This document shows, one piece after another, positions 1-64,000 of a stretch of 64,000 nucleotides of DNA (position 1 is its first letter; every line of letters begins with the position of its first letter). Origin of the DNA: Minisyncoccota bacterium (GTDB taxonomy: Bacteria > Patescibacteriota > Minisyncoccia > UBA6257 > JAGOQP01); NCBI GenBank assembly GCA_041674185.1, contig JBAYWE010000004.1, positions 186 to 64,185 of the forward strand. Reading direction: 5' to 3'. Below the pieces are notes generated by a model. The model saw only the letters and a list, made by a program, of their open reading frames with translations, had not been told where the DNA came from and made no database searches. The position numbers and the translations under genes were made by a program.

Positions 1-254
1 AAGATTGCATAAGAGATAATCACACGATGAGATTAGCTATAGTATACAATATTTTCTCATAGTATGTCTGCATCAGAAACTAAAAACAGAGTATTGTGTT
101 GCTTTATAGACTTTTCCATATTTTTTCGCGATCGCGAAAAAATATGGAAGATGAGAAATAAGAAAAGAGAATTATAGTAAAAGAGAGGAATGGAAGGGAG
201 GAAAAAAAGAGATGAAGTTATATAAAAATAAACTACATGAGAGAAAACTATGTA

Positions 255-1739
255 TTATACTTTATGTTTCTTTTTCATTTCTCCCTCAATCCCCGCTTCA
301 CATTCCTGCGCTCGTTCTTTTGATTTTATATATAATTTTTTAATTTCATCTTCATTGAGAAGATTTAATTCCTTTGCTCGTGCAATAAGTAATTCTGTGA
401 CATTTTTTTGAGGATCATCTAAAATATCTTCCAATAAGATACCTAAAATCCACCCCAGTCGCGGACTTGGTTTTAAACGCAGAGCTTCCATAATTTGAGT
501 CCCATCGACCGCAAGCATTTTGGGAGAAATAGGATCGCGACGTACTTTATCAATCATAAATAAAAGATGGCGTAATTTATACGGCACTGCTTTGGGCACC
601 CCCGATCCAATTCGATCTGCTTCTCTAATTTTTATAAGATCATCTACATTTTCAATCCCCACCCGATTAATAAATCTCCGTACCCCCGCTTCGCTCACTT
701 CATCAACGTTATAATAAAATAGATGATTTTTGACTAAATGCGTTACATAAGAAACAATCTGTTTTGAAAAACGTAACCGATTTAATATCCCCCGTGTCAT
801 ATGCGCTCCCACATATTCATGTTTATAAAATGTGCTGTTCGGGCCATCTCCTCCTTTCGTGCGTGGCTTTCCCACATCATGAAGTAATGCACCCAATCTA
901 ATTTCAAGTGCATAATTTTTATCAATCGCATACGCGAGTGCGCGAAGGTTGTGTTCCCACACGGTATAAATATGATGCTTGTTTTGTCCTACACCCACAC
1001 CCTCCAATAACTCAGGAACGATATACTCTAGTAATCCATATCGATACAACAATTCTACTCCCCAGGCACCCTGAGGAGTCATGAGTATTTTTACAAATTC
1101 ATCACGAATACGTTCTTGCGATATATTTTTTAGTGAAGGAGCGAGTGTTTGTATTGCTTCTTGGGTTTCTTTTTCTATAACCCATCCCGTTCCGAGCTGA
1201 CAAGAAAACCGGATTGCACGCAACATACGGAGCGCATCTTCATGAAATCGTTCCTGTGCATCCCCCACTGCACGAACTATTTTCTTTTCTAAATCTTTTT
1301 GTCCTGCATATAAATCAATAATTTTATATTCTGGCTTTTCATCATGAGTAATAAATTCAATCGCCATTGCATTAACTGTGAAATCTCTCCGCGATAAATC
1401 TTCTCCCACGGTGGTGACAAAGGTAACAGTCTCAGGATGACGAGAATCTACGTATCCCGATTCTGTTCTAAAGGTGGTGACTTCAATTATCTTCACCTTT
1501 TCATTAGATGTTTTTATCTTCACCCCCACGGTTCCAAATTTATTTTCGTATACACTTTCAGGAAATATTTCTTGGATCTGCTCTGGAGTAGCGCTTGTGG
1601 TGATATCCCAATCTTTTGGCTCTATCCCTAAAATTATATCTCGCACACACCCCCCCACGATATATGCCAAAAAACCTCTCTCTTGGAGAGTTCGTATAAT
1701 ATCTCGCACTTCAAAAGGAACAACTATATTGATTTGCAT
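255..1739 (-). CDS. cca: CCA-adding tRNA nucleotidyltransferase / poly(A) polymerase family with C-terminal HD domain
   Basis: N-terminal GGCVRD nucleotidyltransferase motif and a downstream HD-domain region (LHDVGK). I chose the internal ATG (MQINIVVPF) as start so the CDS does not run into the adjacent tRNA. Confidence 0.8.
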   Translation of the reverse strand: MQINIVVPFEVRDIIRTLQERGFLAYIVGGCVRDIILGIEPKDWDITTSATPEQIQEIFPESVYENKFGTVGVKIKTSNEKVKIIEVTTFRTESGYVDSRHPETVTFVTTVGEDLSRRDFTVNAMAIEFITHDEKPEYKIIDLYAGQKDLEKKIVRAVGDAQERFHEDALRMLRAIRFSCQLGTGWVIEKETQEAIQTLAPSLKNISQERIRDEFVKILMTPQGAWGVELLYRYGLLEYIVPELLEGVGVGQNKHHIYTVWEHNLRALAYAIDKNYALEIRLGALLHDVGKPRTKGGDGPNSTFYKHEYVGAHMTRGILNRLRFSKQIVSYVTHLVKNHLFYYNVDEVSEAGVRRFINRVGIENVDDLIKIREADRIGSGVPKAVPYKLRHLLFMIDKVRRDPISPKMLAVDGTQIMEALRLKPSPRLGWILGILLEDILDDPQKNVTELLIARAKELNLLNEDEIKKLYIKSKERAQECEAGIEGEMKKKHKV

Positions 1740-1779
1740 ATCGTATATAGTATACACTGAATCCACATAGATTTTCCAC

Positions 1780-1852
1780 GCACCCGTAGTGAAATGGATT
1801 ATCACAACTGCCTTCGAAGCAGTTATTGGGGGTTCGAATCCCTCCGGGTGTA
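1780..1852 (+). tRNA. tRNA-Arg (anticodon TCG)
   Basis: Cloverleaf folded by hand: acceptor GCACCCG/CGGGTGT, D-stem GTGA/TCAC, anticodon stem ACTGC/GCAGT with loop CTTCGAA, T-loop TTCGAAT, discriminator A. No encoded CCA. Confidence 0.8.
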
Positions 1853-1860
1853 CAATTTAA

Positions 1861-1885
1861 AAAACCGTCTATATGGCGGTTTTTA
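1861..1885 (+). terminator. Rho-independent terminator hairpin after tRNA-Arg (AACCGTC-TATAT-GGCGGTT followed by a T run)
   Basis: Stem-loop flanked by an A run upstream and T run downstream, possibly bidirectional. Confidence 0.55.
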
Positions 1886-2023
1886 AATTAAAAACCCGAG
1901 AACGCAAACTGCTTTGCGTTCGTGAGGATTCGAACGACGGAGTGTATGCGAACAGCTGTGAGCATAACGAGTCGGTGGTCAACCCGAGTTGAGCGACGGC
2001 GAAACGAGAGGTGAGACCGAATC

Positions 2024-2043
2024 CCTGCCTACCGGCAGGCAGG
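2024..2043. repeat. 20-bp near-palindrome CCTGCCTACCGGCAGGCAGG (copy 1 of 4)
   Basis: Identical or near-identical 20-mers at 2024, 35556, 51376 and 51966. Here it interrupts the duplicated tRNA-Arg 3' end. Confidence 0.9.
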
Positions 2044-2140
2044 CCTCCGGGTGTACAACTATAAAAATACATCATTTTCTTAAATGGTGTGTTTTTATAG
2101 TTAGCATATCGTAGATTCGAAGGGTATTCGAAAAGTATCC

Positions 2141-2176
2141 AAAAGAAATAAGAAAAGAGCCGCTCGTGAGCGGCTC
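2141..2176 (-). terminator. Rho-independent terminator of the 2193..3041 gene
   Basis: Hairpin GAGCCGC-TCGTGA-GCGGCTC followed on the minus strand by TTTTCTTATTTC. Confidence 0.6.
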
Positions 2177-2192
2177 AATTTCAATGTGCAAT

Positions 2193-3041
2193 TTAGAGGA
2201 AAAAAGTAACTTTCGCAACAACCAATTTTTCAGTGAAGTTGTAGAACAACTTCAGGTGACTGTTGGTCGAATATTGATATGCCGCACCAACCATAGTGCG
2301 AACAGTATTTGTAGTACTTGAATTTGCCTCAAAATCTCCTTGTAACCATACGCTAATCTTATCAGTAAGCTTAGCCTGGTTCTGCGCGTAGAATTCCACA
2401 GGAGCGCTAGAGCTTGTTGGCCGAGAGACAATCCCTCCTTCTACATTCAATAGTGAATGAAAAGCACTTTTTGCCATCAATCCAAATCCTTTTTTGTTTC
2501 CCCGCGTCTGCAAGAAATATCCTATATGAGTGCCTTCGCTTAATGTTACATCAACCGATGCGGAAACATTTCTATTTCCATCACAGTCAAATACTGAAAT
2601 TCTCGCCGTTACTTTTTTATCATTAAATACATCGTCATACTGCATTGAGATACCATCATCCAGCACAGTAAATGAATTTACTGATGACGCATATGCAGTC
2701 TGCGACATCATATGGGGTGCTGGAAATAAATACCAGATTGGGTCTAAGAAACGACCAGCGGTAACTGTGAAATTACCGAATGTTTTTGACACATTCGCTA
2801 GTTGAATCTTACCACTTGAGAAATCGTGGCGAAATTGTACCTTAATTTGATCATTTGAAAGATCTACATGCAAACGCATATAATCAAATTTAAACTGATC
2901 CTTACTTACATCCTGTGTCGGAATATTCATTCCAGCAAAGACATGAGCTTCGGCATTTATACCATTCAGATTAAATGTTTGCGCAGAAATAAATGATGTA
3001 GATAAAATAACAAACAAAGCAACTAATACTAACTTTTTCAT
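2193..3041 (-). CDS. Secreted protein with signal peptide and C-terminal aromatic residue; possible outer-membrane beta-barrel; function unknown
   Basis: Start at MKKLVLVALF, which has an AAGAGGA Shine-Dalgarno sequence upstream. Cleavable signal peptide, alternating amphipathic pattern, C-terminal FFL. Confidence 0.5.
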   Translation of the reverse strand: MKKLVLVALFVILSTSFISAQTFNLNGINAEAHVFAGMNIPTQDVSKDQFKFDYMRLHVDLSNDQIKVQFRHDFSSGKIQLANVSKTFGNFTVTAGRFLDPIWYLFPAPHMMSQTAYASSVNSFTVLDDGISMQYDDVFNDKKVTARISVFDCDGNRNVSASVDVTLSEGTHIGYFLQTRGNKKGFGLMAKSAFHSLLNVEGGIVSRPTSSSAPVEFYAQNQAKLTDKISVWLQGDFEANSSTTNTVRTMVGAAYQYSTNSHLKLFYNFTEKLVVAKVTFFL

Positions 3042-3266
3042 TTTTTTCCTCTTATATAATGTGATAGTTGATTGAGACCACCCACACGATGAGCTCAATT
3101 AACTATCACACGCTTTTCAATGTTCTATGAGTGTATTATATCATAATAAGTCATAAAAGTCAATATATACAAAAATGAATAAAATAGCCCTAAAAACAAA
3201 CCCACCCCCATAAACTGTTGAAAAAATGAAAAGAATATGAGACAATCTTCCTTAAGATAAGAACAA

Positions 3267-3339
3267 GCGCCCATAGCTCAGCTGGTAGAGCAGCTCCCTC
3301 TTAAGGAGATGGTCCAAGGTCCGAATCCTTGTGGGCGCA
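3267..3339 (+). tRNA. tRNA-Lys (anticodon CTT)
   Basis: Acceptor GCGCCCA/TGGGCGC, D-stem GCTC/GAGC, anticodon loop CTCTTAA, T-loop TCCGAAT, discriminator A. No encoded CCA. Confidence 0.7.
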
Positions 3340-3367
3340 CAACATATATTCTAAATAGAATATATGT

Positions 3368-3439
3368 GCGGGTATCGTATAGTGGCTATTATGCGTCCTT
3401 GCCAAGGACGAGACGGCGGTCCGATTCCGCTTACCCGCT
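3368..3439 (+). tRNA. tRNA-Gly (anticodon GCC)
   Basis: Acceptor GCGGGTA/TACCCGC, anticodon stem CGTCC/GGACG with loop TTGCCAA, discriminator U73 typical of Gly. The T-loop is the unusual TCCGATT. No encoded CCA. Confidence 0.75.
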
Positions 3440-3638
3440 CAAGATGAAAAATTACCCTTCTGTTTAAAGAGGGGTGATTTTTTATTTATGTATGCGGGTA
3501 AAACAAATAAACTGCTTTATTTGTGTGCGAAATCGGACGACGGAGCATATGCGAGTAGCAACGAGCATGGTGAGTCGGTGGTTAGACAAACTTTTGCGAC
3601 GGCAAAAGTTTAGTCGAGACCGATTCCGCTTACCCGCT
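3440..3638 (+). repeat. tRNA-3'-end-linked structured element, copy B (attached to tRNA-Gly)
   Basis: A terminator-like hairpin comes first. The left arm GCGGGTAA [ACAAATAAA-CTGC-TTTATTTGT] GT GCGAAATCGGAC equals the reverse complement of the tRNA-Gly 3' end with the CTGC hairpin inserted after nt 8. The core is homologous to copy A (CGACGGAGCATATGCGA..GAGCATGGTGAGTCGGTGGT..GCGACGGCAAAAG). The right arm GACCGATTCCGCTTACCCGCT is a direct copy of the tRNA-Gly 3' end. Confidence 0.75.
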
Positions 3639-3701
3639 CAAGATATAAAAATATAAAACACCCCCAAAGGGGGTGTTTTATATTTTCCTTATTTTTTATC
3701 A

Positions 3702-4439
3702 TTACCACGAAGGAAGTGCATTTCGTATATTTCGCTCTTCTGTGTCTAGCTCAAGAACCGCATCTCCTTGTATAGAGATTTTTCTAAACGTACTGTATAA
3801 AGACGTTACCTGTTCCTGTATATCCGCAAGTCCTTTTTCTATTTTATCAAGAGATACAAAAACAACTTCTTCCCCCTCTTGGTTTTGTAACGACTCGTGC
3901 AGAGTAGTAATAATATCCTGTAATCTTTTTAAAGCGCTTGTTGCGTGTGCAAAAACTATTTCAATAGAACTCGTATCTCTCCCCTGATTCTTTGCGGATA
4001 CGATTTTATTTTGCACATTCTGATAACGAGAAATAATGAGTTGCTGAGTTGTCTTCTCAAAATACATCACGTATGCAGAAAGTATCTTGTGTCTGAGAAT
4101 AGTATCTTCAGTTGTACGATAGGTATAAATAACCCCGGCAAGTGTTCGTAGTTCATCGACTGTCTGTGCTGATTCAATATCATTTAGATATCCTGTAAAA
4201 GCAACAATACTTTCATTTGATTTATCGAGGAGTTCATCTTGAATATCTTGTGTAAATATATCGGTACGTTTCTGAATGATGCGTTGCACTGCATTCGCTC
4301 GTTGTAAAAATGTTTGTACTGCGTTTGTTAAAAATTTCTTTTGAGTAATTATTGCCGATTCTGCTTGTACCGACACGGGAACCCCCACTCCCACCATGAG
4401 CGCCATACACACGAGTACTATGTATCGTTTTATATTCAT
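3702..4439 (-). CDS. Secreted hypothetical protein (signal peptide, coiled-coil rich)
   Basis: Complete ORF with N-terminal signal peptide MNIKRYIVLVCMALMVGVGVPVSVQA. No recognisable domain. Confidence 0.5.
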   Translation of the reverse strand: MNIKRYIVLVCMALMVGVGVPVSVQAESAIITQKKFLTNAVQTFLQRANAVQRIIQKRTDIFTQDIQDELLDKSNESIVAFTGYLNDIESAQTVDELRTLAGVIYTYRTTEDTILRHKILSAYVMYFEKTTQQLIISRYQNVQNKIVSAKNQGRDTSSIEIVFAHATSALKRLQDIITTLHESLQNQEGEEVVFVSLDKIEKGLADIQEQVTSLYSTFRKISIQGDAVLELDTEERNIRNALPSW

Positions 4440-4451
4440 AAATAATAGAAA

Positions 4452-4724
4452 TTAAGGAATTGCCTGAAAATCTTTTAATGATTGATCGATATCCTTCAAC
4501 GCACGTTCATCTTGTATATATTGAGAAACATCTGAAGCGGCTTGATCTGTCTTTTGCTCATCAGCACCCATGGTTCGTAACTGTTGTACTTTATCCTGTT
4601 CACGAGAAAACGGCTTGAGCATAAGCAAGACACCTAAAATTATTACCCCTACTAATCCAAGCCATATATACAACACTCGTTTCTTATGTTTCGAAAGAGC
4701 GGGTGTTTCTATTGATTCTGTCAT
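4452..4724 (-). CDS. Small single-pass membrane protein, hypothetical
   Basis: ORF with one transmembrane helix (LYIWLGLVGVIILGVLLML), directly upstream of and co-oriented with 3702..4439. Confidence 0.4.
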   Translation of the reverse strand: MTESIETPALSKHKKRVLYIWLGLVGVIILGVLLMLKPFSREQDKVQQLRTMGADEQKTDQAASDVSQYIQDERALKDIDQSLKDFQAIP

Positions 4725-4868
4725 AATAACCTTTATTTAAGTGGTCTTTTTACTCTTCTGAGTACTTTTTTAGTATAGCATATACTAAGGTGTTTTTCAA
4801 TAAAAAAGAGGGGTCCTTACCTCTCTATACAACGACCCGTGGATTAATCAAAAAATCCCAATCACTTC

Positions 4869-5813
4869 TCATAGCGCCTGAGTTATACGAAGCAAATTTT
4901 GTTGCACAAAAACTTTATACGGCCAAATATCAGAAAAATCTCCCCAGGGATCTAGCAACACTATACGACGTCCCCCGTCTCTATATAAATTCTTTAATTC
5001 GTCAAATGGAAGAGAGGTATCCCCCACAATTATCGTTCGTGAATTATCCATGAGATCTTTTGCTATTTCTTTTATATATAGTTCTCTCTCTTGATCATCT
5101 TGTGGAGGAGGTATTGTCTTTACAATTTTTCCCTCATACTCCGCGATAATATTTTCCCATCCTTGACCCCATACAATCACAGGAGCCATTCGTAAATTAT
5201 ATATTTTATCTTTTATAGAACCATACACATCATCCAGTTGATAGGCAGTCGCATACGCTGCATCTAAATACGATACTTTGTGTACAGGATCTATCTCACT
5301 TAAGACTTTTGCAATGGCACGTACCATATCTTTTCCCCCTTGTGTGGTAAGCCAATAATATCCCCCTTTCGTCTCAGAGACATCCTCTGATTTTGTAGGG
5401 GGGAGTGTATCTGCTGTAGATTCATCGTGAACCAAGGCATCCCCATATGTATCCAAAAAAACAACTGCCGTTTTATCATTTTCCGATCCACACAGTTCTT
5501 TTACCCATCCATCAACATCAGCGCTTAAGCCAAAAAATACCACAGATTCACGACATACGTCCGCTGTGTCTTCGAGAGAACCACTTGGTTCTTTAATACG
5601 CACCACGGTCACATATCCTCCTCCAATTTCTTTTACTACATTTGCAAGAAACTGATGGGTAACACCAATGTGAATTGTAGGAGCTGCTATAAATGTAGGG
5701 TCCTCTGAAATTGGTGTTGGTATACCCATACTATGCCATACCATAAACACGGCCAAGACCGATATGAATATTATTATAAAAAGAATTCCATTTTTGATTC
5801 GCTGTGTATACAT
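4869..5813 (-). CDS. Metal ABC-transporter substrate-binding protein, ZnuA/TroA-like (cluster 9 SBP)
   Basis: N-terminal anchor. Recalled ZnuA-like features: THQFLANVVKEIGGGYVTV, a GW..L helix, YYWL, and terminal VLLDPWG resembling ZnuA VLDPLG. Confidence 0.5.
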   Translation of the reverse strand: MYTQRIKNGILFIIIFISVLAVFMVWHSMGIPTPISEDPTFIAAPTIHIGVTHQFLANVVKEIGGGYVTVVRIKEPSGSLEDTADVCRESVVFFGLSADVDGWVKELCGSENDKTAVVFLDTYGDALVHDESTADTLPPTKSEDVSETKGGYYWLTTQGGKDMVRAIAKVLSEIDPVHKVSYLDAAYATAYQLDDVYGSIKDKIYNLRMAPVIVWGQGWENIIAEYEGKIVKTIPPPQDDQERELYIKEIAKDLMDNSRTIIVGDTSLPFDELKNLYRDGGRRIVLLDPWGDFSDIWPYKVFVQQNLLRITQAL

Positions 5814-5816
5814 ATA

Positions 5817-7160
5817 CTATGGTGTAGAACTACCCGTCACAGAAGAATGAGGGAGCACCCCTGATGAAAATATAATCGGCAGAGGATCACTGTACCCGAA
5901 GCTCGTTGGATTAGTACTCGTGTATCCAATGCACTGTGTCTTCTTTCCGGAAGGAAGAACACAGGTATCTGATAGAGGAGAAGCAAGAATAGGTTTGTCT
6001 TTTATCTCAAGGTGTAAGTGCACATCTGCATCCCCCGTCTTATCACATCCATCTTCTCCTACGCGCCAATAGGCACATCCATACCCGGTATTTCCCGCAA
6101 CTCCTAACACATCCCCACCCTTTATAGGAGCCCCTATCTGAGTAGATACTATAGATGCAAGATGCCCATATAAGACATACTTCTTTTTACCCTCGATGAG
6201 GTGAGACATAATAATGGTATTTCCTAATCCTCCATCGTCCACACCATTAGAGATTATAGCCTCAACTGTTCCCGATGCGATTGCATGAACAGAAAGATCT
6301 TGAGCAGTCTCACGGGAAGCAAAATCAACGCCCGCATGCTGTATGTAGTTATATTGTTTATCTTCATACCAAGACCAGTCAGTTTTGAGAGGAGAATTGA
6401 ATCGTTGTCGTATCCAAAAAGAGCTCGTATCTACGGGAGAGAAAAATCCTTCCTGCACTTGTGCATCTGAAAGAGACAGATAAGAAACAATAACATCTCC
6501 CTTTTGAGTAGTCGTAAAAAAATCTGCTGCAACCGTATCTTCTAAACGAATACACCCTCCCGAAAATTGACTCGTAACTTTTGTTCCATCAGAATGATAT
6601 GGAATACCATGAATAAAGAAATCTTCATATACCTGAACCGCGTGCTCCATCCACACGGGAAAAATAGATGACATAAATTTCTCACGTTTCACTCCTATCT
6701 CAAAAAATCCCGTAGGAGTTTGAAACCATTTTCCATACGGAGCTTGATAGGCAATGGGGAATACTTTTTGTAGTATTCCATATTGAAAAAATAGAATTTT
6801 TTCATGTGTTAAGTCTATCTGAAACAATCGCATACGACTTATAAGAGGAAGTTCATCACACCATCGTTCATCACCTGCTTCTGAAAAAATTGTTTCTGAG
6901 GTACATACAGAAAGTTGCGTTGGTGTGGATGAAGTATATGGTGCATCACTGACAGAGGGTAGAGATACTACATCAAGGGGAGTAACTATGGTTGAGCGAC
7001 TCCCCTGTGCATACGTGTATACCGCAAGTATGGCAATCAGTACTACAAGAACTATGATAAAAATCTGTATGGAATGTTTTCGGTGATGCTTCATTCTCAC
7101 CATGATAGCAAAAGAATTTTGAAATTTAAAATTATATTGTACACGATAGGATGCGTTCAT
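5817..7160 (-). CDS. Bifunctional cell-wall enzyme: L,D-transpeptidase (YkuD) domain fused to M23/LytM peptidase domain
   Basis: The L,D-transpeptidase catalytic motif HGIPYHSDGTKVTSQFSGGCIRL sits mid-protein. The C-terminal part is M23-like (HAGVDF..., GYGCAY..., HLHLEIKD). N-terminal TM anchor; exact start uncertain. Confidence 0.65.
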   Translation of the reverse strand: MNASYRVQYNFKFQNSFAIMVRMKHHRKHSIQIFIIVLVVLIAILAVYTYAQGSRSTIVTPLDVVSLPSVSDAPYTSSTPTQLSVCTSETIFSEAGDERWCDELPLISRMRLFQIDLTHEKILFFQYGILQKVFPIAYQAPYGKWFQTPTGFFEIGVKREKFMSSIFPVWMEHAVQVYEDFFIHGIPYHSDGTKVTSQFSGGCIRLEDTVAADFFTTTQKGDVIVSYLSLSDAQVQEGFFSPVDTSSFWIRQRFNSPLKTDWSWYEDKQYNYIQHAGVDFASRETAQDLSVHAIASGTVEAIISNGVDDGGLGNTIIMSHLIEGKKKYVLYGHLASIVSTQIGAPIKGGDVLGVAGNTGYGCAYWRVGEDGCDKTGDADVHLHLEIKDKPILASPLSDTCVLPSGKKTQCIGYTSTNPTSFGYSDPLPIIFSSGVLPHSSVTGSSTP

Positions 7161-7266
7161 TTACTTTTACCTTTTTATATTCTATGTCATACTTATACTG
7201 TAAGCCCCTCGTGGGGTTTTGTGGACTATAAATAGTCGTAACATTTCACTAACTTATTCGTTATCT

Positions 7267-7830
7267 ATGGTAGATGCTCGTTTGACAGATGAACACGAAA
7301 TTCTGAAAAAAGCCATTGCGGGAGAATCCTCAGCTTTCGGCTCACTATATGATACGTATCAACCCCTTATTTATCGGTTTGTGTATCTACGAGTAAGCCA
7401 TCGTGAGGAGGCTGAGGATCTCACGCATCAGGTATTTCTCAGTGCGTGGCAAAATATTGGATCATTTCAGGAGCACGGACTCCCTATTTCAAGTTGGTTA
7501 TACCAAATCGCTCGAAATCGTGTTATTGACCATTATCGAACAAAACATGTTTCTCTTTCCTTAAATGAAGAGAACGAGGATCTTCACCCCTCTCTCGATG
7601 ATGTTGCTGACTCCCTTGAAACAAAACTCCAACTAGAGCAGATTCAAGTTGCATTGCGAACTCTTCATCCAGATCAACAAGATATACTTATCATGCGGTT
7701 TGTCGAAGGGCTCTCAAATGCAGAAATTGCCTCTGCCCTAAAAAAACATGAGGGAACGATTCGTGTCTTACAACATCGAGCGCTCCGTAATTTGAAGAAA
7801 CAATTAGAAAAAAGTCATGAAATTCAATAA
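7267..7830 (+). CDS. ECF-type RNA polymerase sigma factor (sigma-70 family regions 2 and 4)
   Basis: Region 2 (YQPLIYRFVYLRV...DLTHQVFLSAWQ) and region 4 HTH (MRFVEGLSNAEIASALKKHEGTIRVLQHRALRNL). The ORF-track start is a TTG; I used the first ATG (MVDARL). Confidence 0.75.
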   Translation: MVDARLTDEHEILKKAIAGESSAFGSLYDTYQPLIYRFVYLRVSHREEAEDLTHQVFLSAWQNIGSFQEHGLPISSWLYQIARNRVIDHYRTKHVSLSLNEENEDLHPSLDDVADSLETKLQLEQIQVALRTLHPDQQDILIMRFVEGLSNAEIASALKKHEGTIRVLQHRALRNLKKQLEKSHEIQ

Positions 7831-8350
7831 TACAAAAGAATTAATAACACAATTAGAACAATTCCGACGCATTCATCCGCGCGCGGAGTTTTCTCAAGAT
7901 TCAAAACGAATTATTCTTTCTACTCCATATAAATCATTTTCACAAAAAACGACAATCACTCCTTCATGGGACGTACAATTACAATATGGATTCTCATCAA
8001 TTGTGCGTATTGGGTCATTTATAGGTATTGGATTATCTATCCTTATCATCTCTTTGTACGCGACTCATGAATTATCTCCTGTGTTATTCCCTGGATTAAG
8101 TCCTCAAAGCATTACCGCTGAAGCAGAAATGTTGAATTCAAACATGAATATTGAACTCTCTCGCTTGGGATATTTTGACACCACAGCACAAGAAAGTAGT
8201 GCTGCGTTGAAACAATTGTCTCAAAAACAGTTTAATCATCTCAATGATACCATTATTACCTCAGAAGCCACGGCACTCCAGGAAACAATTTCGACTCCCT
8301 CTGACGATACCACTCAAATAAATGCACTTATTAATCAATTAAGTAACTAA
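7817..8350 (+). CDS. Putative anti-sigma factor (single-pass membrane protein)
   Basis: Overlaps the sigma factor stop by 14 nt. One central TM helix. Classic ECF sigma / anti-sigma arrangement (inference). Confidence 0.45.
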   Translation: MKFNNTKELITQLEQFRRIHPRAEFSQDSKRIILSTPYKSFSQKTTITPSWDVQLQYGFSSIVRIGSFIGIGLSILIISLYATHELSPVLFPGLSPQSITAEAEMLNSNMNIELSRLGYFDTTAQESSAALKQLSQKQFNHLNDTIITSEATALQETISTPSDDTTQINALINQLSN

Positions 8351-8364
8351 AGAAATATATTCCT

Positions 8365-9303
8365 ATGCGCCACATCCATCGTATACTTCATACTTCTCTC
8401 ACCGCTCTTATTGTTATATGCGGTATAGTGGGATCATATGGCTTACAAACACCCACAGTATATGCAGAAACAAAAGACACAACCTCTTCTCAACTCACTG
8501 AAATAAAAGATCAGATACGTCAGTTATTTGAGTTACAAGATAGTATCACCATTCCTCAGCAAGACAAGGATCTCCAAGAGTTACAGTTACGTCGTAAAAT
8601 ACTCACCGCTATAGTCACCGCAACCCAAAAGCAAACAGCGACGGCACGAGATGAATTTGAAAAAATACAACTTCCCAACTCAGATGATTGGAAACAAATT
8701 CATGATTCAATTCTTTCCTCTTTTGACGCAACACAAGAGTATTATACTGAGGTGTACAATCGCATTACCAACGATCCCAATCTTACCTCCTCATTACTTA
8801 AAAATATAGCACGCGATATAGAACAGAAAAAAACACAAGAAATTGATCCTCTTATCAAAAAAGCTCATGTAATTGTGGCAACATTTAATATTACCGACAT
8901 GCTTAAGGTGGGCGATGATCGTCTTGCAAAGATTAAACTTGATGTAGATAAAATATACACACAAAAACTAACTCGTTCACAAACTCTGAAACAGTTATTT
9001 GAAAAAGCTTCACTTGAGCTTTCTCAAGCACGTGAGTTTAACGACCTATCAAAAGAGACTATCTTATATGCATACACGACACCTGAAACAGGGAGCTCAA
9101 CTGAATATCTAGACGCACTCTATAAGAAACTAGAAAAAGAAAAAGGAGATTCTCTCCGCACTACTCATAGTTCAACGGACTCCTCTTCTGAAGTTATACA
9201 AGACTATATACAAAAAACCGTTACCGAATCGATCACTTCTATTAAATCAGTATACGATATATTTATGAAAATGAGTTCAAACGTAAAAAGTTATCTCAAA
9301 TAG
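8365..9303 (+). CDS. Secreted hypothetical protein, third gene of the ECF sigma operon
   Basis: Signal-peptide-like N-terminus, coiled-coil rich, co-oriented with tight spacing. Confidence 0.45.
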   Translation: MRHIHRILHTSLTALIVICGIVGSYGLQTPTVYAETKDTTSSQLTEIKDQIRQLFELQDSITIPQQDKDLQELQLRRKILTAIVTATQKQTATARDEFEKIQLPNSDDWKQIHDSILSSFDATQEYYTEVYNRITNDPNLTSSLLKNIARDIEQKKTQEIDPLIKKAHVIVATFNITDMLKVGDDRLAKIKLDVDKIYTQKLTRSQTLKQLFEKASLELSQAREFNDLSKETILYAYTTPETGSSTEYLDALYKKLEKEKGDSLRTTHSSTDSSSEVIQDYIQKTVTESITSIKSVYDIFMKMSSNVKSYLK

Positions 9304-9335
9304 AAATTCCTCATATATAGAATGACACCTATAAT

Positions 9336-9364
9336 AAAAATCCCATCAAAAAGATGGGATTTTT
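9336..9364. terminator. Bidirectional rho-independent terminator (AAAAATCCCATC-AAAAA-GATGGGATTTTT)
   Basis: Perfect 12-bp stem flanked by A and T runs, between convergent genes 8365..9303 (+) and hup (-). Confidence 0.7.
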
Positions 9365-9395
9365 ATTATATCTCTCGAGAGATATCAATCGTAAT

Positions 9396-9671
9396 TTATT
9401 GTACTGCTTCCTTTAAGGCCTTTGCAGCGCGGAATTTTGGCTTGATTGAAGCCGCAATATGAATCTTTTCTCCTGTGCGAGGATTTACCCCTTCACGTGC
9501 TGCACGTTTTGAAACCTTAAATGTACCAAAACCAGCAATGGCAACTTCTTCACCCTTGCTCATAGTTTTGATAATGGTTTCAAAAATAGCATCAATGACA
9601 GCGGCTGCGGTTTTCTTAACCTCAATGCCACCCGCGTTCATTACTACTTCAACAAAATCTTGTTTTTTCAT
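9396..9671 (-). CDS. hup: Nucleoid-associated DNA-binding protein HU
   Basis: 91 aa. HU signature (GFGTF...RAAREGVNPRTGEKIHI...KPKF). Confidence 0.85.
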   Translation of the reverse strand: MKKQDFVEVVMNAGGIEVKKTAAAVIDAIFETIIKTMSKGEEVAIAGFGTFKVSKRAAREGVNPRTGEKIHIAASIKPKFRAAKALKEAVQ

Positions 9672-9746
9672 ATATCTTGCGATTGATTAACGACCTTTCT
9701 TATGTGCATAGTATACCATACCACCCCTAAAAAGCAAAGCAAAAGC

Positions 9747-11624
9747 CTATTGTTTTGTAGATGTCGCAACTCTATTTTGATAATACCACTCTAACACATC
9801 TCGAGCTACGGGAACCGCATTTAAACTTCCCTGTTGCGCATCTTCTATAAGCACCAATAAAGCAATAGATGGATTTGGTACAGGGGCATACGCAACAACG
9901 AATGCATTTTCTTTTGTATTATTTTGAATCTGAGCGCTCCCTGTTTTTCCGGCAATATTCATAGGAATAGTATTGAGTATGTGCGCTGTTCCATATTCTT
10001 GTTTTACTGTAGCCAACATTCCTAACTCGATTTCATTAAAATTATTCTGATCTTTTGCCACAATTTCATCAAATGAAGGGGTTGCTTGATATATAATATT
10101 ACCCCCACTTGTTTTTGAGGTTTGCACAATAAAGGGACGCGGTAATTTTCCCTTATTCGCAATTCCACAAATATATCGAATGAGCTCTAGGGGGGTAATA
10201 CGAAGATCCCCCTGCCCAATAGATACGTTATAGGTATCTCCTATGCGCCATATTTGACCTGTACGAGCTTCTTTCTCTTCTGCGTTCGGTAATACTCCCG
10301 CAACTTCACCAGGCAAGTCAATCCCTGTTTTTTTATCCAATTGAAAGGCTTTCCAGTACTTGTTTAATAATTCTATACCTAACCCTCTTTGTTCCTGAAA
10401 CCCGCCCCCTACTTCATAAAAATATACATTACTTGATCGCGCTAATGCTGAATATAGATTTACCCACCCCTGAGGTTTCCAATCTAAAAATCGTGATGGT
10501 TTTGATGGTGTATATGGATTGGGAAGCTCGATATATCCCGGTGAATAAATTGATTTCAATGGATCAATAACTCCCTCTTCTAAAGCACCAAACCCCACCA
10601 GCGGCTTTATAGTTGACCCAGGACTATACACCCCCGCAACAGCTCTATTGAATGTTGGGTTTGTGGGATCAGAAAATAATTTCGCCGATAACGCATTATT
10701 ATCAAAATCAGGAAAATTAATAAGAGACAATATCTCTCCTGTTTGTGGATTTATAGCAATACCCACTCCCGATGTTCTATTTAAATCCACCAGTCTCTTC
10801 TTCATGACTGTATAGAATTCCTTCTGTAATCCTGCGTCAATCGTGGTATACATATGAGCTCCCCCTATAGGCGCAGTGGTACTCTCGGGACCAATAGCAT
10901 TTCCTCGTGCATCACGAAATTGTATGCGGGCCCCATTTATTCCTCGCAATAATTCGTCGTATTGAATTTCTAATCCCATCTTTCCAATCTCATCATTCAA
11001 ACGAAGATTACTATCACGAGCAAGATCCCCCTCACTTACTAAACCAGTAAAACCGATAAGATGAGCGAAGGCTGGTGCGTCTATATATTCTCGCGAGAAT
11101 CCATCTTCTATGGCAAGTGCTTTGTTTTGTAATTTTTTAAGATCAATAACTGACTCCAATGATACGTTTCTAAATAAAGGGTAGTAAGCCTGACGTTCTA
11201 GATCGGCCTTAATAATTTTTTCTTTTATCTGGGTAATATCAAGAGGGAGAATACTATTAATTTGTTCGAGTGTGTTCTGAATTGCCTCGGGCGTCTTTAA
11301 TATTTCTGATAAATTAATAGATACTGAAAAACTTGGTTTATTTGTTACCAGGGGAACTCCATATCTATCGTAAATAATTCCTCGAGGAGCATTCAGGATG
11401 GTTCCCTGCCCCGCATTCGCCAGAGACCTACTCTGATATTCCGCACCATGAATTCCCCCAAAGAAAATGATCCGTACTCCTACACCACATACTATAATTC
11501 CTACCACAATAATAAATACACGAAATAATTTTTCAGAAAGAGGGCGCTCAACAACACCCAATTCATCGGAAAAATCATCAAGAGCTATATCTTCTAAGAA
11601 AAAATCTTTTTTACCCATACCCAC
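9747..11624 (-). CDS. mrdA: Penicillin-binding protein 2 (class B transpeptidase, elongasome)
   Basis: N-terminal TM. Motifs STIK (SxxK), SSN (SxN) and KTGSA (KTG). Located immediately downstream of mreBCD. Confidence 0.8.
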   Translation of the reverse strand: MGMGKKDFFLEDIALDDFSDELGVVERPLSEKLFRVFIIVVGIIVCGVGVRIIFFGGIHGAEYQSRSLANAGQGTILNAPRGIIYDRYGVPLVTNKPSFSVSINLSEILKTPEAIQNTLEQINSILPLDITQIKEKIIKADLERQAYYPLFRNVSLESVIDLKKLQNKALAIEDGFSREYIDAPAFAHLIGFTGLVSEGDLARDSNLRLNDEIGKMGLEIQYDELLRGINGARIQFRDARGNAIGPESTTAPIGGAHMYTTIDAGLQKEFYTVMKKRLVDLNRTSGVGIAINPQTGEILSLINFPDFDNNALSAKLFSDPTNPTFNRAVAGVYSPGSTIKPLVGFGALEEGVIDPLKSIYSPGYIELPNPYTPSKPSRFLDWKPQGWVNLYSALARSSNVYFYEVGGGFQEQRGLGIELLNKYWKAFQLDKKTGIDLPGEVAGVLPNAEEKEARTGQIWRIGDTYNVSIGQGDLRITPLELIRYICGIANKGKLPRPFIVQTSKTSGGNIIYQATPSFDEIVAKDQNNFNEIELGMLATVKQEYGTAHILNTIPMNIAGKTGSAQIQNNTKENAFVVAYAPVPNPSIALLVLIEDAQQGSLNAVPVARDVLEWYYQNRVATSTKQ

Positions 11625-12052
11625 ACACTATACATTACAAATAAAATAAGTACATTATATAAGAATTCCATAAAAAGAGGGACTCCAAAAACCTGTTTTC
11701 CGAAGAAAATAACCCAAAATAGAACTTGAAATACAAAAAGCGTACCCACTATGAGCGCTATATGTGGATCACGAATAAACATTTTTCGCATACCGTAAAC
11801 CCCCATACCCATAATACCCAATGTTACTAATTCAGCTGTTACAAACGGAGTATATTTCAACCAGAGAAGTACTCCCAACAAAAAGAGTGCGAACACCAAG
11901 ATGTCGTCAATAACAAACGCAAGTAATATAATAGTAACGAGATATATATTTGGTTTTATAGGAAACGGCACAATACTCACCAAAGAAAGCAGCATCATAG
12001 TGCATAAAATAACACATCCCCGTAAAATTTCATTCCGTAAAGCAGGAGTCAT
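11594..12052 (-). CDS. mreD: Rod shape-determining protein MreD (polytopic membrane protein)
   Basis: 152-aa multi-TM ORF between mreC and PBP2. Assigned by gene order and hydrophobicity only. Confidence 0.5.
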   Translation of the reverse strand: MTPALRNEILRGCVILCTMMLLSLVSIVPFPIKPNIYLVTIILLAFVIDDILVFALFLLGVLLWLKYTPFVTAELVTLGIMGMGVYGMRKMFIRDPHIALIVGTLFVFQVLFWVIFFGKQVFGVPLFMEFLYNVLILFVMYSVWVWVKKIFS

Positions 12053-12070
12053 ATATTGTATAATAAGAAA

Positions 12071-12745
12071 CTATCGTACCACCAATACGGTACGTAAATC
12101 ATTTATTGTGTACGGGAGTTCAATGGTTGCTTCTAAGAAAGCACCTAACGCATCCTCATGTACCTCACGTATTGTCCCTACCGTAAGGCCATATGGCATG
12201 TCTTTTGTTGCGGTGATAATAAGATCCCCTCCATGAACTTTTTTTGCTTTATCTATCAAGGTTATACGAGGAGTGACACCACCCTGTAATAACCCATTTA
12301 CCTCTTCACTTCCTATACGAACTGGTATACGTAAGGCGCTATCAAAAACAGTTATCACTTCACCCGAAGTCTTTTCTATCTCTTGTATTTGTCCCACAAA
12401 CACCCGCAATGAAAACAGAACAGCGCTTCCTATATGAATACTGTCATGCTCTCCCTTATCTATAAATAAACGGTTTTTTGTATTAAATGGATATAATGAA
12501 AAGACTTTTGCCTGAAGCGTTTCTTGAGGTGTTATAACAATAGTATGTTGACCCGCATAAAGCTGATTCTTTAAATCCTCATTTTCTTGTATTAACTTTC
12601 TTTGATCATCTAATGAAACAGAAGAAAATATTCCTTGAATAGATCCCAATAAAAAACTTGGTTTTTTAACAAAAACTGAAGTAGCGAATACACTCGTACC
12701 CACCAGTAAACAAATGAGAATGAGAATAAATTGAATATGTTTCAT
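12071..12745 (-). CDS. mreC: Rod shape-determining protein MreC
   Basis: N-terminal TM, coiled-coil segment, then a beta-rich domain. Positioned after mreB. Confidence 0.6.
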   Translation of the reverse strand: MKHIQFILILICLLVGTSVFATSVFVKKPSFLLGSIQGIFSSVSLDDQRKLIQENEDLKNQLYAGQHTIVITPQETLQAKVFSLYPFNTKNRLFIDKGEHDSIHIGSAVLFSLRVFVGQIQEIEKTSGEVITVFDSALRIPVRIGSEEVNGLLQGGVTPRITLIDKAKKVHGGDLIITATKDMPYGLTVGTIREVHEDALGAFLEATIELPYTINDLRTVLVVR

Positions 12746-12812
12746 GAAAGACTTTTGAGTTATCTATATAAAATTTTGATTGACGATATTATTCAATACC
12801 CTTGCTCATGAT

Positions 12813-13853
12813 TTAATCCAATACAATTGGTTTTATTAAAAGAGAAAATACATTTTTATGAGCATCTATATTCTCCGCGGCAATTCCAGCTCCCCGCACC
12901 ACACAGGTAAGCGGATCATCTACTAAAATAGTTTTGACAGCGAGCTCTTTTTCTACTAATTCAATAAGACCCCGTAATAAACTCCCCCCTCCTGAAAAAT
13001 AAATCCCATGACGTAAAATATCTCCTGAGAGTTCCGGAGGTGTTTTTTCAATAATATCGCGGATAGATTCTATCATCTGCTTTAACAGAGGTAACAACAC
13101 CGCGCGTACTTGTATATCACGAATAAGTACCTCCCGAGGAAGTCCTGAAGATAAATCACGTCCTGAAATAGATGTTTCTAATTTTTCGGAACTCGGAAGG
13201 GCTGATCCTATTTCAATTTTAATTCGCTCTGCGGTTGGTTCTCCAATTAACATTTTAAATTCATCTCGCACAAATCGAATAATTTCATCGTTAAATCTAT
13301 CTCCTGCTATTTTTAGACTCTTGGAAACAACTACACCCCCCATAGAAATAATAGCTATCTCCGTTGTTCCTCCCCCAATATCCACAATCATACTCGCGGT
13401 GGGCTCATCAATAGGAAGTCGAGCTCCCAGTACTGCCGCAATTGGTTCTTCTAATAAATATACACTTGAAACTCCTGCTGAAATAACCGCATCTTCAACT
13501 GACTTGCGTTCTACTTCAGTTAAATTAGTCGGTATAGCAACTACAGCACGAATATATTTGAATAATGAATCGTTTTTCACTCGCTTCATATACTGCTTGA
13601 GGACTTCTTGTGTTATCACAAAATCAGAAATAACCCCATTTATAAGTGGACGAATTACATTAATATGAGTAGGAGTGCGACCCATCATACGCTTTGCCTC
13701 TTCTCCCACAGCAAGTGTCTGACCCGTTTTCTCATTTATTGACGCTATAGTAGGTTCATTAATAACAATACCCTCGCCCTTAATATACACAAGAGTATTC
13801 GCGGTTCCTAGATCAATTCCAATATCTGTTTTGAATTTATCAAATAGTTTCAT
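12813..13853 (-). CDS. mreB: Rod shape-determining actin homologue MreB
   Basis: N-terminus IGIDLGTANTLVY and MreB-like phosphate-binding motifs throughout. 346 aa. Confidence 0.9.
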   Translation of the reverse strand: MKLFDKFKTDIGIDLGTANTLVYIKGEGIVINEPTIASINEKTGQTLAVGEEAKRMMGRTPTHINVIRPLINGVISDFVITQEVLKQYMKRVKNDSLFKYIRAVVAIPTNLTEVERKSVEDAVISAGVSSVYLLEEPIAAVLGARLPIDEPTASMIVDIGGGTTEIAIISMGGVVVSKSLKIAGDRFNDEIIRFVRDEFKMLIGEPTAERIKIEIGSALPSSEKLETSISGRDLSSGLPREVLIRDIQVRAVLLPLLKQMIESIRDIIEKTPPELSGDILRHGIYFSGGGSLLRGLIELVEKELAVKTILVDDPLTCVVRGAGIAAENIDAHKNVFSLLIKPIVLD

Positions 13854-13855
13854 AC

Positions 13856-15106
13856 TTAAGAAACATACTGAATTATCTCAGAAAAATCAACCATGTTTAT
13901 TTCTTGTTCATTTCTCTTTTTCACCTCAATTTTATCTCCTGTTTTCTGACTGATCACCAATCTATAAGGAATTCCCATAAGATCACTCTCCGCAAATTTT
14001 TGCCCAGGAGAAACGTGCATACGATCATCACATAATACCTCTATCCCCTCAGCCTGTAAGTTATCGTGGAGGCGTATTGTCTGTTCCATAATTATTTTAT
14101 TTTGTGCGTCATCCTGTCCCACAAGAGCAATGATATGTACGCGGAACGGAGCAATGTTTTTAGGCCAAATGAGCCCTTTTTCATCATGACGTGTTTCTGC
14201 AATAACACCCATTAAGCGAGATATCCCGATACCATAACATCCCATAATGGGATATTGTTTTTTATTTTCATGATCAATAAATCCTAGATTAAAATCTTTT
14301 CCATACTTCTGACCTAAATCAAATACATTTCCCACCTCTGAGGCTCGCGCCTGCTGTAATACCTCCGAACATTTTGGACATAATTCTCCTTCTTTTTGTT
14401 TTGTAATTTCAACATTCACACAAAAATCACATGAGGGACAATATAAAATATCATCCTCTCCCGCATCGGTAAGAACCATAAACTCATATGAAATCTTTTG
14501 GCTAAACGATCCCCCAGAAGCCTCAGTCACCTTTGCGACTAATCCGAGACGATTAAAAATTTTTAGATATGATTCTTTTGCTCTCATATAAAATTTTTCA
14601 AAATCATCTTGATTCTCATGAAAACTATACATATCTTTCATGAGAAATTCTCTCCCGCGAAGCAATCCTGACTTAGCTCGTAACTCATCACGAAATTTCC
14701 AATGAATCTGATATACCGCAACAGGAAGATCTTTATAGGTATTTACTCTGCTCATTAAAAGTGGAGTGACTACTTCTTCTTCGCTTTGTCCAAGCGCATA
14801 TTCTTTTTCTGTTCTGCTTTGTATTTTAAAAAGAACATCAATTGAACTCCACCCTCCGGTTGTTTCCCAAATACTTTTTGGATGCAACATAGGCATCAGA
14901 ATTTCATGAGCCCCCAATTCATTCATTTCTTCACGCACCACCGTTTCTATGTTCCGTAAGACTCGTAGGCCTAATGGCAGATACGAATACACCCCCGCCA
15001 TAAGTTTATCTACAAACCCAGCACGCACTAATAATTGTGCATTTTTTGTTTCTTCATCTTTTGGAGCTTCTTTGCGAGCAAAGGAGAGATAACGAGATTG
15101 GAACAT
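13856..15106 (-). CDS. proS: Proline--tRNA ligase (short form)
   Basis: Class II ProRS motifs (LLVRAGF..., YQIHWKFRDELRAKSGLLRGREFLMKDMYSFH). 416 aa, with no editing insertion. Confidence 0.75.
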   Translation of the reverse strand: MFQSRYLSFARKEAPKDEETKNAQLLVRAGFVDKLMAGVYSYLPLGLRVLRNIETVVREEMNELGAHEILMPMLHPKSIWETTGGWSSIDVLFKIQSRTEKEYALGQSEEEVVTPLLMSRVNTYKDLPVAVYQIHWKFRDELRAKSGLLRGREFLMKDMYSFHENQDDFEKFYMRAKESYLKIFNRLGLVAKVTEASGGSFSQKISYEFMVLTDAGEDDILYCPSCDFCVNVEITKQKEGELCPKCSEVLQQARASEVGNVFDLGQKYGKDFNLGFIDHENKKQYPIMGCYGIGISRLMGVIAETRHDEKGLIWPKNIAPFRVHIIALVGQDDAQNKIIMEQTIRLHDNLQAEGIEVLCDDRMHVSPGQKFAESDLMGIPYRLVISQKTGDKIEVKKRNEQEINMVDFSEIIQYVS

Positions 15107-15152
15107 AAATTTAAATAGTATCTATTTTTTTAATTACTCATAGAAAATTCTT

Positions 15153-16217
15153 CTACCAGATACGCACGACATCGCGCACACTGATAAACAACAATAAACA
15201 GATAAGCAGTAAGAAACCGACTCCATTTGTAATGGCTTGTGTTTTTGCAGAAACGGGTGATTTTTTTATTTTTTCAATAATAACCAGGAGCACTCGTCCT
15301 CCATCCAACGCAGGGAACGGAAATATATTTACTGCCGCTAAGTTAAGAGAAATCATTGCTGCTAAATACAATACATGTGCCCACCCCATAGCCGACGCTT
15401 GTGCGGTTGCCTGAAATACACCCACTGGACCGGTTAATGCATGGAAGAGGTCCCCTGAAGTAATCCCGATCAAAGCCCCTACAAGCTTAAATAATAAAAT
15501 GAATATAGCGCTAAACACCTGAAGAGCAAATGTTGCAGAAGCGATAGCCGCATCTCCAAATGACATTGCGGAAATTCCCGACTCAGAAAGAGCTACCCCT
15601 AATGCCCCCTCTCCTAAAGGAGGATCCACACGCGGTACTGTAACAATAGTTTTTTCAGATCCATTACGCTGCACTAGAAATTTCATCTCCTTTCCAGAGT
15701 TTTCTTGTGTTGCTCGTATAAATGCCTCTACGGTAGAAAACTCTTTCAGCACATCTCCTTCTTGTATTCCCGCATGTTCTGCGGGAGAATTTTTAGAAAC
15801 AGAAATAATAACCACCTCTGGATTAATACCGTGCATAAATACAGGAATAAATAATAACCATCCCACTACTATATTCATAGCCACACCCGCACACAGAACC
15901 ACAATTCGTTGCCACGGTTTTTTACGAGAAAATAATCGTTCTGGTTGGATCTTTTTCTTTTCTTCTTCTGTTAATTCTTCTTCTCCATTCTCTCCAGGAA
16001 TTTTTACATATCCCCCGAGAGGGATCGCATTTATACTGATACGCGTCTCCCCCTTTATCCACGAAAAAATACGGGGAGGAAAACCAATCGCAAATTCTTC
16101 CACATACATACCAAACTTTTTGGCAGTAAAAAAATGTCCAAACTCATGAGCGACCACCAAAACCGCAAGTATCACAATAAATATTAGTATAGTAAGAATC
16201 ATAGTAATAAGCATCAA
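15153..16217 (-). CDS. rseP: Site-2 protease / RIP zinc metalloprotease RseP family
   Basis: HEFGHFF HExxH motif in TM1, central PDZ-like segment, C-terminal LDGG motif. Confidence 0.8.
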   Translation of the reverse strand: MMLITMILTILIFIVILAVLVVAHEFGHFFTAKKFGMYVEEFAIGFPPRIFSWIKGETRISINAIPLGGYVKIPGENGEEELTEEEKKKIQPERLFSRKKPWQRIVVLCAGVAMNIVVGWLLFIPVFMHGINPEVVIISVSKNSPAEHAGIQEGDVLKEFSTVEAFIRATQENSGKEMKFLVQRNGSEKTIVTVPRVDPPLGEGALGVALSESGISAMSFGDAAIASATFALQVFSAIFILLFKLVGALIGITSGDLFHALTGPVGVFQATAQASAMGWAHVLYLAAMISLNLAAVNIFPFPALDGGRVLLVIIEKIKKSPVSAKTQAITNGVGFLLLICLLLFISVRDVVRIW

Positions 16218-16280
16218 ACCTTAAACATTACTGAACCATTCATTTCAGAAAATTAAGATTTATTTGAAATTTGTTATGTA

Positions 16281-16826
16281 TTATTCATTAATTTCACCCA
16301 TCTTTTTCTCAACTAATGCATCCACTTCTTTATTAAATGCATCAAGTTCTTTTTGAATAGATTCTTGTATAACAAACCGATCATCTTCGGTGATTGTTCC
16401 CGCTTTCTCTTGAGCGATACTATCCTTTTTTACATCGTCACGAGCCGCACGAGATTTGATACGAGCCTCTTCTGCTTTTGTCTTAATAATCTTGATTAAA
16501 TCGGTTCTTCGTTCATCAGTCAGAGAAGGAAGGTTAATATGTATGGTCGTACCATCATTTGCTGGATTTACATTTAGTTTATCTGCCACCGTCTTCATAA
16601 GAGCGGGTACTACGGCTATATCCCAAACCATAACCTGAATTTCCCGAGGGGGTACAATAGAAATAGATCCCACTTGTTTAATAGGAACGTGTTGTCCATA
16701 ATATTCTACCTGTATATCTTCCACTAATGCGGGTGTGGGTCGTGAACCACGAATCGCCGACGCTTCATCCTTAAAAAATTTGAGTATATCAGCCAATTTT
16801 TGATTAAATTCTTTTTGTGTATCCAT
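16281..16826 (-). CDS. frr: Ribosome recycling factor
   Basis: RRF-like throughout. Start at MDTQKEF. Confidence 0.8.
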   Translation of the reverse strand: MDTQKEFNQKLADILKFFKDEASAIRGSRPTPALVEDIQVEYYGQHVPIKQVGSISIVPPREIQVMVWDIAVVPALMKTVADKLNVNPANDGTTIHINLPSLTDERRTDLIKIIKTKAEEARIKSRAARDDVKKDSIAQEKAGTITEDDRFVIQESIQKELDAFNKEVDALVEKKMGEINE

Positions 16827-16886
16827 GTGTATAGTGTAACAAAAATACACCTCTTTTTCAATTTTCATTTTCTTTATACGCTTTTA

Positions 16887-16917
16887 CTAAAAATCCGCTC
16901 TGAAAGCGGATTTTTAG
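16887..16917. terminator. Terminator hairpin (CTAAAAATCCGC-TCTGAAA-GCGGATTTTTAG)
   Basis: Perfect 12-bp stem with flanking A/T runs, downstream of the 16982..18097 gene. Confidence 0.65.
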
Positions 16918-16981
16918 TAAACAAAAACATTTTATATTCAACTTTCTATCCCTTACCCTCATTGGAAATTCCTAGTGAATT

Positions 16982-18097
16982 TTATTCGCTTAAAATTACT
17001 CGTCCTCCACCCAAGAAGTAGAATTGATGTACTCCAAAATCGGATGGAATATTGTCTTGTAACTTCCAACTTCCTCCTGCATTTGTGCTTATATACATGC
17101 GTCCATTAGAGATAATATATACAACATTTCCTGAAACCGCGAGCGCATCAATTTGTTTTTTAAGTAATGGAATATTATCTATTAAATCAAAGGTAACTCC
17201 ATAATTTTCACTCCTATACAATCCTTCTTTTCCAAGCGCATATATGTCTCCCGAAGACGCAAATCCAACACTCTTCATAGATCCTGAAGAAAACCATCCT
17301 TTCTGGACACTTATTTTTGTGTATTCTCCCAAGGGACCCGCTGCTTGCATAAGAACCCCCGATTTTAAGAGTGCATAGAAAAACCCATCTTTATTATCAT
17401 ATAATCGCACAATAGGAGAAGGAAACGTGTGCGTAACTCGAAACGTTTCTTTTACTCTATCATATTGAATAAGTTGTCCGTTAGACATAGCTAAGTAAAG
17501 AGTATTTCCATAGGCTACCATGTCGTACACTCCCTCATCAGCAAAATAAACAAGACGCTGTAATGTCGCAAACATATCTGAAGTATAATACACAAAACCT
17601 ACTCCATTTTGAAAAACTGAAACAAGATATGAGTTCGTATCAACAGGAACCACCCGTAACACAACACTTTCTGTAGTAATTTCTCCTTGGGGGGTTTTAA
17701 CCGCACGCCAGGTGAGACCGGTATTATCACTATAGTACAATCCTCTATTAGTAGATACCATAAGTATTTCAGGAGAGGTGTGTGTATAGACATCAACATC
17801 ATAGATGCGAATATCTCCTTGCAAGTTTAATTTTGCGGGATAAATATTTTTTAAATTATCAAAAGAAATCATGAAGCGACTCGCTTCATGAGAAGAGGCT
17901 CCTCCTATAACCGAGGCCGCAGAAGCAAGAAATCCACTCGCTCCTCCTGTTGCACCTGTGGCATTCATAGACAAAGACGGAGCAAGGTCGCCAAGATCAA
18001 AAGAAGCCCCGAGTACATTTGAGACACCCACAATACCGAGGTATGCACCCACCACGGCAATAGCTAACATACCAGTAAAAATTAATTTATCAGACAT
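16982..18097 (-). CDS. Membrane-anchored or secreted hypothetical protein; repetitive beta-rich (propeller-like)
   Basis: N-terminal TM/signal, then recurring aromatic and Gly-rich blades. No confident family. Confidence 0.45.
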   Translation of the reverse strand: MSDKLIFTGMLAIAVVGAYLGIVGVSNVLGASFDLGDLAPSLSMNATGATGGASGFLASAASVIGGASSHEASRFMISFDNLKNIYPAKLNLQGDIRIYDVDVYTHTSPEILMVSTNRGLYYSDNTGLTWRAVKTPQGEITTESVVLRVVPVDTNSYLVSVFQNGVGFVYYTSDMFATLQRLVYFADEGVYDMVAYGNTLYLAMSNGQLIQYDRVKETFRVTHTFPSPIVRLYDNKDGFFYALLKSGVLMQAAGPLGEYTKISVQKGWFSSGSMKSVGFASSGDIYALGKEGLYRSENYGVTFDLIDNIPLLKKQIDALAVSGNVVYIISNGRMYISTNAGGSWKLQDNIPSDFGVHQFYFLGGGRVILSE

Positions 18098-18939
18098 AAT
18101 AGTTTTTTTAGATGAATTCTTTTACTTAGTGTGATGGTCTGTATATGAGTGATAAGTCGTATAGTCTCTATAAGCGCTTCCTGTTGTCCCTGTGAACGAA
18201 ATTGAATCATAAGCGCTTCACATAACGCTAATAAATGAGTGGGATTCTTCTGATCAAATGCGATAATTGCATCCACTAATTTTTCACGAACTATGTCAGA
18301 TTTTTTAGGGGCACAAATATCCTGTACGAAACGATCAATAATCTGATCACGCTTGGTTGGCTCTATAAATGACTTTAAACGACCTATTCTTCCAAAAGAC
18401 TTTCCTACTAAGCTTGTGTCTTTTATTATACCACTACTATTGTAAAAGTCAAGTACCTCTTGATTGGAAAGGGTTTTAAAGTATATTTTCTGCGCTCGAG
18501 ACGAAACAGCGGGTAAGAATACGTTTGTATCAGTCGCAATAAGAATAATGAGACTTTGCTGGGGGGGTTCCTCAAGTGTTTTTAATAGGGCATTCTGTGC
18601 TTGATCAGTAAGCCATTCCCCATCACGAATAATAACTGTTCTATATTGAGAAAGAACTGGTTTTTGATGGAGAAAATACGTCACGCGACGTACCACCTCA
18701 ATACCAATGCTTTCAGAATCCCCCTCGGTATCTTGTTGCGCTATATCAATAATAAGCGTCTCTTGCAGCATACGACTCGGCTCACATAACTCCTTATTTT
18801 CAAGATAGTTCGCGAGTATCTTTGCGCAGAGAAATTTACCAACTTGTGGTTCTCCAAAAAATATATACGCATGCGACAAATCTCCCTGATCAGCAAGTTT
18901 TTTGAGCGAAGCTATTGTATTATCGTAACCGTATAACAT
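18082..18939 (-). CDS. holB: DNA polymerase III delta-prime subunit
   Basis: AAA+ clamp-loader fold with degenerate Walker A (FFGEPQVGKF), a Walker B-like segment (RTVIIRDGEWL) and a sensor-like segment (ATD). Confidence 0.65.
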   Translation of the reverse strand: MLYGYDNTIASLKKLADQGDLSHAYIFFGEPQVGKFLCAKILANYLENKELCEPSRMLQETLIIDIAQQDTEGDSESIGIEVVRRVTYFLHQKPVLSQYRTVIIRDGEWLTDQAQNALLKTLEEPPQQSLIILIATDTNVFLPAVSSRAQKIYFKTLSNQEVLDFYNSSGIIKDTSLVGKSFGRIGRLKSFIEPTKRDQIIDRFVQDICAPKKSDIVREKLVDAIIAFDQKNPTHLLALCEALMIQFRSQGQQEALIETIRLITHIQTITLSKRIHLKKLLCLIN

Positions 18940-19377
18940 ACTAGGTCAGTAGAACTGCGCGTTTTGTTTCTGAAAGAAACAATTCACATTTCTCTTTGTT
19001 AGATTTATATTCTTTGTATATGTATGAGTATAAATCTCAAATTGTAAATAGCAACCCATGTATACTATGTATAAAAAATCCACGCTTTCAACGCAGAGAG
19101 GGTGTATACCCCTGCATAGAAAAGCGTGGAATTTATAAGGAGTTATGGAGATGATTCATTATGAATTACCTAGAAATCCAATAATTATATAGGTTATGGT
19201 TGGTACTATCGTTACCAGCGAGAGCAACGATGCTAGGGGGTGATTTTTTAATAAGAGAATCATCCTTGATTCCTTTTGCTGTTTCATAACAACTCCATAT
19301 TTATTACGTAAATGTGTTCTATTTTATTTATAACACAAATATATTATTTACACAATACATCCTCTGTGTATAAAAAA

Positions 19378-19405
19378 CTCCACCACCCATTGCTGGGTGG
19401 TGGAG
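19378..19405 (-). terminator. Rho-independent terminator for the 19518..19769 gene (CTCCACCACCC-ATTGC-TGGGTGGTGGAG)
   Basis: 11-bp GC-rich stem followed on the minus strand by a T run. Confidence 0.65.
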
Positions 19406-19517
19406 AAAAAGAGGTAATTTTGTCCCCTATAATAATATGGGCAAAAATCATCTCACTCAATATAGGCATTATACTCTTCTTTTTTGAAAAGTCAAGTGCC
19501 TATATTTTTAACATATA

Positions 19518-19769
19518 CTACAACTGAAACTCGTTTGGATTTTCTGGAGTTGTTGTTGGGGTGCTTGTGGGAATAGTCACTGGAATCGTTATTTCCCCTG
19601 AGGTCGTTGTAGGATTTATAGACAACCCATTATCTCCAACTTCCTGCAGAGGAGATACTTGATCTTGAGGAATAAGAAATAGTAAATCAGATAATCCAAT
19701 AATAGTGACCAAGCCAACAATTCCAACACCTAATGAAACCCATCTTCGTTTTTTCCTTGATAAATTCAT
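19518..19769 (-). CDS. Small membrane-anchored protein, hypothetical
   Basis: 83 aa, one TM helix, Thr/Pro-rich tail. Confidence 0.4.
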   Translation of the reverse strand: MNLSRKKRRWVSLGVGIVGLVTIIGLSDLLFLIPQDQVSPLQEVGDNGLSINPTTTSGEITIPVTIPTSTPTTTPENPNEFQL

Positions 19770-19803
19770 CCCTGTTTTTTTGTTTAATGGTATATACTAT
19801 ACG

Positions 19804-20577
19804 TTATTTAATTTCGTAGGTAATATTTGCATTTACGACAACCTCTTGACTTCCCGCTTCAATAGCAGGAGCAGGAGCCATTGACTCAGCAAATCCTCCC
19901 ATACCCTTTACCGAAGACATCATGGGTTGATAGGCAGTATCTTGTGCATATTCAGAAATACTAACTACCCCACCAAGAGAGATACCTAACTGATCCGCCA
20001 TAACTTGTGCTTTTGCCTTTGCTTTTTCTATTGCTTCGGCGCGAGCCTGTGCACGATACACCTCTGGGTCATCAACACCAAATGAAATTTGCCCTACCCT
20101 GTTAATTCCCATAGGAACTAAAGATCCTAATATTTCTGAAGTCTTGGTAAAATCACGAATCTTTACTCGCACGGTTTGTGTGAGAGAATATTTTACAATA
20201 GAAGGAGTAAAGCTCACAGAAGAATATGCTGGTTGCTGTGAGTAGACAGGAGATAGATTATATTCAGTTGTTTGTATATCTTTTTCCTCAATTCCTTTCT
20301 CTTTTAAAAATGCGATGGCTTTACCGGTTACTTCATTATTTTGATCCGAGATGGTTTTTACATCCTTTCCCTCAGAGATCACAGAAAATGAAAGCAGCGC
20401 AACATCTGGTTTTGCAACAGCTTTTCCTGTGGCAGAAACTGATATATTTCTTGCGGGATATTGTTCTTGTGGCTCTAATACGCCCCAAAACATTACATAT
20501 AACACTGCAATAATCGCTACTCCCACAAAACCAGTCAGTACTGAGATGAGAGATTTTTTCTCTTTAATAAGATCCAT
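19804..20577 (-). CDS. SIMPL-domain (DUF541) protein
   Basis: N-terminal TM plus characteristic SIMPL repeats (segments resembling ...VSATG...PDVA..SF.V... and ...YRAQARAEAIEKAKAKAQVMADQLGISLG). Confidence 0.6.
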   Translation of the reverse strand: MDLIKEKKSLISVLTGFVGVAIIAVLYVMFWGVLEPQEQYPARNISVSATGKAVAKPDVALLSFSVISEGKDVKTISDQNNEVTGKAIAFLKEKGIEEKDIQTTEYNLSPVYSQQPAYSSVSFTPSIVKYSLTQTVRVKIRDFTKTSEILGSLVPMGINRVGQISFGVDDPEVYRAQARAEAIEKAKAKAQVMADQLGISLGGVVSISEYAQDTAYQPMMSSVKGMGGFAESMAPAPAIEAGSQEVVVNANITYEIK

Positions 20578-21298
20578 ATATTTTTTTGATTATATTTTTT
20601 ATTTCTTTTATTTTGACACTGACGGATCCGACAATAAATCCGTCTATGGTGTCTTTATAGTATAGAAGAGAATCAATGTTTTCACAATTGACACTCCCTC
20701 CATATATCACGGTAGGAATTTCTTGTTTTTGGGCACGAATATATAACTTCATACGATATATAACATCAGCTACATATTGAGGATCTACTGTTTGTGTACC
20801 CCCAATAGCCCAGAGAGGCTCATATGCATATATATAAAAACTTCCTTTTTTAATTGACGGTAAAAAGACATCTAATTGTTTCTTTATACTATGCCATGCA
20901 TGAGAAACTGTCGTTTTCTTAATCTCCCCGACACATATAATAGGCACGATATGTTCTTCTTGTGCCCGTTGTATTTTTTCTGCACTTTGTACATCTGTTT
21001 CCTTTTGATATATTTTCCTCTCTGCGTGTCCTATGATCGCATATGAGACTCCCGCCTTTTTCATCATCTGGGCTGAAAGTTGCCCCGTATATGATCCCTG
21101 TTTAAATTCTGAGATGTCTTGAGATCCAACCACTGGATAAACATTCCGCACTCGTTCTATAAAGAGCGCAGGGGGAACAATAATAAGCTCTCCTCGTTTT
21201 TTATCTACACAAGATACCATCTCACGAGCTAAGGCATCCGCTTCTTTTCCCGTACTGGGATTCATTTTCCAATTACATACAATGTATGGTTTTTTCAT
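20564..21298 (-). CDS. tpiA: Triosephosphate isomerase
   Basis: CNWKMN at the N-terminus and AYEPLWAIGTG-like signature (YEPLWAIGGTQ). Confidence 0.85.
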   Translation of the reverse strand: MKKPYIVCNWKMNPSTGKEADALAREMVSCVDKKRGELIIVPPALFIERVRNVYPVVGSQDISEFKQGSYTGQLSAQMMKKAGVSYAIIGHAERKIYQKETDVQSAEKIQRAQEEHIVPIICVGEIKKTTVSHAWHSIKKQLDVFLPSIKKGSFYIYAYEPLWAIGGTQTVDPQYVADVIYRMKLYIRAQKQEIPTVIYGGSVNCENIDSLLYYKDTIDGFIVGSVSVKIKEIKNIIKKIYGSY

Positions 21299-21309
21299 AT
21301 TTATATTTA

Positions 21310-21954
21310 TTATACCGATACTTCTCCAGAAGGAGAAGTTTTATTTTTTCTCTTCTTTCTCTGGATTAAAACCAGCACCCCTGCGCACACCATAAGGACC
21401 AATACTACATACTGCGCTTCTCTAAAATATATTTCAATACGGTGCCAATTTTCTCCCAAGATATATCCTGCATAGGTAAGCAGTATAGACCATACCAGAG
21501 AACCCGCGGTAGTAAACCATAAAAACGAAGACATTTTCATACGCGCCACCCCCGCAGGGAGAGATATGAAGGTACGCACTACAGGAACCATGCGCCCAAA
21601 AAATACTGAGGCATTCCCATACTTTTGAAACCATCGTTCTGCGGTATGAACAGAATGATCAGAAAACAATCTATACAAAAACTTATTTTGTTTTCTAGAC
21701 AAGATGATCCAACTTGCAAGATAGTATGAGATAATAGATCCTATAATACTCCCTATCGTTCCTGCGATAATAACACCCCATAAAGAAAGTACCTGTGTTT
21801 GTGCCAAGAAACCCGCGAATGGCATTGTAACTTCCGAAGGAATAGGAATATTACAACTATCAATAGCCATTAATAATCCAATGCCCATATACCCCGTTTT
21901 TGTAATTATGAAAATAATGACACCCGCGATGTATGCAAGAATTGAGTGAATCAT
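21310..21954 (-). CDS. DedA/SNARE-associated family membrane protein
   Basis: Polytopic membrane protein with DedA-like motifs (F.G.MVPVVRTFISLPAGVARM). Confidence 0.65.
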   Translation of the reverse strand: MIHSILAYIAGVIIFIITKTGYMGIGLLMAIDSCNIPIPSEVTMPFAGFLAQTQVLSLWGVIIAGTIGSIIGSIISYYLASWIILSRKQNKFLYRLFSDHSVHTAERWFQKYGNASVFFGRMVPVVRTFISLPAGVARMKMSSFLWFTTAGSLVWSILLTYAGYILGENWHRIEIYFREAQYVVLVLMVCAGVLVLIQRKKRKNKTSPSGEVSV

Positions 21955-22048
21955 GAGAATAGTATAAATGATAATGGAGAAAGGATAAAGGACAGAGAAA
22001 ATAAAAAGAAGGCGACAGCGCGCCTTCCTTTCTTCTCATCTAATGAAC

Positions 22049-22582
22049 TTAAGAAAAAGAAAAACAACTTATTACCCGGCTTTGGTTACCTTTAACTTTT
22101 GCCATCTTAGTAATTATGAATTCATCTGTAGCAGCTTCTGTTCCAACAATGTTTTTGCTTGTAGAAGTTAATAAATTTACTGAACCAACGTCTGCATTAA
22201 TTGCGCCGTTATTCTTTTGCACTATGGTATTGCCTTCAACTTTTTCAATAGTAGTTACCTGAGTTACCAATGTACCTTGTGTTATCATACCAGCTAGATT
22301 TTCTTGGTTGATAATTTCTTCAGCGATTGCTTCTACTTTTTCTACCTGTGTTGAGCTAGTTTTCTGTGTGATTAAACTAGTCATTTCACCAACTGCAGCT
22401 GTAAGATTTAAAGAAGACTGTTTTAACCCAACGTCGATATTAGCAGGGTCGAGAGTGGGAGTAATAACGATGTTAACAGTAACAGCAACTTTTTGTTGCG
22501 AAGCTTGTACTACCGGAGGCGTCAGAGCAAGACACACAACTAATAGAACAGGCAGAGCGAGACTACAAAGGGCTTTCTTCAT
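22049..22582 (-). CDS. Secreted hypothetical protein
   Basis: Signal peptide MKKALCSLALPVLLVVCLALTPPVVQA. Low-complexity Thr/Val-rich. Confidence 0.4.
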   Translation of the reverse strand: MKKALCSLALPVLLVVCLALTPPVVQASQQKVAVTVNIVITPTLDPANIDVGLKQSSLNLTAAVGEMTSLITQKTSSTQVEKVEAIAEEIINQENLAGMITQGTLVTQVTTIEKVEGNTIVQKNNGAINADVGSVNLLTSTSKNIVGTEAATDEFIITKMAKVKGNQSRVISCFSFS

Positions 22583-22706
22583 TTGTTTCTCCTTTCATTT
22601 ATTTTGATAATCCTCTCTCTTGAGAGCGATTTATCTATCAAATATCTAGTTTCAGTATATCGCATCTCTCATTTGAAAAAAATATCAAATCTGTGGAAAA
22701 CTCATC

Positions 22707-22742
22707 GAATCCAAAACCCGCCATACGGCGGGTTTTGGATTC
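22707..22742. terminator. Terminator hairpin downstream of rny (GAATCCAAAACCCGCC-ATAC-GGCGGGTTTTGGATTC)
   Basis: Perfect 16-bp stem. Confidence 0.65.
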
Positions 22743-22780
22743 TCATAACTCATGACTATCCCCTAGTCTCTAACAACTAA

Positions 22781-24310
22781 TTACTTGGCATACTCAACCG
22801 CTCGTGTTTCTCTTACTACAATAACTTTAATCTCCCCTGGATATTTCAATTCAGATTCAATACGATTTGCTACTTCTCGCGCTAATTCTAAAGCCCCAAA
22901 ATCATCAATTTTTTCTGGTGTAACAAATATGCGTAATTCCCGCCCCGCAGAAATTGCATATGCTTGTTTTACCCCATTAAATTGTCCTGCAATATTTTCT
23001 AATTCTTGCAATCGTTTCAGATAATTTTCCAATGTATCGCGTCGTGCTCCTGGACGAGCCGCGGAAAGTGCGTCAGCAGAAGCAACCACATACGCTTCAG
23101 GAGTTGCATAGGGAAACTCATCATGATGCGCTTCCATAGCTTGAATAACTCGCTCATCAATATTGTACTTTTTCAAAATTTTTCTTCCAATATCAACATG
23201 GCTTCCGGTTACCTCGTGATCAATAGCTTTTCCAATATCATGAAGGAGAGCTCCTCGTTTTGCGACGTCCACATTTAATCCTAATTCCTCCGCAATCATC
23301 CCCGCAAACAATGCAACCTCTACCGAGTGACGCAATACATTTTGTCCATAACTGGTACGAAAATGTAATCGTCCTAGAATTTGAATAATTTCTTTTGGTA
23401 AATCAAAAATACCAATTTCATATGCCGCTGCCTCAGCCGCTTCCTGCATCTTTTTTGTTACTTCCTGTTTCGCTTCTTCTACTTTCTCCTCAATTTTTGC
23501 AGGTTGAATACGACCATCCTTTATTAACTTTTCCAAAGATGTCTTAGCAACTTCACGACGGACTGGATCAAATGAAGAAATGACAATACTATCAGGAGTC
23601 TCATCAACAATAAGCTCCACTCCCGTTAATCGCTCCAGAGCCCGAATATTTCTTCCCTCTTTTCCAATAATTTTCCCTTTAAAGTCTTCATCGGGCAAGC
23701 TTACACTCGTGGTCGTAAATTCAGCTGCAGAAGAACGGCTATATCGTTGCATAACGGTAGTAAGAATCCCAATCATTTTTTTCTCTACTTCTTCACGACG
23801 TTGTTGCATTAATTTGGCAACATATTCAACAAGGTCTTGTTGGTACTTTTGTTCCACGTCTTTCAAGAGAGCCGCCTTTGCATCCTCTACCGATAAATTC
23901 GCCACACGTTGCAATTCTTGCCCAATACGCTCTTTTGCTTGCGTGACAAATTCTTTTGCTTCAGTTAATTTTTGTAAATCTGTTTGAATTTGTTTTTCTT
24001 TATCACGCAAATCAACCGCGTGCTGTTCAATGGATTCTTCGCGTTTTAACAAACGTTCCTCAATTTTATCTGCCTGAACTTTACGTTCACGCTCTTCTTT
24101 TTTTATTTCCTCCAAAATATGTGCGGCTTTCTGTTGTGCCTCAAGCACCACTTGGTTCGCGTTTATTCTACTTTCCTCTAACTGTTTCTTTATTTTTTCT
24201 TCAACCGACTGTGCTTGTTTAGAAACGACAAGGTGCCGCACTAAATACCCAAATATTGCACCCACCACTAAAGCAATGAGCGCGCTGATAATAATAGTCA
24301 TCATATCCAA
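22781..24310 (-). CDS. rny: Ribonuclease Y
   Basis: N-terminal TM, long coiled coil, KH domain (KGKIIGKEGRNIRALERLTGVELIV), HD domain (LRHSVEVALFAGMIAEELGLN...LLHDIGK). Confidence 0.9.
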   Translation of the reverse strand: MDMMTIIISALIALVVGAIFGYLVRHLVVSKQAQSVEEKIKKQLEESRINANQVVLEAQQKAAHILEEIKKEERERKVQADKIEERLLKREESIEQHAVDLRDKEKQIQTDLQKLTEAKEFVTQAKERIGQELQRVANLSVEDAKAALLKDVEQKYQQDLVEYVAKLMQQRREEVEKKMIGILTTVMQRYSRSSAAEFTTTSVSLPDEDFKGKIIGKEGRNIRALERLTGVELIVDETPDSIVISSFDPVRREVAKTSLEKLIKDGRIQPAKIEEKVEEAKQEVTKKMQEAAEAAAYEIGIFDLPKEIIQILGRLHFRTSYGQNVLRHSVEVALFAGMIAEELGLNVDVAKRGALLHDIGKAIDHEVTGSHVDIGRKILKKYNIDERVIQAMEAHHDEFPYATPEAYVVASADALSAARPGARRDTLENYLKRLQELENIAGQFNGVKQAYAISAGRELRIFVTPEKIDDFGALELAREVANRIESELKYPGEIKVIVVRETRAVEYAK

Positions 24311-24540
24311 AAACTCCCAGATTCTTCCTCTGTTGTATCATATCACCTATGCGATATATATATTCAAAAATTTGGTTCCACGTAACACAAGAATTCATCT
24401 GGAAATGTGTTAGTTTTTAATAGCAATCGTATCTATATACTACTCCCTCCCCCTGTGTGAGTCAATCTATAATCATACTCCCTCCTTATGAGGATATATT
24501 CTCTTTGTAAAAAGAGCTCTGGGGCTCTATACTATGCTAT

Positions 24541-26088
24541 ATGAAACACACCGTCGTTCTCGTGGTTTTAGATGGATGGGGAATTGGGCAAGAGGATCAA
24601 TCAAATCCTATTCATAAGGTGAAACCAAAAACAATTGAATATATAAAACATAACTTTCCTTCTGGATCATTACAATCAGCAGGTATGTCAGTAGGACTTC
24701 CCTGGAAAGAAGAGGGAAATAGTGAGGTCGGACACCTCACATTAGGAATCGGTGGTATTATGTATCAACATTACCCTCGTATCAGCTTAGCTATTCAGGA
24801 CGGAACCTTCCAAAAAAATGAATCCATCTGCAATGCATTCAATCACGCACTCCAAAATAAATCACGTATACATTTTGTAGGACTGGTGGGACAAGCAAAT
24901 ATTCATGCTTCATTAGAACATCTCAAAGAACTCGTCGCTCTGGCGCAACAAAAACAAGTTCCCTACATACTTCATTTATTTACCGATGGACGAGACAGCG
25001 ATCCCCACGCTTCATTACAAACACTCTCACAATTCCCGCTTGATCATCTCGGAAGTATCGCGGGACGATATTATGCCATGGATCGTGATAAACATTGGGA
25101 TCTCACGCAACGCGCCTATCAAGCCATTACTGGGACAGGATCGTATATTCCCAGCACTGATATTCAAAAACATATTGAACAAGCATATGCAAAAAAATTG
25201 AATGATGAATTTGTATTACCGGTAGGTATTGGCTCTGCGGAAAACGCCGTACACGACAATGACGCTGTATTTTTCTTCAATTTCCGCGAAGATCGTATGC
25301 GACAACTCGGAGAAAGTTTTGTAAATCCATACTTTACTCAGTTTCCTACACAGAAGTTTACCAATGTGTATATGGCATCTATGACCCTTCTCCGTGAAGA
25401 CTTTACCATTCCTATCGCATTTCCTCCTGAAAAAATTCAAGGATGTTTGGGAAAAGTACTTGCTGAACAAAATAAAATACAGCTTCGCATTGCAGAAACT
25501 CAGAAATATGCCCATGTTACATTTTTCTTTAATGGATTAAATGACAAACCATTTCCGAATGAATATAGAGTTCTTATTCCTTCTCGTATGCTTCCTCGTC
25601 AGGATGATGATCCAGAAATGCAGGCACCCGCGATTACTACTCGCCTCTTACAAGCGGTTGAAGAAGAAACATTTGATTTTATTTTGGTAAATTATGCAAA
25701 CCCCGACATGATTGCACACACGGGAAACTACGATGCAACCGAAAAAGCAATTCGTGTGATTGATGAACAATTAGCAAAAGTAGTTACCGCGGTACTGAAA
25801 AAAGATAACACCACTCTCATTATTACCTCAGATCATGGAAATGCTGAACGTCTTTTTAACCCCAACACGGGAGAACCAGAAACAAAACATGACGCAAACC
25901 CCGTACCTGTTTATCTTATAGGGAAGAAATTCTACCGCCCCGTTGATGCATTACTCGTAAAGCAACGAGAACATATGACTATTGGGCTTCTGACTGATAT
26001 CGCCCCCACCGTATTAGAGCTTTTAGGAATCCAAAAACCTCCCTATATGAGTGGAGAAAGCTTACTAAAACAACTCTTGTATGGATAA
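24541..26088 (+). CDS. gpmI: 2,3-bisphosphoglycerate-independent phosphoglycerate mutase
   Basis: iPGM-like throughout, starting VVLDGWGIG. 515 aa. Confidence 0.85.
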   Translation: MKHTVVLVVLDGWGIGQEDQSNPIHKVKPKTIEYIKHNFPSGSLQSAGMSVGLPWKEEGNSEVGHLTLGIGGIMYQHYPRISLAIQDGTFQKNESICNAFNHALQNKSRIHFVGLVGQANIHASLEHLKELVALAQQKQVPYILHLFTDGRDSDPHASLQTLSQFPLDHLGSIAGRYYAMDRDKHWDLTQRAYQAITGTGSYIPSTDIQKHIEQAYAKKLNDEFVLPVGIGSAENAVHDNDAVFFFNFREDRMRQLGESFVNPYFTQFPTQKFTNVYMASMTLLREDFTIPIAFPPEKIQGCLGKVLAEQNKIQLRIAETQKYAHVTFFFNGLNDKPFPNEYRVLIPSRMLPRQDDDPEMQAPAITTRLLQAVEEETFDFILVNYANPDMIAHTGNYDATEKAIRVIDEQLAKVVTAVLKKDNTTLIITSDHGNAERLFNPNTGEPETKHDANPVPVYLIGKKFYRPVDALLVKQREHMTIGLLTDIAPTVLELLGIQKPPYMSGESLLKQLLYG

Positions 26089-26121
26089 GTTTTTCTAGTA
26101 AAAATTATACTATACACCAAA

Positions 26122-26148
26122 AATAACCGCACATTATGCGGTTATTTT
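26122..26148 (+). terminator. Rho-independent terminator after gpmI (AAATAACCGCA-CATTA-TGCGGTTATTTT)
   Basis: Stem-loop followed by a T run. Confidence 0.7.
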
Positions 26149-26549
26149 ATATGTTTGACATTTCCGTATTTTAGTGATATAATTATACCAGAACATCACT
26201 TAAAAGGGAGAACAAAAATGAGAAGTAGAAAACTTACATCTTTAGACTTATACGATATTAAAAACATAATCCTATTATCATTACTGGGAACAATCCTAGT
26301 AACTGTTGTGGGATCTATATTTGGGGATTGCATAAGATATATGCTTTCTCTTCCTCACTACTTTTGATTACTCCTCGCTGTTGCAGATATATATTATCGC
26401 AACAGCACTTCTTTTGAGCTCATAATAGATTGTGATCTCAAATTAGGTAGCACATTATAATATATAAAAACAAAACTAAATTGTGAGGGAGAATAAGCGG
26501 GAGTCGAGTGATTTCTACTATATCTTCTTTACACAAAAAAGGAGTAGTT

Positions 26550-27011
26550 ATGTTAGATTACATTCATTTATCCATTTCCATACTAATCATTTTAGCAATT
26601 GGATTTATGTTTTGGATTTTCATTTTTGTCTGTAGAAAAGTAGCTGAGAGATTCAACCGAATGGAAGAATCCCTGAAACAGATAGCTGATTCAAAACGAC
26701 TATCAACCCTTCTTACTATTGAAGGAAAAACGAACCTTGAGATTTCCGAACAGGATTTTGCACCAAAAAAAGAGGTCGTAAAAAATACCATGATTCGTAT
26801 ACTAACAGAAAAAGAAAATGTCTACGGACCAAGTGGCTCAAACACGAATCCAGACACATGGGCGTTTTGTATCATATATAACTCTGGTTATGCAGCATTT
26901 ATTAGCTCAGATACCGCGAATAAAGCAAAACTTGCATTGACTCGTCCTCTTACAAACAACGATATTCCAGCTGCAAAACGATTTATCTCAACCTTAGTAA
27001 GAAATTTATAG
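26550..27011 (+). CDS. Membrane-anchored hypothetical protein
   Basis: Start placed at the ATG preceded by AAAAAAGGAG. One TM helix. Confidence 0.45.
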   Translation: MLDYIHLSISILIILAIGFMFWIFIFVCRKVAERFNRMEESLKQIADSKRLSTLLTIEGKTNLEISEQDFAPKKEVVKNTMIRILTEKENVYGPSGSNTNPDTWAFCIIYNSGYAAFISSDTANKAKLALTRPLTNNDIPAAKRFISTLVRNL

Positions 27012-27034
27012 TTTTGTTTTACCCGCACTTTTGC

Positions 27035-27068
27035 AAAATCCCGCCACCAAGCGGGATTTTTTTATTTT
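27035..27068. terminator. Bidirectional terminator (AAAATCCCGC-CACCAA-GCGGGATTTTTTTATTTT)
   Basis: Between convergent 26550..27011 (+) and ppsA (-). Confidence 0.7.
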
Positions 27069-27101
27069 CTAATCACTATCCACTAAATCCTATTCTCTCA
27101 T

Positions 27102-29519
27102 TTAGAGCCCCCTTCTCCCAAAATCAATTAATGTCTTAATAACTGAATCAGGGCTCAGAGAAATACTTTCGATTCCTGCTTCGGCAATAAATTCCGCGAA
27201 TTGAGGGATGTCTGAGGGGGCTTGTCCGCAAATACCAATATATTTACCCTCTTTACGACATAACTTAATGATATCAGAAATCATACTCGTTACTGCAGTA
27301 TCGGTTTCGTTGCTAATGCTACGAATACGTTCATTTCCATCCCGATCAATTCCTAATAACAACTGCGTCAAATCATTTGACCCAATACTCATACCATCAA
27401 ATATTTCCAAAAATTCTTTGGCGCGAATAATATTTGCGGGAATTTCACACATCACGTACACTTTCAAATCGTCTTTTAATAATCCCGCTTTTTTGATAAG
27501 TGCCTTTACTTTCATTCCTTCTTGCGGTGTTCTACAAAATGGCACCATCACCTGCACATTCGTCAGTCCCATTTCCTGACGCACCTTTTTTATAGCCATG
27601 AGCTCAAGTGCAAATGCATCAGCAAAAAGTGGATGATAGTATCGAGAGGCCCCTCGCCATCCTAACATAGGATTTTCTTCGTGAGGTTCATACAGATCTC
27701 CTCCGAGTAATTCTCTATATTCATTTGTTTTAAAATCAGAAAATCTCACAATGACTGGCTTCGGATAAAAAGCGGCTCCAATTTTTGCAATACCATAGGC
27801 AAGTGTATCAACGTAATATTGTGTCTTATCAACATACCCCACCGTACGCGCTTCAATCTCTTTTACTAATTTTGCAGATGTACTATCATGCGTTTGCTTT
27901 TTAAATTTTTCGAAATTAATAAGAAGGTTTGGGTGTATGCCAATTTCTGACGCAATAATAAATTCTTCACGCGCAAGTCCGACTCCGCTATTAGGAATGA
28001 ATGATTTTTCGAATGCCGTATCGGGAGTTGCAATATTCATCATAATCTTCACCTTCGGTTTCTTCAGTTTCCCAAGGTTGTGTTCTTTCTTGATAAATTT
28101 TAAATCTCCGGCAAAAATGACCCCTTCACTTGCGGTGGTGTCAATTGTAACTATATCTCCCGTTTTTATCTTCTGAGTTGCATTAATACATCCAACGACA
28201 CAGGCAATTCCTAATTCCCGAGAGATAATAGCCGCATGTGAGGTACGCCCTCCTTTGTCAGTTATAATCCCTGAGGCAATTTTCATAATTGGTTCCCAAT
28301 CAGGATCCGTCATGTCGGTTACTAATATCTCCCCTTTCTTAAACTGATGGATATCTTTGGTATCTAAAATAACCCGAGCCTTACCAGAGACAATAGCACT
28401 CCCTACTGAGGCTCCTTTCGTAAGGACGACACCATCTTGCGTACGTTTATATTCAGTGAAATAACTAAAATCTTTTTCTGCCTGAACGGTCTCGGGGCGC
28501 GCTTGTACAATATATAGTTTCCCCGTTTCACCATCTTTTGCCCACTCCGTATCCATAGGGGTCCATTTTTTATGGACGGCAGAATAATGCTCTTCAATGA
28601 GCACTCCCCATTTTGCAAGCGTTATAATTTCCTTATCATTTAAAACAAAAGCATTTCGATCTTTTTCATCAACAGGAACAATCTTTGTTGGCACTGATCC
28701 CGTCGCATAAATCATTTTTTGTTCTTTCTTCCCTAATTTTTTACTGATAATGGGTACTAATTTTTTATCAGCGAGAAGTGGTTTGTAAACAATATATTCA
28801 TCAGGGATAACTTCCCCTTGCACAATCATTTCTCCTAATCCCCACGTCGCATTAATATTTACGACATCTTTGAATCCTGACTCTGTATCTACCGTAAACA
28901 TAATTCCTGACACTCCCAAATCTGAACGTACCATTTTTTGAACCCCCACTGAAAGTGCTATTTCCGTATGAGCAAATCCCTTGTCGTGTCGATACGATAT
29001 AGCCCGATCAGTAAACAAAGAGGCAATACATTTTTCCACTGCAATAATTAAATCATCTCCCCCTCGAATATTGAGAAATGTTTCTTGTTGTCCTGCAAAA
29101 GAGGCTCCGGGTAAATCCTCTGCCGTCGCTGAAGAACGTACTGCCACATCCACATTGCGTTTATATTGTTTTTCCATACGCCTATATGCCATACGAATCT
29201 CTGCTTCTAAATCTTCGGGCATATGTGCAGATATAACAGCTTCACGAATAAGTTTTCCTACATGTTGTAATTGCTTGAGATCTTTGGTGTCTAATCCTTT
29301 GAGCGTCTGCTCTATAAAATCTTTTAAAACAACATCCTTCACTCTCCCTTCAGTAATGAAATGTCTATAGGCACTTGCGGTTACCACAAATCCATCAGGA
29401 ATACGAACTCCTTTTGGCTCTAAGTGTTGAAACATTTCTCCAAGTGATGCGTTTTTTCCTCCGACTTCTGGAATATCGTTGATCGTGATATCACGAATCA
29501 ATTTAATAAATGGTTTCAT
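27102..29519 (-). CDS. ppsA: Phosphoenolpyruvate synthase (pyruvate, water dikinase)
   Basis: N-terminal ATP-grasp-like PEP-utilising domain (VGGKNASLGEM), phospho-His domain (GGRTSHAAIISRELGIACVVGC), C-terminal TIM-barrel. 805 aa. Confidence 0.85.
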   Translation of the reverse strand: MKPFIKLIRDITINDIPEVGGKNASLGEMFQHLEPKGVRIPDGFVVTASAYRHFITEGRVKDVVLKDFIEQTLKGLDTKDLKQLQHVGKLIREAVISAHMPEDLEAEIRMAYRRMEKQYKRNVDVAVRSSATAEDLPGASFAGQQETFLNIRGGDDLIIAVEKCIASLFTDRAISYRHDKGFAHTEIALSVGVQKMVRSDLGVSGIMFTVDTESGFKDVVNINATWGLGEMIVQGEVIPDEYIVYKPLLADKKLVPIISKKLGKKEQKMIYATGSVPTKIVPVDEKDRNAFVLNDKEIITLAKWGVLIEEHYSAVHKKWTPMDTEWAKDGETGKLYIVQARPETVQAEKDFSYFTEYKRTQDGVVLTKGASVGSAIVSGKARVILDTKDIHQFKKGEILVTDMTDPDWEPIMKIASGIITDKGGRTSHAAIISRELGIACVVGCINATQKIKTGDIVTIDTTASEGVIFAGDLKFIKKEHNLGKLKKPKVKIMMNIATPDTAFEKSFIPNSGVGLAREEFIIASEIGIHPNLLINFEKFKKQTHDSTSAKLVKEIEARTVGYVDKTQYYVDTLAYGIAKIGAAFYPKPVIVRFSDFKTNEYRELLGGDLYEPHEENPMLGWRGASRYYHPLFADAFALELMAIKKVRQEMGLTNVQVMVPFCRTPQEGMKVKALIKKAGLLKDDLKVYVMCEIPANIIRAKEFLEIFDGMSIGSNDLTQLLLGIDRDGNERIRSISNETDTAVTSMISDIIKLCRKEGKYIGICGQAPSDIPQFAEFIAEAGIESISLSPDSVIKTLIDFGRRGL

Positions 29520-29564
29520 AAAAAAGTTTTTTTCATTCTACCATATTTTTTCTCATAAGCATAT

Positions 29565-29591
29565 AAAAACTGCGGCTCGTCACCGCAGTTT
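29565..29591 (-). terminator. Terminator of the 29601..30452 gene (CTGCGG-TGACGAG-CCGCAG + T run on the minus strand)
   Basis: Hairpin with T run. Confidence 0.5.
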
Positions 29592-29600
29592 AGTAAAAAA

Positions 29601-30452
29601 TTAATATACATCACGTTTAATGAGATACATTTTGTCTTGATCACATTTTTTTAAGAAAGATGCATCATAAACAACGTCTTCTAAAATTTTTACAGACAAT
29701 CTACCCCTAACAAAGGAAATATCAATTGCTGTAGATTTTCCTGATGGATATTGAATACTATGGTAAAACCAGTTCCTTTCCTCTAGGCTAAAATACTTTC
29801 CCAAGAAATAGAGCATAAGACATGACGCAGGAATTGATAATCTTTCTATTTCTCCATCTTGCTTTTCAACAAGATCAACACCCCGCTTACTAAAATCAAT
29901 AAGATAATACCCCTTCCATTTTCTATAGAAGTCTTTGAGATCAAATACTCGCCGCAAACCTTCCGCTTCAGATTTATCTCTTTTATAAAGAGAGGAAAGA
30001 ATGGTGTCATCCTGACTGATAATATCTTCTTGAATCTGAGGAAACGTATATTCCTCACCCGAATCATTCTCAGGGATTTCAATCAAGCGGATGTCCCTCC
30101 CTTCTTTCTCATTCTGATCTTTTGCCCATAAGAGTGTCTCCTTAAAATATGGAATAAGATCGTAATTTAGACTTCTTATATTCTCCGAAGAAAGAGGTTT
30201 TTTGTAAAGAACGTGATTTTCTCCTAAAATTTTCTTCGCCATTTCAACGTTCTGATAAAACGGCAAATTAACAACTTTTCTCAACTCGTTTCGTGAGATT
30301 TCATCCCCATTTCCTATTACAAAACTCTTTACGAGATCCGAGATAAATCCGGACCCGAACAGCTTCTGTAATTTTTCCCTTTCATTAGACAAGGGGTTGA
30401 ATAGCTCGAGTAACTTTTGAGCTTGATTAAAGGTTCCCGGGTTGCTATCCAT
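29601..30452 (-). CDS. Hypothetical cytoplasmic protein (283 aa), no recognisable domain
   Basis: Complete ORF bracketed by its own terminator and the ppsA start. Confidence 0.45.
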   Translation of the reverse strand: MDSNPGTFNQAQKLLELFNPLSNEREKLQKLFGSGFISDLVKSFVIGNGDEISRNELRKVVNLPFYQNVEMAKKILGENHVLYKKPLSSENIRSLNYDLIPYFKETLLWAKDQNEKEGRDIRLIEIPENDSGEEYTFPQIQEDIISQDDTILSSLYKRDKSEAEGLRRVFDLKDFYRKWKGYYLIDFSKRGVDLVEKQDGEIERLSIPASCLMLYFLGKYFSLEERNWFYHSIQYPSGKSTAIDISFVRGRLSVKILEDVVYDASFLKKCDQDKMYLIKRDVY

Positions 30453-30566
30453 AGCAAGTCCTCCTTAATTAATTTATAAATGTTCGTTGGTGCGGGGGTT
30501 TTGTATATTTTTATATACCGTCCGCGTGTTTATACGCTACCACGTTTCTATAAAAAAACAATATAA

Positions 30567-30605
30567 TAAAACATTCTCACATTCTTGAGAATGTGAGAAT
30601 GTTTT
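30567..30605. terminator. Perfect 15-bp palindromic hairpin terminator (AACATTCTCACATTC-TTGA-GAATGTGAGAATGTT)
   Basis: Downstream of the glycosyltransferase gene, flanked by A/T runs. Confidence 0.65.
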
Positions 30606-30659
30606 GTGATGAATTATTATCAAAACTCTAGTTTCTGATCCCTATCCCCTAATTCCTCC

Positions 30660-32186
30660 TTACTTCCCCCTGTGTTTTGGCGTCACCCAAAAATCCAATC
30701 GCCATCTTCCTGAAATTGCGAGGCGTGTTTGCGCATCAATTGCGGGAAGTGCACCAAACACCGTCAGCGTAATCGGCATAAGCAACCATGAGATGAAATA
30801 ATAAAAATAGTGATACCATCGAAACCCTTGTGGTTTCGGAGGAAGTAAAAACAAACTCAATGCCGCGGTAGTCACAATACCAAATGATGCACCGGTAAGA
30901 ATCCACTGCGTTATGTTGGGTAAATTATATGCAAGTAAGGTAATGCGAAACCCTTGCCCCCCCATAAGGATTGGAAGCCACCCCAATGCAAAAATCATAA
31001 TGGAATTTGTCGCCCATGAATGAAATCCCTCTAAAATATTAAATTTCCAAAATAATTTTTGAAAAAAGGAAATCTTTTTATTTTCTTTAAAAGCAGAAAA
31101 AAGATACGCAATATTTTCTGATCCCCATGCCCAGCGACGTTGTTGTTTATATAAATTAAGCATAGTTCCCCAGAATGACTTTGCTAGATTTGCATCCATA
31201 GACACTGGATAGAATAAGGGAACGGTACGCCAATCACCATCATACCGCACCAAACATTGAAAAAAGACTCGAGAATCTTCAGATACAATATCTTTATGCC
31301 AGAATCCAATATCAATCAGTGCTTGATAGGGCATTGAGTGAGAAGAGAATGTGACGAGTTTTTCTGGCGTTGATTGCTGCATCAGATGCCAAAATGTTCC
31401 GGAGAATCCAATAATACGAGAGAGAGCGGGAACCTCAAATACATTGTTCAAGAAGAACGGTACGGGCTGATAACTTGAACGGAGCGGTTTTTCTGTGGTT
31501 AAAAATGTATAGGTGAGCACTCCGAAGTAATCGGGATAAATCTGAGTATCCACGTCAAATACCGAAGCGATAATATCAGTATAGGCGAGGGCACGAGGAT
31601 CTATAACTTGTTTTCTCATCTCTTCTGCCATCCATGACTCGTTTGAACTTTTCCCTGGTTTTTCTCCCGGAAGATTTGCGGGATGAGTAGTGATAATAAG
31701 CGCTCCAAATGAATCTTTGAACTCTTTATATATTTTCTCCCCCGTCTCTTGTGCCGATACCCCTGCTTTTTCTTCCAATCCAAGCGCTACTAAAAATTTA
31801 TCGTGGGAATAGTTTGATTGAGATAATCTATGAAATGTTTCCCGTACCACTTCGTATTCTTCGCTATACATAGGCAAAAGAATAACGTGATATATACCTT
31901 CCCATTTTTGCCGCGTTCTTTCTTCGAACTTTAGCTTTTCTAACCAATTTATAGCAAGATTTTTCTTTAGCTTCTTATAACTACTTTGTAGATATACCGC
32001 AAAATATACTGTCTTCAAAAACCAATACACGTCAAATAAAATGATAAAAATAGCAACCACTGCGGGAACAAGAAATGAAAGTCCCACCATTAAAACAAAT
32101 GTACCCCACACAAGAAGTGCGGGGACAATTTCCATCCATCGGTAATATCCAGATTCTTTATGTATCATATCAATAGTATGTACCAT
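30660..32186 (-). CDS. Membrane glycosyltransferase family 2 (processive beta-glycan synthase-like, QxxRW motif)
   Basis: N-terminal TMs, GT-A catalytic region, QQRRWAWG motif, C-terminal TM bundle. Confidence 0.65.
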   Translation of the reverse strand: MVHTIDMIHKESGYYRWMEIVPALLVWGTFVLMVGLSFLVPAVVAIFIILFDVYWFLKTVYFAVYLQSSYKKLKKNLAINWLEKLKFEERTRQKWEGIYHVILLPMYSEEYEVVRETFHRLSQSNYSHDKFLVALGLEEKAGVSAQETGEKIYKEFKDSFGALIITTHPANLPGEKPGKSSNESWMAEEMRKQVIDPRALAYTDIIASVFDVDTQIYPDYFGVLTYTFLTTEKPLRSSYQPVPFFLNNVFEVPALSRIIGFSGTFWHLMQQSTPEKLVTFSSHSMPYQALIDIGFWHKDIVSEDSRVFFQCLVRYDGDWRTVPLFYPVSMDANLAKSFWGTMLNLYKQQRRWAWGSENIAYLFSAFKENKKISFFQKLFWKFNILEGFHSWATNSIMIFALGWLPILMGGQGFRITLLAYNLPNITQWILTGASFGIVTTAALSLFLLPPKPQGFRWYHYFYYFISWLLMPITLTVFGALPAIDAQTRLAISGRWRLDFWVTPKHRGK

Positions 32187-32276
32187 CGTATGGCAGAACC
32201 ACCGTAAAAGTCAACTCAACAACCCATACTCACCCAATATAAAAATATGAAATTACGTATCCTTGTAATTCTTACG

Positions 32277-32311
32277 AAAAACACAGAGAATACCCATTCT
32301 CTGTGTTTTTT
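32277..32311. terminator. Terminator hairpin (AAAAACACAGAGAA-TACCC-ATTCTCTGTGTTTTTT)
   Basis: Downstream of 32339..32875. Confidence 0.65.
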
Positions 32312-32338
32312 ATACACCAGCCACCAATTCAAAGAAAA

Positions 32339-32875
32339 TTATATATGCTGTGTAGGAAGTGTTTGAATAGCGCGTGTTAATCTATACAACGAATATATCA
32401 GAAGACCGAAACTAACAAGACTTATAATAGTCCCCCCAATATATAGAAGCGTCATAGAGACCCCTCCTGCGATAATACCAAGAAGTGGAGCTATAAAAAT
32501 TCCTCCACACGCCCAACACCCCGCTCCTAATGCGCCCCCCACTAATGCAAGAACTCCCCGAATTCCAGATGTGGCGATAACTCGTATTGTTTTTGCATGA
32601 CGAAGATAATATATACTCAGAGAAACCATCACTCCCCATAGAAGAGATATTCCTATACTGGTTATACTCGCAACCCATCCTCCCACTGTGTACGTTCCCT
32701 GTAACAAGATATGAAGTACAGCAGGAATTGTTTGCACAACGTGAGAAGAAGTAAGAAGAGCTATAATTAAAGACGAATGGATAGAGAAAGAAATAATTCC
32801 ATATCCCACCAGAGCACCTCCTATGGTACAACCTATGTATAGTGGTCTTCGTAAGATCCTTATAACGCTCTTCAT
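32339..32875 (-). CDS. Polytopic membrane protein, hypothetical
   Basis: Gly/Ala-rich TM helices. The alternative overlapping frame 32412..32894 was rejected. Confidence 0.45.
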   Translation of the reverse strand: MKSVIRILRRPLYIGCTIGGALVGYGIISFSIHSSLIIALLTSSHVVQTIPAVLHILLQGTYTVGGWVASITSIGISLLWGVMVSLSIYYLRHAKTIRVIATSGIRGVLALVGGALGAGCWACGGIFIAPLLGIIAGGVSMTLLYIGGTIISLVSFGLLIYSLYRLTRAIQTLPTQHI

Positions 32876-32896
32876 ACAACAAATACTCTAACAAAA

Positions 32897-33691
32897 TTAA
32901 TTCTCTAGCAATGCACTATCAATAACAGAGCTTACTCCAGTTGCGTCCTGTGCTCCATTGATAACAAATGTTTTTCCATTTTGTGCAACAACGACGCTAT
33001 GAGGTGTTCCTTGTACACCAATTTTAACAGCATCTTGTTGTTGTTTTTGAATTTTCTGTGCAAAATCATTCTTTGCCACACAAGCAGAAAAATCTTTTAC
33101 ATTTAATCCAACAAATGATGCAATATTTGGTAATTCTTTTGCATCAAGTCCGTCGTTAGAAGTCGTTATGGTATATACTCGATTTACAAATTTCCAAAAT
33201 GCTTCATTCCCTCCCAATTTTCCTGCACACTCTAAAGCTTGTGCTTCAGGAAGAGCTTTTTTGTGAATATTGGTAAGGGGAAAATGTCTAAAGACAACGG
33301 CAAGTTTCTTATCTTTTCCATAGGTACTCATAACCGTGTTCAGTGTTTCATCAAATTTCTTACAAAAAGGACATTCTAAATCTGTAAACAAAACCAATTT
33401 TACAGGAGCCTGAGGATCTCCCCATACATAATCGTCTGATTGTATAGAAAGAATCTCTTGTGTTTCTGCCTCACTTGCTGTTCCTCCAGTTGGTGCGGGC
33501 GCAACAGCTCCATTCGCATCTCCTCCTGTATTTACAATGGGTTGAATAATACTTCCTGCATACAAAACACAAACCCCCACGATAATTGCTCCCAAAATAA
33601 TAGAAGCACTTACCATAAGTGTATTTTTGTTCTGTACCTTTTCAAATGAGCGTTCTGCTCTCATTACATCGTGTTGTGTGTGTTGATCCAT
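32897..33691 (-). CDS. Thiol:disulfide oxidoreductase, DsbA/thioredoxin-like (CPFC active site)
   Basis: N-terminal TM anchor. FTDLECPFCKKF CxxC motif. Confidence 0.7.
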   Translation of the reverse strand: MDQHTQHDVMRAERSFEKVQNKNTLMVSASIILGAIIVGVCVLYAGSIIQPIVNTGGDANGAVAPAPTGGTASEAETQEILSIQSDDYVWGDPQAPVKLVLFTDLECPFCKKFDETLNTVMSTYGKDKKLAVVFRHFPLTNIHKKALPEAQALECAGKLGGNEAFWKFVNRVYTITTSNDGLDAKELPNIASFVGLNVKDFSACVAKNDFAQKIQKQQQDAVKIGVQGTPHSVVVAQNGKTFVINGAQDATGVSSVIDSALLEN

Positions 33692-33789
33692 AAATTAAAT
33701 GATTACTTATGAGTGTTTATAATAGCACACCTAATTTTTTTTTGATACGCAAACACTCTTGTGCGAAGAGTGTTTGTTTTAGTGATGTA

Positions 33790-34449
33790 TTAATTTTGGG
33801 AAACCTGAATTGTTTCTCTGGGACTAGAATCAAGTTTTTTTAATAATTGTTTATATATAAACAGGGTGGCCATAAATACGACAGCCCCCGCAGGAATAGA
33901 ACCAACACCAAATATAATAAAACCAATCATGTATACCACCATACTAACAATCCAAAATGAAAACAGTTTCCATTTATTTCCATCGGTAAGACGAGCACTT
34001 GTCTGTAAAGCTTCTTTTGCATTCATCTGTTTATCAATAACCAACCACGAACAAAACTGATATTTAATCGTCCACACAAATCCAGGAATAATCAGAAGAA
34101 TAAATCCCCCCATCATAATGAGTATGTATACTATCATCGTCCATAGATAGGACCCCATTCTATTTCCTTTTAATACAAATAATTCTTTCAATGAAGTTGG
34201 TTCTTCACGATGTAGTTTGAGTGCGATACGCATTGCACCCATAATAAGAAAGATTTGTATTATAATTGTTCCTCCGTCCACAAGAGTAGCAATCCACGAA
34301 AGATCTTGATTAGTAAGATGTTGAGAAAGCAGGGAAAGCACAAAACCTAAACCAAATATTAATGCAAAAACTTCCAACAACAACCATGTATTTTTTTTAA
34401 GCATATCCCATCCGTATGAAAATGCCTCTCGTATAGAAAATGTAATCAT
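33790..34449 (-). CDS. Polytopic membrane protein, hypothetical
   Basis: Six predicted TM segments. Confidence 0.4.
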   Translation of the reverse strand: MITFSIREAFSYGWDMLKKNTWLLLEVFALIFGLGFVLSLLSQHLTNQDLSWIATLVDGGTIIIQIFLIMGAMRIALKLHREEPTSLKELFVLKGNRMGSYLWTMIVYILIMMGGFILLIIPGFVWTIKYQFCSWLVIDKQMNAKEALQTSARLTDGNKWKLFSFWIVSMVVYMIGFIIFGVGSIPAGAVVFMATLFIYKQLLKKLDSSPRETIQVSQN

Positions 34450-34556
34450 ATCTTATAGTATATAAGAAAACACACCACAGTAAAAGTATTCCCAGAGAAT
34501 AACTATCCCCACCCGAGCACTTCCCATATCATATTTAAAATTCTATTATAAGTACC

Positions 34557-35486
34557 ATGATTAATAATATTTTTATTTTTGTCGTCGCTTTGTTCTTTGT
34601 ATTGCGAGGAGCAACACTCGCTACAAAATATGCCGCAAAACTTGCAGAAAGCTATCACTTATCAAAATATACCGTTGGTTTTATTATTATAGCTATTATA
34701 TCAATTCTTCCTGAAACTCTTATCTCACTTAACTCAGCTCTCGAAGGAATGCCCTCTTTTGGACTCGGTATGCTTTTTGGTTCAAATATCGCTGATCTCA
34801 CCCTTATTTTTGCCATCATTACATTTTTTGCGGGAAGAGATTTAAAAATTGAAAGTAAAATTTTAAAAAATCAAACCATATACCCTTTTCTTCTTATCAT
34901 ACCCCTTATTCTTGGTCTCGATGGAAAGTTTTCTCGCATCGAAGGAATTGCACTTATTATCGCGGGAGGAGTCTTTTATTATATGGCTCTCAAAAGAGAT
35001 CACAGTGACGTCGTTGCAGAACATACACATAATGGAAGGTTTAAAAATTTCTCTATGCTTATTTTGAGTATGGTACTTATGCTTATTGGATCACATTTTA
35101 CCGTTACATCCGCAACAGACCTTGCTCATACATTAGGAATAAATCCCATACTCATTGGTATGCTTGTGGTGGGATTAGGAACAACAATACCAGAATTATT
35201 TTTCTCAATGAAATCAGTCAAAGCAAAAGATGACTCTCTGGCTATTGGAGATGTACTGGGGACGGTACTTGCAGATGCAACCATTGTGGTAGGACTTCTT
35301 GCGTTAGTGAACCCATTTTCATTTCCACAAAAAATTATTTACATCACGGGTATTTTCATGGTTGCGGCATCGTTGATACTATTTCATTTTATGCGCTCAG
35401 GAAAAAATATCTCCAAACGAGAGGCGTATATACTTCTTATGTTCTGGGTTGTTTTTGTATTAGTAGAGTTTATTGCAAATAGTTAG
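34557..35486 (+). CDS. Sodium/calcium exchanger (CaCA / YrbG-like) membrane protein
   Basis: Two alpha-repeats (GSNIADLTLIFAI and GDVLGTVLADATIVVGLLAL). Confidence 0.7.
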   Translation: MINNIFIFVVALFFVLRGATLATKYAAKLAESYHLSKYTVGFIIIAIISILPETLISLNSALEGMPSFGLGMLFGSNIADLTLIFAIITFFAGRDLKIESKILKNQTIYPFLLIIPLILGLDGKFSRIEGIALIIAGGVFYYMALKRDHSDVVAEHTHNGRFKNFSMLILSMVLMLIGSHFTVTSATDLAHTLGINPILIGMLVVGLGTTIPELFFSMKSVKAKDDSLAIGDVLGTVLADATIVVGLLALVNPFSFPQKIIYITGIFMVAASLILFHFMRSGKNISKREAYILLMFWVVFVLVEFIANS

Positions 35487-35494
35487 ACTCTAAA

Positions 35495-35719
35495 CGCAAA
35501 CATTAAATCCTAATCCACCGGGAATTTCACATCGCACTTCGTGCTCTTTAGAAACCCTGCCTACCGGTAGGCAGGCCTCGGTTTCTAACATCCTTCGAAT
35601 TGTTTTCCTACACGGGGAACTACAAGTTCCCCGACCCCCTCCGATTCAAATCCCGCGCGAGATCTTTCATCATATAAAATAAAAATATCCCTACTAGCGT
35701 AAGGATATTTTTATTTGTG
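35495..35719 (-). repeat. tRNA-3'-end-linked element, divergent copy E (attached to tRNA-Glu)
   Basis: Read on the minus strand after tRNA-Glu. A terminator hairpin (AAAATATCC...GGATATTTT) comes first. CGGGATTTGAA follows, which is the reverse complement of the tRNA-Glu T-arm. The 20-bp palindrome sits inside the inverted repeats TTAGAAACC/GGTTTCTAA. The degenerate duplicate of the tRNA-Glu 3' end (AAATTCCCGGTGG) closes the copy. Confidence 0.5.
35556..35575. repeat. 20-bp perfect palindrome CCTGCCTACCGGTAGGCAGG (copy 2 of 4)
   Basis: Exact palindrome flanked by the extra inverted repeats TTAGAAACC/GGTTTCTAA. Confidence 0.9.
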
Positions 35720-35793
35720 TGACCCCACCGGGATTTGAACCCGGGTTACAGGAATGAAAATCCTGTGTCCTGACCAGGCTAGACGATAGGGCC
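35720..35793 (-). tRNA. tRNA-Glu (anticodon TTC)
   Basis: Acceptor GGCCCTA/TGGGGTC, D-stem GTCT/GGAC, anticodon stem CAGGA/TCCTG with loop TTTTCAT, T-arm CCGGG-TTCAAAT-CCCGG, discriminator A. No encoded CCA. Confidence 0.75.
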
Positions 35794-36080
35794 ATCAAAA
35801 TTTTCTTTCGAAAATTTAATTTCAAATAACTCATTTCCAATTTCTCATGCAAAATTCTTTAGAGGCGCTAAAAAGATCATTGCTGATCTGAGTGAGCAAC
35901 TAAATAATAACAGTAAGGTTGTAACTTCTATCTCCATCCACACAATTGAATGGCGTGGATTACTCCACGCCATTATTTAAGCAAAAAAAGTTGTAACAAT
36001 CAAGCACGAAAGAGAGATGGGGAGTAAATAGTTATTGTTTACGAGTTAGTAATTCACAACGCACACTTCAGTACCCACCG

Positions 36081-36302
36081 TTATTTTTCAACATGCACCT
36101 GCGAAGGTTTCGGCACAATAAATAATGCAACAATATAAGCAACAACGAATGGTAAAACACCAGTCGCAAATGCAACAAATACAAATAAGACACGAATCAC
36201 CACAGGATCAATATCAAAATATTCTCCAATTCCCCCGAGTATCCCTGCAATTACTTTATTTTCTTTTGAACGATATAATTTTTTCATAGTAGTATATTCC
36301 AT
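36081..36302 (-). CDS. PspC-domain membrane protein
   Basis: 73 aa. VIAGILGGIGEYFDIDPVVIRVLFV matches the PspC domain consensus. Confidence 0.7.
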   Translation of the reverse strand: MEYTTMKKLYRSKENKVIAGILGGIGEYFDIDPVVIRVLFVFVAFATGVLPFVVAYIVALFIVPKPSQVHVEK

Positions 36303-36365
36303 AAAATATACCCCCTATTATATAAAAAATAAAGGGTTGCGTGTATACATCGCAACCCCCCACCC

Positions 36366-36926
36366 CTATTTTTCTCGAATTCTAAATTCAAAATCAATCC
36401 AAGAAATAAGGGATTCTGAAAATTTTTGACGAAGAATAAACATCCTCTTATCCCCCTGTCGAATTTCAACATCCCATATAATGTCGTTCAATCTATATGA
36501 TGTCTTAAATTTTTTAAAGGGTATCTTAAATTCCGGAGACATAAGAGCCGCATTCACAGTCGACAAAGCAAAATCTCCTGTCATAATTTCAGTTTTGTTA
36601 TTTTGAGGATAACAAAACCGATTAATCTTTGAAAAGTTAATGACTTTCTTCTCTCTTTGCTCATAGAGAAATTGAGCACAATATCCAGAGACGGTACACT
36701 GTTCCAATATATGTAATTGAGAAAGCATCTCAGGATTAATTCTTTGACTTTCTGTTTGAGGACCATATTCTAAACGATCCCGTTCATTTCTCTTTTCTAT
36801 GAACTCATGAAACTTTTCTTGGACGGTTTTTTCAGGGACCGGACCTTTTTTGATATCTGCAACCATTTCTTTCCTCGTCTTGTGTATAAATAATATATTA
36901 ATTTTCTGGACATACAATACAAACAA
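36366..36926 (-). CDS. Hypothetical protein (186 aa)
   Basis: Complete ORF. No recognisable motif. Confidence 0.4.
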   Translation of the reverse strand: MFVLYVQKINILFIHKTRKEMVADIKKGPVPEKTVQEKFHEFIEKRNERDRLEYGPQTESQRINPEMLSQLHILEQCTVSGYCAQFLYEQREKKVINFSKINRFCYPQNNKTEIMTGDFALSTVNAALMSPEFKIPFKKFKTSYRLNDIIWDVEIRQGDKRMFILRQKFSESLISWIDFEFRIREK

Positions 36927-36966
36927 AAAATGCTTTGGTCAAGCATTTTTTGTTTGTATGATTATG

Positions 36967-37049
36967 TGCTCGGAGTGGGACTCGAACCCACATGACCTTG
37001 CGATCACAACATTTTAAGTGTTGCGCGTATACCATTCCGCCATCCGAGC
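36967..37049 (-). tRNA. tRNA-Leu (anticodon TAA)
   Basis: Acceptor GCTCGGA/TCCGAGC, anticodon stem CAACA/TGTTG with loop CTTAAAA, long variable arm (TGATCGCAAGGTCA), T-loop TTCGAGT, discriminator A. Confidence 0.8.
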
Positions 37050-37148
37050 TACGTTTTGTATTCAAGCATTATTTAATTATATTTTCAACTCCCGCGCTAC
37101 ACATTCTCACATTCTCAAGAGTGCGAAAATGTTCTTTTGTTATTTTTG

Positions 37149-37220
37149 AGGCCACGGGCGGAGTTGAACCGCCGCATAGAGATTTTGCAGATCTCTGCCT
37201 TACCGCTTGGCTACGTGGCC
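37149..37220 (-). tRNA. tRNA-Cys (anticodon GCA)
   Basis: Acceptor GGCCACG/CGTGGCC, anticodon stem GAGAT/ATCTC with loop CTGCAAA, T-arm GGCGG-TTCAACT-CCGCC, discriminator U. Confidence 0.8.
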
Positions 37221-37269
37221 ACATATTTCTTTCTTAAAATTTCTTTTTGTTACCCTGTCAGAAATAATA

Positions 37270-37545
37270 CTACACAAAAACCAAAAACGGAATCTTTTTC
37301 ACCTTCATTTTCTTGAGTAACATAAACGCAAGGCCTCCTGCTCGTCTATTCAATCCCCCTAAAACCGCTTCTCGTTTCTCATCGGGAAATACCGCAACAG
37401 AAACAAGCGCTTGATCGTTTTCTAAATCAATATGTATATTGGTAATGGTAATCAAGGTATCGGCGTCTTCGATGGTCCGCACAATTTCTTCCGAAAGAAC
37501 CTGCTCCATAACACTTTCCATGCGTCTTGTTCTATAGAGTGTCAT
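37270..37545 (-). CDS. rbfA: Ribosome-binding factor A
   Basis: 91 aa, KH-like RbfA pattern, immediately downstream of infB as in the conserved infB-rbfA arrangement. Confidence 0.65.
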   Translation of the reverse strand: MTLYRTRRMESVMEQVLSEEIVRTIEDADTLITITNIHIDLENDQALVSVAVFPDEKREAVLGGLNRRAGGLAFMLLKKMKVKKIPFLVFV

Positions 37546-37547
37546 AC

Positions 37548-39014
37548 TTATTCTTCAAATTCTACAATGAGATGATCTCCCACCTCTAATGCAACAGGTG
37601 TTTCTACCATTAACCCACACTCTCCTTCTTCTACCCGTTTTGCATCCATTTTATTACGTTGCAAATTAGTAATACGTCCTCGTCCTAATGGCACATCGGC
37701 ACGAGATACTATAAATTTATCTTGTAATAAGAGTCGTCCTTCAGTTACTTTTCCTCCAATAACCCACTTTTTATTTTTATTACTAAACACCGCAAGAATT
37801 TCTAAAATACCCGCAACCGGTTTTTCATTTGCATGTTCATCCATCTCTTCTAACTTCTCAATAAGTCGGTAAATAATATCTGATGATACAATTTTGACGT
37901 GCTGCCCGATAGCAAGGTTTTCAGCGGGTTTCGCCACCCTTACATTAAAAGCGATAATAGTTGCATGAGTGGTACTCGCTAATTTTACATCTCCATCGGT
38001 TACATCTCCAACCGCTTGCGATACAATATGAATTTTAAAATTCTTGAGTGGCAACGCACTCAATACCTGAGCTAATGCCTCAAGAGATCCACAGACATCT
38101 GCTTTCAAAATAATTTTCACTGAACCTTCTTCTGGAGGAAGTACCTGTGTCTCTTCCTTTTCTGGAACGAGGACATCATTGTTATCTGTGGTTTTTAATG
38201 GTGAACCAATAATAAATTCCTCTCCTGTTTCAGGAAGTGTTTCAAATCCAATAATACGCGCGGGACTTGAGGGTTGTAACATCTGCGCACGCGTTCCTAG
38301 AAATGTTTCGAGTGTACGCACTTTTCCACACGCTGTTTTGGTACAAATATTTTCTCCCACCCGGACGGTTCCATCTTTAATAATAACCGACACTACAATT
38401 CCCTGTTGACCACTTCTATGTGCTTCTAATATATATCCTCGTCCTGCAGATGCGAGATCACAGGTAACCGATTCCATTTCCCACATGAGTAAGAGGTGGT
38501 CAAGTAATTCATCAATACCCGTTCCTTGTTTTGCAGAAATCTCAACCCACGCAATATCTCCTCCGTATTTTTCAAGGAGAACACTATTTCCCATTAACGA
38601 TTGCCGCGTTCGTTCTGGATCAGCGTTATTTTTATCAATTTTATTGATAGCCACCACAAACGGTGTACCACACTTTTTAAGAATATCAATTGCTTCTTTT
38701 GTTTGTGGTTTTACCCCATCATCAGCGGCAACAACGAGCACAGCCAAGTCAGCAATATCGGCACCACGCTGACGCATACACGTAAATGCTTGGTGTCCTG
38801 GTGTATCGATAAAAGTCATTTTTTGCTCTTTCCATACAATCTCATATGCTCCTGTTGCTTGAGTAATACCCCCCGCTTCACGCTCTGCAACGCGAGTCTT
38901 GCGTATATAGTCTAAAAGTGTTGTTTTACCATGATCAACATGACCCATAATGACCACCACGGGAGGACGGGTTACCTGTTCAGAAGCCTGATTTTGTGCG
39001 GTCGTTTTTGACAT
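37548..39014 (-). CDS. infB: Translation initiation factor IF-2 (short form, G domain to C2 only)
   Basis: G1 GHVDHGKTT, G3 DTPGH, G4 NKID, and the C-terminal beta-barrel domains. 488 aa. Confidence 0.85.
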   Translation of the reverse strand: MSKTTAQNQASEQVTRPPVVVIMGHVDHGKTTLLDYIRKTRVAEREAGGITQATGAYEIVWKEQKMTFIDTPGHQAFTCMRQRGADIADLAVLVVAADDGVKPQTKEAIDILKKCGTPFVVAINKIDKNNADPERTRQSLMGNSVLLEKYGGDIAWVEISAKQGTGIDELLDHLLLMWEMESVTCDLASAGRGYILEAHRSGQQGIVVSVIIKDGTVRVGENICTKTACGKVRTLETFLGTRAQMLQPSSPARIIGFETLPETGEEFIIGSPLKTTDNNDVLVPEKEETQVLPPEEGSVKIILKADVCGSLEALAQVLSALPLKNFKIHIVSQAVGDVTDGDVKLASTTHATIIAFNVRVAKPAENLAIGQHVKIVSSDIIYRLIEKLEEMDEHANEKPVAGILEILAVFSNKNKKWVIGGKVTEGRLLLQDKFIVSRADVPLGRGRITNLQRNKMDAKRVEEGECGLMVETPVALEVGDHLIVEFEE

Positions 39015-39114
39015 GGATTATATAATATCAGAAAATACAAAAAGAGCAAGTTTTATCAAGCTCAATCGCACAATGTTCATGCATGTACATATACCTCAAA
39101 CAGAGCATTCTCTG

Positions 39115-40191
39115 TTACATGTATTTATCCAATTCTTTTTTTGCCTTCTTAATAAATTTTCCAAATTGTTTGTCTTTTCCTCTTTTTTCAAGTTCGGTCA
39201 TCTCATAATAATCCGCCTCTTTTTTCAGGTTTACATAATTTTTATATCTATCTTCATCGAGATCACCAGACTTCACCGCAGAGAGAACCGCACACCCCGG
39301 TTCATGAATGTGTTCACAATCTACATATTTACACGCTCGAGATATATTCGTTATCTCCTCAAACAAATCAGCAACCCCCGCCTGACTATCAGCCATACCC
39401 ACTTCTCGCATTCCGGGATTATCTATTACAATACCGCCACTTTCTAAAAAATACATTTCTCTATGGGTGGTCGCGTGTTTCCCTCTCCCTGTACCCAATC
39501 CGATATCTTCAGTTTTTATAATACGCGCTCCGAGTAAGGCGTTAATAAGAGAAGACTTTCCCACTCCTGATGAACCGAGGAAGCAATATGTCTTTCCCTT
39601 GGTTATATATTTTTTTAATTCATTTAATCCCACCCCTGTGGCAGTACTCGTGACAACAACTCCAATATCAACAAATCTTTTTTTCAATTCATTTACCTTC
39701 GCCGCTAATTCTTCTGATGAAATGGTATCGATTTTATTTAATATCACCACCGGTTGTATGCCTCCCTCATGAGCTATAGCAAAATATCTTTCAAAACGAT
39801 TGAGATTATAATCTCTCCCCACCGATTCAACAATAAACGCTACATCAACATTCGTGGCGATAATTTGTATCTCATTTTTATTATTATATTTTCTTTTTAC
39901 AACGGTTCTTCTGGGTAAAATAGCGTGAATAACTCCCTGTTCTGTATTTAATTCGGTAATAGCAACCCAGTCCCCCACTGCAGGATAATCTTCCCGCGCA
40001 GTAGCCTCAAACATTTGTTTTCCCGTTACTTTTCCAAGGTACTCTCCATTCGTGTTTTTAACTTTGTACACTCCTTTATATTCAACAATAACACGCGCAA
40101 CGGAAAATGCGTCTAATTTTAATTTCTTGCGATGAGATTCGAAAAATGAATCGTAGCCTAAGTCTTCAATTTTTTTGAATGTGGGGGTCAT
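39115..40191 (-). CDS. rsgA: Ribosome small-subunit biogenesis GTPase RsgA (YjeQ)
   Basis: Circularly permuted GTPase: NKID precedes GSSGVGKSSLIN. C-terminal zinc finger CKYVDCEHIHEPGCAV. Confidence 0.85.
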   Translation of the reverse strand: MTPTFKKIEDLGYDSFFESHRKKLKLDAFSVARVIVEYKGVYKVKNTNGEYLGKVTGKQMFEATAREDYPAVGDWVAITELNTEQGVIHAILPRRTVVKRKYNNKNEIQIIATNVDVAFIVESVGRDYNLNRFERYFAIAHEGGIQPVVILNKIDTISSEELAAKVNELKKRFVDIGVVVTSTATGVGLNELKKYITKGKTYCFLGSSGVGKSSLINALLGARIIKTEDIGLGTGRGKHATTHREMYFLESGGIVIDNPGMREVGMADSQAGVADLFEEITNISRACKYVDCEHIHEPGCAVLSAVKSGDLDEDRYKNYVNLKKEADYYEMTELEKRGKDKQFGKFIKKAKKELDKYM

Positions 40192-40272
40192 GATAGCTCG
40201 GATTTATGAGGATATTTTAGCACTGTCGTGAGGTGGTTGGGAATGAACTCAGAATGCTGATGGGTTTTATTA

Positions 40273-41094
40273 TCAGTTAATAAAACATGGCGTAGCGGAA
40301 TATGTTGTTTTTTTACTCACCAGAAATAGGCTCCCATTATAACATTTATTTTGGGCTGAATTGATTTCACCGGACACTACAATATATGCCTTCCCACCAT
40401 CTCCGGATTCTGCACTTCTTAAACTTCCATCTGGGGTTTTAGTATATTTACCATCCCAAAAATAGAAGAAATCTTTGCTGGTAACTGCTGCTTTCGTACC
40501 ATTCAGGTTATATTCATCTATAAAAAAATTTAAAGCATCCTTTTCACTCTTGAAAGAAAAAGAATCATGAAGATTAATCGTTGATATTCCCATGCGTCCA
40601 ATTGTTTCGAGGCTATTTTCAAGAGGAATATTATTTGGTGAAATGGTAGGTGGAACACCAAGGGTCACGGCGTCTATCCTTTGTACCGACAACCAATCTT
40701 TTTTAATTATATATTTTACCGACAACTCACAGGTATTACCCACCGGCTCTAGGGATAAGGAACTTATTGTAATGTAAAGGTTAAATTGCGAATCCGAAAG
40801 TTTGTTCTCTGCTTGGAATGTTTTTTTCCAACCGCTGAGGTATGCCTCCGCGCTGTAGCTGATCAGATTGCTACAATTGTTGCGTAATGAAGGGTTTTGG
40901 GTTGTAGGCTCATTAGGAACGGGTGACGGATTTTTCACCGGAGGTGTTGATGATGAAGACGCGGGCGGTGTTGGTGTGGGAGTCGGTATCAACGGCGAAG
41001 CACTGCGCTGGATTATAGTAAAATATCCCACTATCCCAAGAACAATAACCACTCCGACCATAAGCACAATATTAAGAGATCCCTTTTTATTCAT
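40273..41094 (-). CDS. Secreted hypothetical protein with Pro/Thr-rich linker
   Basis: N-terminal TM/signal, PTPTPTPP linker, then a globular domain. Confidence 0.45.
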   Translation of the reverse strand: MNKKGSLNIVLMVGVVIVLGIVGYFTIIQRSASPLIPTPTPTPPASSSSTPPVKNPSPVPNEPTTQNPSLRNNCSNLISYSAEAYLSGWKKTFQAENKLSDSQFNLYITISSLSLEPVGNTCELSVKYIIKKDWLSVQRIDAVTLGVPPTISPNNIPLENSLETIGRMGISTINLHDSFSFKSEKDALNFFIDEYNLNGTKAAVTSKDFFYFWDGKYTKTPDGSLRSAESGDGGKAYIVVSGEINSAQNKCYNGSLFLVSKKTTYSATPCFIN

Positions 41095-41264
41095 AGTAAT
41101 GTTTTAATATATGTATTTTAGCACCGATTGATATAACTCACCAACACACACATCACTGAAAAAATACTTACATATGAAAAATAGAAACATTGACCTAAAA
41201 CACATTTTATGCTAACGTATAATCAGTGCTTTTAATTTTCTAACTAAATCTGTAGGAGGTTCCA

Positions 41265-41615
41265 GTGCCTATAATTAAAGTTTGGTGTCTTCCGGCCAGT
41301 CAATCTGAAGATGGTTTACGAATACTTCATAAGACTATCGTTCATGCGGTGGTTAGCGTATCAAAACTTGGTTTAAAAGACCAAAATGATATGACCTGCC
41401 TCTTTCCTCCCGATCTCATGAAATATGGGCTTGGAGAAGAAATTATTATTGAAGTGAGTGGATTATTCGAAAAACCAGAACGTACCGGCGAAGTTTTTCA
41501 GGAACTTGCAAAAAATCTCGGAGAAAGTGTACACGCACTATACCCCGATGCGAAAGTTGAATGTTTTATTCAGTCATTTAATCCGACGCAAGGATTTTGG
41601 ACTTCTGCGGGATAA
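41265..41615 (+). CDS. Small hypothetical protein (GTG start)
   Basis: TAGGAGGT Shine-Dalgarno sequence 6 nt upstream of the GTG. 116 aa. Confidence 0.4.
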   Translation: MPIIKVWCLPASQSEDGLRILHKTIVHAVVSVSKLGLKDQNDMTCLFPPDLMKYGLGEEIIIEVSGLFEKPERTGEVFQELAKNLGESVHALYPDAKVECFIQSFNPTQGFWTSAG

Positions 41616-41636
41616 TATATTCCAGTTGTTCTTTTT

Positions 41637-41667
41637 TAAAATCACCCGATTACGTTGGGTGATTTTT
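41637..41667. terminator. Bidirectional terminator (AAAATCACCCGA-TTACG-TTGGGTGATTTTT)
   Basis: Between convergent 41265..41615 (+) and 41695..42621 (-). Confidence 0.65.
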
Positions 41668-41694
41668 TTGAGTGAGAAAAAATAAAAAAGACCT

Positions 41695-42621
41695 TTATTT
41701 TTCTAATTCATCTTTAAGGAGAGGGACAATTTGCTTTCTCATAATTAAACTCGATCGTTCTGCAACTACTCCAATAAAATGTATATCTAAAATCTTTTCT
41801 AACAATTTTTGTGTTTCTGAGTCTTGAGTAACAAAAAAGTTTTTAGCACCCTCGAGTTCAATGGTATTTTGGAAGATATAATCTAACTTCATTTCTGTTT
41901 TGGTCTTTTCTAAAATCTGCACAATTTCATCACTTCTCTCATGTATAAGTTCTTCTGCTCCGATCATTTCAATTTGAGCAATACCAACATTCTTACCACC
42001 CATCACAAACCATGCAAAATTGTCCTCTATTTTTTCTGTAAGCTTATCACCTGATACGTCAGATTTTGCTATAAATAAATCTCTCCAAAAATCTTCAGGT
42101 AACTTCGCAATTTTATTGAGTTCCTCCACTACCGCTTTATCGCGATCAGTAGTTACTCCTCCTTTAAAATTAAGGGTGTTAGAAATTATTGCCCCACATA
42201 TAAGGGTGACTGATTCTTGAGAGATTTCAATCTTGTTTTGTATAAATTTTTCGGCAACTAAGGTAGCCGCCGCCCCAACAAGTTCAATATGTACCTTCGC
42301 GTGGGGAAACTTTTCTGCTTCATGAATTTTTCGATGATCTATAATTTCAATAACCTTCTCTGGTGCAATGTTACCCTCGAGACCATTGAGATCACTTGCG
42401 TCTACCAGAATTACTTTTTCATAGTTATCAGCATTCAAAATTAATTTTGGATATGAAAAACCAAAACGATTAAGAATGTATCTTGCCTCATCTTGCGGTT
42501 CACCCATAATCCCTACTTCACACTCGGTACCCATCTTCTTTAAAAATTCTGCATACCCAATCGCCCCCGCTACACCGTCGAGGTCTGGATTTACATAACA
42601 AGTTATAAGTATTGGCTTCAT
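41695..42621 (-). CDS. DHH-family phosphoesterase, family II inorganic pyrophosphatase-like
   Basis: N-terminus ILITCYVNPDLDGVAGAIGYAEF resembles the family II PPase start. Contains LVDASD...IIDHRK in place of the canonical DHH triad. 308 aa with a DHHA2-like C-terminus. Confidence 0.5.
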   Translation of the reverse strand: MKPILITCYVNPDLDGVAGAIGYAEFLKKMGTECEVGIMGEPQDEARYILNRFGFSYPKLILNADNYEKVILVDASDLNGLEGNIAPEKVIEIIDHRKIHEAEKFPHAKVHIELVGAAATLVAEKFIQNKIEISQESVTLICGAIISNTLNFKGGVTTDRDKAVVEELNKIAKLPEDFWRDLFIAKSDVSGDKLTEKIEDNFAWFVMGGKNVGIAQIEMIGAEELIHERSDEIVQILEKTKTEMKLDYIFQNTIELEGAKNFFVTQDSETQKLLEKILDIHFIGVVAERSSLIMRKQIVPLLKDELEK

Positions 42622-42708
42622 GAGTTAATTATAGCCGAGATTCAAGGGTTTTGGTAAGGGTATTTTAGCACTATTGTGAGGTGGTTGGGAATGGTATAAT
42701 CCGCTTAT

Positions 42709-43116
42709 ATGCGTATCGTTGGAATTATACAAATAACAGAAGATAAATTTTTACTTCTACACCGCGTGAAACCACATGAGGATTATTTTACATTTCCCGG
42801 AGGAGCGATAGAAAAAGGAGAGGATGGGGTAGACGCCCTCAGACGTGAAATGCAAGAAGAATTAAGCATTAGTGATATACAAGTTAGAAAAGCATTTGAA
42901 TTAACAAATAGAGGGAACCAAGAACATTGGTATTATGTAGACGGATACAGAGGAGTGCCAATAATTAGTGGACCCGAAAAAGAACGCATGAGCGAACAGA
43001 ATCAATATCTTATAGAATACAAATCTCTTGAAGAAATGAAGGCTCTGGATAATTTCTTCCCTAAAGAAGCGATAGAGATGATAGAGAAAAGTCTTGAGAC
43101 AGAATCAAATCCATAG
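42709..43116 (+). CDS. NUDIX hydrolase
   Basis: Nudix box GGAIEKGEDGVDALRREMQEELSI. Confidence 0.75.
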   Translation: MRIVGIIQITEDKFLLLHRVKPHEDYFTFPGGAIEKGEDGVDALRREMQEELSISDIQVRKAFELTNRGNQEHWYYVDGYRGVPIISGPEKERMSEQNQYLIEYKSLEEMKALDNFFPKEAIEMIEKSLETESNP

Positions 43117-43117
43117 T

Positions 43118-43450
43118 CTATATACGTTTCACTCGTATCCCAACAACGCCATGTTGTTTCTCTTCTTCTGGAGAATAATATTTATATATCTGCATTAATT
43201 CTTCTTCATCTTTGCCACCAAAAACTTCTGGGGTGTCCGTATCGTATAACTCTGAGAATGTCGGCTTGATAATAAGATCAATAATTTTTACTCTTAGTTT
43301 TTCTTCTGGGTTTTCTCGGTTTTCAAATTCAATCTCGTCTCCAATAGAAAGAAGGCGCCTCTTTTCATCGTTTATTCTTGTCTCTATTATTTGCTTCCCG
43401 CTCTTTATGAGATTAAACGGGTGAGAATGTAGATGCATGTGGTGGGGCAT
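43118..43450 (-). CDS. ASCH-domain protein
   Basis: 110 aa. N-terminal pattern (FNLIKSGKQIIETRINDEKRR...GDEIEF) typical of ASCH/PUA-like domains. Confidence 0.55.
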   Translation of the reverse strand: MPHHMHLHSHPFNLIKSGKQIIETRINDEKRRLLSIGDEIEFENRENPEEKLRVKIIDLIIKPTFSELYDTDTPEVFGGKDEEELMQIYKYYSPEEEKQHGVVGIRVKRI

Positions 43451-43499
43451 AGTGGGGGGGTGATAGGTCTATGTTTTCACAAAATTATTTTACGCAACT

Positions 43500-46400
43500 C
43501 TATACAGGTAAATATTCACGATAAACTCGTACCGTTTCTTGATAAATTGATTCTATTAAACGTTCTGCCTGTATCTGTTCCACAAAACCTTTTTGGATTA
43601 AAAGTAATCTTACATTCTGACGAATACGTGCTTTTATAGTCTCATTATTTGTCCAATCAATTGCAAGATCGCGGCGTATTCGCTTTGTGAGATCTTTTAC
43701 AAATTCTTTTATATCAATCCCTGCATTTTTAAGATCTGGATCTGCAATAAGAGTATCATAAAAAACAATCTCTTCAGAAGACAAGCCAAGATTTACACTT
43801 TCTTGATCTAACTTTTTTATTTCATCCGCTATCTCAAGGAGGCGTTTTATAATCTCTGCCGAGCTAATAACATTGTTCTCATATTTTTCTATAAGATCAG
43901 TAAGAAGAGTGATCATTGTTTCATATCTTGCTTTATTTTTTCTCATTCGTGCAACAATCTCTTTATTAAGTAATTTACGAATCACGTCGACTGCAAAGTT
44001 CTTAAACTTCACCTTCTTTATTTCTTCGCTAAATCGCGGATCAAAAATAGAAATGGTTTCTTTTTCTCCATCTTCATTTGCAAATAAATCTATAACTCCT
44101 TCTGCCTGTATTGTGTCCTGAATTAAATTGCGAATAGCACTTTCGGTCTCTTCAGGAAATATAGCATGAGGCACAACTGTTTGTTTATTAATTGCACCAC
44201 GAATTGCTTGAAAAAACTGTATATCAGTAGCGATGTTCATTGCTTCTTCTCCGGGCATAACTAGCGCGTGTAATTTTGAGAGTTTTGAAACTGCACCTAT
44301 ATATTTCATCTTTCTATCATCCGAGAGAATCCCATGATCTGAGATTACTTCGTTGATACTAGCTTGAAATAATTCCACCAGTTCAATGCCTTTCTTCTTT
44401 TTCCATTCTGAAAAAGAAACATTTCCAAAGAAATCACTTGTTGTCTGATAAAGTTTTTTCATCTCTAAAATAACCTCATCAAGAGGGATGAGTGCGTTCC
44501 GCTGAACATCCGAATCATAAATGGCAAGCGCCTTTTTTAGGTTATCTGCGACACCGATATAATCAACAATAAGTCCACCTGGTTTGTCTTTATAAACACG
44601 ATTTACACGGGCAATTGCCTGCATAAGCCCATGATTCTTGAGTGGTTTATCAAGATACATGGTATGTAGGTTTGGGACATCAAATCCAGTAAGCCACATA
44701 TCACATACGATAGCGATTTTTAGTGGATCATTTGTTTTCCTAAAATGTTTTTCTAACTTCTTTACGTCTCGTTCAGTTTGAATGTCTGATGCAAAATCTT
44801 CACTTTTTGAAATAACTACTGCACACTCTGGAGCCCCTGGTATTTTTTTAATTGCATTATACATTTGAACCGCAATAGAACGGCTCATGGTAACCACCAT
44901 CGCTTTACCTTCAATAGGACGAATAGTGTAGTGAGCAACTATATCTTTTGCAATTTGTTCAATACGGCTTGGTGCACCAACTACTTTTTCTAATACTGCC
45001 CATTCTTTTTGAGCTCGCATTCTTTCGTCAATCACAATCTCACCCAAAAGATCATCGAGTTTACTATCAATAAATCTATCCGCTAAATGAAGTGGAATAA
45101 GACGTCCTTCATAGAAAATTGGAACCGTCGCACCATCTTTTACTGCCTGTCCGATTTTATATGAACTCACAATATCTCCAAATACACGAACTGTATCGTG
45201 ATCATTATGAGAAATGGGGGTTCCTGTTACACCCAAAAAGCTCACGTGAGGAAGTGCGCGACGGACGTTTCCTGCAAGCATACTATATTGAGTGCGATGT
45301 GCCTCATCAGTAAGTACAATAATATTTTCTCTCTCAGTAAGAACATTGTGTGCATCTGGATCTTCTTGAAATTTTTGGATTGTAGTAAAAATAAGCTCAC
45401 TTCCCAGATGAGAGAGTTTATCTTTTAGATCTTTTATTGTCGTGGCTCGTTTTGCGAGAGTACCATATCCTGTACGACTAAATGTTTTAAATAACTGATC
45501 ATCAAGATCTTCGCGATCAGTAAGAAACACATATGCAGGACTTTTTAGTTCCGGAATACTTTTTGTCTTATTTACATAAAAAACCATAGAGAGTGACTTA
45601 CCAGATCCTTGCGTGTGCCAAAAAACACCGATCTTTCGATCTTGATTACCAAGCACTGAATGAATTGTGCTTTCAATAGTTTTGTTTACTCCATAATATT
45701 GGTGATAAAGTGCCATCTTCTTTGTATAAGTCACCGCATCTCCATCACTATCCGCCTCAAAGATGGTAAAGTTTTGAATAACATCAAGTAAGCGGACTTT
45801 ATCAAAAAGACCTTTTGTTAATACCTCAAGTTGAGTGGTGTCTCTTGGTGAATCATTTTCTAATTCAATTCCCTTCCATGTTCCGTATCTTTCCCACGAT
45901 GAAGATATTGTTCCGTGTCGAGCGTCAGTTAAATCACTTAGACAAATAATTTGGTTATATAAAAATAGTTTTGGAATTTCTTTTTTGTAATATTCAATAT
46001 CTCGATATGCTTGTCCAATTGATGCTTGTTCACGAGTGGGGCTTTTAAGTTCAAACACTCCAAGGGGGATACCATTTACAAATAAAACAGCATCTAGGCG
46101 ACATATATTATCAATCCCCTGAACAGTGAATTGATTCACTATAAGAAACTCATTTGCCTCTGGGTTTGAGAAATTAATAAGCTTTACCAATTCCGTTTTT
46201 TCTTCTCCGTCTTCTTTCCATGTTTTTTTCACTCCTTCGGTAATATTAAAATATATCTCTCTATTGCCCAGCATAAGATCGGGGTTGTGGAAACTAGAAA
46301 TATCATTCACTACCTGTTCTGCCTGCATTTGGGGAAGTTGTGGATTTAAACGACGAACAGCACCAAGGAGATGATTTTTTAGCACAACCTCACGGAAGTT

Positions 46401-46523
46401 TTCACGTTCCGCATTGGGTTGTCCTGGATTTATCTCTGGACCATATAAGTACTCATAACCCTGGCTTTGTAGCCATTGGATAAGAGATTGTTCTGTTAAG
46501 TTATTTTCGTTAAGGGGGTTCAT
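43500..46523 (-). CDS. hsdR: Type I restriction enzyme R subunit (HsdR)
   Basis: 1007 aa. N-terminal nuclease region, SF2 helicase motifs including DEAH (VLTDEAHRTQ). Last gene of the operon. Confidence 0.85.
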   Translation of the reverse strand: MNPLNENNLTEQSLIQWLQSQGYEYLYGPEINPGQPNAERENFREVVLKNHLLGAVRRLNPQLPQMQAEQVVNDISSFHNPDLMLGNREIYFNITEGVKKTWKEDGEEKTELVKLINFSNPEANEFLIVNQFTVQGIDNICRLDAVLFVNGIPLGVFELKSPTREQASIGQAYRDIEYYKKEIPKLFLYNQIICLSDLTDARHGTISSSWERYGTWKGIELENDSPRDTTQLEVLTKGLFDKVRLLDVIQNFTIFEADSDGDAVTYTKKMALYHQYYGVNKTIESTIHSVLGNQDRKIGVFWHTQGSGKSLSMVFYVNKTKSIPELKSPAYVFLTDREDLDDQLFKTFSRTGYGTLAKRATTIKDLKDKLSHLGSELIFTTIQKFQEDPDAHNVLTERENIIVLTDEAHRTQYSMLAGNVRRALPHVSFLGVTGTPISHNDHDTVRVFGDIVSSYKIGQAVKDGATVPIFYEGRLIPLHLADRFIDSKLDDLLGEIVIDERMRAQKEWAVLEKVVGAPSRIEQIAKDIVAHYTIRPIEGKAMVVTMSRSIAVQMYNAIKKIPGAPECAVVISKSEDFASDIQTERDVKKLEKHFRKTNDPLKIAIVCDMWLTGFDVPNLHTMYLDKPLKNHGLMQAIARVNRVYKDKPGGLIVDYIGVADNLKKALAIYDSDVQRNALIPLDEVILEMKKLYQTTSDFFGNVSFSEWKKKKGIELVELFQASINEVISDHGILSDDRKMKYIGAVSKLSKLHALVMPGEEAMNIATDIQFFQAIRGAINKQTVVPHAIFPEETESAIRNLIQDTIQAEGVIDLFANEDGEKETISIFDPRFSEEIKKVKFKNFAVDVIRKLLNKEIVARMRKNKARYETMITLLTDLIEKYENNVISSAEIIKRLLEIADEIKKLDQESVNLGLSSEEIVFYDTLIADPDLKNAGIDIKEFVKDLTKRIRRDLAIDWTNNETIKARIRQNVRLLLIQKGFVEQIQAERLIESIYQETVRVYREYLPV

Positions 46524-47383
46524 GATGTGTGTATTCTTGAAACCATATCTTTTACATCAGACATCATTTCTTTTATATCTGATAAAACAGGAATTGTCGA
46601 TTTATTCCCCACAATTTCTTTTGTCTCATTTTGTCTTATATTTGTCATCGGCGATGAATAAAGTTTACCAATCGCATCTAGTATAAAATCAAGCTTTTTC
46701 TTATATTCATCATCGTCTTTATCAGAGAATAGATTCTCAACTATCTCCTTGTAAGCTTCTAGGGAACGGGCGATAGAGGCCTTAAACTCATATTCTTCAA
46801 TTAATTTTTCTCCTCGTGAATATTGTCCGCTGATAAAGATTTCAAAAAATATAATTGGAGACGTAGCTGCTAGTTTAACTAAAAAATTTATCTCAAATAT
46901 ATTTCCGCCATTAGATGTCTGCCAGATAACTATTCCAGCAACCGATAAAAGAAGAGCCATACTAGTACCGAATAACCACCAAAACCAACTCTTATTACTT
47001 AATTTTAATCCGTCTCTAACCTTATCGAATGAATTGGAAAGTTTTTCATTAGAAATAGTTCCCAATTGTTGTAGTGAAAGACTTTGGATTTCGTCACTTT
47101 TTGTTTTAAGTTCATCTACTACTTTCTTGGTTTCTTCGGTTAAGGTTTGCTGTTCCTTGGTGGTCTCTTTTAAAGTAGCAATTTCCCCAATCAAGTTTTC
47201 TAGCTCTTCCTTCTTTTTAGGAATCGCATCTATATTTTCTTTTTGTGCTTGTACTTCAGCAATTAATGTATCTATTACTTGTTTTTGGGTGATAAAATTT
47301 TGTACTAAAGCGTTAAGATCTCCTAGCGCCCTTAGGTTTTGATCTATATCTGCTAACTTTTGTTGTACTTCTTTTGTTTTCAT
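46520..47383 (-). CDS. Coiled-coil / two-TM protein embedded between hsdS and hsdR; function unknown
   Basis: About 130 aa of N-terminal coiled coil, two TM helices (WFWWLFGTSMALLLSVAGIVIW and SPIIFFEIFISG), then a C-terminal soluble domain. Overlaps the hsdR start by 4 nt. Confidence 0.5.
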   Translation of the reverse strand: MKTKEVQQKLADIDQNLRALGDLNALVQNFITQKQVIDTLIAEVQAQKENIDAIPKKKEELENLIGEIATLKETTKEQQTLTEETKKVVDELKTKSDEIQSLSLQQLGTISNEKLSNSFDKVRDGLKLSNKSWFWWLFGTSMALLLSVAGIVIWQTSNGGNIFEINFLVKLAATSPIIFFEIFISGQYSRGEKLIEEYEFKASIARSLEAYKEIVENLFSDKDDDEYKKKLDFILDAIGKLYSSPMTNIRQNETKEIVGNKSTIPVLSDIKEMMSDVKDMVSRIHTS

Positions 47384-47387
47384 AAAT

Positions 47388-48701
47388 TTAAATTAATTTT
47401 GCTAATAATTGATCTCTGGATTGTTTTAATTTTTGATTTTCGAGGAGAGATTCTTTTATAAAATTAAACATCGGTTTTATAGTTCCATTAAAACTATAAG
47501 TAATGTTTTCTAGAGGTATTAACATTTTATAATTTTCTATTAATTGCTTATTAATATGTTGCTGGGCACCACCAGATGCTCCTGAAATTATATCTAAAAT
47601 ATTATTTTTGATACATAAATATATATATTCATTTAAAATATTATTTTCGTCATATATACCAACAACTGATTGATTAGCTGTTGATTCAATCTCAAGACGA
47701 CTGACTTGCCCAAGTGTGGCTCCAGTTATAGCAAGGAGGGTTGTCCCTGAATTCATTATGCTTGCATTAGATTTTTTAAGACCTGCTTCTGATATATACT
47801 CGGTTGCTTTAATAATTCTGAGGTTATTTATTTCGCCAGAATTGATCCATGGAATGCTCCCTCCCCAGAATTCTTTTTTATCTCTCGATGGGGTTCCTCC
47901 TAGTGTAACGGTTGCTAATCGTGATATTTTTTTCATTTCCCACCCTTCAGGAATTTTTCCCATTTCGCTATCAATCATTTTTACTTTTTCATAACCTGGA
48001 AAATGAAAGTTTACAAACCATTCATTAAAAATAGTTTGTGCTGTGGTTTCAAGATTTTTAATTATCTTATTGTTGTTTTCAATTTTCTCATCATATGCAC
48101 TTAAAATTTCTGAAATCTTTTTTTGGATTGAGAGGTTTGGAATATTTATCTCGTAATCACGCAACTGTTCTAAAGATACATTTTTTATAGTACTACCAGA
48201 AGCATTATTTGTTATATGTTTTTTAAACCTATTATCTAATAGTACATAATAAAAATAATTTAAATCAAAACCATCACTAATATTGATATAGGAAACACTT
48301 TTACCTAGTATACATTTCTCGTTCTTGTATTTTGCTAAATTACCGATTGTTCCATTAATAGAAAGCAAAAGGGTTCTTTCAGTTAAATCTTTTTTGTGTT
48401 TAATGTATTCTGACTCATTTACTTTTTTTGTATCTTTTTTTATTGAAACATAACCATTATCTAAATTATTTCCATTAATAAAATAATATTCCCCATTGTC
48501 GTCATATACTGGAGTCCCATGTAAACCATCACCAATTCTACTGGTAACATCTATTAGTTTATAAGTGGCCCTCGGTATCTTTTCTATTTGTTTCAGTAAA
48601 TTGCTCATATTTTTGATCTGTGGATAACTCTTGATTTTGGTGGTGGTGAATGTTATACTCCTTTCATACCTGCCCGAGGTCAATTCGGGATAACTTTCCA
48701 C
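47388..48701 (-). CDS. hsdS: Type I restriction-modification specificity subunit (HsdS)
   Basis: Two target-recognition domains separated by a conserved central repeat, ending with the conserved C-terminal coiled region. 437 aa. Confidence 0.75.
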   Translation of the reverse strand: MESYPELTSGRYERSITFTTTKIKSYPQIKNMSNLLKQIEKIPRATYKLIDVTSRIGDGLHGTPVYDDNGEYYFINGNNLDNGYVSIKKDTKKVNESEYIKHKKDLTERTLLLSINGTIGNLAKYKNEKCILGKSVSYINISDGFDLNYFYYVLLDNRFKKHITNNASGSTIKNVSLEQLRDYEINIPNLSIQKKISEILSAYDEKIENNNKIIKNLETTAQTIFNEWFVNFHFPGYEKVKMIDSEMGKIPEGWEMKKISRLATVTLGGTPSRDKKEFWGGSIPWINSGEINNLRIIKATEYISEAGLKKSNASIMNSGTTLLAITGATLGQVSRLEIESTANQSVVGIYDENNILNEYIYLCIKNNILDIISGASGGAQQHINKQLIENYKMLIPLENITYSFNGTIKPMFNFIKESLLENQKLKQSRDQLLAKLI

Positions 48702-48712
48702 AAAAACCTGAC

Positions 48713-49378
48713 CTAGTCAGGTTTTTGTTTTTCTACCTTGGCAATATGCTTTTTAATATTCTGTGCATTTATGACTAAATCAGCCGACTCTCTGAATTTT
48801 GTCAAAATATATCCACCCTTCACTATAATCACTTTTTTACCTTTTCGTTTTAAGTAATTATTTAAATACACAAAATCAGCATCTCCAGAGAAAATACAGA
48901 AAGTATTATAGTGTTCAAGCATCTTTAGCGCATCTACAGAAATCTCTACATCAAAATTTGATTTTCTGATTTCTATAAATTTTTTGCCATCTATATCTGT
49001 TTTAACATATTTATCAGGAATATATTCGCCCGTCTCAAAATAATGCCTAATTTTTTGAATGTCTTTAGTCATTACATCTCTTTTGCCAAAAACTTTTCGC
49101 ATAACATAGGTAAAACTGAGAGACTTTTGATTTTTAGGATTTTCTCCATAGTAAATTCTCGCCCTCTCACTAAAAATATCCAAAAATGATTTAAGTTTTT
49201 CTAAGTCTATTGATAACTTCTCATCGGGAGCGAGGAGTTTATTCTCCCAGTCTTGATTGTCATTTTGAAACCACTTATTTACGTTTGAGAAATCGACAAA
49301 AGTGAAAATCTTCCCGTAATCTTCGGTGATCTGTAGCTCATCTTTGATAAACTTCTTTTTTAGGTCTTGCAAATCCAT
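48713..49378 (-). CDS. NYN-domain (LabA/PIN-like) predicted ribonuclease embedded between hsdM and hsdS
   Basis: NYN signature segments (IFTFVDFSNV..., FDVEISVDA..., CIFSGDADFVYL..., KKVIIV). Confidence 0.55.
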   Translation of the reverse strand: MDLQDLKKKFIKDELQITEDYGKIFTFVDFSNVNKWFQNDNQDWENKLLAPDEKLSIDLEKLKSFLDIFSERARIYYGENPKNQKSLSFTYVMRKVFGKRDVMTKDIQKIRHYFETGEYIPDKYVKTDIDGKKFIEIRKSNFDVEISVDALKMLEHYNTFCIFSGDADFVYLNNYLKRKGKKVIIVKGGYILTKFRESADLVINAQNIKKHIAKVEKQKPD

Positions 49379-49382
49379 ATAT

Positions 49383-51182
49383 TTAAAATCCTAACTCTTT
49401 TAGATTTTTCTCAATATCTTTTTCTAATTCGCGGCCTTTTGTGAATGCTCCCCGCAATTCTTCTGAAAATTTTATCATCTTTTCTTCAAATGTAACTCCA
49501 TCATCCTCAACGTCTGCAAGTCCAACATAGCGTCCAGGAGTTAATGTATATCCATTTTTCTGTATTTCTTTTAAAGTTGCTGATTTACAAAAACCTGAAA
49601 TATTTTTATATTCCCCAACCTCTTGTTCACCCCGCCACGCACGAACGGTGTCCGCAATTTTTTGAATTTGTTCTTTATTGAAAATCACTTGTTTACGAGA
49701 AATTTGTTCAAAAGTATCTCGTGCATCAATGAATAATGTTTCTCCAGTGCGTTTACGAAAACGATCACCATTTTTGTTTCTAGCCAAAAACCAAAGGGAT
49801 ACAGGAAGCGAAACATTATAGAAAAGTTTTGATGGACATGAAATAATAACGTCAACCATATCTGCTTCAATAAGTTTTTGTCTTAGTTCACCCTCTTTAC
49901 CGGATACAGCAAGGGCACCATTTGGCATAACGAATCCAGCATTACCATTTGGTGCTAAATGGTGAGCAAAATGTTGTACCCACATGAAATTCGCATTGCC
50001 ACTCGGTGGAGTGCCCAATGTTATGCGCGGATCATTATCGGCAAGTTTGGATGGTTCCCAATCTGCATTAAATGGAGGATTAGCAATAACAAAATCTGCC
50101 TGCAAATGAGGGAATTTGTCTTGATAATAAGTATTTCCTAATTCAATTTTTCCAGATAGACCACGAATTGCAAGGTTCATTTTACAAAGTCGCAAGGTTG
50201 TTGGATTGCTTTCTTGTCCGTTAATTGCAAGTCGTGACGAATCCTGATGATGATCTCGCAAGAACTCACCCATGGATACAAACATTCCTCCACTTCCACA
50301 TGCGGGATCAAGTACTCGAGCATTTTCATATGGTTCAAGAATCTCTACTAAAAGTTTAACAATAGATCGTGGGGTAAAAAATTCTCCTCCACGCTTACCT
50401 TCGGATGAAGCAAATTGACCAAGAAAATATTCATAGATACGTCCGAGGATATCCTTCTCTCTATCAAAGTTGTGATCAAACGAAATACGAGAAAAGATAT
50501 TTATAAGTTCACCAATTACTGCATGATCAAGAGTTGTTCTTGTATAAATTTTAGGAAGCACTCCTTCAAGTTCTGTTAAGTTATCACTCTCAATATAATC
50601 CATTGCCTTATCAAGAATCTGTCCAATATCTGATTGCATTGTTTTTGTCTGCAAATATTCCCAACGAGATTTTTCGGGGACATAAAATACTCCAGCGCTT
50701 TTATAAAAATCTTTTGTCTCAAGAATTTGAGCTCGAGCTTTTTCATCTGCAACATAAAATTCTTCATTTTTAGGATCATGAGTGAGCTCATCAAGTTTCT
50801 CGCGTCTTTTATAGAATGCATCTGAAATATATTTTAAGAAGAGAAGACCAAGTACAATATTTTTATACTCGGAAACATCAATGTTACCACGAAGCTTATC
50901 TGCTGCGGCCCAAAGTTCTTTTTCAAAATCAAGATCTTTATGATGATTTTTTTCCAAAACCTTCTTTGTTGTCTTCTTTTGTTCGCCTCTAATGCGTTCT
51001 TGGAGTTCGGGGGGGAGAGTTGACCTAGGAATGAGGTAGTTGCGACCCATTTTCTGAGCCGGTATCTTTCCTTCGGAAATCTGTTTATGCACCGCAATAC
51101 GGCTTATCCCGAGCATTTTTGCCATCTCTGCAGAGGTTATGAACTGTGATTTGTGTGTTTCCATGATCTTATAATAGCACAA
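49383..51182 (-). CDS. hsdM: Type I restriction-modification methyltransferase subunit (HsdM) with N-terminal helix-turn-helix extension
   Basis: N-terminal excisionase/MerR-like HTH (SAEMAKMLGISRIAVHKQISEGKIPAQKMGRNYLIP), HsdM N-domain, SAM-binding motif I (LDPACGSGGM), motif IV NPPF. Confidence 0.85.
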   Translation of the reverse strand: MCYYKIMETHKSQFITSAEMAKMLGISRIAVHKQISEGKIPAQKMGRNYLIPRSTLPPELQERIRGEQKKTTKKVLEKNHHKDLDFEKELWAAADKLRGNIDVSEYKNIVLGLLFLKYISDAFYKRREKLDELTHDPKNEEFYVADEKARAQILETKDFYKSAGVFYVPEKSRWEYLQTKTMQSDIGQILDKAMDYIESDNLTELEGVLPKIYTRTTLDHAVIGELINIFSRISFDHNFDREKDILGRIYEYFLGQFASSEGKRGGEFFTPRSIVKLLVEILEPYENARVLDPACGSGGMFVSMGEFLRDHHQDSSRLAINGQESNPTTLRLCKMNLAIRGLSGKIELGNTYYQDKFPHLQADFVIANPPFNADWEPSKLADNDPRITLGTPPSGNANFMWVQHFAHHLAPNGNAGFVMPNGALAVSGKEGELRQKLIEADMVDVIISCPSKLFYNVSLPVSLWFLARNKNGDRFRKRTGETLFIDARDTFEQISRKQVIFNKEQIQKIADTVRAWRGEQEVGEYKNISGFCKSATLKEIQKNGYTLTPGRYVGLADVEDDGVTFEEKMIKFSEELRGAFTKGRELEKDIEKNLKELGF

Positions 51183-51375
51183 ATTAATTTGGAATGCAAG
51201 TTAACATAGGTTAACCACACTATGGTAAAAGATCACTGTTATATGTGTATATTATTCAATACTCAATAATGATTGTTCTATAAACATAGGAGGAGAGTTC
51301 GCCCGCGAGTCTTTTTGTTGCAACAAAAAGCTCTGGGCACCAACTCGCTGTACTCACAGCTGTTCGCACATGCTC

Positions 51376-51395
51376 CCTGCCTACCGGCAGGCAGG
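51376..51395. repeat. 20-bp near-palindrome CCTGCCTACCGGCAGGCAGG (copy 3 of 4)
   Basis: Lies between copy C of the tRNA-linked element and an extra partial core copy (51318..51370). Confidence 0.9.
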
Positions 51396-51421
51396 CGTCA
51401 TTCGAATCATCTAAATAGAAA

Positions 51422-51599
51422 GGAGATTCGGCTACAAGTCGTTTTATCTTCCGCTAAAACGCTCGCAGCCCGCCCCTCGTGGCACTCCTTACCACCTCGT
51501 TCGTCGCGCAACACTACGGTCTTCGAATCCCCCACGTGGATGAAGCAGTTCATTCACTCTCTCCGCAAACAAAATACCCCCTTACGGGGTACTTGTTTG
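51422..51599 (-). repeat. tRNA-3'-end-linked structured element, copy C (attached to tRNA-Ser)
   Basis: Read on the minus strand after tRNA-Ser. A long hairpin comes first. The left arm CGGAGAGAG [GAATGAA-CTGC-TTCATCC] ACGTGGGGGATTCGAAGACC is the reverse complement of the tRNA-Ser 3' end with the CTGC hairpin inserted. The core is homologous to A and B (GACCGTAGTGTTGCG...GAGGTGGT...GCGAGCG...). The right arm is GTAGCCGAATCTCC. A second partial core copy (GAGCATGTGCGAACAGCTGTGAGTACAGCGAGTTGGTG) lies beyond the palindrome. Confidence 0.65.
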
Positions 51600-51686
51600 C
51601 GGAGAGGGGGAGATTCGAACTCCCGGGGGCGGTTAAGCCCCACAGCTTTAGCAAAGCTGCACAATAGACCACTCTGACACCTCTCC
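51600..51686 (-). tRNA. tRNA-Ser (anticodon GCT)
   Basis: Acceptor GGAGAGG/CCTCTCC, anticodon stem CAGCT/AGCTG with loop TTGCTAA, long variable arm GGGGCTTAACCGCCCCC, T-arm GGGAG-TTCGAAT-CTCCC, discriminator G. Confidence 0.8.
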
Positions 51687-51691
51687 ATATT

Positions 51692-51937
51692 TTATTGTAA
51701 ATTATACTTTCTCTTTATCTCTTCACGTTTATATCCTTTTTTGTATTCTTTTTCAAGGCAACGAGCATCTTCTTCTGTTTTACATTCTATATATTCTAAA
51801 AGTGTTAATGGTATTCTATTTTTTAATGACTGAGTGTGTCCAGCGTTATGCTCTAAAATTCTTCGCGAGACATTATTTGTCTTACCAATGTATATCCCGC
51901 AATCTTTCTCACTTTTTAAAATATATACAAAGTACAT
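51692..51937 (-). CDS. Standalone GIY-YIG nuclease-domain protein (YhbQ/UPF0213-like, 81 aa)
   Basis: YFVYILKSEKDCGIYIGKTNNVSRRILEHN matches the GIY-YIG catalytic motif (GIY ... YIG ... R ... E ... N). There is no DNA-binding extension. Confidence 0.65.
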   Translation of the reverse strand: MYFVYILKSEKDCGIYIGKTNNVSRRILEHNAGHTQSLKNRIPLTLLEYIECKTEEDARCLEKEYKKGYKREEIKRKYNLQ

Positions 51938-51951
51938 AGTTATATGTAATT

Positions 51952-52006
51952 CTGCACAATAGACCCCTGCCTACCGGCAGGCAGGACTCTGACACCTCTC
52001 CATATT
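51952..52006 (-). pseudogene. Duplicated 5' fragment of tRNA-Ser (nt -5 to +30) interrupted by the 20-bp palindrome
   Basis: AATATGGAGAGGTGTCAGAGT [CCTGCCTGCCGGTAGGCAGG] GGTCTATTGTGCAG. It matches 51657..51691 exactly outside the insertion, then diverges into the GIY-YIG gene. Confidence 0.8.
51966..51985. repeat. 20-bp near-palindrome CCTGCCTACCGGCAGGCAGG (copy 4 of 4)
   Basis: Inserted between positions 16 and 17 (D-loop) of the duplicated tRNA-Ser 5' fragment. Confidence 0.9.
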
Positions 52007-52023
52007 AACTTGCTCACATAATA

Positions 52024-53232
52024 TTGATAAATAGAAGAAAAATCAACTGGGTGATTTTAATTACTCTTATTTTGATATATGATATTTATATTATGAGTTT
52101 ATCTAAAAAACAGATACCCCTTGCGGTTTTTATTATCATATTTGTCGTTATTATCGGTATCGCTATTATTATTGCTACCGGTGGAGTTCAAACCTCATCT
52201 CCCTCTGATCCCTTAACCGCAACGACAACTATTTTCGGTATACCGGTACCCAATCAAATCAGTGTTCCGACTCCACAGAAAGCAAATCAATATATTACCT
52301 CTGATTCTCAACCCCCCGCCACTGGATATACTCCTCCACAAAACATACCCATAGAAACTCAAATCGTAAAAGCACAAGCTGCTTTTACCGTTCTCTACCC
52401 CACAAACAATCAAACACTTATTAATGATCCTACCTATAATACACCCCTCGCCATCATACGATGGTCCTCAAAATTTGCGAGTATTAAAAACGTAAATCTT
52501 GATTTACAAGATCAGAACGGAACTTTTATAAAAACCATCGCTACCCATACTGCAAATTCCGGCACCTATGTTTGGTTCTCTGGTGCCGAAATTCCAAATG
52601 GAACCTATCGCATACGCATACACGCACCTATTATCGGTACCACCATAGATGAAGGAATAAGCGATCTATTTTCCATTACCTCTCCCGCATCTTTGCAACA
52701 TCCTGATACCTCATGGCACACCTATATTAACCCTCAATATAAATTCTCATTTATCTATCCCGGAGATTTCTTGTTCTCAACTTTCAATACGCAATATCCA
52801 GGAACAACTATTGTAAAAATATCTCCTAAATTAAATTATTATATTCATGCAAATGATATCGAAACGGTAGATGCATCAGACATACTTATTTCAGCACGAC
52901 CCGCTGGTTCAAGTGCCTGTCCGAGTGTTGCAGAAACAACCGGTGCTCAAGGATACGTCTATGGCAACATGGACACCATACAAGGAAAATATGTTCAGTT
53001 TACCAAAGTGAAAAGAAATGATTTTGGTATTAATAATCAACATGCTCGCTATGTAGATTATTTTACCCTGCATAATGGCGTCTGTTATTCATTCCGATTC
53101 ACCGCTCACGTCGTTCGTCTCCCCTTCAGCACGAATGCGCTCTATCAAGCTCCTGATAAACTCGAAAACGATATATCACGCATGACCGCAAACGTTGAAC
53201 AAATGGTACTTTCTCTTGAATTTCTGCAATAA
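52024..53232 (+). CDS. Membrane-anchored / secreted hypothetical protein (402 aa)
   Basis: N-terminal TM, Thr/Pro-rich linker, beta-rich C-terminal domains. Confidence 0.45.
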   Translation: MINRRKINWVILITLILIYDIYIMSLSKKQIPLAVFIIIFVVIIGIAIIIATGGVQTSSPSDPLTATTTIFGIPVPNQISVPTPQKANQYITSDSQPPATGYTPPQNIPIETQIVKAQAAFTVLYPTNNQTLINDPTYNTPLAIIRWSSKFASIKNVNLDLQDQNGTFIKTIATHTANSGTYVWFSGAEIPNGTYRIRIHAPIIGTTIDEGISDLFSITSPASLQHPDTSWHTYINPQYKFSFIYPGDFLFSTFNTQYPGTTIVKISPKLNYYIHANDIETVDASDILISARPAGSSACPSVAETTGAQGYVYGNMDTIQGKYVQFTKVKRNDFGINNQHARYVDYFTLHNGVCYSFRFTAHVVRLPFSTNALYQAPDKLENDISRMTANVEQMVLSLEFLQ

Positions 53233-53337
53233 GAACTACATTCATGCGACGTTTATACAAACTTGCACAAACATCAAAAATGACACATTATAAAAATACG
53301 CAAAAGCCGTCCTTTTATAATTAGAAATGGAGTATAT

Positions 53338-53805
53338 ATGAGTAATCTATCATTTGAGCACCTTCGCCGCATACTCGTGAATCATACCATCTCTTTTACG
53401 ACCATAGATCATGTGCCAGTTTTTACCATGCACGATGTTGCACGAGAACTCGGTATTCCCCCAGAGACTATGGCAAAGACAATTCTCTTAACCATTTCCT
53501 CTCAAGGATTATATAGAGTAGTGATTCCCGGCATGGCACGTCTGAGTATGAAAAAGTTAGCAGTAGTTCTTGCCCTTACGCGGAAAGATCTCCAATTTGC
53601 CTCACCAGAGCTTATTGAAAAAGCTGGATTTATGGTGGGAGCAATCCCCCCTTTTGGAGGAGATATACCGACCTGCATTGACGCCTCATTCTTGAAGCAG
53701 GATGTTTTATATTGTGGTGCAGGTGATCATGATAAAACGTTCTCCCTCAAACCAGAAGATGTAATAAAACTCTCACAAGCGCTCGTCGCTGATATAACAG
53801 AATAA
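53338..53805 (+). CDS. YbaK/ProX-family aminoacyl-tRNA deacylase domain protein
   Basis: 155 aa. Conserved motifs (TILLT...., GAIPPFG...., CGAG) of the YbaK/ProX editing domain. Confidence 0.6.
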   Translation: MSNLSFEHLRRILVNHTISFTTIDHVPVFTMHDVARELGIPPETMAKTILLTISSQGLYRVVIPGMARLSMKKLAVVLALTRKDLQFASPELIEKAGFMVGAIPPFGGDIPTCIDASFLKQDVLYCGAGDHDKTFSLKPEDVIKLSQALVADITE

Positions 53806-53831
53806 TTTAACAACTCAATCCGGAGGATTGT

Positions 53832-54785
53832 ATGGAAAATTCTTGGCGTAAGCCAAAGCTGGATATTCAAGGACAAAAAATTTTTTGGGATCAACAAGCT
53901 CCTCATTATGAAAAAGCAGATATGACCGTTGATAACCAAGGAGAACTCATCTGTGTTCTTGAAAAATACAAAGAGGTTCCTTGTAAAGAACTCATCACCC
54001 TCGGTGGAGCTATTGGATGCAGAGATCCAAAAGTTATTCTGGATGATATTATATCCAGAAACGAAAGACCATTCCCAAAAGTATTTATGAATGATCTTTC
54101 AAAGAAACAACTTCAATGGGCTCAAGAAAAGATCCTAAAAGATTACACGCGTAGTGGTTTTCATATTACCTACCTACCGGGAGAAATCAGATCGGTATGT
54201 ACAAAAATAAAAAATCATATGCCGCGACGCTTATTGATTGGTATCTACGAATCTCGCAGTTTTTTTGAGGCACAACCTTCATCTCAATACCCCCTTTGTG
54301 GATTTGATGAATATCTCAGAAATCATAACATTCTCGGACAGGAATTATTACTGAACTGGATGCGTTATGAGACGGGAGGAATATTTACCTCGTGTGGAAT
54401 TCGAACGCTCGTTACCTCACTAGATCACCCCAAAGATAAACTGGGTATAAAAAAATCCCTAGAGACATTTTACCGTTCGGTTACCGATGCGGGCACAGAA
54501 AATATTTCCTGTTTACAAATTATTGGAAGATCTCACAATCATCGCGGTTTTTTTCTTTCGCACTGGTATACTCAAACTGGTTTTATACCTATGCTCAAAG
54601 AAGCTTTTCCTGCTACATTATTTTCGATAACAAAATATCAATTTCCAAAAGGAGCACTCTTTGTGATAGATCCCCTGAGACACCAGCCCACTGGAATCAT
54701 TACTGTTCTCAATAATGTAATGGGAAACATACTCCCCCAAAATCAACTTAAAACATTACACGCTATACGGAGACTTATTCTCTAA
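53832..54785 (+). CDS. Hypothetical protein (317 aa)
   Basis: Complete ORF, several Cys residues, no recognisable family. Confidence 0.4.
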   Translation: MENSWRKPKLDIQGQKIFWDQQAPHYEKADMTVDNQGELICVLEKYKEVPCKELITLGGAIGCRDPKVILDDIISRNERPFPKVFMNDLSKKQLQWAQEKILKDYTRSGFHITYLPGEIRSVCTKIKNHMPRRLLIGIYESRSFFEAQPSSQYPLCGFDEYLRNHNILGQELLLNWMRYETGGIFTSCGIRTLVTSLDHPKDKLGIKKSLETFYRSVTDAGTENISCLQIIGRSHNHRGFFLSHWYTQTGFIPMLKEAFPATLFSITKYQFPKGALFVIDPLRHQPTGIITVLNNVMGNILPQNQLKTLHAIRRLIL

Positions 54786-54843
54786 ATAACCCCTGTTACA
54801 TACATTTCGTAACAGGGGCATTTTAATAGGATTCAGATAAGAT

Positions 54844-55644
54844 TTATAAACCTTTCACCCGCTTTGCTTTAAAACCCATACTGTCTTTATACGCTCGCGC
54901 ACCAAAAAGAATTGGATAAAATGCTTCTTGTGAAAGGACCTTTCTACCATTTAGAATCCCCAATACTTCTCCCTTTTTAATAGCATGGAAATTCATGATA
55001 GATCGTTTCATTTGAAATCCCCTTGGTTTTGGCTCTGTCCCATATACCGCATAGTACTGCGTCGTTCGTTTTGATGGTTCTACTTTAGAATCTATCATAC
55101 CCAACTTTTTCAGAATTATAGAGGCGTCTCTCAGCGATTCCTTATAAGTCTCACGACTCTTGTGTGTCCCATATTCTAAACTTATTCCCGCTTTACAAAA
55201 ATTAATAAGAGATCCATCTCCAATTCCTTTGGGCATAATCACCACATGCTCGGGTTTAAATAGAAAGAGTAATTTTTTAATTTCTTTTGTCTTCTTTTTT
55301 ATAATTACGGCACGACGGGTATTGGTAGTTGTCGAGTGTATATCAATACAATAGTCAGCATGACGAATGAGGGGTGCTATCTGATGCGCCAATCTTTGTT
55401 CATGAGTACCATGTTTATTCCCTGGGAAACACCTATTTAAATCTTCTTCAAGAAATCTCTTTTTCTCGCGAATTGCATCAGGATTTCCAATAATAGTAAT
55501 AAGCGTTCCTTTCTGAAGAGGATATTTTTCTATAGCCTGAATAACGCGACTCCCCACAAGTTCATCGCCATGAAGAGAACCCACGATAACTACCTCGGGT
55601 TTTCCTGTGCCATATTTTTTAATAATGGGTTTTGAAACTGTCAT
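54844..55644 (-). CDS. Succinylglutamate desuccinylase / aspartoacylase (AstE/AspA) family zinc hydrolase
   Basis: N-terminal VVIVGSLHGDELVGSRV (the HGxE zinc-binding motif) and a later His/Glu. Confidence 0.55.
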   Translation of the reverse strand: MTVSKPIIKKYGTGKPEVVIVGSLHGDELVGSRVIQAIEKYPLQKGTLITIIGNPDAIREKKRFLEEDLNRCFPGNKHGTHEQRLAHQIAPLIRHADYCIDIHSTTTNTRRAVIIKKKTKEIKKLLFLFKPEHVVIMPKGIGDGSLINFCKAGISLEYGTHKSRETYKESLRDASIILKKLGMIDSKVEPSKRTTQYYAVYGTEPKPRGFQMKRSIMNFHAIKKGEVLGILNGRKVLSQEAFYPILFGARAYKDSMGFKAKRVKGL

Positions 55645-55689
55645 AAGAAAAGTATAAAGTACTTATAAAAAAATGAAAGGCTTACACAG

Positions 55690-56436
55690 TTACGTGCAAG
55701 CCCTTTTTAAAATCCGTCTACATGCGTTGATAAATCTAATTATATGTACATCATTATCAATAGCACCGAACATTCTAAATTCAATCGTTCCGGTTGATGG
55801 TTTGTATCGTACCAGATCCCATACATTTTTTTCTCCCCCTTTACTCTCTATATAGGAGAGAAGACGGTCTGTGTTTTCAAAGAGAGGGGGATCTCCATAT
55901 ACCTTTGCCATAGTTCTATATGATTGCATGCGCATTCCGAGAGAAAAATCTCCCAGCTCACACAAATCATCTATTACGGATCTACGACAAAAGTTTAGAA
56001 CAGATACCGCCTCTTCTAAAGAGACCCCTAAATGTATGTGTACCGCGGCCACCTGAGAAGCAGCAATTTTTTCTGCAGTTTCTAATTTCTCCCATATCTC
56101 CTTATGTCTTGGATTAAAGGGGTTTACCACTAATTCCCCCAAGTCCTCTGCTGATACATATTCGGTACAGAGAAACTTCATATTTAAAGTTTTTCCAACA
56201 CACAATAATAATTCTTTATTATAGAAAAGTGAGTTGATTGTTTGGACAACGTTTGAAGTCACGAGGGTCCTATCTTCAACTTGTCCCGCAAAAAGTTCAA
56301 AAGAAAATAATTCCTTAGGAATATTTCTCCTTTCACATTCTGCCTCTAATTCAGGAAGAAGTTCCCCTATAAGAGGGGCTATTTTATCCTCTCTTAAAAT
56401 GAACCACTCCCGCTCAATTCCTATTGTTCGTTCCAC
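55690..56436 (-). CDS. Short carboxylate-amine ligase, glutamate-cysteine ligase family 2 (GCS2)-like
   Basis: N-terminal IGIEREWFIL, which resembles the GCS2 start motif, and C-terminal TIEFRMFGA. Only 248 aa, shorter than typical YbdK. Confidence 0.4.
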   Translation of the reverse strand: MERTIGIEREWFILREDKIAPLIGELLPELEAECERRNIPKELFSFELFAGQVEDRTLVTSNVVQTINSLFYNKELLLCVGKTLNMKFLCTEYVSAEDLGELVVNPFNPRHKEIWEKLETAEKIAASQVAAVHIHLGVSLEEAVSVLNFCRRSVIDDLCELGDFSLGMRMQSYRTMAKVYGDPPLFENTDRLLSYIESKGGEKNVWDLVRYKPSTGTIEFRMFGAIDNDVHIIRFINACRRILKRACT

Positions 56437-56828
56437 GGCGTTTCTCCTTTTTTATGTAAAATAATTAGTAAATTCTCAAAGTACAATTCAGACACGGTAT
56501 TGTGTACTGACGATTTCGTATCTCAATACCTAATCGTCAAAACATAATAAATAATAGGCCCCTCATAGGCCCATATCACTCACTATTACAGAAATGAAAA
56601 AAGCCTATGCAAAGAAAGGATAGAAACCCCACCACAACCAATTGATTCTTTTTTCTGTATATGCAGTTTCCATGTGTTATATGGTACATAATTTTATAGC
56701 TTTTTGTCAAATATCGTATGGAATCATAAGATTGACTTAATGCACATAATGTTTTATTATAAGAATAGAAAATTGATAATAAAATTATTCAAAAACTAAA
56801 TTTGGCACACGCCAAAAGGAGAAGTTGT

Positions 56829-57851
56829 ATGCAAAAGAAGGTTGTTTTATCAGGTATTCGAGCAACAGGATTGTTACACCTTGGAAATTATTTGGGTGTA
56901 CTCACTCGTTTTGCCGAAATGTCCAAAAATAACAGCTACAAAAGTTTATTCTTTGTGGCAGATTTACACACACTTACTACGCTGAAAGAGGCACGAATGA
57001 TTCAACGGCATATGCCTAATATCGTTATCGATTACCTTGCAGCTGGAATCAGTTTGGAAAATTCTTTCATTTACCTTCAATCGGATATACCGCAGGTTAC
57101 CGAGTTGGCTTGGTATCTCTCCTGTATAACTCCGGCAAAAGATCTCGAAAGTCTTCCCACCTATAAAGACAAGGTCGCGAAACATCCCGAAGATGTAAAT
57201 GCAGGATTATTTAATTATCCGGTGCTTATGGCAGCAGATATTATTGGTCCTCAGGCGGATCTCGTTCCTGTGGGGAAAGATCAACAGGCCCACCTCGAAT
57301 TAACCGTCTCTTTGGTGAAAAGACTGAATCATCTTTACAAAACACATTTTCCTATTCCTGACGCGCTTATTAATGAAATGATAACCGTACCGGGATTATC
57401 TGCTATGGGCGAAAATGGATTCCCAAAAATGGGAAAGAGCGATGGAAACACTATTGTTCTTTCTGAAATTCCGGGAGACACGTGGCAGAAAATTAAAACC
57501 GCCCCTACGGATCCAAACAGAAGATTAAGAACAGATGTAGGAAATCCAGAACATTGTTCTATTTTTCAACTTCACAAACTTATCAGTGCTCCAGATGAAA
57601 TTAATTGGAGTAAGAATGGTTGTGAAAAAGCTGAGATCGGCTGTATTGATTGCAAAAAATTACTTTCAGTCAATGTAAATAGTCTCTTGGAAGAATTCAG
57701 AGAACGTCGTAAAGAATTGGTTGAAAAACCAAACCTTATAAGAGACGTTCTTGAAGCAGGAAAAGCTCATGTAACACCGATATTTAACGAAACTATCGCG
57801 GTAGTACGTGATAGAATAGGCATTAAAGAAATGATCTTCGGTGGAGGATAA
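56829..57851 (+). CDS. trpS: Tryptophan--tRNA ligase with a C-x25-C-x6-C-x2-C insertion
   Basis: HIGH-class motif (GLLHLGNYLG), KMGKS (the KMSKS motif), TrpRS-like throughout. AGGAG Shine-Dalgarno upstream of the chosen ATG. The Cys cluster (CSIFQLH...GCEKAEIGCIDCKK) recalls the reported Fe-S-containing Thermotoga TrpRS, cited from memory. Confidence 0.8.
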   Translation: MQKKVVLSGIRATGLLHLGNYLGVLTRFAEMSKNNSYKSLFFVADLHTLTTLKEARMIQRHMPNIVIDYLAAGISLENSFIYLQSDIPQVTELAWYLSCITPAKDLESLPTYKDKVAKHPEDVNAGLFNYPVLMAADIIGPQADLVPVGKDQQAHLELTVSLVKRLNHLYKTHFPIPDALINEMITVPGLSAMGENGFPKMGKSDGNTIVLSEIPGDTWQKIKTAPTDPNRRLRTDVGNPEHCSIFQLHKLISAPDEINWSKNGCEKAEIGCIDCKKLLSVNVNSLLEEFRERRKELVEKPNLIRDVLEAGKAHVTPIFNETIAVVRDRIGIKEMIFGGG

Positions 57852-57853
57852 AA

Positions 57854-59200
57854 ATGAAGAAGAAAACAGAAGACCCCGAATGGTTTCCCCACAAAGGAAA
57901 CAACACAAAAGAAATAAACAAAATACTCACAAACTCTCTTGCCCAATGCATTGATTATAAAAATCAACCAATACTCGGATTTCCCGGAACAACACCAAAT
58001 ACACTTGCACTGCAAGTGTATAGCAGATTCTCTCAGAGACAGCCAAATAATATTGGGTACCACACAAAATCAGCAGATGAGAAACCATCTGAAATGGGTT
58101 TTGCGGGGACCCAAAAACTTGAAAGAGAATTTATTTACGGTGTTGCGCAAATGATTGGTGTTAAGAATCCATCCAAAAAAATAGATGGGTACCTTTGCAC
58201 CGGCGGAACTGATGGAAACGACCACGGATTGTGGCTCGCTCGAAATAAGCTCTGGAAAGATATAACTGTTGCCGAAAATGAGAATCAAGGAATTGTAGTA
58301 CTCAGATCATTCTTATTTCATTACAGTATTGAAAAAGCATTCAATCGCCTTTTAGGAAAAAATCCTGATGAAAGTTATAAACACAACAACGTACTTCTGG
58401 AACTTCCTACAGATAATAACGGCGAATTAGAACCGAGTGTTATAGAAAAAGAAGTTCGCGCATACCACGAAAAAGGGTACCGGCGCTTTGCTGTTTTTCT
58501 CACCGCCGGAACAACTAACATGGGAAGTATTGATCCCGTATATAAGATCTGTAAGACCCTTAAAGGTCTGAAAGATAAATTACACATGGCAGTATATGTT
58601 CACGTTGATGCGGCTTTTGGAGGATTTGTAATTCCTTTCTTAGAACCTCAGTGTAAATTTGCATTTCAACATCCCCTGGTAGGATCAGTATCTATTGATG
58701 CCCACAAAACAGGATGGGTTCCTTACTCCGCTGGTATATTTTTATGCCGAAAAGGATATCTTGCATTCACTAAAACAGATGCGCGATATATATATGGACA
58801 CACTGATTTCACCATTCCTGGATCCCGATCAGGAGCAATTGCTGCAGCCTGTTGGGCAACGCTACAACAGTATGGATTCCACACCTTTAATAAAATTATT
58901 CAAGGTTCTATGAAAAATCGCAGCTATTTGGAAAAAGAACTGCGAAAAATACCGGGTATACATATATACCGAGGGAGAATGAATATCCTTACTATAAAAA
59001 CGCCTCGCTATCTCAAAAAACGGTTCACTGAGATACGAGAACGATTTTGTATTGTACAAGACCATTTTCCCAAGGACTTGACAAAGTGTGACGAAAAGAC
59101 TATGATGATGAAACGTACTATTTTAGTGTATCGGTTTACTGTTATGCCGCATGTCACTAAAAAAGATATCGATGTATTCATCAGCTCTTTGAATAATTAA
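57854..59200 (+). CDS. PLP-dependent group II amino-acid decarboxylase (tyrosine/aromatic/glutamate decarboxylase family)
   Basis: SIDAHKTG PLP-lysine motif, Gly-rich region TGGTDGND. 448 aa. Translationally coupled (3-nt gap) to trpS. Confidence 0.65.
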   Translation: MKKKTEDPEWFPHKGNNTKEINKILTNSLAQCIDYKNQPILGFPGTTPNTLALQVYSRFSQRQPNNIGYHTKSADEKPSEMGFAGTQKLEREFIYGVAQMIGVKNPSKKIDGYLCTGGTDGNDHGLWLARNKLWKDITVAENENQGIVVLRSFLFHYSIEKAFNRLLGKNPDESYKHNNVLLELPTDNNGELEPSVIEKEVRAYHEKGYRRFAVFLTAGTTNMGSIDPVYKICKTLKGLKDKLHMAVYVHVDAAFGGFVIPFLEPQCKFAFQHPLVGSVSIDAHKTGWVPYSAGIFLCRKGYLAFTKTDARYIYGHTDFTIPGSRSGAIAAACWATLQQYGFHTFNKIIQGSMKNRSYLEKELRKIPGIHIYRGRMNILTIKTPRYLKKRFTEIRERFCIVQDHFPKDLTKCDEKTMMMKRTILVYRFTVMPHVTKKDIDVFISSLNN

Positions 59201-59218
59201 TTTATAAATAAGGTTTAT

Positions 59219-59292
59219 GCCGGCGTAGCTCAATTGGCTAGAGTAGCGGTCTCCAAAACCGACGGTTGGGGGTTCGATTCCCTCCGCCGGCG
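59219..59292 (+). tRNA. tRNA-Trp (anticodon CCA)
   Basis: Acceptor GCCGGCG/CGCCGGC, D-stem GCTC/GAGT, anticodon loop CTCCAAA, T-arm GGGGG-TTCGATT-CCCTC, discriminator G. Lies 18 nt after the decarboxylase stop. Confidence 0.8.
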
Positions 59293-59437
59293 CAAACCTT
59301 CTTGACTCCCATACTTTCTTTTATTTTTTAAAAGATGTATGAGGAGTCTTTTTTATAAAAATTTTGATTCCAAAAAATATGATATACTCTTTATGAAATA
59401 CCACCTCATTAATTTAATATTGAAGGAATACTAAAAA

Positions 59438-60700
59438 ATGAAAACCACAGAAACAACCCACTACGATCTCATCGTAATTGGCGGAGGAGCTTCTGGACTC
59501 ATCGCGGCTGGACGCGCGGGCGAACGGGGACTCCGTGTTCTTTTGCTTGAAAAAAATAACCGGCTTGGTGAAAAACTCCGTATATCGGGAGGGGGGCGAT
59601 GTAATATTACCAACGCACAAGAAAATGAACGTGAGCTTCTCAAACACTATGGAGAGGCAGAACAATCCCTTTATTCTCTCTTTGCGCAATTTGGTGTAAA
59701 AGACACATTCTCTTTTTTTGAATCACAGGGGCTTCCTCTCGTTATAGAAGCACATCATCGCGCGTTCCCTCAATCACAAAGCGCAGAAGATGTTGTAAAA
59801 ACACTTGAAATATATATGCGTATGGGAAACGTAACCATAAAAACCAACTCACCCGTTACCCACATACTCACCCAAGATAATCTCATTATTGCAGTTCACT
59901 GTGGTGATAAAAAATATACTGCAACCGATTTTCTCCTTGCAACAGGCGGAGTGTCACATCCAAAGACGGGATCAACGGGAGATGGATTCGCGTGGTTACA
60001 ATCGTTGGGGCACACGATACAAAAACCAACGCCAACAGTAGTACCCCTTGCCGTAAAAGAACAGTGGGTGAAAGAGCTTGCGGGAGTATCTCTTTCTTCG
60101 GTGAAAATTACATTTTATGTAGATGAGAAGAAACAATTTCATCTTACGGGAAACATACTCTGTACTCACTTTGGGCTCTCGGGTCCACTCATTCTGAATC
60201 ATGCATATAAAGTGGCAAATATATTCCCCACCGGAACTGTTACGGCAACTATTGATCTCTACCCGCAAAACGATTTAGGGTCGTTAGAACGAACCATTAT
60301 CAGTGTTTTTGATGCGCATAAAAATAAGGTTCTTAAAAATATTATTAAAGAATTTGTTCCCGAAGGAACTTACAAAGGTATTGCGCTATTACTTGCACAA
60401 CATGTAGATATAGAAACAAAAGTACATTCCGTTTCTAAAGAAGACAGAAAAAAAATAGTACAATTACTCAAAGCGCTCCCTGTGACGATTACAAAACTCA
60501 TGGGATTTGATAAAGCTGTTGTTGCAGATGGAGGTGTGCCTCTTACAGAAATAGATATGAGAACCATGCGATCAAAGAAAATCCCCAACCTATTCATTAC
60601 CGGAGATCTGCTCCATATCAATCGGCCTTCAGGAGGATATTCCCTCCAACTTTGTTGGACGACGGGATATGTAGCCGCAAATCATGCTGGTAAAAAATAA
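59438..60700 (+). CDS. NAD(P)/FAD-dependent oxidoreductase, HI0933/BaiN-like flavoprotein
   Basis: N-terminal Rossmann YDLIVIGGGASGLIAA...LLLEK, then GGGRCNITN, which is characteristic of the HI0933 family. Confidence 0.7.
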   Translation: MKTTETTHYDLIVIGGGASGLIAAGRAGERGLRVLLLEKNNRLGEKLRISGGGRCNITNAQENERELLKHYGEAEQSLYSLFAQFGVKDTFSFFESQGLPLVIEAHHRAFPQSQSAEDVVKTLEIYMRMGNVTIKTNSPVTHILTQDNLIIAVHCGDKKYTATDFLLATGGVSHPKTGSTGDGFAWLQSLGHTIQKPTPTVVPLAVKEQWVKELAGVSLSSVKITFYVDEKKQFHLTGNILCTHFGLSGPLILNHAYKVANIFPTGTVTATIDLYPQNDLGSLERTIISVFDAHKNKVLKNIIKEFVPEGTYKGIALLLAQHVDIETKVHSVSKEDRKKIVQLLKALPVTITKLMGFDKAVVADGGVPLTEIDMRTMRSKKIPNLFITGDLLHINRPSGGYSLQLCWTTGYVAANHAGKK

Positions 60701-60771
60701 ACGCATATCAATGAACGAGTGGGTTTATTTTATTATTTTCAAATATTTGTAACATGCTATGATATACACAT

Positions 60772-61776
60772 ATGATTATTCACTCTAAAAAATATACAGT
60801 ACTACTCATAAGTATGAGTGTGCTGACCTATTGGTTCATACAAACCACACCACCCACTCATGCCGCGACGATCCCGTGCACCGTTCTTTCTATAAATCTT
60901 TACCAAGGAGCAACGGATGTTACCATGGAAGGACAAATACGTTTATTACAAAATTTTCTTGTTTCTGCCGGATATTTAACCGCAAAACCAAATGGAGTTT
61001 TTGGCCCCGCAACCTACACCGCAGTAAAACAATACCAATCGACACATACTATTCAAACCACAGGGGTTACAGGACCTCTCACCAGATCAGCTATACAGAA
61101 AGAGAGTTGTTCTATTACCACCACCCCACCAGCAACAACAGCCTCTGTTCCTCCAACCGTCCCCGCCACAACAACCGTACCACACATTATAGTTACCAAT
61201 CCTCAAAGAGGAGTTGATTTTACTCTAGGAGAATCATATCTGATTAGCTGGACAGGTCCTTCAGATGCCATGGGATATTCTATACTTCTTGAGGATCAAA
61301 ACGGAGCAGGAAAAGGATATATAGCTCTTGGGGCTTTTCCCGAAAAACAATACATATGGAAAGCTGGAGAAACTTTATCTTCACATAACCAAACTATTAT
61401 TCCGGGAACCTATCGTATACGCGTTCAACACCAAGTCAAAGGACCTATGCCCTACGACGAAACGAGCGCTGTATTTCATATCGTATATCCCCCGCTTACT
61501 GTCACACAAATTTTTCCCAAAACACCTCTAAACGCTGATGCAAAAACGAGTGTTGTGTTGTATGGATCTGGATTCACCTCTTCTTCGTTCGTATATTTTG
61601 ATCAATCCTTTGCCGTTAGCACGCGACCCCTGTACACCTCTCCTGATGGAACTGTTATGGTTATAACCATTCCTGAAAGGCTGCCTTCTGGTTATCATAC
61701 GGTGCGCGTATCAAACACCTATGATCTCTCAGCAACAACCACACAGAGCGACCCCTTAGAAATCACTGTGCGGTAA
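60772..61776 (+). CDS. Secreted protein with peptidoglycan-binding (PG_binding_1) domain, Thr/Pro linker and Ig-like domains
   Basis: Signal peptide. LLQNFL...GYL...NGVFGPATYTAVKQYQ matches the PG-binding repeat. Confidence 0.6.
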   Translation: MIIHSKKYTVLLISMSVLTYWFIQTTPPTHAATIPCTVLSINLYQGATDVTMEGQIRLLQNFLVSAGYLTAKPNGVFGPATYTAVKQYQSTHTIQTTGVTGPLTRSAIQKESCSITTTPPATTASVPPTVPATTTVPHIIVTNPQRGVDFTLGESYLISWTGPSDAMGYSILLEDQNGAGKGYIALGAFPEKQYIWKAGETLSSHNQTIIPGTYRIRVQHQVKGPMPYDETSAVFHIVYPPLTVTQIFPKTPLNADAKTSVVLYGSGFTSSSFVYFDQSFAVSTRPLYTSPDGTVMVITIPERLPSGYHTVRVSNTYDLSATTTQSDPLEITVR

Positions 61777-61833
61777 CATATCTATTATATATTTAAAAAA
61801 TACCTCTTTATAGAGGTATTTTTTAAAGGAACT

Positions 61834-62256
61834 TTATAAGAGGATACCGAGCGCGTATGAAATAACATAAACAAACGCCGCAATAATACAAATAATAGGC
61901 ATATACTTAGGAGATTCACCCTGCTTCTCAATAAATTTATGTAAATATCCCCACGTCTCTAAAATCAAAAAGATAGTAATAACCACTAAGAGAAGAAACG
62001 GCGTCTGTATAAAATAAAAAATAAAGAATCCTATACTTGCCATGAGTATATCTGACATTTGATTTATCTGAGATTCTCCAACTTTTGTGTAATATTCAAT
62101 AAATTCCCATATAACAAACGCTAGTACAGAAAGAAATACCGCGAAGATAAAATTAATCTTACTATACCATGCAAGACCTGCGAGACTTGCTCCAAATAGA
62201 AAATGATTAAGTGACCAAAGATCAATATATTTACTTTCTTGCCAAAGATTTTTCAT
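61834..62256 (-). CDS. Polytopic membrane protein, hypothetical (140 aa)
   Basis: Four predicted TM helices. Confidence 0.4.
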   Translation of the reverse strand: MKNLWQESKYIDLWSLNHFLFGASLAGLAWYSKINFIFAVFLSVLAFVIWEFIEYYTKVGESQINQMSDILMASIGFFIFYFIQTPFLLLVVITIFLILETWGYLHKFIEKQGESPKYMPIICIIAAFVYVISYALGILL

Positions 62257-62342
62257 AGTATATAAATATTTATTAGTGTATCATACTATTCCGTCATAGA
62301 AAATTTATTGAATTCCCCTCGTAAAACGCGCATACTATTTTT

Positions 62343-63419
62343 ATGTCTCGTACAACCTATATATCTATAGTTATTGTGGTCGTTTTTATTATACTGGGAA
62401 TTTTTTTGTATTCTCTTGTTTTTTCCACACCTCCACTTCCTGAGATATCAAAAGAAAAGACGGTTACTTTTTCGGTATTTTTTTCACACAAAAATATATC
62501 TGCACATGACTGTTCACAAGTACTTCCCATAAAACGAACAATCCCTTATACGACTGGCGTTGCAACAGAAGCGTTGCAACAACTCTTTCAGGGACCAACT
62601 CCACAAGAATTACAACAGGGATACACGAGTGCACTTGTTGCATCTTCTTCCCCTCTTATCCGTATTTCTATATATGAGGGAACTGCGTATGTAGACTTAC
62701 ACGATATTCGAAAAACTCAAACGCATATATCATCGTCCTGTGGTATGGGAGCTTTCATCTCTCAAGTAACAAACACTCTTACTCAATTCTCTACCATACA
62801 AAAAGTTATATTCGCCATCAATGGTAACCCACAAATATTTTATGATTGGATCCAAATGGGATGCTCTCTTGAAAACGAATACTGTAATCCCACTCAATTC
62901 TTAATCGCGGGTATACGAGGCTCTTTATGGACACCTTATACCGACACCCAAAAATTATTTACCCTCTCATACCCTTCTCTATTTACCAAAGCAAAAAGTA
63001 ATACCTCGGTACTTTCCCTTACTCCTATTTCAAGCATTCTACTCACCCATCGTATTCCTACACCACATTGTGTACTCTCAGAAAAATGCACCCCCTTCAC
63101 TACAAATATACAGGTTCAACTCAGCGTCCTAAATGCCCCCCTTTCTCAGGTTGCACAAGCCATTGCTTCAAGTACCGCCCAAGAACCTCAACCATTCCAT
63201 GTGGCAGAAAAAACAGGTGTATTTTCATACATGGGAGCAGAAGGTGAAGGATTATATGAATACGCTATTCCCCTCAATACAACACACACATTATTTATAA
63301 CTCGTATCTATATAGACGAGGCAAGTATCATTACTTATAAAAGCGCCCCTCTCTTTATTCCCTTTGAAGACCAGAAGAAGTTGTTTAGTGAGATATTAAA
63401 TACCCTCAAAATTTTTTAA
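62343..63419 (+). CDS. Secreted protein with GerMN (sporulation/germination-like) domain
   Basis: N-terminal TM. VATEALQQLFQGPTPQELQQGYTSAL...IYEGTAYVDL matches the GerMN consensus. Confidence 0.5.
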   Translation: MSRTTYISIVIVVVFIILGIFLYSLVFSTPPLPEISKEKTVTFSVFFSHKNISAHDCSQVLPIKRTIPYTTGVATEALQQLFQGPTPQELQQGYTSALVASSSPLIRISIYEGTAYVDLHDIRKTQTHISSSCGMGAFISQVTNTLTQFSTIQKVIFAINGNPQIFYDWIQMGCSLENEYCNPTQFLIAGIRGSLWTPYTDTQKLFTLSYPSLFTKAKSNTSVLSLTPISSILLTHRIPTPHCVLSEKCTPFTTNIQVQLSVLNAPLSQVAQAIASSTAQEPQPFHVAEKTGVFSYMGAEGEGLYEYAIPLNTTHTLFITRIYIDEASIITYKSAPLFIPFEDQKKLFSEILNTLKIF

Positions 63420-63430
63420 CACACGAGATA

Positions 63431-63913
63431 CTATTTAGTAGAATTATAGATAGATAAAATCTCTGCGGCAGAGAGAGCTCTGTTATAGATACGGACGTCG
63501 TCGACGTATCCAGCAAAAAACGGAGTTGTTGGAATAGTTGAACACTGCGCCTCTGCTCCTATAATCAACGAGTTTGAGCAAGAATATGTAATAGAATAAT
63601 TTCCTCCCGCATCATTCGTATTAGCTAATACGCCATCTATATATAATTTAGCGTATCGTCCATCAAAAACTCCAGCTACAAAAAGCCACCCACCGTGAGA
63701 AGTCGCTGATGATATTCCATACGTTCCATTTCTGAAAAGATAAAAAGCTATATCGGTATTAAAACCGTATCCTCCAGTTTCGGTCTTTGATAAAATTCTC
63801 CATTCTCCTACCCCCGATCTATTCGCCCACAACATAAATGATATTTGATTTACAGGAGCAAGTGATGCTGCATAGGGCACTCCTACATAGTTAGTAGCCC
63901 CATCAAAACTCAA
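63431..63913 (-). CDS. Concanavalin-A-like lectin/glucanase (LamG) domain protein; N-terminus may extend beyond the annotated ATG or the window
   Basis: LYIDGVL...IIGA...FFAGYVDDVRIYNRALSAAEI is the typical LamG jelly-roll signature. Confidence 0.5.
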   Translation of the reverse strand: MSFDGATNYVGVPYAASLAPVNQISFMLWANRSGVGEWRILSKTETGGYGFNTDIAFYLFRNGTYGISSATSHGGWLFVAGVFDGRYAKLYIDGVLANTNDAGGNYSITYSCSNSLIIGAEAQCSTIPTTPFFAGYVDDVRIYNRALSAAEILSIYNSTK

Positions 63914-64000
63914 ACAACTCCCTCTCTTACAGTTTGTGGATGTCTGCCAAGTAGGGCTATTGGTGAGCGTGCCATTGTTGCTATATCCCGATCGATCATA

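What the first reader, a model, noticed from the sequence alone, without database searches (positions are those of the whole stretch)
43500..51182. The Type I R-M operon carries two extra embedded genes, a NYN-domain RNase and a coiled-coil membrane protein
**What the sequence shows.**
- The gene order on the minus strand is hsdM, NYN-domain protein, hsdS, coiled-coil/2-TM protein, hsdR.
- Intergenic gaps are 4 to 12 nt, and there is a 4-nt overlap into hsdR, so all five genes are almost certainly co-transcribed.

**Established knowledge.**
- Type I R-M loci are known hosts for embedded abortive-infection or anticodon-nuclease modules. PrrC, which sits between the hsd genes of EcoprrI, and RloC are examples.
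- A NYN (PIN-like) RNase in that position is a direct analogue of such a latent RNase effector.

**Inference.** The coiled-coil membrane protein could be a membrane effector or a sensor.
Basis: partly seen in the sequence, partly recalled or inferred. Interest (0 to 1): 0.75.

Follow-up and report, generated by a model that had tools for sequence, protein, structure and literature searches.

The report
Restriction operon carrying two accessory cassettes
A restriction-modification operon in a tiny uncultured (CPR) bacterium carries two independent passenger genes: a mobile RNA-cutting enzyme that always travels with its own small antisense RNA, and a membrane protein from a large unnamed family that recurs inside anti-phage systems.

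Summary
**Observation.** It is confirmed with one correction. The minus-strand order is hsdM, NYN, hsdS, coiled-coil/2-TM gene, hsdR. Three junctions are tight. The NYN–hsdS "gap of about 12 nt" is an artefact of a spurious GTG start; the real gap is about 104 nt.

**NYN gene.**
- It is a genuine NYN/PIN-like protein with invariant acidic residues.
- It is not PrrC- or RloC-like. It has no NTPase domain and no HEPN domain, and 17 of 21 relatives in species-representative genomes lie outside hsd loci.
- The 104-nt gap holds a conserved antisense small-RNA gene of about 70 nt, with its own promoter, two covarying hairpins and a terminator whose loop is the NYN stop codon.
- This RNA was found at all 30 family loci scored and nowhere else.
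- The NYN+RNA block is 91–95% identical in DNA between operons whose hsdM and hsdR are 69–75% identical, so it is a recently exchanged cassette.
- My best reading is a toxin–antitoxin-like RNase/RNA module. This is inferred, not shown.

**Membrane protein.**
- It belongs to an unnamed superfamily (2,562 cluster representatives).
- Members recur between hsdS and hsdR, between pglX and pglZ of BREX, beside other methyltransferases, and in defence islands.
- It is probably an abortive-infection effector or a guard.

**Verdict.** This is a new variant of a known kind, defence genes embedded in defence systems.

The parts
49383..51164 (-). hsdM (Type I methyltransferase subunit) with an N-terminal HTH_17/excisionase-like domain. 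The likely start is ATG 51164; the ORF list starts at TTG 51182.
   Evidence: - Pfam N6_Mtase E=7e-103, HsdM_N E=1e-25, HTH_17 E=8e-8.
- PADLOC MTase_I E=3.5e-157.
- A promoter-like TTGCAT (51199-51194), 17 nt, TATTAT (51176-51171) ends 6 nt before the ATG (read).
48713..49378 (-). NYN-domain (PIN-like) predicted RNase, 221 aa. This is the cargo in the hsdM|hsdS slot.
   Evidence: - PF01936 E=3.3e-14.
- The AF2 model (pLDDT 78.6) best matches 2qip and the MARF1 NYN domains.
- D29, D143, D149, D166 and D168 are invariant.
- dS to orthologues is 0.19-0.44, whereas dS of the flanking genes is saturated.
48666..48735 (+). Predicted antisense small RNA of about 70 nt, convergent with NYN.
- 5' single strand
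- Hairpin A, 48673-48689
- Single-stranded linker
- Terminator hairpin 48700-48728, whose loop is the NYN stop codon
- U-run
   Evidence: - RNAfold gives -25.5 kcal/mol, z=-5.3, and RNAalifold predicts the same two helices.
- Five pairs carry compensatory changes.
- 99.1% of cells pair on this strand (8 G.U) against 97.2% on the sense strand (1 G.U, 10 unpaired).
- The covariance model finds the motif at all 30 family loci scored, 58-107 bits, and nothing else above 33 bits.
- No Rfam family matches.
48631..48659 (+). Sigma-70-type promoter of the antisense RNA: TTGATT, 17 nt, (TG)TATACT.
   Evidence: - Found by the promoter scan.
- The same -35/-10 pair, with a 16-17 nt spacer, ends 8 nt before the conserved ACCTGCC in 16 of 22 lineages, or 18 of 22 if -10 ending 6 nt before is also counted. 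The spacer sequence itself is not conserved.
47388..48608 (-). hsdS (specificity subunit, two target-recognition domains). The corrected start is ATG 48608, giving 406 aa.
   Evidence: - Methylase_S, 2 stretches.
- PADLOC Specificity_I matches begin at residues 46-59 of the long ORF.
- The ATG is conserved in L002 and L026.
- The orthologue is 406 aa.
46520..47383 (-). Coiled-coil / 2-TM protein, 287 aa. This is the cargo in the hsdS|hsdR slot.
- N-terminal coiled coil, about 1-130
- TM1, about 133-154
- TM2, about 162-186
- Conserved C-terminal region (EEYxFKASIARSLEAY ... LYSSPM)
   Evidence: - No Pfam, NCBIfam or PADLOC family.
- 62 close relatives; 2,562 cluster representatives at E<=1e-3.
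- All-helical AF2 model, pLDDT 70.8.
- Recurs between hsdS and hsdR and between pglX and pglZ.
43500..46523 (-). hsdR (restriction/translocase subunit), 1007 aa, full length.
   Evidence: - HSDR_N, SWI2_SNF2, T1R_D3-like and T1RH-like_C.
- TIGR00348 E=3.6e-177.
- Its start overlaps the stop of the 287-aa gene by 4 nt.
51599..51686 (-). tRNA-Ser(GCT), immediately upstream of the operon.
   Evidence: - ARAGORN.
- No repeat of its 3' end flanks the operon.

Best explanation
**The locus.** It is an intact Type I restriction-modification operon (hsdM-hsdS-hsdR) of a Candidatus Paceibacterota (CPR) bacterium. Its two inter-subunit slots have each been filled by an independent accessory module.

**Slot 1 (hsdM|hsdS).** It holds a mobile two-part cassette.
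- One part is a NYN-fold RNase gene.
- The other is a small-RNA gene of about 70 nt, convergent with the RNase gene and overlapping its last ~7 codons and stop codon. It has its own promoter and terminator.
- I propose that this works like a toxin-antitoxin pair. The RNA keeps the RNase in check, either by antisense pairing to the 3' end or read-through part of its mRNA, or by binding the protein. The second is suggested because the RNA sequence is far more conserved than cis-complementarity requires.
- When transcription of the short RNA stops (phage takeover, or loss of the element), the RNase is released and cuts cellular or phage RNA. That would give abortive infection or addiction.
- The cassette does not need the Hsd proteins, since most copies lie outside hsd loci. 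Its ancestral home nevertheless seems to be the junction just after hsdM.

**Slot 2 (hsdS|hsdR).** It holds a coiled-coil, two-transmembrane protein of a large unnamed superfamily.
- The family recurs next to DNA methyltransferase or specificity genes of Type I R-M, BREX and other R-M systems, and in defence islands.
- I propose it is a membrane-acting second-line effector or guard linked to methylation-based defence.

**Shown.**
- Gene content, domains and fold.
- Recurrence of both modules in these contexts.
- The conserved RNA motif, its covariation and promoter, and its one-to-one linkage with NYN.
- The low synonymous divergence of the cassette.

**Inferred.**
- That the RNA is transcribed.
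- That the RNase is toxic and the RNA neutralises it.
- Any anti-phage role.
- Any activity of the membrane protein.
For: **NYN identity.** HMM, fold, invariant acidic residues.

**Cassette nature.**
- NYN is 91-96% identical in protein, with dS 0.19-0.44, between operons whose hsdM and hsdR are 69-75% identical in DNA with saturated dS.
- The high-identity block runs from about 49400-49460 to about 48620. It covers the NYN ORF plus 30-90 nt downstream, depending on the locus.

**RNA partner.**
- A conserved element follows every family member, whatever the context.
- Two helices carry 5 compensated pairs; 0 of 500 shuffles reach the observed score.
- G.U against A.C asymmetry favours the antisense strand 8:1.
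- A positionally fixed antisense -35/-10 pair has a non-conserved spacer.
- The U-run follows the hairpin on the antisense strand.
- The covariance model hits 30 of 30 family loci, including members at 43-46% identity that were not in the seed, and nothing else.
- The non-coding RNA body is 88% identical pairwise, against 54% at NYN third codon positions.

**Independence from Hsd.**
- 17 of 21 genome loci lack hsd genes.
- Other copies follow Type ISP or Type III R-M, HicA, or housekeeping genes.

**Link to hsdM.**
- NYN sits directly after hsdM in two or more unrelated Type I families.
- hsdM 3'-end remnants abut NYN where hsdM is not the upstream gene (L010, E=5e-22).

**Membrane protein.**
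- At least 27 of 40 loci have an R-M gene within two genes: 14 between hsdS and hsdR (or adjacent to one of them), 10 beside an N6_N4 methyltransferase, 1 beside a Type ISP enzyme, and 2 beside other R-M-like genes.
- A relative sits between pglX and pglZ in the two Acinetobacter plasmids inspected, and 24 plasmids hold the same match.
- Relatives lie beside Mrr, TIR, SLATT/GmrSD and EcoRI-methylase genes, and in a prophage lysogeny module.

**Concept.** Genes embedded in Type I R-M, BREX and similar systems are often defence genes (bioRxiv 10.1101/2024.01.29.577857).
Against: - There are no expression data. The RNA, its strand and its ends are predictions.
- The hairpin is a near-perfect palindrome and would also terminate the sense strand. 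The strand call rests on 9 informative cells from related lineages, plus the promoter.
- No significant pairing of the RNA with the NYN translation-initiation region was found. A classical translation-blocking type I mechanism is therefore not supported.
- Known type I toxins are mostly small hydrophobic peptides, not 221-aa enzymes.
- The only NYN candidate tested so far for defence (HEC-09, a different family) protected against no phage tested.
- NYN is under strong purifying selection (omega 0.03-0.11), and many non-hsd neighbours are housekeeping or translation genes. A cellular RNA-processing role is therefore not excluded.
- For the membrane protein there is no fold or family match at all. 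The structure model is only moderately confident, and the functional argument is purely contextual.
Confidence: 0.5

Rival explanations
1. PrrC-like guard. The NYN RNase is held latent by binding the HsdMSR complex. It is unleashed when a phage anti-restriction protein inactivates the R-M enzyme.
For: - NYN sits 4 nt after hsdM in several operons of at least two unrelated Type I families.
- hsdM 3'-end remnants travel with it.
- PrrC sets the precedent.
Against: - There is no NTPase or HEPN domain.
- 17 of 21 genome loci lack hsd genes, and copies after Type ISP or Type III systems or housekeeping genes keep the same protein and the same RNA.
- A dedicated conserved RNA partner argues for self-contained control.
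Confidence: 0.12
2. Operon-regulatory device. The NYN RNase, the bidirectional hairpin and the antisense RNA tune R-M expression. They would uncouple hsdM from hsdS and hsdR, delay restriction on entry into a new host, or process the polycistronic mRNA. They would play the role that C-proteins play in other R-M systems.
For: - The cassette sits exactly between the M and S cistrons.
- A terminator-like hairpin and a convergent promoter lie in the hsdS leader.
- The ancestral position is after hsdM.
Against: - Most copies are outside any hsd operon, yet keep the RNA.
- Most related hsd operons function without it (L022, L027, L046, L048, L050).
- HsdM already has its own N-terminal HTH domain.
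Confidence: 0.13
3. The conserved 3' element is not an RNA gene. It is a DNA-level feature of a selfish cassette: a bidirectional terminator plus protein-binding or recombination sites. Candidates are the inverted TGTGGAnAG / TTATCCACA (DnaA-box-like) motifs. NYN would then be an ordinary accessory RNase.
For: - The hairpin is a near-perfect palindrome that works on either strand.
- DnaA-box-like motifs flank the promoter in about 12 of 22 lineages.
- Low dS shows recent movement.
- An IS200-type Y1 transposase lies beside NYN in L086.
Against: - Compensatory changes in two helices preserve pairing rather than sequence.
- The G.U asymmetry is strand-specific.
- A positionally fixed -35/-10 pair with a variable spacer is a promoter signature.
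- No transposase accompanies the other 29 loci.
Confidence: 0.12
4. The coiled-coil/2-TM protein is a structural tether, not a toxic effector. It would hold methyltransferase-containing complexes (Type I R-M, BREX) at the inner membrane where phage DNA enters, improving first-line defence.
For: - It always lies next to a methyltransferase or specificity gene: hsdS, pglX or an N6_N4 methyltransferase.
- It is tightly coupled to hsdR, with a 4-nt overlap.
- It has a long cytoplasmic coiled coil.
Against: - Distant relatives stand alone in defence islands and in a prophage lysogeny module without such partners.
- Most Type I and BREX systems lack it.
- Conserved charged residues in TM2 (K170, E181) and an invariant Pro (P176) fit a pore or channel at least as well.
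Confidence: 0.2

Closest known systems
PrrC / EcoprrI (and RloC): an anticodon nuclease embedded in a Type I R-M locus
   Same: A predicted RNase gene nested between hsd genes. It could plausibly serve as a second line of defence.
   Different: - PrrC and RloC are ABC-ATPase plus HEPN proteins, silenced by the R-M complex and almost exclusive to Type I loci.
- This protein is a single-domain NYN/PIN-like protein.
- It is mostly found outside hsd loci.
- It has its own conserved RNA partner.
Type I toxin-antitoxin systems with 3'-overlapping convergent antisense RNAs (B. subtilis TxpA/RatA, BsrG/SR4), and the nuclease-type exceptions SymE/SymR and RalR/RalA (recalled from memory)
   Same: - A protein-coding gene and a small cis-antisense RNA gene are convergently arranged and overlap at the 3' end.
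- The RNA has its own promoter and terminator.
- The pair travels as one mobile unit.
   Different: - The protein here is a 221-aa NYN RNase, not a small membrane peptide.
- The overlap with the ORF is only ~23 nt.
- The non-coding RNA body is strongly sequence-conserved, which hints at protein binding.
- Toxicity and neutralisation are untested.
Type III toxin-antitoxin / abortive infection (ToxIN, AbiQ)
   Same: An endoribonuclease paired with a dedicated structured RNA. The TA logic could give abortive infection.
   Different: - Type III antitoxins are tandem repeats upstream of the toxin, on the same strand, and are processed by the toxin.
- Here a single RNA lies downstream on the opposite strand.
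- The nuclease fold is different.
HEC-09 and the 'guilt-by-embedding' candidates (bioRxiv 10.1101/2024.01.29.577857)
   Same: A NYN (MARF1-like) protein embedded in a defence system. The general principle is that genes nested in Type I R-M, BREX, DISARM or Hma systems are defence candidates.
   Different: - HEC-09 has an N-terminal HTH-like domain, is embedded in Hma systems, and gave no protection in tests.
- The window protein matches no HEC or PDC model in PADLOC. Its only hit is a partial one to a LabA-like NYN model, E=4e-6.
- No RNA partner was described for HEC-09.
AbiZ (Lactococcus membrane Abi that causes premature lysis) and 2-TM effectors such as SLATT
   Same: A membrane protein with two TM helices, encoded in defence contexts. 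A membrane-permeabilising abortive role is plausible.
   Different: - The window protein has no significant match to AbiZ or SLATT models.
- Only 2 of 124 distant relatives touch the PADLOC AbiZ model, best E=5e-6. I could not resolve whether that is coiled-coil noise.
- The conserved C-terminal motif (EEYxFK...SPM) is not described for either family.

Membership tests
Type I restriction-modification system | HsdM, HsdS (two target-recognition domains) and HsdR are all present, full length and on one strand. | tested here: met
   N6_Mtase plus HsdM_N; Methylase_S x2; HSDR_N, SWI2_SNF2 and T1RH-like_C; TIGR00348 E=3.6e-177.
NYN domain (PF01936, PIN-like nucleases) | Profile match above the curated cut-off. 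| tested here: met
   54.1 bits against 24.2, E=3.3e-14.
NYN domain (PF01936, PIN-like nucleases) | PIN-like alpha/beta fold. | tested here: met
   - AF2 model pLDDT 78.6, pTM 0.75.
- Top PDB hits are 2qip (E=1.3e-7) and the MARF1 NYN domains 5yaa and 6fdl.
NYN domain (PF01936, PIN-like nucleases) | Conserved acidic active-site residues. | tested here: met
   - D29 (FVDFSN), D143 and D149 (NFDVEISVDA), and D166 and D168 (SGDADF) are invariant in 17 relatives at 67-96% identity.
- Assigning them to catalytic positions is by motif analogy, not by superposition.
NYN domain (PF01936, PIN-like nucleases) | Metal-dependent RNase activity. | not testable with these tools
   Needs biochemistry.
PrrC / RloC anticodon nucleases | N-terminal ABC-ATPase-type NTPase domain. 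| tested here: not met
   The protein is 221 aa. NYN is the only significant domain in Pfam, NCBIfam and PADLOC.
PrrC / RloC anticodon nucleases | C-terminal HEPN-type nuclease domain. | tested here: not met
   The fold and HMM are NYN/PIN-like.
PrrC / RloC anticodon nucleases | Found (almost) only embedded in Type I R-M loci. | tested here: not met
   - 4 of 21 genome loci are in hsd operons; 17 have no hsd gene within 10 kb.
- Other contexts are described.
PrrC / RloC anticodon nucleases | Silenced by the R-M complex and activated by a phage anti-restriction factor. | not testable with these tools
   Needs experiment.
Type I toxin-antitoxin (cis-antisense RNA antitoxin) | A small-RNA gene with its own promoter and terminator, antisense to and overlapping the protein gene's transcript. 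| tested here: met
   This is met in silico only. Evidence: promoter, structure and covariation, and linkage at 30 of 30 loci.
Type I toxin-antitoxin (cis-antisense RNA antitoxin) | The toxin is a small hydrophobic peptide. | tested here: not met
   The protein is a 221-aa soluble enzyme fold. It resembles only the rare nuclease-type exceptions.
Type I toxin-antitoxin (cis-antisense RNA antitoxin) | The protein is toxic and the RNA prevents its synthesis. | not testable with these tools
   No trans pairing with the translation-initiation region was found. Toxicity is untested.
Type III toxin-antitoxin (ToxIN-like) | Tandem-repeat RNA antitoxin upstream of the toxin on the same strand. | tested here: not met
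   A single-copy RNA lies downstream on the opposite strand.
HEC-09 / PADLOC defence candidates | Match to a PADLOC HEC or PDC model. | tested here: not met
   - NYN: only a partial hit to the LabA-like NYN model PDLC01154, E=4e-6.
- 287-aa protein: best hits have E>=0.011, in the coiled coil.
- Relatives, including the BREX-embedded one: no model.
AbiZ | Match to the AbiZ profile. | tested here: inconclusive
   - The window protein has no hit.
- 2 of 124 distant relatives match at E<=1e-3, best 5.4e-6.
- The AbiZ sequence could not be obtained for a direct comparison.
SLATT / other named 2-TM effector domains | Pfam SLATT or other membrane-effector profile match. | tested here: not met
   No such hit for the window protein or for 124 relatives; only coiled-coil families appear.

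The most novel reading that the evidence does not exclude
**NYN plus antisense RNA.** The pair would be a previously undescribed class of RNA-controlled toxin-antitoxin or abortive-infection module.
- It would be an enzyme toxin of the NYN/PIN-like fold governed by a dedicated, sequence-conserved small RNA.
- It spreads as a cassette among restriction-modification operons of CPR bacteria.

**Coiled-coil/2-TM protein.** It would found a new, widespread family of membrane effectors that back up methylation-based defences (Type I R-M and BREX).
Probability: 0.3. Interest if true: 0.75.

Novelty: new variant of a known kind. Interest (0 to 1): 0.6.

Why it matters
**What is already known.** Genes nested inside R-M, BREX and similar systems are a known hunting ground for new anti-phage systems. 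An hsd operon with passengers is therefore not surprising in itself.

**What is new here.** There are two concrete, testable candidates from a lineage (CPR/Patescibacteria) whose defence repertoire is barely explored.
- **RNase plus RNA.** A NYN RNase is strictly linked to a conserved ~70-nt structured RNA. No match was found in Rfam, or in PADLOC beyond a partial NYN-model hit, and no report turned up in the papers searched. If it is a toxin-antitoxin or abortive-infection pair, RNA-antitoxin systems would gain a new toxin fold. It would also give CPR bacteria a mobile defence or addiction cassette.
- **Membrane family.** An unnamed membrane-protein superfamily of thousands of members sits in the same relative position in Type I R-M and BREX. 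That points to a shared accessory function for methylation-based immunity.

**Annotation.** The work also corrects the local annotation: the hsdS and hsdM starts, and a non-coding gene hidden in an apparent 11-nt gap.

Tried and rejected
- **Family searches for the 287-aa protein** (Pfam, NCBIfam, PHROGs, PADLOC). Only coiled-coil noise appeared, plus a weak hit to phrog_34659 of unknown function.
- **Pfam and PADLOC scans of 124 distant relatives and of the BREX, Hymenobacter and phage relatives**. No family was found. PF28217 and PF27605, listed for a few relatives, are not in the local Pfam copy.
- **PDB sequence-profile search and Foldseek on the all-helical model**. Coiled-coil matches only; no usable fold hit.
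- **AbiZ lead.** It was not resolvable.
- **Viral-contig scans.** None found for the 2-TM family. Three weak or distant NYN hits, of which one (L061) carries the RNA motif.
- **tblastn of the window 2-TM protein against plasmids.** No match. Only more distant relatives used as queries reached the Acinetobacter plasmids.
- **Rfam, at gathering and permissive thresholds.** Nothing for the RNA.
- **Trans pairing of the small RNA with the NYN ribosome-binding/start region in 13 lineages.** z is about 0, so this was rejected.
- **A sense-strand promoter TTGACC...TATAAC in the NYN-hsdS gap.** The spacing varies from 15 to 22 nt between lineages, so it was rejected as a promoter (read).
- **Island integration at tRNA-Ser.** There is no repeat of the tRNA 3' end.
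- **Long-range pairing of TGTGGAnAG with TTATCCACA in the sense RNA.** There is one compensatory case (L080) but there are also counter-examples (L084, L086), so it is left unexplained.

Full report
**1. What is in the sequence.**

On the minus strand of 43500-51182 lie five consecutive ORFs. Family searches give the following.

| ORF | Result |
|---|---|
| HsdM | N6_Mtase E=7e-103, HsdM_N, and an N-terminal HTH_17 domain |
| 221-aa protein | NYN, PF01936, E=3.3e-14, 54.1 bits against a cut-off of 24.2 |
| HsdS | two Methylase_S stretches |
| 287-aa protein | no family |
| HsdR | full length; TIGR00348 E=3.6e-177 |

- The exact proteins are on record from a Candidatus Paceibacterota MAG, a CPR/Patescibacteria bacterium.
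- The fourth junction is not. The hsdS ORF was read from a GTG at 48701, but four observations argue against that start:
  - S-subunit profiles start matching at residues 46-59.
  - Orthologous hsdS genes are 406 aa.
  - An ATG at 48608 is conserved.
  - The 31 extra codons lie on an element that follows NYN even where no hsdS exists.
- The true NYN-hsdS gap is therefore about 104 nt.
- tRNA-Ser(GCT) lies just upstream of the operon. No att-like repeat of its 3' end was found.

**2. The NYN protein.**

- The AlphaFold model (pLDDT 78.6) matches the LabA-like NYN protein 2qip (E=1.3e-7) and the MARF1 NYN domains best.
- The acidic residues D29, D143, D149, D166 and D168 are invariant across relatives at 67-96% identity.
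- The first refutation criterion, missing catalytic Asp residues, is therefore not met.
- The protein is a single 221-aa domain. It has no NTPase or HEPN module, so it fails the defining features of PrrC and RloC.
- It matches no HEC or PDC model in PADLOC. Its only hit is a partial one to a LabA-like NYN model.

**3. Where NYN relatives live.**

- A scan of one genome per species (GTDB) found 21 loci.
  - Four have NYN directly after hsdM: L001, L002, L003, L006.
  - Seventeen have no hsd gene within 10 kb.
- Look-ups of further relatives gave these contexts:

| Relative | Identity to window NYN | Context |
|---|---|---|
| P0078 (24 contigs read) | 96% | hsdM-NYN-151aa-hsdS-329aa-hsdR |
| P0093 | 84% | hsdM-RhuM-151aa-NYN-hsdS-DUF3800-hsdR, in a Type I family only 33% identical to this one |
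| others | 74-77% | after a Type ISP enzyme plus DUF3644 |
| others | 74-77% | after a Type III R-M |
| others | 74-77% | beside HicA |
| others | 74-77% | between a Pif1 helicase and IleRS |

- The neighbours of the 17 non-hsd loci are diverse and include many housekeeping genes.
- Even so, fragments of an hsdM 3' end abut the NYN start in loci where hsdM is not the upstream gene:
  - L010: 51 aa, E=5e-22.
  - L076: 20 aa.
  - L003: 13 aa.
- The hsdM|NYN junction therefore looks ancestral for at least part of the family.

**4. NYN is a recently exchanged cassette.**

- Between the window and L026, L001, L002, L003 and L074, NYN is 91-96% identical in protein with dS 0.19-0.44.
- In the same comparisons hsdM and hsdR are 73-80% identical in protein with saturated dS.
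- Sliding identity shows a sharp block of more than 90% from about 49400-49460 to about 48620. It covers the NYN ORF plus 30-90 nt downstream, depending on the locus.

**5. A conserved antisense small-RNA gene.**

*Motif and structure.*
- Downstream of every family member there is a conserved motif.
- On the strand opposite to NYN it reads as follows:
  - a -35/-10 pair (window: TTGATT, 17 nt, TGtTATACT at 48631-48659; also found);
  - about 8 nt later, the conserved sequence AUACCUGCCCGAGGUyAAUUCGGGAnAACUnUCCACAAAAACCUGACCUAGUCAGGUUUUUGUUUUU.
- It folds into a 6-bp hairpin, a 10-nt single strand, and a 13-bp terminator hairpin whose loop is the NYN stop codon. A U-run follows (z=-5.3).

*Covariation.*
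- Five base pairs carry compensatory changes in 14 cells, and 0 of 500 shuffles reach the observed score.
- 99.1% of cells pair on the antisense strand, with 8 G.U cells.
- On the sense strand 97.2% pair, with 1 G.U cell and 10 unpaired cells.

*Promoter.*
- It sits at the same distance in 16 of 22 lineages, or 18 of 22 if -10 ending 6 nt before is also counted. The spacer is 16-17 nt and its sequence is not conserved.

*Linkage to NYN.*
- A covariance model built from 22 sequences finds the motif at all 30 family loci scored, at 58-107 bits.
- These include six GTDB loci and a viral contig that were not in the seed, with NYN proteins down to 43-46% identity.
- Nothing else in 706 kb scores above 33 bits.
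- More distant NYN-like proteins (29-33% identity) in L053, L023 and L047 lack it.

*Databases and conservation.*
- Rfam has no such family.
- A literature search found no NYN-based RNA-antitoxin system.
- The non-coding body of the RNA is 88% identical pairwise. NYN third codon positions are 54% identical and the promoter region 56%.
- A purely cis-antisense RNA would not need that conservation. I therefore suspect sequence-specific recognition, perhaps by NYN itself.
- No trans pairing with the NYN start region was detectable.

**6. Consequence for the operon.**

- The M|S junction holds a hairpin that is terminator-like on both strands, and a convergent promoter.
- Transcription from the hsdM promoter must read through these to reach hsdS, the 2-TM gene and hsdR.
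- Co-transcription of all five genes is therefore possible but not 'almost certain'.
- The last three genes are tightly coupled to one another.

**7. The coiled-coil/2-TM protein.**

*The protein and its family.*
- It has 62 close relatives, all CPR-like.
- A full profile search finds 2,562 cluster representatives at E<=1e-3, and 810 at E<=1e-10. Many are 400-590 aa long, with the homologous module at the C-terminus.
- The conserved core has four parts:
  - a helix (SF..R...L);
  - TM1;
  - TM2 with an invariant Pro and conserved Lys/Glu;
  - the motifs YSRE.RL.EEYAFK and SP.
- No Pfam, NCBIfam, PADLOC or PDB family matches. All hits are coiled-coil noise.

*Context in 39 metagenome loci plus the window.*
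- 14 lie between hsdS and hsdR or adjacent to one of them. Other cargo sometimes sits alongside: DUF3800, Fic, RhuM, small Zn-ribbon proteins.
- 10 are divergent from an N6_N4 DNA methyltransferase.
- 1 is next to a Type ISP enzyme.
- 2 are next to other R-M-like genes.
- Most of the rest are on contigs too short to judge.

*More distant relatives.*
- They lie between pglX and pglZ of BREX-1, with 4-nt overlaps on both sides, in the two Acinetobacter plasmids inspected; 24 plasmids hold the same match. The profile match covers the TM and C-terminal motifs.
- One lies beside a P-loop NTPase on a Hymenobacter plasmid.
- One lies in the lysogeny module of a Riemerella temperate phage.
- Others lie beside Mrr, TIR/kinase, and SLATT_5/EcoRI-methylase/GmrSD genes in chromosomal islands.

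*Comparison with NYN.*
- Unlike NYN, this gene is as diverged as its flanking genes.

**8. Relation between the two inserts.**

- They occur separately more often than together.
- Of about 11 operons with the 2-TM gene and a visible M|S slot, two carry this NYN family (the window and L026).
- Of 7 NYN-bearing operon types, two carry the 2-TM gene.
- They are independent cargo in two variable slots, which also hold Fic, RhuM, DUF3800 and unknown genes.

**9. Interpretation.**

- The general phenomenon is known. PrrC is the classic case, and a 2024 preprint formalised 'guilt by embedding' for Type I R-M, BREX, DISARM and Hma. That preprint included a NYN candidate (HEC-09) that gave no protection.
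- *NYN.* My best-supported account is a self-contained, mobile RNase/small-RNA module with toxin-antitoxin logic. Its original home is just after hsdM. The RNase being toxic, the RNA being expressed and neutralising it, and any anti-phage effect are all inferences.
- *2-TM protein.* My best-supported account is a member of a large uncharacterised family of defence-context proteins, probably a membrane-acting effector or guard for methylation-based immunity. A non-toxic membrane tether is a serious rival.

**10. Verdict.**

- Novelty: a new variant of a known kind.
- Interest is moderate to high, because both modules are concrete and testable, and I found neither described in the libraries and papers searched.

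Noticed in passing
window 48600-48625 and 48690-48700 (minus-strand reading); same positions in L005, L007, L015, L018, L076, L080, L082, L084: - A perfect or near-perfect DnaA-box-like TTATCCACA lies just upstream of the antisense RNA's -35.
- An inverted partial copy (TGTGGAnAG) lies inside the RNA-coding region, so the two bracket the promoter.
- The motif is present in about 12 of 22 lineages.
- L007 has three tandem AAGTCAATT repeats there.
- The function is unknown: operator, DnaA binding or long-range RNA pairing.
   Followed up: partly
window 51162-51220 (minus strand): - hsdM carries an N-terminal HTH_17/excisionase-like domain.
- The upstream region has TTGCAT-17-TATTAT ending 6 nt before ATG 51164, which suggests a leaderless mRNA.
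- Two GTTAAC palindromes lie just upstream of the -35, which suggests autoregulation of the operon by HsdM itself.
- A related operon (L076) has a MerR-type HTH fused to HsdM.
   Followed up: no
window 51280-52006: - The 5' half of tRNA-Ser (51657-51691) is duplicated at 51952-52006.
- The copies flank an 81-aa ORF at 51692-51937. I judged it GIY-YIG-like by eye only; it was not scanned against any family library.
- A 21-nt palindrome, CCCTGCCTACCGGCAGGCAGG, occurs at 51375-51395 and at 51965-51985.
- The ~320 nt between the tRNA and hsdM is unusually GC-rich and has no Rfam match.
- This looks like a homing-endonuclease-type insertion next to the tRNA.
   Followed up: partly
L068-L075 (Candidatus Yonathbacteria-type contigs carrying NYN relative P0078): - In 7 of 8 contigs hsdM is split into 179-aa and 435-aa ORFs; it is intact only in L074.
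- hsdS is truncated in several contigs.
- The embedded NYN protein is identical in all eight.
- This may reflect R-M decay or phase variation with retention of the cassette.
   Followed up: no
L002, L003, L027, L032, L044, L046, L050, L068, L076: - The two inter-subunit slots of these CPR Type I operons are hot spots for variable cargo.
- The cargo seen includes Fic, RhuM, DUF3800, a 151-161-aa Cys-rich Zn-ribbon protein, a 100-aa Cys-rich protein, and 329-aa, 243-aa and 226-aa unknowns.
   Followed up: partly
L064 6113-7483 (NC_010404.1, A. baumannii AYE p3ABAYE, ABAYE_RS00370) and 23 other Acinetobacter plasmids: A 456-aa 'hypothetical protein' sits between pglX and pglZ of BREX-1 in the two plasmids inspected (p3ABAYE and pB18-2), overlapping both neighbours by 4 nt. 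It is a distant homologue of the window's 2-TM protein. This host is culturable and genetically tractable, so the family could be tested there.
   Followed up: partly
L086 7243-8162: An IS200-type Y1 transposase (140 aa) and a second, shorter NYN gene (167 aa) lie just downstream of the NYN+RNA cassette. This is the only locus with a transposase nearby.
   Followed up: no
L004, L011, L015 (upstream of NYN): In these non-hsd loci NYN lies directly after a tRNA gene. In L004 and L011 the tRNA is followed by its terminator, and NYN has its own promoter-like TTGATT...TGATATAAT. NYN can therefore be expressed independently of hsdM.
   Followed up: no

What the first reader, a model, noticed from the sequence alone, without database searches (positions are those of the whole stretch)
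51300..52011. The tRNA-Ser locus is a composite of partial duplications around a small nuclease gene
**What the sequence shows**, reading the minus strand:
- a 35-nt duplicate of tRNA-Ser positions -5 to +30, with the 20-bp palindrome inserted in its D-loop
- a standalone 81-aa GIY-YIG nuclease ORF
- the intact tRNA-Ser
- a hairpin
- element copy C
- the 20-bp palindrome again
- a second partial copy of the element core

The GIY-YIG gene is thus flanked by perfect 35-bp direct repeats derived from the tRNA 5' half.

**Inference.** The flanking repeats are the signature expected if a cassette inserted into tRNA-Ser at position 30 while carrying its own tRNA 5' segment, or if repair copying followed a nuclease cut. 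With the 3' element on the other side, tRNA-Ser is bracketed on both sides by tRNA-derived repeat modules. This hints that the small GIY-YIG nuclease is functionally linked to the element family, for example as its mobility or processing nuclease.
Basis: partly seen in the sequence, partly recalled or inferred. Interest (0 to 1): 0.75.

Follow-up and report, generated by a model that had tools for sequence, protein, structure and literature searches.

The report
Selfish nuclease cassette beside tRNA-Ser
A tiny nuclease gene sits between a broken, hairpin-carrying copy of the front of a serine tRNA gene and the intact gene; the same layout recurs at many tRNA genes in many uncultured bacteria, so it looks like an undescribed family of small selfish DNA elements.

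Summary
On the minus strand lie:
- a 5' tRNA-Ser fragment (-5..+30), split after nt 16 by a 20-bp palindrome (P);
- an 81-aa GIY-YIG gene;
- the intact tRNA-Ser(GCT);
- a terminator-like hairpin;
- two tRNA-derived 3' elements, one of which carries P.

This is not a local accident.
- **Conserved layout:** all 17 evaluable relatives of the gene (55-86% identity) have the same layout, with P at the same D-loop site.
- **Other tRNAs:** more distant relatives sit the same way at tRNAs for at least 14 amino acids. Some are in mirror image and some are bracketed by inverted repeats.
- **Empty site:** a syntenic relative (L211) has a 98% identical tRNA-Ser with no fragment, no P, no gene and no 3' element.
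- **The gene:** it is under purifying selection (dN/dS about 0.1) and belongs to the UPF0213/YhbQ-Slx1 branch of GIY-YIG nucleases.
- **The palindrome:** P is a clean 20-bp insertion that nests in its own loop. It occurs in many phyla, in cultured Bacteroidota and in viral contigs.

**Best reading:** a selfish cassette that entered with a duplication of its target and is probably read from the tRNA promoter. The proposed link between the nuclease and the 3' elements rests on the shared P alone. The mechanism is inferred, not shown.

The parts
52018..52046 (-). Promoter-like site (TTGATT-17-TATTAT) just upstream of the 5' fragment. It lies in the landmark sequence shared with L210 and L211.
   Evidence: 9/12 consensus match, not proof of function. 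The landmark is conserved.
51986..52006 (-). Left arm of the pseudo-fragment, tRNA-Ser -5..+16 (AATATGGAGAGGTGTCAGAGT).
   Evidence: 21/21 identical to 51671-51691.
51966..51985 (.). 20-bp palindrome P (minus-strand reading CCTGCCTGCCGGTAGGCAGG), inserted between tRNA nt 16 and 17 of the fragment.
   Evidence: It is at the same position in all 17 evaluable relatives.
51952..51965 (-). Right arm of the pseudo-fragment, tRNA-Ser +17..+30 (GGTCTATTGTGCAG).
   Evidence: 14/14 identical to 51657-51670.
51938..51951 (-). 14-nt spacer between the fragment and the start codon.
   Evidence: It is 10/14 identical in L002.
51692..51937 (-). GIY-YIG nuclease gene, 81 aa, UPF0213/YhbQ-Slx1 branch.
   Evidence: dN/dS is 0.07-0.12.
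51657..51691 (-). Second copy of the 35-nt direct repeat (5 nt of leader plus tRNA nt 1-30).
51599..51686 (-). Intact tRNA-Ser(GCT).
   Evidence: It is 86/88 identical to the gene at the empty site L211.
51567..51598 (-). Terminator-like hairpin 3' of the tRNA.
   Evidence: stem flagged at 51575-51591.
51417..51566 (-). 3' element copy C1. It holds the reverse complement of the tRNA-Ser 3' end split by hairpin H1 (loop CUGC), a diverged core, and a degenerate copy of the tRNA 3' end.
51396..51416 (-). Start of partial element copy C2 (..GATGATTCGAATGACG).
51376..51395 (.). Palindrome P inserted into the core of C2.
   Evidence: A and D have no insert at this point.
51289..51375 (-). Rest of C2: core GAGCATGTGCGAACAGCTGTGAGTACAGCGAGTTGGTG, a hairpin, and a degenerate copy of the tRNA 3' end.
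   Evidence: I2; nhmmer E 4.8e-16.
1885..2058 (+). Element A, 3' of tRNA-Arg. P (2024-2043) is inserted in its copy of the tRNA-Arg 3' end.
3491..3645 (+). Element D, 3' of tRNA-Gly, without P. It ends in a 34-nt copy of the tRNA-Gly T-loop to trailer.
   Evidence: (D7).
35495..35672 (-). Element B, 3' of tRNA-Glu. P (35556-35575) lies in the loop of an internal hairpin. The counterpart in L154 lacks P.

Best explanation
The locus holds a member of a large, apparently undescribed family of selfish mini-cassettes. Each consists of one ~80-aa GIY-YIG nuclease gene of the UPF0213/YhbQ-Slx1 (structure-specific) branch, lodged in the 5' leader of a tRNA gene.

**Shown**
- Relative to a cassette-free relative, the cassette sits between the upstream landmark and tRNA-Ser.
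- It is flanked by a 35-nt duplication of tRNA -5..+30, so the downstream tRNA stays intact.
- The gene is under purifying selection and keeps the catalytic residues.
- The same architecture recurs at many tRNAs.

**Inferred**
1. The cassette entered by a break in the 5' part of the tRNA gene, followed by repair or insertion that duplicated the target. This would be homing-like, or transposon-like with a long target duplication.
2. It is transcribed from the tRNA promoter as fragment-P-ORF-tRNA, and RNase P releases the tRNA.
3. Recombination between the repeats can delete the cassette (giving the empty site) or multiply the fragment (as in L002, L134, L210).

**The palindrome**
P is a separate, clean 20-bp insertion that lands in hairpin loops: the D-loop of the dispensable fragment, its own loop, and loops of the 3' elements. 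My preferred but unproven view is that P, or the cruciform or hairpin it forms, is the cognate structure of this nuclease clade. The relation would resemble that of REP sequences to their RAYT gene.
For: **Empty site**
- L211 is syntenic: its neighbouring protein is 64% identical, it has the same landmark 'tttatcaatattatgtgag', and its tRNA-Ser is 86/88 identical. It has no fragment, P, ORF or 3' element.

**Recurrence**
- 5/5 fetched homologue loci, and all 17 evaluable members of the Ser clade, have fragment + P + ORF + tRNA-Ser.
- 39 of 80 metagenomic relatives lie directly upstream of a same-strand tRNA: Ser, Trp, Cys, Ala, Val, Glu, Gln, Gly, Asn, Asp, Leu, Pro. Each has a 5' pseudo-fragment of that same tRNA carrying GC-rich hairpins.
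- The layout also occurs at Arg, Lys, Leu and Met among the palindrome loci.
- Mirror arrangement, tRNA-ORF-3' fragment: L144 and L156.
- The Ala/Val clade is bracketed by inverted repeats and has a 10-bp duplication of tRNA nt 1-10.
- 29/77 relatives are bracketed by inverted repeats of at least 12 nt, against a mean of 8.2 in shuffles.
- Nuclease clades track the tRNA target, and a Ser-GGA/TGA clade is nested within Ser-GCT, which indicates target switching.
- Decayed older fragments (L210) and doubled fragments (L002, L134) show repeated events.

**The gene**
- dN/dS is 0.07-0.12.
- Invariant residues include Y5, Y16, R26, H30 and E62.
- Closest solved relatives are UPF0213 proteins and the Slx1 nuclease domain.
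- The family is large: 20,598 cluster representatives at E <= 1e-3.

**Expression**
- A promoter-like site lies just upstream of the fragment.

**The palindrome P**
- 4 copies in the window against 0 expected.
- At least 120 genome stretches in many phyla, and 48 viral stretches.
- Nested P-in-P at C^CGG.
- P lies 28-81 nt upstream of the ATG in every member of the Ser clade, and in the single viral contig with a relative.
Against: - **No mobility or cleavage was observed.** The cassette-bearing allele still contains an intact target tRNA, so the classical self-immunity of a homing endonuclease is not explained.
- **No DNA-binding domain.** The protein has only 81 aa, so sequence-specific recognition of a tRNA gene is hard to picture.
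- **Old arrangement.** dS exceeds 1 even for the closest pair. This fits long vertical inheritance as well as repeated homing.
- **The fragment tracks its own tRNA.** Yet P stays at one D-loop position. A simple 'cassette at nt 30 plus later P hit' model does not predict this.
- **The P-nuclease link is weak.** Most P copies have no such gene within 8 kb: about 5 of about 130 genome copies and 1 of 48 viral stretches do. The link is therefore statistical, and whole genomes could not be checked.
- **RNA-level signal.** UUCG-type loops in the hairpins of other clades point to a role at the RNA level rather than the DNA level.
Confidence: 0.55

Rival explanations
1. It is a fixed host operon rather than a mobile element. 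A housekeeping UPF0213-type nuclease is co-transcribed with tRNA-Ser. The 5' fragment with its hairpin would be a functional RNA leader, for example a 5' stabiliser or a decoy that modulates tRNA maturation or translation of the ORF.
For: - The layout is conserved in all 17 evaluable relatives despite saturated synonymous sites.
- The fragment and P are 100% identical between L001 and L002, while the spacer and upstream DNA diverge.
- Hairpins in other clades often have UUCG or GAAG loops, which are typical of RNA.
- G.U-compatible variants of P are common: 55 of 148.
- A promoter-like site lies upstream of the fragment.
Against: - An empty site exists in a close syntenic relative.
- The same layout occurs at tRNAs for at least 14 amino acids, and in mirror image.
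- Relatives bracketed by inverted repeats sit between unrelated genes.
- Trails of decayed fragments are present.
- Only 1 of 8 tRNAs in the window has the cassette.
Confidence: 0.2
2. The palindrome is the primary actor. P (and other GC-rich hairpins) insert into tRNA-gene loops, and the partial tRNA duplications are the surviving repair products. The nuclease gene would be a passenger, or a host factor that processes such hairpins (Slx1-like), rather than the agent that moves the cassette.
For: - ORF-less units of fragment+P directly before an intact tRNA exist: L015 Leu, L053 Val, L030, L135 second site, and the second unit in L002.
- P is much more widespread than the gene.
- P nests in its own loop and sits in hairpin loops (B versus L154).
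- P lies in the D-arm of every pseudo-fragment seen.
Against: - The ORF-less units can equally arise by deletion of the ORF between repeats.
- No enzyme for P insertion is identified.
- Nuclease clades without P have the same fragment-ORF-tRNA layout with other hairpins.
- Most P copies have no flanking duplication at all.
Confidence: 0.17
3. It is a remnant of a conventional tRNA-targeting element: an integrase-type island with att duplication, or a degenerate group I intron carrying a homing endonuclease in the tRNA.
For: - tRNA genes are classic integration sites.
- A type I R-M methylase and a NYN gene lie just beyond the 3' elements in low-GC DNA.
- Group I introns are reported in Patescibacteria tRNA genes (PMC13011429).
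Against: - There is no integrase nearby.
- The duplication is of the 5' end and encloses only 274 bp.
- There is no distal copy of the tRNA 3' end in the window.
- No intron or any other Rfam family was found at E <= 10.
- The tRNA is not interrupted.
Confidence: 0.05
4. It is a chance similarity or an assembly or library artefact, with the palindrome as an adaptor-like sequence.
For: P appears in very different taxa and at very different GC contents, which at first sight resembles a contaminant.
Against: - P lies at orthologous positions in independent assemblies from different sources, with diverged flanks.
- It is present in cultured isolates.
- None was expected in shuffles.
- Decayed copies exist.
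Confidence: 0.01

Closest known systems
Free-standing GIY-YIG homing endonucleases, e.g. phage T4 SegB in the tRNA gene cluster (PMC2330249)
   Same: - A GIY-YIG nuclease gene lodged next to tRNA genes.
- Present in some relatives and absent in others.
- Expected to spread by break and repair, with co-conversion of flanks.
   Different: - SegB-type enzymes are about 200 aa or more, with a DNA-binding domain, and belong to the I-TevI-like branch.
- This protein is a bare 81-aa catalytic domain of the UPF0213/Slx1 branch. I-TevI scores only E 0.06.
- Seg genes are not flanked by a duplicated piece of the target, nor by a palindrome.
UPF0213/YhbQ proteins (PDB 1zg2, 1ywl) and the nuclease domain of Slx1
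   Same: - Best sequence and fold matches.
- Same size and same catalytic residues.
- Slx1 cuts branched and stem-loop DNA, which suggests a structure-specific activity here.
   Different: - No tRNA-linked, fragment-flanked or palindrome-flanked context is described for YhbQ-type genes (own knowledge; nothing found).
- Slx1 carries a RING domain and needs Slx4.
REP sequences and their RAYT transposase genes (REPtrons; own knowledge)
   Same: Short GC-rich palindromes are dispersed through a genome. The same palindrome flanks a nuclease-type gene that is far rarer in the stretches examined. P flanks the gene on one side here and on both sides in L002 and L134.
   Different: - RAYTs are HUH/Y1 enzymes, not GIY-YIG.
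- REPs are family- or species-specific, whereas P is identical across phyla.
- P inserts into hairpin loops, including its own.
Palindromic GC clusters and double-hairpin elements of fungal mitochondria (PMC4478555)
   Same: - Short GC-rich palindromes spreading in AT-rich genomes.
- Merged or nested copies.
- Exchange between species.
- No coding capacity.
   Different: - They are organellar, longer (about 30-60 nt) and lineage-specific.
- No associated nuclease gene is established.
Mobile endonuclease ORFs that carry a replacement end of the host gene (e.g. the atp6 insertion in Allomyces mitochondria; own knowledge)
   Same: The insertion leaves a displaced pseudo-copy of the gene end beside a restored functional gene, with an endonuclease ORF in between.
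   Different: Those cases concern protein genes and C-terminal ends in mitochondria. Here it is the 5' end of a bacterial tRNA gene.
Integrase-type islands at tRNA genes
   Same: Partial tRNA duplications flank the inserted DNA, most like the 3' elements A and D with their ~34-nt repeats.
   Different: - There is no integrase.
- The inserts are only 150-300 bp.
- The nuclease cassette duplicates the 5' end, not the 3' end.

Membership tests
GIY-YIG nuclease superfamily (Pfam PF01541) | Profile match above the curated threshold. | tested here: met
   E 3.6e-13, 50 bits against a cut-off of 22.6, covering residues 1-78.
GIY-YIG nuclease superfamily (Pfam PF01541) | Conserved catalytic residues: Tyr of GIY, Tyr-x-Gly of YIG, Arg, and the metal-binding Glu. 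| tested here: met
   Y5, Y16, G18, R26, H30 and E62 are invariant or nearly so in 25 homologues.
GIY-YIG nuclease superfamily (Pfam PF01541) | Three-stranded sheet flanked by helices. | tested here: met
   AF2 model with pLDDT 94.6 and beta-beta-alpha-alpha-beta-alpha-alpha order. Foldseek hits are GIY-YIG domains only.
UPF0213/YhbQ-Slx1 branch | Closest sequence and fold relatives are UPF0213 proteins and the Slx1 nuclease domain, not I-TevI or UvrC. | tested here: met
   Sequence profile: 1zg2 E 5.7e-13, 1ywl 5.1e-12, Slx1 1.8e-5, UvrC 0.03, I-TevI 0.06. Fold: Slx1 TM 0.70.
UPF0213/YhbQ-Slx1 branch | Structure-specific cleavage of branched or hairpin DNA. | not testable with these tools
   Needs biochemistry.
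Homing endonuclease gene (free-standing) | Occupied and empty alleles of the same site exist among relatives. | tested here: met
   L211 is the empty site; the window, L002 and L210 are occupied. This is between species, not within a population.
Homing endonuclease gene (free-standing) | The enzyme recognises and cuts the cassette-free allele, and the occupied allele is immune. | not testable with these tools
   No assay is available. Note that the occupied allele still holds an intact tRNA.
Homing endonuclease gene (free-standing) | A DNA-binding module for a long target. | tested here: not met
   The 81 aa equal the catalytic domain alone.
REP/RAYT-like system | A dispersed short palindrome that also flanks the gene. 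| tested here: met
   P occurs 4 times in 64 kb and at more than 120 genome stretches. It lies upstream of the gene in 17/17 and on both sides in L002 and L134.
REP/RAYT-like system | An HUH/Y1 transposase. | tested here: not met
   The gene is GIY-YIG.
REP/RAYT-like system | Genome-wide co-occurrence of the palindrome and the gene. | not tested
   Whole genomes could not be scanned. Only 8-kb stretches were available.
TIR transposon / MITE | Terminal inverted repeats and a short target-site duplication. | tested here: inconclusive
   Not present at this locus: the best inverted repeat is 8 nt, at background level. Present in relatives (29/77; 10-bp duplication in L189, L190, L192). The 35-nt direct repeat here is atypically long.
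Group I intron with endonuclease in a tRNA | A ribozyme core, with the tRNA interrupted. | tested here: not met
   No intron family at E <= 10. The tRNA is continuous.
Integrase-type tRNA island | An integrase gene, and a 3'-end att repeat at the far border. | tested here: not met
   No integrase among the neighbours. No distal copy of the tRNA 3' end.

The most novel reading that the evidence does not exclude
The 20-bp palindrome and the UPF0213/Slx1-type mini-nuclease may form a new kind of mobile system, analogous to REP/RAYT but chemically unrelated. In it, a structure-specific GIY-YIG nuclease would cut hairpin or cruciform loops: tRNA-gene D, anticodon and T loops, terminators, and the palindrome itself. 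It would thereby drive clean insertion of its cognate hairpin and of its own gene. Different nuclease clades would have different cognate hairpins, and the P variant would have spread across many bacterial phyla and their viruses. The tRNA-flanking 3' elements could be non-coding members of the same system.
Probability: 0.25. Interest if true: 0.9.

Novelty: new variant of a known kind. Interest (0 to 1): 0.74.

Why it matters
- **A possible role for an uncharacterised family.** This would assign a role to a very large family of ~80-aa GIY-YIG proteins. The family has 20,598 cluster representatives and is usually annotated only as 'GIY-YIG nuclease family protein' or mis-annotated as UvrC.
- **A harmless way into an essential gene.** It shows how a selfish gene can settle inside an essential tRNA gene without killing it. 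The insertion duplicates the target's 5' end, and the cassette then probably relies on the tRNA promoter and on RNase P.
- **tRNA pseudo-fragments explained.** It accounts for the pseudo-fragments and GC-rich hairpins that clutter tRNA loci in the small genomes of Patescibacteria and confuse annotation.
- **A testable palindrome.** It exposes a 20-bp palindrome with identical sequence in many phyla, whose insertion mechanism is unknown. If the nuclease proves to be its partner, it would be a compact, hairpin-loop-specific DNA-cutting and insertion system that can be tested directly.

Tried and rejected
1. **tmRNA-like or other known RNA for the 3' elements.** The motif GGATTCGAACGACGG recalls the 5' part of tmRNA. 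However, no Rfam family, tmRNA included, matches A, D, C1 or C2 at E <= 5-10, and ARAGORN finds no tmRNA. The motif is better read as the reverse complement of the tRNA T-loop/acceptor.
2. **A far-end att copy of the tRNA-Ser 3' end**, which would mark an integrated island. None was found within 3 mismatches.
3. **Phage origin.** There is no tblastn match for the protein and no blastn match for element D in 50,697 GenBank phage records. Only one IMG/VR contig encodes a relative.
4. **Target-site duplication as a rule for P.** Flanking direct repeats of at least 7 nt occur in 5.5% of 199 copies, against 0.9% of random sites. They are enriched, but a minority, so I do not claim a TSD.
5. **A flank preference for P.** There is no clear consensus beyond depletion of A next to the palindrome.
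6. **More copies of the 3' element core in the fetched loci.** An nhmmer profile of the A/D/C2 core found none. Related units were found only through their duplicated tRNA 3' ends.
7. **Literature.** The exact palindrome, GIY-YIG + tRNA + Patescibacteria, YhbQ/UPF0213/COG2827, and GIY-YIG + inverted repeats + tRNA gave nothing describing this architecture.
8. **A second GIY-YIG paralogue in the window.** None was found.
Full report
**1. What is in the sequence**

The window comes from a Candidatus Paceibacterota (Patescibacteria/CPR) genome, according to the source name of the identical protein.

On the minus strand, ARAGORN finds tRNA-Ser(GCT) at 51599-51686. Directly upstream is an 81-aa ORF at 51692-51937. 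Its stop codon abuts the 5 nt that precede the tRNA.

Upstream of the ORF, after a 14-nt spacer, lies AATATGGAGAGGTGTCAGAGT-[CCTGCCTGCCGGTAGGCAGG]-GGTCTATTGTGCAG (52006..51952). Without the bracketed 20 nt, this is a perfect 35-nt copy of tRNA positions -5..+30 (51691..51657).

The 20-mer, called P here, occurs four times in the window. None was found in 100 shuffles, even allowing two mismatches.

Rfam's tRNA model stays below its threshold on this tRNA. A syntenic relative nevertheless carries an 86/88 identical gene, so I treat the tRNA as functional.

**2. The ORF is a real gene of the UPF0213/YhbQ-Slx1 branch**

- It matches Pfam GIY-YIG at E 3.6e-13.
- A profile of 25 homologues hits the UPF0213 proteins BH0048 (E 5.7e-13) and EF2693 first. 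Next come the Slx1 nuclease domain (1.8e-5), UvrC (0.03) and I-TevI (0.06).
- The AlphaFold model (pLDDT 94.6) gives the same order by fold, with Slx1 at TM 0.70.
- The catalytic Tyr, Tyr-x-Gly, Arg, His and Glu are invariant.
- dN/dS against four orthologues is 0.07-0.12, and synonymous sites are already saturated (dS 1.1 for the closest pair).
- The family is very large: 20,598 cluster representatives at E <= 1e-3, nearly all 80-130 aa.
- There is no paralogue in the window.

**3. The arrangement is conserved and recurrent**

*Close relatives.*
- All five homologue loci fetched by exact protein look-up (65-100% identity) have the gene 5-94 nt upstream of tRNA-Ser(GCT).
- Upstream of each gene is a 5' fragment that matches that genome's own tRNA-Ser, including lineage-specific changes such as GGAGGCG in L008.
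- P sits after nt 16 in every case.

*Metagenome scan.* This returned 80 more relatives.
- 39 lie directly upstream of, or overlap, a same-strand tRNA: Ser-GCT/GGA/TGA, Trp, Cys, Ala, Val, Glu, Gln, Gly, Asn, Asp, Leu, Pro.
- Every evaluable member at 55% identity or more (12 loci, plus the five above) has fragment + P.
- More distant clades have a fragment of their own tRNA interrupted in the D-loop or anticodon loop by other GC-rich hairpins, often with UUCG or GAAG loops.
- Among loci found through P alone, the same layout occurs at tRNA-Arg (a Bacteroidetes MAG), tRNA-Lys (WWE3), tRNA-Leu (Saccharibacteria) and tRNA-Met.

*Variants.*
- A mirror version exists: tRNA-Cys, terminator, ORF, 3' pseudo-fragment (L144, L156).
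- In the Ala/Val clade the ORF is bracketed by 19-bp inverted repeats (CCCCTCAC...) and by a 10-bp duplication of tRNA nt 1-10.
- In clades with no tRNA nearby, the ORF is bracketed by inverted repeats of the type CCCCCACACCAATT/AATTGGTGTGGGGG. Of 77 relatives, 29 have an inverted repeat of at least 12 nt, against a mean of 8.2 in shuffles.
- A neighbour-joining tree shows that nuclease clades follow the tRNA target. A Ser-GGA/TGA clade is nested inside Ser-GCT, which indicates target switching.

**4. An empty site exists**

The gene on the other side of the cassette (window 52093-53229) has three orthologues.

*L211 (64% identity).*
- It keeps the landmark 'tttatcaatattatgtgag'.
- About 165 nt further on it has an 86/88 identical tRNA-Ser(GCT).
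- It has no fragment, no P, no ORF and no 3' element.

*L210 (69% identity).*
- It has an older fragment with decayed hairpins, including a decayed P at the same D-loop site.
- That fragment is followed by a fresh fragment + P at the contig end.

*L002 and L134.*
- Both carry two fragment + P units, one on each side of the ORF.

These states are what repeated insertion, unequal exchange and deletion between the repeats would produce.

**5. The palindrome**

P is always a clean 20-bp insert. This holds relative to the tRNA (nt 16/17), relative to elements A and D (for the C2 copy), relative to the tRNA-Arg 3' end (in element A), and relative to the L154 counterpart of element B, where it sits in a hairpin loop.

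*Distribution.*
- These span Patescibacteria, Bacteroidota (including cultured Winogradskyella, Flagellimonas, Olivibacter, Flavivirga and Longitalea), Omnitrophota, Planctomycetota, Nitrospirota and proteobacterial MAGs.
- 48 stretches were found in IMG/VR.

*Behaviour.*
- Several copies are nested, P within P at C^CGG: L029, L035, L041, L068, L074, L119, L135.
- Central-pair variants are G-C 91, G.T/A.C 55 and A-T 2, out of 148.
- Most copies have no target duplication: 5.5% have one of at least 7 nt, against 0.9% at random sites.

*Link to the nuclease.*
- Only about 5 of about 130 genome copies have a relative of the nuclease within the 8-kb stretch. In each of the four with a called tRNA right beside the gene (L034, L061, L102, L127), P lies upstream of the ORF in a tRNA fragment.
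- The one viral contig that encodes a relative shows the same layout.
- ORF-less units of fragment + P followed by the tRNA also exist: L015, L053, L030 and a second site in L135.

No Rfam family and no paper in the library matches P.

**6. The 3' elements**

Elements A (tRNA-Arg), D (tRNA-Gly), B (tRNA-Glu) and C1/C2 (tRNA-Ser) follow a terminator-like hairpin. Each contains, in order:
- the reverse complement of the last ~18 nt of its own tRNA, split by a hairpin H1;
- a core, GACGGAGnnTATGCGAACAGC..GAGCAT..GAGTCGGTGG in A, D and C2;
- a direct copy of the tRNA from the T-loop into the 3' trailer, 34 nt in D.

The consensus fold is a long rod. H1 has an invariant CUGC loop, and 7 of its 9 pairs show compensatory changes in four copies.

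Similar units occur in L063, L154, L158 and L200. They are found at tRNAs with and without the nuclease gene, and the empty site lacks them.

I could not assign them to any known family. Their only demonstrated link to the nuclease is that P has landed in both.

**7. How it most likely works**

*Shown:*
- insertion relative to an empty allele;
- a 35-nt target duplication that leaves the tRNA intact;
- a selected, catalytically complete nuclease gene;
- a recurrent architecture at many tRNAs.

*Inferred:*
- The cassette arrived by a break in the 5' part of the tRNA gene plus repair or insertion that duplicated the target.
- A promoter-like site (52046-52018) sits just upstream of the fragment. 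This suggests one transcript, fragment-P-ORF-tRNA, from which RNase P frees the tRNA.
- The repeats allow deletion and amplification.

Because the enzyme is a bare Slx1-like domain, I favour recognition of structure (hairpin or cruciform loops of tRNA genes and of P) over recognition of sequence. I see P as the cognate hairpin of this clade. This last step is the weakest.

*Rival explanations:*
- a fixed host operon with an RNA leader (0.2);
- a palindrome-driven process in which the gene is a passenger or a processing factor (0.17);
- remnants of an integrase island or a group I intron (0.05).

**8. Comparison with known systems, and novelty**

The closest known systems are:
- free-standing GIY-YIG homing endonucleases such as T4 SegB in a tRNA cluster (PMC2330249);
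- UPF0213/YhbQ and Slx1, as protein relatives;
- REP/RAYT systems;
- mitochondrial GC clusters (PMC4478555).

Each shares some features and fails others; the membership table gives the details.

Six literature searches found no description of tRNA-leader GIY-YIG cassettes with pseudo-tRNA fragments, or of this palindrome. The library does not include most subscription journals, so absence there is not proof of novelty.

I rate it a new variant of a known kind: a selfish endonuclease cassette combined with a mobile palindrome. There is a 0.25 chance that it is a distinct hairpin-loop-targeting mobile system.

Noticed in passing
window 1885-2058 (+), 3491-3645 (+), 35495-35672 (-), 51289-51566 (-): A family of structured ~150-nt elements lies 3' of tRNA-Arg, -Gly, -Glu and -Ser. 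Each has a terminator, an inverted copy of the tRNA's own 3' end split by a covarying hairpin with a CUGC loop, a conserved core, and a ~34-nt direct copy of the tRNA 3' end. There is no Rfam family and no phage match. Similar units occur in L063, L154, L158 and L200.
   Followed up: partly
window 2024-2043, 35556-35575, 51376-51395, 51966-51985; loci L010-L129, L213-L260: The 20-bp palindrome CCTGCCTRCCGGYAGGCAGG has an identical sequence in many bacterial phyla, in cultured Bacteroidota and in 48 IMG/VR stretches. It appears mostly as a solo clean insertion, and sometimes nested in its own loop at C^CGG.
   Followed up: partly
L152, L153, L161, L163, L165, L196, L197, L207, L209 and others: Relatives of the nuclease gene that are not next to a tRNA are bracketed by inverted repeats of the type CCCCCACACCAATT / AATTGGTGTGGGGG. 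L152 and L153 are orthologous sites and show a compensatory change in both arms. A solo hairpin of the same type lies upstream in L159.
   Followed up: partly
window 48713-51182 (-): A type I R-M methylase (HsdM with an N-terminal HTH_17) and a NYN-domain gene lie directly beyond the tRNA-Ser 3' elements, in DNA with GC 0.29-0.35. The closest relative L002 has different genes at this position. This is probably an island insertion at this tRNA. No distal copy of the tRNA 3' end was found.
   Followed up: partly
window 30556-30610 and 37101-37147: A second palindromic repeat family, AACATTCTCACATTCTTGAGAATGTGAGAATGTT. One copy lies directly 3' of tRNA-Cys (37148-37220, -).
   Followed up: no
window 51599-51686 (-): This tRNA-Ser(GCT) scores below Rfam's tRNA gathering threshold, although ARAGORN calls it. 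The D-stem pair 10-25 reads U.U. The same sequence is conserved in L002 and L211.
   Followed up: partly
L261 800-920 (IMGVR_UViG_3300035537_000177): In this viral contig, the tRNA downstream of the fragment-P-nuclease unit runs normally to the anticodon loop and then continues with GC-rich structured sequence. ARAGORN does not call it. This may be a group I intron of the kind reported for Patescibacteria tRNA genes (PMC13011429).
   Followed up: no
window 51657-51691 / 51952-52006, 3421-3454 / 3620-3653, about 1833-1865 / 2016-2068; L002 3235-3270: The duplications around tRNA-linked inserts in this lineage are all about 33-35 nt: 35 for the nuclease cassette, 34 for element D, about 33 for element A, and 34 for the second event in L002. 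This hints at one common mechanism with a fixed spacing.
   Followed up: no
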